Below the pieces are notes generated by a model. It was not told where the DNA came from. It made no database searches and worked only from the letters and a program-made list of their open reading frames with translations. Of a DNA stretch of 6,558 nt, positions 1-6,558 are shown piece by piece. The stretch lies in the NCBI GenBank assembly GCA_013416795.1, contig RQSC01000027.1, forward strand, positions 769,936-776,493, written 5' to 3'. Both the position numbers and the translations under genes were made by a program. This DNA comes from Prasinococcaceae sp. CCMP 1430 (taxonomy: Eukaryota; Plantae; Prasinodermophyta). Position 1 is the first letter of the stretch; the number at the start of each line of letters is the position of its first letter.

Positions 1-320
1 CCGCCCACCCCCGCACCCAGCCGCGCCATGCCGCGCGCCGCGGCCGCGCTATCCTAAACCCTTATGAACTGCGCGGCAGCGGGAACAGCGCGGTGAGCCT
101 TCACAGATTGTGTCATGCGCAATTGCAATTCAATTACATGTGCAGTAGTCTTACTGTACCAGTGTACATGGGAGTGGTGGGGCGATGCGTGTGATACAGG
201 TCGGCGTGTGGTGCGGTGTGGATTGCGCTTCAGTACTGTACTTCGAAGTGCACGGGCGCGCGGAGGGCGGGAGAAGGAGGGGCGGCGCGCGGTGGCGCGG
301 TGCGGCGGGGGGCGGGGCGG
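1..320. repeat. Imperfect ~40-bp inverted repeat, arms 1-41 and 282-320
   Basis: The reverse complement of 1-41 (gcggcgcgcggcatggcgcggctgggtgcgggggtgggcgg) aligns with 282-320 (gcggcgcgcgg--tggcgcgg-tgcggcgggggcggggcggg), with 11-bp and 8-bp exact blocks. Low complexity weakens significance. Confidence 0.4.
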
Positions 321-345
321 GGGAAGGCGGGTGGGGAAGGGGGGG
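307..345 (+). other. G-quadruplex-forming motif
   Basis: Six G-tracts of 3-7 nt (307-311, 313-316, 318-323, 329-331, 333-336, 339-345) with short loops (1-5 nt). Confidence 0.55.
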
Positions 346-987
346 AGGCGCCTTGGCCGCCGCGCCGCGGGCGGGCTGTGGCGCATGTGCGCGCCAAAAA
401 AAAATCTAGAAAAATAAGATCAAATCGCACTCGACCGCGGCCGCCGAAATCTGTGGCCGCACACACCGCAAACACCGCCTGCTGCTCTGGGGCACAGATC
501 TGCAAACGCGGAATATGTCCCCTGAAAACCGTGGATTCCAAGCATGGAAAGCTCAATATGCAATACGTATCGCGAACGTGTGAGGTCATTTCAAGAATTG
601 AGGGTTCCATTTGGAACCCCATAATGTCAGATCGTTCGTATTTAGGATCCCTTCGCGTCCGCAGGTTCGGCCCGGGCGCGCGCGCGAGCGAATCCGAGCG
701 CGTCCGCCGTTCCCCGAGGCGGCGCTGCCGTTCGAGCGCGGCGCGACGCCCGCACGCGCGCGGCCGAGGGGTCAAGGGGCGCTCGCGGGGCCCCTCGCAT
801 CCCGCCCTTCGAGTCGTTCGCCGACCCCTCCGATCCGCGCATCCGCCCCGCGCGCCCGCCGGCACGGACTCTTGCGAATGAGTTCGCCGCGGATGCTCTA
901 CACGCCGCCGCTGCCAGCCCAGTCAGGGCATGCTAGCTAGTCGCCCTCCTGCCTAACTCCTACAACTTGTGTGCTACGCTTGGCGGC

Positions 988-1896
988 CTACCAGAAGTTT
1001 CGACTCGAACACGCCATCGCGTAGAACTCGTTGAATGCGATGCTGCCGTCGCCCCTTGCCGCCGCCGCCTCGATCATGCGCTCGATGTCGGCCAGCGAAG
1101 GGTCATCGCCAAGAGCCTGTGCGACGCCACGGGTGGGTGCGTTAGCGCTGATGCATCTACACGGGGGCGCGTGCGCGCACGCGCATTTGTACAAACGCGG
1201 ACCCACCCATTCATGCACCCCAATCGTTTGCCCACGCCAGGCCCGACGATGTGCTCGCATGCCGAGCAGCGCCGAGCAGCGAGGACAGCAGCGGCGCGCG
1301 CAGCGCACCTTGAAGAACATGAGCACGTCCTCGGCGTCCAAGTAGCCGTCGCCATCGCTGTCGAACGCGTCAAAGGCCTCCCGAACCTCTTCGATGGAGA
1401 ACTCTGGGCTCGTGGCTTTGCTTCCGCCTGCCCCTGGAGCGTCCTGCGGCGCCGGCCGCGCGGCCCCATCCGCTCCCCCGCCCACGCTGAGGCCTCGCAT
1501 GCCGGCGCGGAGCATCCCCTCGTCGTCGCTGCTATAGTCAGTGTCGCGGCCGGACTCGTCCGCTGCGCTGTCGAATTCCGCGGCACTGCTCAGACTCTCA
1601 TGGTCAGTGTCGTTGCCCGAACCCTTGTCGCTGCCTTCCCGGTAGTACGAGCGTGACGACTGCCAGCCGTCGTCCGCACCGCCGCCGGCGTGGTCCCTCT
1701 CTTGACATACCGCCGAGGCAAAGCGCGAGAGCTCTGGCACGCTCGCAACGACTTGCGCGGCAGACGCGCCACTCGCGCTGAACGAGCCCTTCGGTGTCGC
1801 GAAGGTGGGCGACAAAACACGCTCTTCACCCTCGGGCGAGGGCACCGGGCTGCCAGGGCTGCTGGGGCCTCTCCAGTAGTCCGCGTTCGAGGCCAT
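988..1896 (-). CDS. EF-hand calcium-binding (calmodulin-like) protein with long acidic/Ser-rich disordered N-terminus; 2 exons (1896-1309, 1116-988), 238 aa
   Basis: ATG at 1896 lies in a GCCATGG context. The translation shows EEVREAFDAFDSDGDGYLDAEDVLMFFK (EF-hand loop DSDGDGYLDAED). After removing a GT-AG intron it continues ALGDDPSLADIERMIEAAAARGDGSIAFNEFYAM (second, degenerate EF-hand). TAG at 990-988. Confidence 0.85.
   Translation of the reverse strand: MASNADYWRGPSSPGSPVPSPEGEERVLSPTFATPKGSFSASGASAAQVVASVPELSRFASAVCQERDHAGGGADDGWQSSRSYYREGSDKGSGNDTDHESLSSAAEFDSAADESGRDTDYSSDDEGMLRAGMRGLSVGGGADGAARPAPQDAPGAGGSKATSPEFSIEEVREAFDAFDSDGDGYLDAEDVLMFFKVRCARRCCPRCSALLGMRAHRRAWRGQTIGVHEWVGPRLYKCACAHAPPCRCISANAPTRGVAQALGDDPSLADIERMIEAAAARGDGSIAFNEFYAMACSSRNFW
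1117..1308 (-). other. Spliceosomal intron of EF-hand gene (192 nt, phase 0)
   Basis: Donor AAG|GTGCGC at 1308, branch point CGCTAAC at 1147-1141, acceptor CACAG|GCT at 1117. Removal restores the helix-linker-helix of an EF-hand pair (MFFK|ALGDDPS). Confidence 0.88.
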
Positions 1897-2555
1897 GGCA
1901 CCTGGACGCTTCGCGTGCGCGGGGCACCGGGCGCTCCGCCGCCTCTGCCTCGCGCGCCTTTCCTCCCTCCTGCCCTGTACGCGTCTCTCTGGGCCTACAC
2001 GCGCCGCGCGCGGCCCGCGCGCGGGCGGGGCGCGAGGGGCGAGCTCACTCGCCCTCCCTGCGTTGGCAACGCGCGCGGTTGCGGGCGCGTGCTGTGGCGA
2101 CGCGCGCGCCGGCGCGCCCCGATTCCACGGCACGCCGCGGCGCTGCCGGCGTGTGTGCCTCGTTTCCGAACACACAAATCCATTGCAATTTTCACCACGG
2201 GCGACACTTTTCACATCTGTTGAATGCACAGCTGTGTCGTTTGTCTCCTTCGGCGCTCCAGTCTCTTCTTCGTCTTCGGATGCAGAAATGATCCAAAAAC
2301 ACGCGAAAAATGCCGCCGACAATCCCCCACAACTGACCTTGCGCCGACTGCTTCCGATGATTGCATGGGCGCAGCGCGCAGACGGAGAAGGCGCCTCGAA
2401 CGAAGGGGGGAAAAGACGGGTGCGTGCGCGCGAAATCGTGTGTTTGCGGCAGAGTGGAGGCGCTTTTTCCTTTCCTTGAAGTTTTGTCGATTTTTCCTCA
2501 TCAACAGCCCCCCAAGTACACGTGCCGTGCCGTGCGTTTTTTTATTGGGGGGCGG
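1897..2555. promoter_or_regulatory. Divergent intergenic/promoter region shared by EF-hand gene (-) and nad7 (+)
   Basis: Lies between two head-to-head start codons. Contains AT-richer stretches (~2165-2330, ~2405-2550), a CACAGCTGTG palindrome (2227-2236) and a CACGTG G-box (2519-2524). No individual element is validated. Confidence 0.45.
2507..2553 (+). repeat. Perfect 9-bp inverted repeat GCCCCCCAA / TTGGGGGGC with 29-nt spacer
   Basis: Arms at 2507-2515 and 2545-2553. The spacer holds CACGTG, (CGTGC)3 and a T-run. Confidence 0.7.
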
Positions 2556-3997
2556 ATGCTCCACTCCGCGCGCGGCGCGCAGGGGGCGTGGGTGGCCCCT
2601 GCGCGCGGGGCTCGACGCCCCGGGTGCGGTCGCTCGCCCTCCGCGACCGCCCCCACGAGCTGTGCGCCGAGCGGGGGATCGACGGCATCAGCGGCGCGGC
2701 GCGCGCGGCGGCGGCCGCCGCGGGGGCTGGCGCTCTGTGGGGCGACAGCGCCAGGGCGTTCTCGGCTTCCGCGCTCGCGGAGCCCCAGGTGCCCTTCCCC
2801 GGGCGCGACATGCCCACGCCCTCGACCGCGTCGCTCACGGACTTTTCGCTCAACTTCGGGCCGCAGCACCCGGCGGCGCACGGCGTGCTGCGCCTGCTGC
2901 TGCAGATGAACGGCGAGGTGGTCGTCAAGGCCGAGCCGCACATTGGCCTGCTTCACCGCGGCACGGAGAAGCTCATCGAATACAAGTCGTACATCCAGGC
3001 ACTCCCGTACTTCGACCGCCTCGACTACGTGTCGATGATGTGCCAGGAGCACGCGTACTGCATGGCTGTGGAGAAGCTGACGGGCGTCGAGGTGCCCCTG
3101 CGCGCGCAGTACATTCGCGTGCTGTACAGCGAGATCACGCGCATCCTCAACCACCTGCTGGCGCTGTCGTGCCACGCCATGGACGTGGGCGCGCTCACGC
3201 CCTTCCTGTGGGCGTTCGAGGAGCGCGAGAAGCTCTTTGAATTTTACGAGCGCGTGTGCGGCGCGCGCATGCACGCCGCGTACTTCCGTCCGGGCGGCGT
3301 CGCGCAGGACCTCCCCATCGGCCTGCTCGACGACATCTACGAGTGGTCGACACAGTTTAGCAGCCGCATTGATGAGATTGAGGAGATGCTGACGCCCAAC
3401 CGCATCTGGAAGCAGCGTCTCGTGGACGTCGGCATCGTGAGCGCCGAGGACGCGCAGGCGTGGGGCTTCAGCGGCGTCATGCTGCGCGGCTCGGGTGTCG
3501 CGTGGGATCTGCGTGAGGCCACGCCGTACGAGTGTTACGATCGCATGAACTTCGACGTGCCCGTCGGCCGCCGCGGCGACTGCTACGACCGCTATCTGCT
3601 GCGCATCGAGGAGATGAGGCAGTCGCTTCGCATGATCGGCCAGTGCCTTAACGATCTGCCGGAGGGTGTGTACAAGGCCGACGACGCAAAGAACCAGCCG
3701 CCCGACCGCGCGTCGATGAAGGACAGCATGGAGTCCCTCATCCATCACTTTAAGGCCTCGACTGAGGGCGCGCCGGTGCCGCCCGGGCAGACCTATCAGG
3801 GCATCGAGGCCCCCAAGGGCGAGTTCGGCGTCTACCTCGTGTCGGACGGCTCGCCGCGCCCGTACCGCTGCGCCATCCGTGCGCCGGGCTTCTACCACTT
3901 GCAGGCGCTCAACTTTATGGCAAAGGGCCACCTGCTGGCGGACGTGGTCACCATTATCGGCACGCAGGACATCGTGTTTGGCGAGGTCGACCGCTAG
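2556..3997 (+). CDS. nad7: NADH:ubiquinone oxidoreductase 49-kDa subunit (Nad7/NDUFS2/NuoD), nuclear-encoded with predicted mitochondrial presequence; model exons 2556-2623 + 2692-3997 (457 aa); conserved core 2810-3997
   Basis: Hallmark motifs [58 protein letters not shown] and C-terminal [14 protein letters not shown]. The quinone-site His, Tyr and Asp are present. Codons are strongly GC3-biased, standard code. The upstream Ala/Arg-rich segment ends in RAF|SASA. Gene identity is very secure; the 5' exon structure is uncertain. Confidence 0.95.
2624..2691 (+). other. Putative 68-nt intron in nad7 presequence region
   Basis: CGG|GTGCGG ... ATCAG|C joins the out-of-frame ATG at 2556 to the nad7 frame and removes an acidic segment ([13 protein letters not shown]). 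The donor resembles the GTGCGC donors of the other introns. No clear branch point. Confidence 0.45.
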
Positions 3998-4109
3998 GAT
4001 GTGTTGCCACTGTCACGATTTTTTTTGAGCCCCGGCGCCCTCGGCAAAGCCAGCGCTCAGCGCCTGCGTCGCCACGACGACCGCCGGCACGGCCGCATCA
4101 GCGGCTGTG

Positions 4110-5468
4110 TCACTCAAACCAGTCGTCGGTATCCCTCACGCCGCGCACGAGTGTAGCGGCACAGCGGAATTGCCTGGCGTATGCCGCAGCGACCAGCCCA
4201 ACGCCAGACACACTCGCACCGCCCCCGTCCGCGCCCTCGTCTTCGACGACGAGCACGTCGAGCTCGGTGCGTCCGTGGCCCTCGTCATAGCCACTCGCGT
4301 GCACGAACCAGATAGCCGCGGCGCCGGACACGCGTGCCGCGTCCTCTGTCAGGAGATGAGGTGGCCAACTGTCTCGAGATGGTGGCGACACAACCACGCC
4401 GACGTGCGTGGCGCGTTCGCCCCGCACGCCAGAGCCTGCACTCGCACGCGTGCAAGTGCCCGCGCGTGGCAACCGGAGCGGAAACGCTGTCAGCGGTGCA
4501 CTGAAGGGCCATGGGCTGGCAGACAGGCAGGTCAGCATTCGCTCGCACTGGTGTGCAAAGGCTTGCGCGCGCGGTTGCGCACCGTGCGGCCCCTTCCCCC
4601 CGAAGAAGAGCAGATCGCCAGCCACGCAGTGCTTGTACGTCGGGGTGAGCAGCGGCTCACAGCAGCGTTCCTGCATCCAGGCGTCGCGCGCGACAGGCAA
4701 CGCCCGAGGCGCGCGCATATAGCACCATTGCACGAGGCCCGAGCAGTCCCAGCCGCAACGGTCACGCGTCAGGCGCTCATCCCCCGTCGATGCGCCAGCC
4801 TGCGTGCTTGTGTGTGCTCCGCTGCCAGTGCCGCCGCCAGCGCCGCCGCCGCCAGCGCCGCTGCCGCATCTCCGCGGACCGCGCGTGGGCGAGCGTGGAA
4901 CGCCAGCTGGCGGACGGTCTACCGGCTGGCCGCCGCCGCCGCACTCGCCCACGGCCACACCATCCTCACCGTCATCGATGCCGACTCCGGAGAACTCGCC
5001 GCCAACCCGCTCATTTCGCGGCACGGCACCGCCCCACACGTACATTCCCGCGCCCGCGCGATAGCAACGTAGCGCCTCCGCAGCGGCAGCTGCGCGCTCA
5101 GCGTCGGACACCAGCACTGGCACGGACGCACCGGCAATGGCTTCCGTCGGCGACGACGCGGCCGGTGCATGTGCGGTCGACGCACGTTCGAGCAGCACAC
5201 GGGCATCGCGCGCGCGCGCGTAGCCTTCGTAGCGGTCATCTAGTAGAGTGACTCGTACAGCCACCGCGGTACTCGCATCAGCATGAGCACTTGCTTCGGA
5301 GCCGTTGCTGAGGCCCCAGTCGCACCTCACTGGCCGGCCGCCCCACGTCTGCGTCGCGAGGCTCTCACACGCATCGCTTTCCCACACGTCGAGCACGGCG
5401 CCAGCGCGCACGGTGCACGCCGATGCCGGGGCTGACATGGGTGCCGCAACTGGAACGGCGCCTACCAT
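4110..5468 (-). CDS. SH3b + NlpC/P60 (peptidase C40) peptidoglycan endopeptidase, cyanobacterial gamma-D-glutamyl-L-diamino acid endopeptidase type; at least one intron (exons 5468-4583, 4435-4110; ~403 aa)
   Basis: Ordered NlpC/P60 motifs: YVWGG, WDCSGLVQ (Cys 4745-4743), ARDAWMQE, VAGDLLFFG, ATHVG (His 4406-4404), FVHASG (His 4301-4299). The N-terminal LDVWESDACESLATQTWGGR...AVRVTLLDDRYEGY matches, from memory, the SH3b domain of Anabaena/Nostoc PCP (LNLFDSPECTRLATQ...AVEVYLCEDDYPGW). An in-frame TGA lies at 5477-5475 just upstream of the ATG. Confidence 0.88.
   Translation of the reverse strand: MVGAVPVAAPMSAPASACTVRAGAVLDVWESDACESLATQTWGGRPVRCDWGLSNGSEASAHADASTAVAVRVTLLDDRYEGYARARDARVLLERASTAHAPAASSPTEAIAGASVPVLVSDAERAAAAAEALRCYRAGAGMYVWGGAVPRNERVGGEFSGVGIDDGEDGVAVGECGGGGQPVDRPPAGVPRSPTRGPRRCGSGAGGGGAGGGTGSGAHTSTQAGASTGDERLTRDRCGWDCSGLVQWCYMRAPRALPVARDAWMQERCCEPLLTPTYKHCVAGDLLFFGGKGPHGAQPRAQAFAHQCERMLTCLSASPWPFSAPLTAFPLRLPRAGTCTRASAGSGVRGERATHVGVVVSPPSRDSWPPHLLTEDAARVSGAAAIWFVHASGYDEGHGRTELDVLVVEDEGADGGGASVSGVGLVAAAYARQFRCAATLVRGVRDTDDWFE
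4436..4582 (-). other. Spliceosomal intron of NlpC/P60 gene (147 nt, phase 1)
   Basis: Donor CACG|GTGCGC (same hexamer as the EF-hand intron), CGCTGAC branch-like motif at 4495-4489, acceptor GTGCAG|GC with matching phase. Removal brings GDLLFFG close to ATHVG, as in bacterial NlpC/P60. Confidence 0.72.
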
Positions 5469-5683
5469 CGGCTCTCACTCGCGAGGTGAGCTGGGACGAG
5501 CAGCGCAGGCGCAGTGCGTCCTCGGCACTGCGCCGCGGGCGCCTTGTGACGCGTCCGCAGAGCGCTACTTACGTACTACTTGGGTGGGTGGGGAGGGGTA
5601 TATTGCAGATGCAAAAGAGGGCGCACACGCGCGCGGGGCATGCCACTCCCTCGCAATTGCTCGCTGCTCCCTCGCCAAAATAA

Positions 5684-5688
5684 TTACA
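5684..5688 (-). promoter_or_regulatory. TGTAA candidate polyadenylation signal of RAF2
   Basis: TGTAATTATTTT about 200 nt downstream of the RAF2 stop, in a rare AT-rich patch. UGUAA is the known near-upstream polyA element of chlorophytes such as Chlamydomonas. Confidence 0.45.
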
Positions 5689-5793
5689 ACAGCTCCGCGG
5701 GGGCGACGGCACCGCCGCTCGCCCTCTACACCACGCTGTCCCTCGCAACGCGCTCGCCCAGCCGTTCGCCCGCTCGCTCGCACATGCACGTGT

Positions 5794-5835
5794 GCGCTTG
5801 CGCTTGCGCTTGCGCTCGCGCTCGCGCTCGCGCTT
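5794..5835 (+). repeat. Hexamer microsatellite (GCGCTY)7 in RAF2 3' UTR, followed by (GTGC)3 at 5846-5857
   Basis: GCGCTT x3, GCGCTC x3, GCGCTT x1, read directly. Confidence 0.9.
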
Positions 5836-5885
5836 ACGTGTGGACGTGCGTGCGTGCGTGTGTGCACGGAGCGTGCGCTCGCCAC

Positions 5886-6557
5886 CTATGCCCAGTACTT
5901 CCTGACCTTCTTGAGCAGATCGGAGACGTCGAGCTCCTCCGCCTTGGCGGCGAGCACAAAGTCGTTGAAAGACGTGCCACCCAGTGCAGGCGTAGACACG
6001 CGCACCGTCAGGCTGTTGGTGTCCTCGTCAATGCTGTAGCCAGCCAACGGGTGGCCCTGCTCGGTCGCAAGCGCCTCGAAGCGCGCGGCCATCTCGGCGC
6101 ACGCGTCCGGGGTGCGGCCGGGCCATGTGCGCTCCAGCGCGTCGCCGGACTCGCTGGGAGTCCACGACTTGACGTTGGCGAGGTTGAGCTGCTTCAGCAG
6201 CACCTCGGCCTCCTCGCCGTTGACGGCCTTCGCCGCGCCCTCAGCCGAGCACTGCTGATTCATCAACGAGTTGCGGTCGAGCTTGCGGATGTTAGGGATC
6301 AGGATCTCGTGCTCGGTGTCGGGATTGCCCAGCACCCTCTCGCCGAAGTTGCTCGCCAGCTCAGCGGCGAAAGGGTCTCGCGCGCCGATGTCACCGAGCA
6401 GGCTGGCGCTTGCGAGGTTGGAGGCCGAGTCTTGCAGCTCAGAACCGCTGGACTCGGCCCCTTGCGTCACGCCGGACGGCCCGCCGCCCTCAGCGGCACG
6501 AGCGGCAGCACGCCTCGGCCGGCGCGCCGCCGCTGCGGGGTTTGCGGCGCCTCCGCG
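5886..6557 (-). CDS. RAF2: Rubisco accumulation factor 2 / pterin-4a-carbinolamine dehydratase-like plastid protein (5'-partial)
   Basis: LLGDIGARDPFAAELASNFGERVLGNPDTEHEILIPN, GGTSFNDFVLAAK and C-terminal KYWA* match recalled plant RAF2/SDIRIP1 (FLGDFGARDP...STEHKILIPN...GGLSMNDFIMAAK...RAWA). The frame stays open to the window edge with an Ala/Arg-rich transit-peptide-like stretch (RGGAANPAAAARRPRRAAARAAE). The true ATG lies outside the window. Confidence 0.88.
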   Translation of the reverse strand, partial: RGGAANPAAAARRPRRAAARAAEGGGPSGVTQGAESSGSELQDSASNLASASLLGDIGARDPFAAELASNFGERVLGNPDTEHEILIPNIRKLDRNSLMNQQCSAEGAAKAVNGEEAEVLLKQLNLANVKSWTPSESGDALERTWPGRTPDACAEMAARFEALATEQGHPLAGYSIDEDTNSLTVRVSTPALGGTSFNDFVLAAKAEELDVSDLLKKVRKYWA

Positions 6558-6558
6558 C

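Follow-up and report, generated by a model that had tools for sequence, protein, structure and literature searches.

The minus strand of the window (the whole stretch of DNA analysed, 6,558 nucleotides) carries a nuclear, intron-bearing gene for an SH3b-NlpC/P60 peptidase, and the evidence supports exclusively cyanobacterial nearest prokaryotic relatives for it and its algal homologues. With its intron read through, the open reading frame spans 4110..5468 and holds 452 codons plus a stop. On balance, the residues and relatives of the protein suggest that the gene is functional and that its enzyme recycles or breaks down peptides arising from plastid peptidoglycan remodelling.

The gene lies between NDUFS2 (2522-3997, plus strand) and pterin-4a-carbinolamine dehydratase (5886-6470, minus strand), both eukaryotic. 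A nearby EF-hand gene, also eukaryotic, appears from its sequence to have its own GTGCGC...CAG intron (an apparent in-frame stretch, 1127-1309). The neighbourhood of the peptidase gene recurs across independent metagenome assemblies, and the host is very probably Prasinoderma coloniale, a prasinodermophyte green alga of the marine picoplankton. An earlier sequence-only reading had described a nuclear, intron-bearing green algal gene, and both the intron, by natural variants, and the eukaryotic flanks bear this out. It had also denied bacterial contamination, pointing to the eukaryotic genes on either side; that denial holds, because the peptidase gene itself contains a host-type intron. Its further claim of host-like composition stands for overall GC, which equals that of the flanks, but not for GC3, which is lower (0.68-0.85 versus 0.87-0.91 in neighbouring genes) and suggests weak codon adaptation or low expression.

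The predicted GTGCGC...CAG intron is a 147-nt spliceosomal intron in phase 1 running from 4582 to 4436 (4436..4582, minus strand), in frame and stop-free in this strain. It separates exon 1 (4583..5438, minus strand), which encodes the SH3b domain, a helical linker, YVWGG, a Gly-rich insert and DCSG through FFGGKGPH, from exon 2 (4110..4435, minus strand), which encodes ATHVG with His355, a eukaryote-specific insert, HASGYD with His390, the C-terminal strand and the stop codon. The primary transcript would be spliced between 4583 and 4435. The intron is absent from the homologues P0002, P0005 and P0007. Among Tara Oceans variants of the same species, L088 and L089 carry a TGG to TGA change inside the intron, and L090 and L091 share a 16-nt deletion there (16-17 nt overall, as L091 has an additional 1-nt deletion). 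Since splice sites and exons stay intact in the variants that gain a stop or deletions, the 147-nt stretch is a genuine non-coding intron.

SNPs are also denser in the intron (8 in 147 nt) than in the exons (14 in 951 nt; Fisher p = 0.005). No exon variant breaks the frame or alters a signature residue, and each of the eight Tara contigs that were read keeps an open exon frame. Exon polymorphism divides into 7 synonymous and 7 non-synonymous changes, a ratio only mildly indicative of constraint. No spliced transcript was found among the database cluster members, and two short Logan contigs (L172 and L173), considered as transcript evidence, proved genomic and were rejected. The population data provide an unusually clean, RNA-free proof of the intron.

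Natural variation also bears on the start codon. The first ATG (5466-5468) reads ATA in the Tara variants L174 and L175, so translation probably starts at the second ATG, Met11 of the open reading frame (5436..5438, minus strand, beginning at 5438). Relative to the cyanobacterial proteins, no N-terminal extension was found in the window species with this probable start, in the species carrying P0002 (protein P0139) or in Pseudoscourfieldia marina (293 aa in three annotations), and no transit peptide is visible at the N-termini of the peptidases of three algal lineages. By these sequences plastid targeting is unsupported, unless an upstream exon exists. Without an N-terminal transit peptide, the site of action would be the cytosol or the plastid.

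The protein consists of a single SH3b domain directly before the catalytic domain, as seen in both the alignment and the structural model, without an N-terminal extension. The SH3b-like domain (aa 16-95; 5184..5423, minus strand) contains LATQ and the conserved Tyr80 in DDRY, and corresponds to SH3_16 (PF18348) in the homologues; one such domain had been expected from sequence. LATQ, DDxY, YxWGG, DCSG, RDA, GDLxFFG, ATHVG and HxSG all occur in order, and the triad of the NlpC/P60 family (MEROPS C40), in general Cys-His-(His/Asn/Gln), is intact as first described, with Cys242 in DCSG (codon 4743..4745), His355 in ATHVG (4404..4406) and His390 in VHASG (4299..4301), all on the minus strand. Against Pfam NLPC_P60 (PF00877), the unspliced frame scores 22.4 bits, just below the gathering cutoff of 23, because the in-frame intron and the long Gly-rich insert split the domain; the homologues P0002 and P0005 exceed the cutoff at 43 and 55.8 bits. 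The spliced protein matches an HMM of 31 cyanobacterial homologues at 70.6 bits; the match falls into three colinear stretches and extends over HMM positions 16-231 of 239. Together with the motif order and an alignment of the algal and cyanobacterial sequences along their full length, this match upholds the colinearity with the cyanobacterial enzymes that the sequence-only reading had described.

Structural comparison leads to the same relatives. The closest solved structures by sequence are 2evr (Nostoc NpPCP) and 2hbw (Anabaena AvPCP), and a Foldseek search with an AlphaFold (AF2) model returns the same two (E 1.6e-10 and 2.9e-10; TM 0.74-0.75 on target, over both domains). Bacteroides DPP VI is next best, and the top fold matches are NlpC/P60 structures. 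A profile from the algal-cyanobacterial alignment, in which 13 of the 16 rows are cyanobacterial, matches 2hbw with an E value of 7e-95.

Between YVWGG and DCSG lies a lineage-specific, low-complexity insert rich in Gly, Ala and Pro (aa 151-236; 4761..5018, minus strand), delimited by homologue comparison, natural variants and the model. Its 86 residues are predicted to be disordered (pLDDT about 30) and adjoin the active-site loop. Its length differs among natural variants but always in frame: the indels are all multiples of three and fall in a GGC-type repeat, and the window strain has an in-frame 75-nt stretch (4854..4928, minus strand) absent from all Tara variants examined. The insert contains many in-frame GT...AG pairs, such as GTGCGG at 4944 with CAG at 4822 or 4861, and might in part be a second intron.

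Residues that define the YkfC subfamily, including Asp256 and the SH3b strand D tyrosine (Tyr118 in BcYkfC, Tyr64 in AvPCP), are listed in the BcYkfC study (PMC2954226). All have counterparts here: Y80, Y143, W145, D241, C242, S243, R261, D262, H355 and H390. Y80 in DDRY is the equivalent of AvPCP Tyr64 and BcYkfC Tyr118, and D262 in RDA (codon 4683..4685, minus strand) that of BcYkfC Asp256; both are invariant across the algal and cyanobacterial alignment. The S1 residues Tyr226, Trp228, Asp237, Ser239 and Arg255 of BcYkfC correspond to Y143, W145, D241, S243 and R261. Apart from Ser257, which is Ala in the algal proteins as in AvPCP, the window protein and three other algal lineages have kept all the listed residues. 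As proposed, the protein belongs to the YkfC-like group of AvPCP and NpPCP, and none of the residues that set the specificity for free L-Ala-gamma-D-Glu-diamino-acid peptides is missing.

Several searches address the origin of the gene. With a profile built from the algal proteins alone, the next matches are SH3_16 plus NLPC_P60 proteins of about 240 aa at 81-110 bits, all of them cyanobacterial where a source is named, and everything beyond the cyanobacterial-type proteins scores at most 71 bits. A local algal-only HMM gives 104-131 bits for 31 cyanobacterial representatives and at most 71 bits for 79 metagenomic bacterial NlpC/P60 proteins and the Chloroflexi YkfC-like proteins, a gap of at least 33 bits. 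Among the best 80 loci in prokaryotic species genomes, 77 are labelled cyanobacterial; the other three (two 'uncultured bacterium' MAGs and one 'Acetobacteraceae' contig) encode cyanobacterial-type proteins. The 'Acetobacteraceae' match (L047) was rejected as a non-cyanobacterial relative, being 93-94% identical to Nostoc proteins. An architecture with one SH3b domain and without a signal peptide has been described as typical of cyanobacteria (PMC2954226).

In the tree, the algal homologues form one clade (support 99/96) on long branches (stem 1.11, internal 1.26) that groups with cyanobacteria and not with the Chloroflexi YkfC-like outgroup (100/99, with narrow outgroup sampling). The sequence-only reading had proposed an endosymbiont-derived or laterally acquired enzyme. 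Its cyanobacterial affinity is confirmed, but the tree does not separate endosymbiotic from later cyanobacterial transfer, because cyanobacterial monophyly reaches only 71/61.

Homologues occur in four algal lineages in total, representing two deep green lineages: besides the window species, they include a second GC-rich metagenomic alga, P. marina (also listed as Pycnococcus provasolii) and a P. marina relative whose neighbouring genes are the same. Of these four, the window protein has diverged furthest (70.6 bits versus 155 for P. marina). In the P0002 species the neighbouring gene is not NDUFS2, and no synteny with the window species is seen. A phmmer search of 1.84 billion representatives with the unspliced frame gave 4 matches, which says little about absence elsewhere because that query is too divergent for cyanobacterial-like copies. 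Limited, non-exhaustive searches for cyanobacterial-like eukaryotic copies detected none in Micromonas pusilla, Chloropicon or mosses. Scans with algal-type patterns of JGI metagenomes and of viruses returned generic catalytic-core matches only, with no further algal-type member and no viral carrier.

Co-occurrence with peptidoglycan genes, suggested as a correlate, is seen in the window species, which has both the gene and a full synthesis set. Across algae it is partial at best, since homologues turned up in four lineages and none was found among the further organisms for which peptidoglycan genes are reported (Micromonas pusilla, Chloropicon, mosses). The peptidase therefore appears not to be a general part of the plastid peptidoglycan system, as these limited searches did not find it in other algae and plants said to keep plastid peptidoglycan.

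A working mechanism can be drawn by analogy with the bacterial enzymes. The SH3b domain would pack against the papain-like domain, placing the active site at the interface of both. Tyr80 of the SH3b domain and Asp262 would hold the free amine of the N-terminal L-Ala, Tyr143, Trp145, Asp241 and Ser243 would hold gamma-D-Glu, and Cys242, His355 and His390 would cut the gamma-D-Glu-mDAP bond. Enzymes of the YkfC type require a free N-terminal L-Ala and do not attack intact walls (PMC2954226). The algal substrates would likewise be limited to stem peptides (tri- and tetrapeptides) already freed from the glycan, leaving the intact wall uncut, and the products would be L-Ala-D-Glu and mDAP. The enzyme would probably cleave L-Ala-gamma-D-Glu-mDAP, between gamma-D-Glu and mDAP, in the free murein peptides that turnover of the plastid peptidoglycan releases, a step that would be the same as that of YkfC for the transient peptidoglycan ring of Chlamydia. 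Lacking a visible transit peptide, it may act in the cytosol. The full set of ten core enzymes for making peptidoglycan is present in P. coloniale (PMC7455551).

Other roles are compatible with parts of this evidence. Digestion of bacterial prey, offered by the sequence-only reading as an alternative, fits poorly with an enzyme type that needs free L-Ala, the lack of a signal peptide and a walled coccoid host. A related but unlikely possibility is that the enzyme scavenges foreign murein peptides, from dissolved organic matter or from associated or ingested bacteria, for nitrogen, D-Glu or DAP/lysine, unrelated to the plastid wall. The missing transit peptide, the failure to find the gene in several algae with peptidoglycan synthesis genes and the family's action on free peptides, a form open to uptake (PMC2954226), would all agree with scavenging. 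However, neither a signal peptide nor a transporter partner was seen, a YkfC-type site cannot attack intact sacculi, the thick wall of the coccoid host (PMC7455551) makes ingestion unlikely, and the species that has the gene also has the full synthesis set.

The long branches of the algal clade raise the question of whether the fold and triad were kept for a different substrate of gamma-glutamyl or isopeptide type, for example a small gamma-Glu peptide or a component of the host's cell wall or capsule. Patchy distribution and clade-specific features (RDAWMQE for RDAYQQE, roughly 20 inserted aa between the two His residues and the large loop insert beside DCSG) are in line with such neofunctionalisation, but the evidence would be hard to explain had the S1 and S2 ligands changed, and we regard this as improbable. 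Far less probable still is a decaying relic or an assembly or contamination artefact. The low GC3, the non-synonymous half of the exon polymorphisms, the large disordered insert and the polymorphic first ATG might be read as decay, yet the exon frame survives in the eight Tara contigs while the intron gathers a stop and frameshifts, four lineages have kept the catalytic and binding residues, independent assemblies agree on the gene neighbourhood and the host-type intron excludes bacterial contamination.

Breakdown of plastid-derived peptides is the preferred reading. A more specific version, which is doubtful, holds that some early-branching green algae keep a complete 'closed loop' for the plastid wall, in which the host cytosol has taken over the recycling step of the cyanobacterial cytoplasm: this transit-peptide-less AvPCP homologue would cut, outside the organelle, the stem peptides that the plastid envelope sheds, with salvage of mDAP and D-Glu. 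If true, plastid-bearing eukaryotes would have here their first enzyme of peptidoglycan recycling, and a step of an endosymbiont pathway would have shifted to a host compartment.

To our knowledge, studies of plastid peptidoglycan have concentrated almost entirely on the ten enzymes that make it and on a single hydrolase, DipM, leaving the fate of the fragments unexplored. The earlier impression that this family is undescribed in the plastid toolkit agrees with a literature search on NlpC/P60 with plastid or algal peptidoglycan, in which no paper was found that describes SH3b-NlpC/P60 proteins in algae. From its sequence, the peptidase would be the first candidate for the breakdown or recycling step. 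The YkfC/AvPCP-type enzyme of Prasinoderma and Pseudoscourfieldia offers a concrete, clonable handle: its substrate specificity could show whether these plastids make and turn over DAP-type peptidoglycan, and its localisation could reveal the destination of the fragments. That a prasinodermophyte and a chlorophyte both have it is informative about the cyanobacterial inheritance of the first green plastid.

Among known systems, NpPCP and AvPCP are the best sequence and fold match. They share with the algal protein one N-terminal SH3b and a C-terminal NlpC/P60 domain, colinear over the full length, the same S2 and S1 residues, with Ala where BcYkfC has Ser257, and a three-residue 'GK/YD-x-G' stretch that follows the third His; like it, they have no signal peptide. 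Identity is only 24-34%, however, and the algal gene differs in its spliceosomal intron and eukaryotic nuclear location, in the 86-aa Gly-rich insert between YxWGG and DCSG and the roughly 20-aa insert between the catalytic and third His, in RDAWMQE where the cyanobacterial enzymes have RDAYQQE and in a divergent C-terminal tail. Unlike the algal protein, YkfC (Bacillus cereus 3h41 and B. subtilis) and DPP VI (Lysinibacillus sphaericus; Bacteroides 3npf and 3pvq) have two SH3b domains, and some of them carry signal peptides. The YkfC-like Chloroflexi proteins fall outside the clade of algae and cyanobacteria (100/99).

Trichomonas vaginalis NlpC_A1 and NlpC_A2 (PDB 6bim, 6biq) are also eukaryotic NlpC/P60 proteins of bacterial origin with SH3b domains, but these laterally acquired enzymes are secreted, degrade bacterial walls, come from another donor lineage, have another architecture and match the algal model distantly (Foldseek E about 5e-3). 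Chlamydia trachomatis YkfC, which degrades peptides from a reduced, division-associated peptidoglycan ring (bioRxiv 10.1101/2022.11.17.516864), is a proposed functional analogue, likened by role alone as peptide breakdown inside a eukaryotic cell; it is a bacterial gene acting in bacterial cytoplasm, unlike the algal nuclear gene. DipM (LysM plus LytM/M23), the hydrolase of plastid peptidoglycan described from Cyanophora and Physcomitrium (PMC4015805), resembles the algal peptidase as a nuclear gene of cyanobacterial descent. DipM acts on plastid peptidoglycan, and the algal NlpC/P60 protein would work downstream, on free peptides.

The peptidase gene of the window is an uninterrupted ORF of 452 codons (4110-5468, minus strand), and comparison with known proteins agrees with the sequence-only reading of an NlpC/P60 enzyme with an intact Cys-His-His triad, an N-terminal SH3b domain and colinear likeness to cyanobacterial proteins. 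Among solved structures, its sequence comes closest to Nostoc punctiforme NpPCP (2evr) and Anabaena variabilis AvPCP (2hbw), and additional weak matches in the N- and C-terminal parts are colinear with those proteins. The unspliced ORF scores 22.4 bits against Pfam NLPC_P60, slightly under the 23-bit cutoff; the whole spliced protein reaches 70.6 bits against a cyanobacteria-only HMM, spanning positions 16-231 of 239. Three residue sets mark the YkfC/DPP VI/AvPCP subfamily in the definition of Xu et al. (PMC2954226), who report Tyr226, Trp228, Asp237, Ser239, and Arg255 as gamma-D-Glu binders and Cys238-His291-His303 as the triad. The aligned positions in the window protein are Y80, D262, Y143, W145, D241, S243, and R261, with C242, H355, and H390 as the triad, and its Ala263 is matched by Ala in AvPCP. 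When cyanobacterial sequences are aligned with those of four algal lineages, these signature residues are invariant or almost so; judged by alignment, the active-site residues are YkfC-type.

Mean pLDDT in an AlphaFold model is 64, rising to 84-93 in the core, with low confidence in residues 153-236 and the intron-encoded stretch. The model's best fold matches, covering both domains, are again 2evr (E 1.6e-10) and 2hbw (E 2.9e-10), with target TM scores of 0.74-0.75. Bacteroides DPP VI is next best, whereas the match to Trichomonas NlpC is far weaker.

The segment between 'FFGGKGPHG' and 'SGVRGERATHVG' is missing from homologues and corresponds to a 147-nt phase 1 intron, in frame and stop-free, running from 4582 (GTGCGC) to 4436 (CAG) on the minus strand. 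Conspecific contigs from Tara Oceans, with ∼99% DNA identity and the same neighbors, carry several lesions within it: TGG has become TGA in L088 and L089, and a 16-nt deletion is present in L090 and L091, the latter with an extra 1-nt deletion. None of the four contigs is damaged at either splice site or in either exon, and the segment is therefore non-coding. SNPs number 8 in the 147 intron positions and 14 in 951 exon positions (Fisher p = 0.005; the exon count leaves out the Gly-rich insert), and the exon changes, seven synonymous and seven non-synonymous, hit no motif residue. With the cyanobacteria-only HMM, the catalytic core of the spliced protein is a single match (HMM 128-184, 36.5 bits), which falls into two if unspliced. 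A putative intron of 183 nt with GTGCGC...CAG boundaries, likewise in frame and stop-free, can be read from the sequence of the EF-hand gene (1127-1309, minus strand), which identifies this boundary type as the host's, as had been proposed. A further in-frame stretch of 75 nt inside the Gly-rich insert (4854-4928, minus strand) occurs in the window strain only and is absent from every Tara variant examined. By these sequence measures, the gene is intact, spliced, and constrained at least somewhat.

The genes on both sides are eukaryotic, as first described. They are ordinary genes, comprising nuclear NDUFS2 (2522-3997, plus strand; Complex1_49kDa, E 1e-120), an EF-hand protein gene (988-2322, minus strand), and a homologue of pterin-4a-carbinolamine dehydratase (PCD/DCoH) with a long N-terminal extension (5886-6470, minus strand), whose ORF may run past its listed start. 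The putative EF-hand intron divides the EF-hand pair, and in the read-through ORF Pfam detects just the first hand. NDUFS2 has no in-frame ATG until about residue 97; within 2556-2692 (plus strand), there is an out-of-frame ATG at 2556, and a candidate 68-nt intron from GTGCGG (2624) to a CAG whose last base is 2691 would restore the frame and add an Arg/Ala-rich presequence. With its candidate intron and presequence, this gene indicates that the 49-kDa complex I subunit is nuclear-encoded in this alga. GC is even along the window (∼0.64-0.74; 67% overall, in agreement with the 69.8% of Prasinoderma coloniale, probably the source species). GC3 of the peptidase gene (0.68-0.85) is below that of its neighbors (0.87-0.91). 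Two repeats were also seen, an intergenic hexanucleotide microsatellite, (GCGCTT/GCGCTC)n, between the dehydratase and peptidase genes (5794-5835), which varies in length among Tara variants, and a long purine/G-rich tract of GGGGCGGGG-type repeats upstream of an A9 run (255-350, plus strand).

Homologues were found in four algal lineages. Besides the window species, with its many Tara variants, these are a metagenomic alga of 67% GC (P0002; 56% identity to the window protein), Pseudoscourfieldia marina CCMP1203, whose copy has GATA, RWP-RK, and APC1 genes around it on a nuclear chromosome of 714 kb, and a second metagenomic alga (P0007) with GT61 and DUF3456 neighbors, as in P. marina. The P. 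marina protein is already in databases, as 'NlpC/P60 domain-containing protein' in UniProt and as 'glycosyltransferase' at NCBI (XRB03241.1, XRB17968.1; 10001-10882 of the locus from CP150562.1). The latter label is probably wrong and was probably taken over from the adjoining GT61 gene. A JGI metagenome scan gave no further eukaryotic homologues.

Several lines of evidence support cyanobacterial ancestry. The next matches to an algal-only profile are SH3_16+NLPC_P60 proteins of ∼240 residues at 81-110 bits, and every source-named one is cyanobacterial; the gene for one hit, P0008, adjoins a phycobilisome-related CpeT gene. All remaining matches score 71 bits or less. Similarly, with a local HMM built from the algal proteins alone, 31 cyanobacterial representatives reach 104-131 bits, and 79 other metagenomic bacterial NlpC/P60 proteins, like the Chloroflexi YkfC-like proteins, reach at most 71 bits. 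In a collection with one genome per prokaryotic species, 77 of the 80 best loci are labelled cyanobacterial, a scan that is biased taken alone because its patterns came from a mostly cyanobacterial alignment. The three exceptions, two 'uncultured bacterium' MAGs and one 'Acetobacteraceae' contig, all encode cyanobacterial-type proteins. The last (CAZZZY010000543.1) is probably a mis-binned Nostoc contig, its protein being 93-94% identical to the Nostoc AvPCP type.

A tree (41 rows, 239 columns, LG+C20) splits algae plus cyanobacteria from the outgroup with 100/99 support, the grouping that the sequence-only reading had anticipated. The algal clade (99/96) unites the window species and P0002 (100/99) with P. 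marina and P0007 (98/87). Placement of this clade relative to the cyanobacteria is unsettled because cyanobacterial monophyly receives just 71/61; the algal branches are long. Taken together, the scores and topology indicate that the algal gene is cyanobacterial in ancestry. Descent from the plastid ancestor followed by many losses fits these data, and an old cyanobacterial transfer that then spread among algae fits them equally.

The first ATG (5468) lies 9 nt downstream of an in-frame TGA and reads ATA in the Tara contigs L174 and L175, whose ORFs begin at the second ATG (5438). Starting at Met11, the protein has just seven residues ahead of the first SH3b strand. A correspondingly short form (P0139) occurs in the P0002 species, and the protein of P. 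marina, also listed as Pycnococcus provasolii, is annotated at 293 residues in three assemblies. Alignments reveal no N-terminal extension beyond the cyanobacterial proteins in these three algae, and hence no transit peptide is visible in genomic sequence or annotation.

Chloroplast ftsI and ftsW are limited to Nephroselmis, Prasinococcales, and Picocystis (PMC4194372), and Prasinoderma coloniale possesses the full core set of ten enzymes for peptidoglycan synthesis (PMC7455551). Reviews describe the green plastid toolkit as ten biosynthetic enzymes (PMC10784329), and DipM is the only hydrolase described for plastid peptidoglycan (PMC4015805). No paper connecting NlpC/P60 with algal plastids was found, consistent with the suggestion that this family lies outside the described toolkit. 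A general role in plastid peptidoglycan is disfavored, as no homologue was detected in Micromonas pusilla, Chloropicon, or mosses by searches that would miss cyanobacterial-like eukaryotic copies.

The initial observation was right in every testable detail, and its interpretation is plausible overall, with backing for origin and enzyme type. The protein adds a member to an established enzyme family, in a host where that family was not expected. In the proposed pathway, an amidase would first free stem peptides from plastid peptidoglycan, and the enzyme would then cleave gamma-D-Glu-mDAP in the freed peptides, so that mDAP and L-Ala-D-Glu could be returned to metabolism. The lack of a visible targeting signal makes the cytosol a possible site of action. 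The model for such a role would be Chlamydia YkfC, with its recycling of peptides from the transient chlamydial ring.
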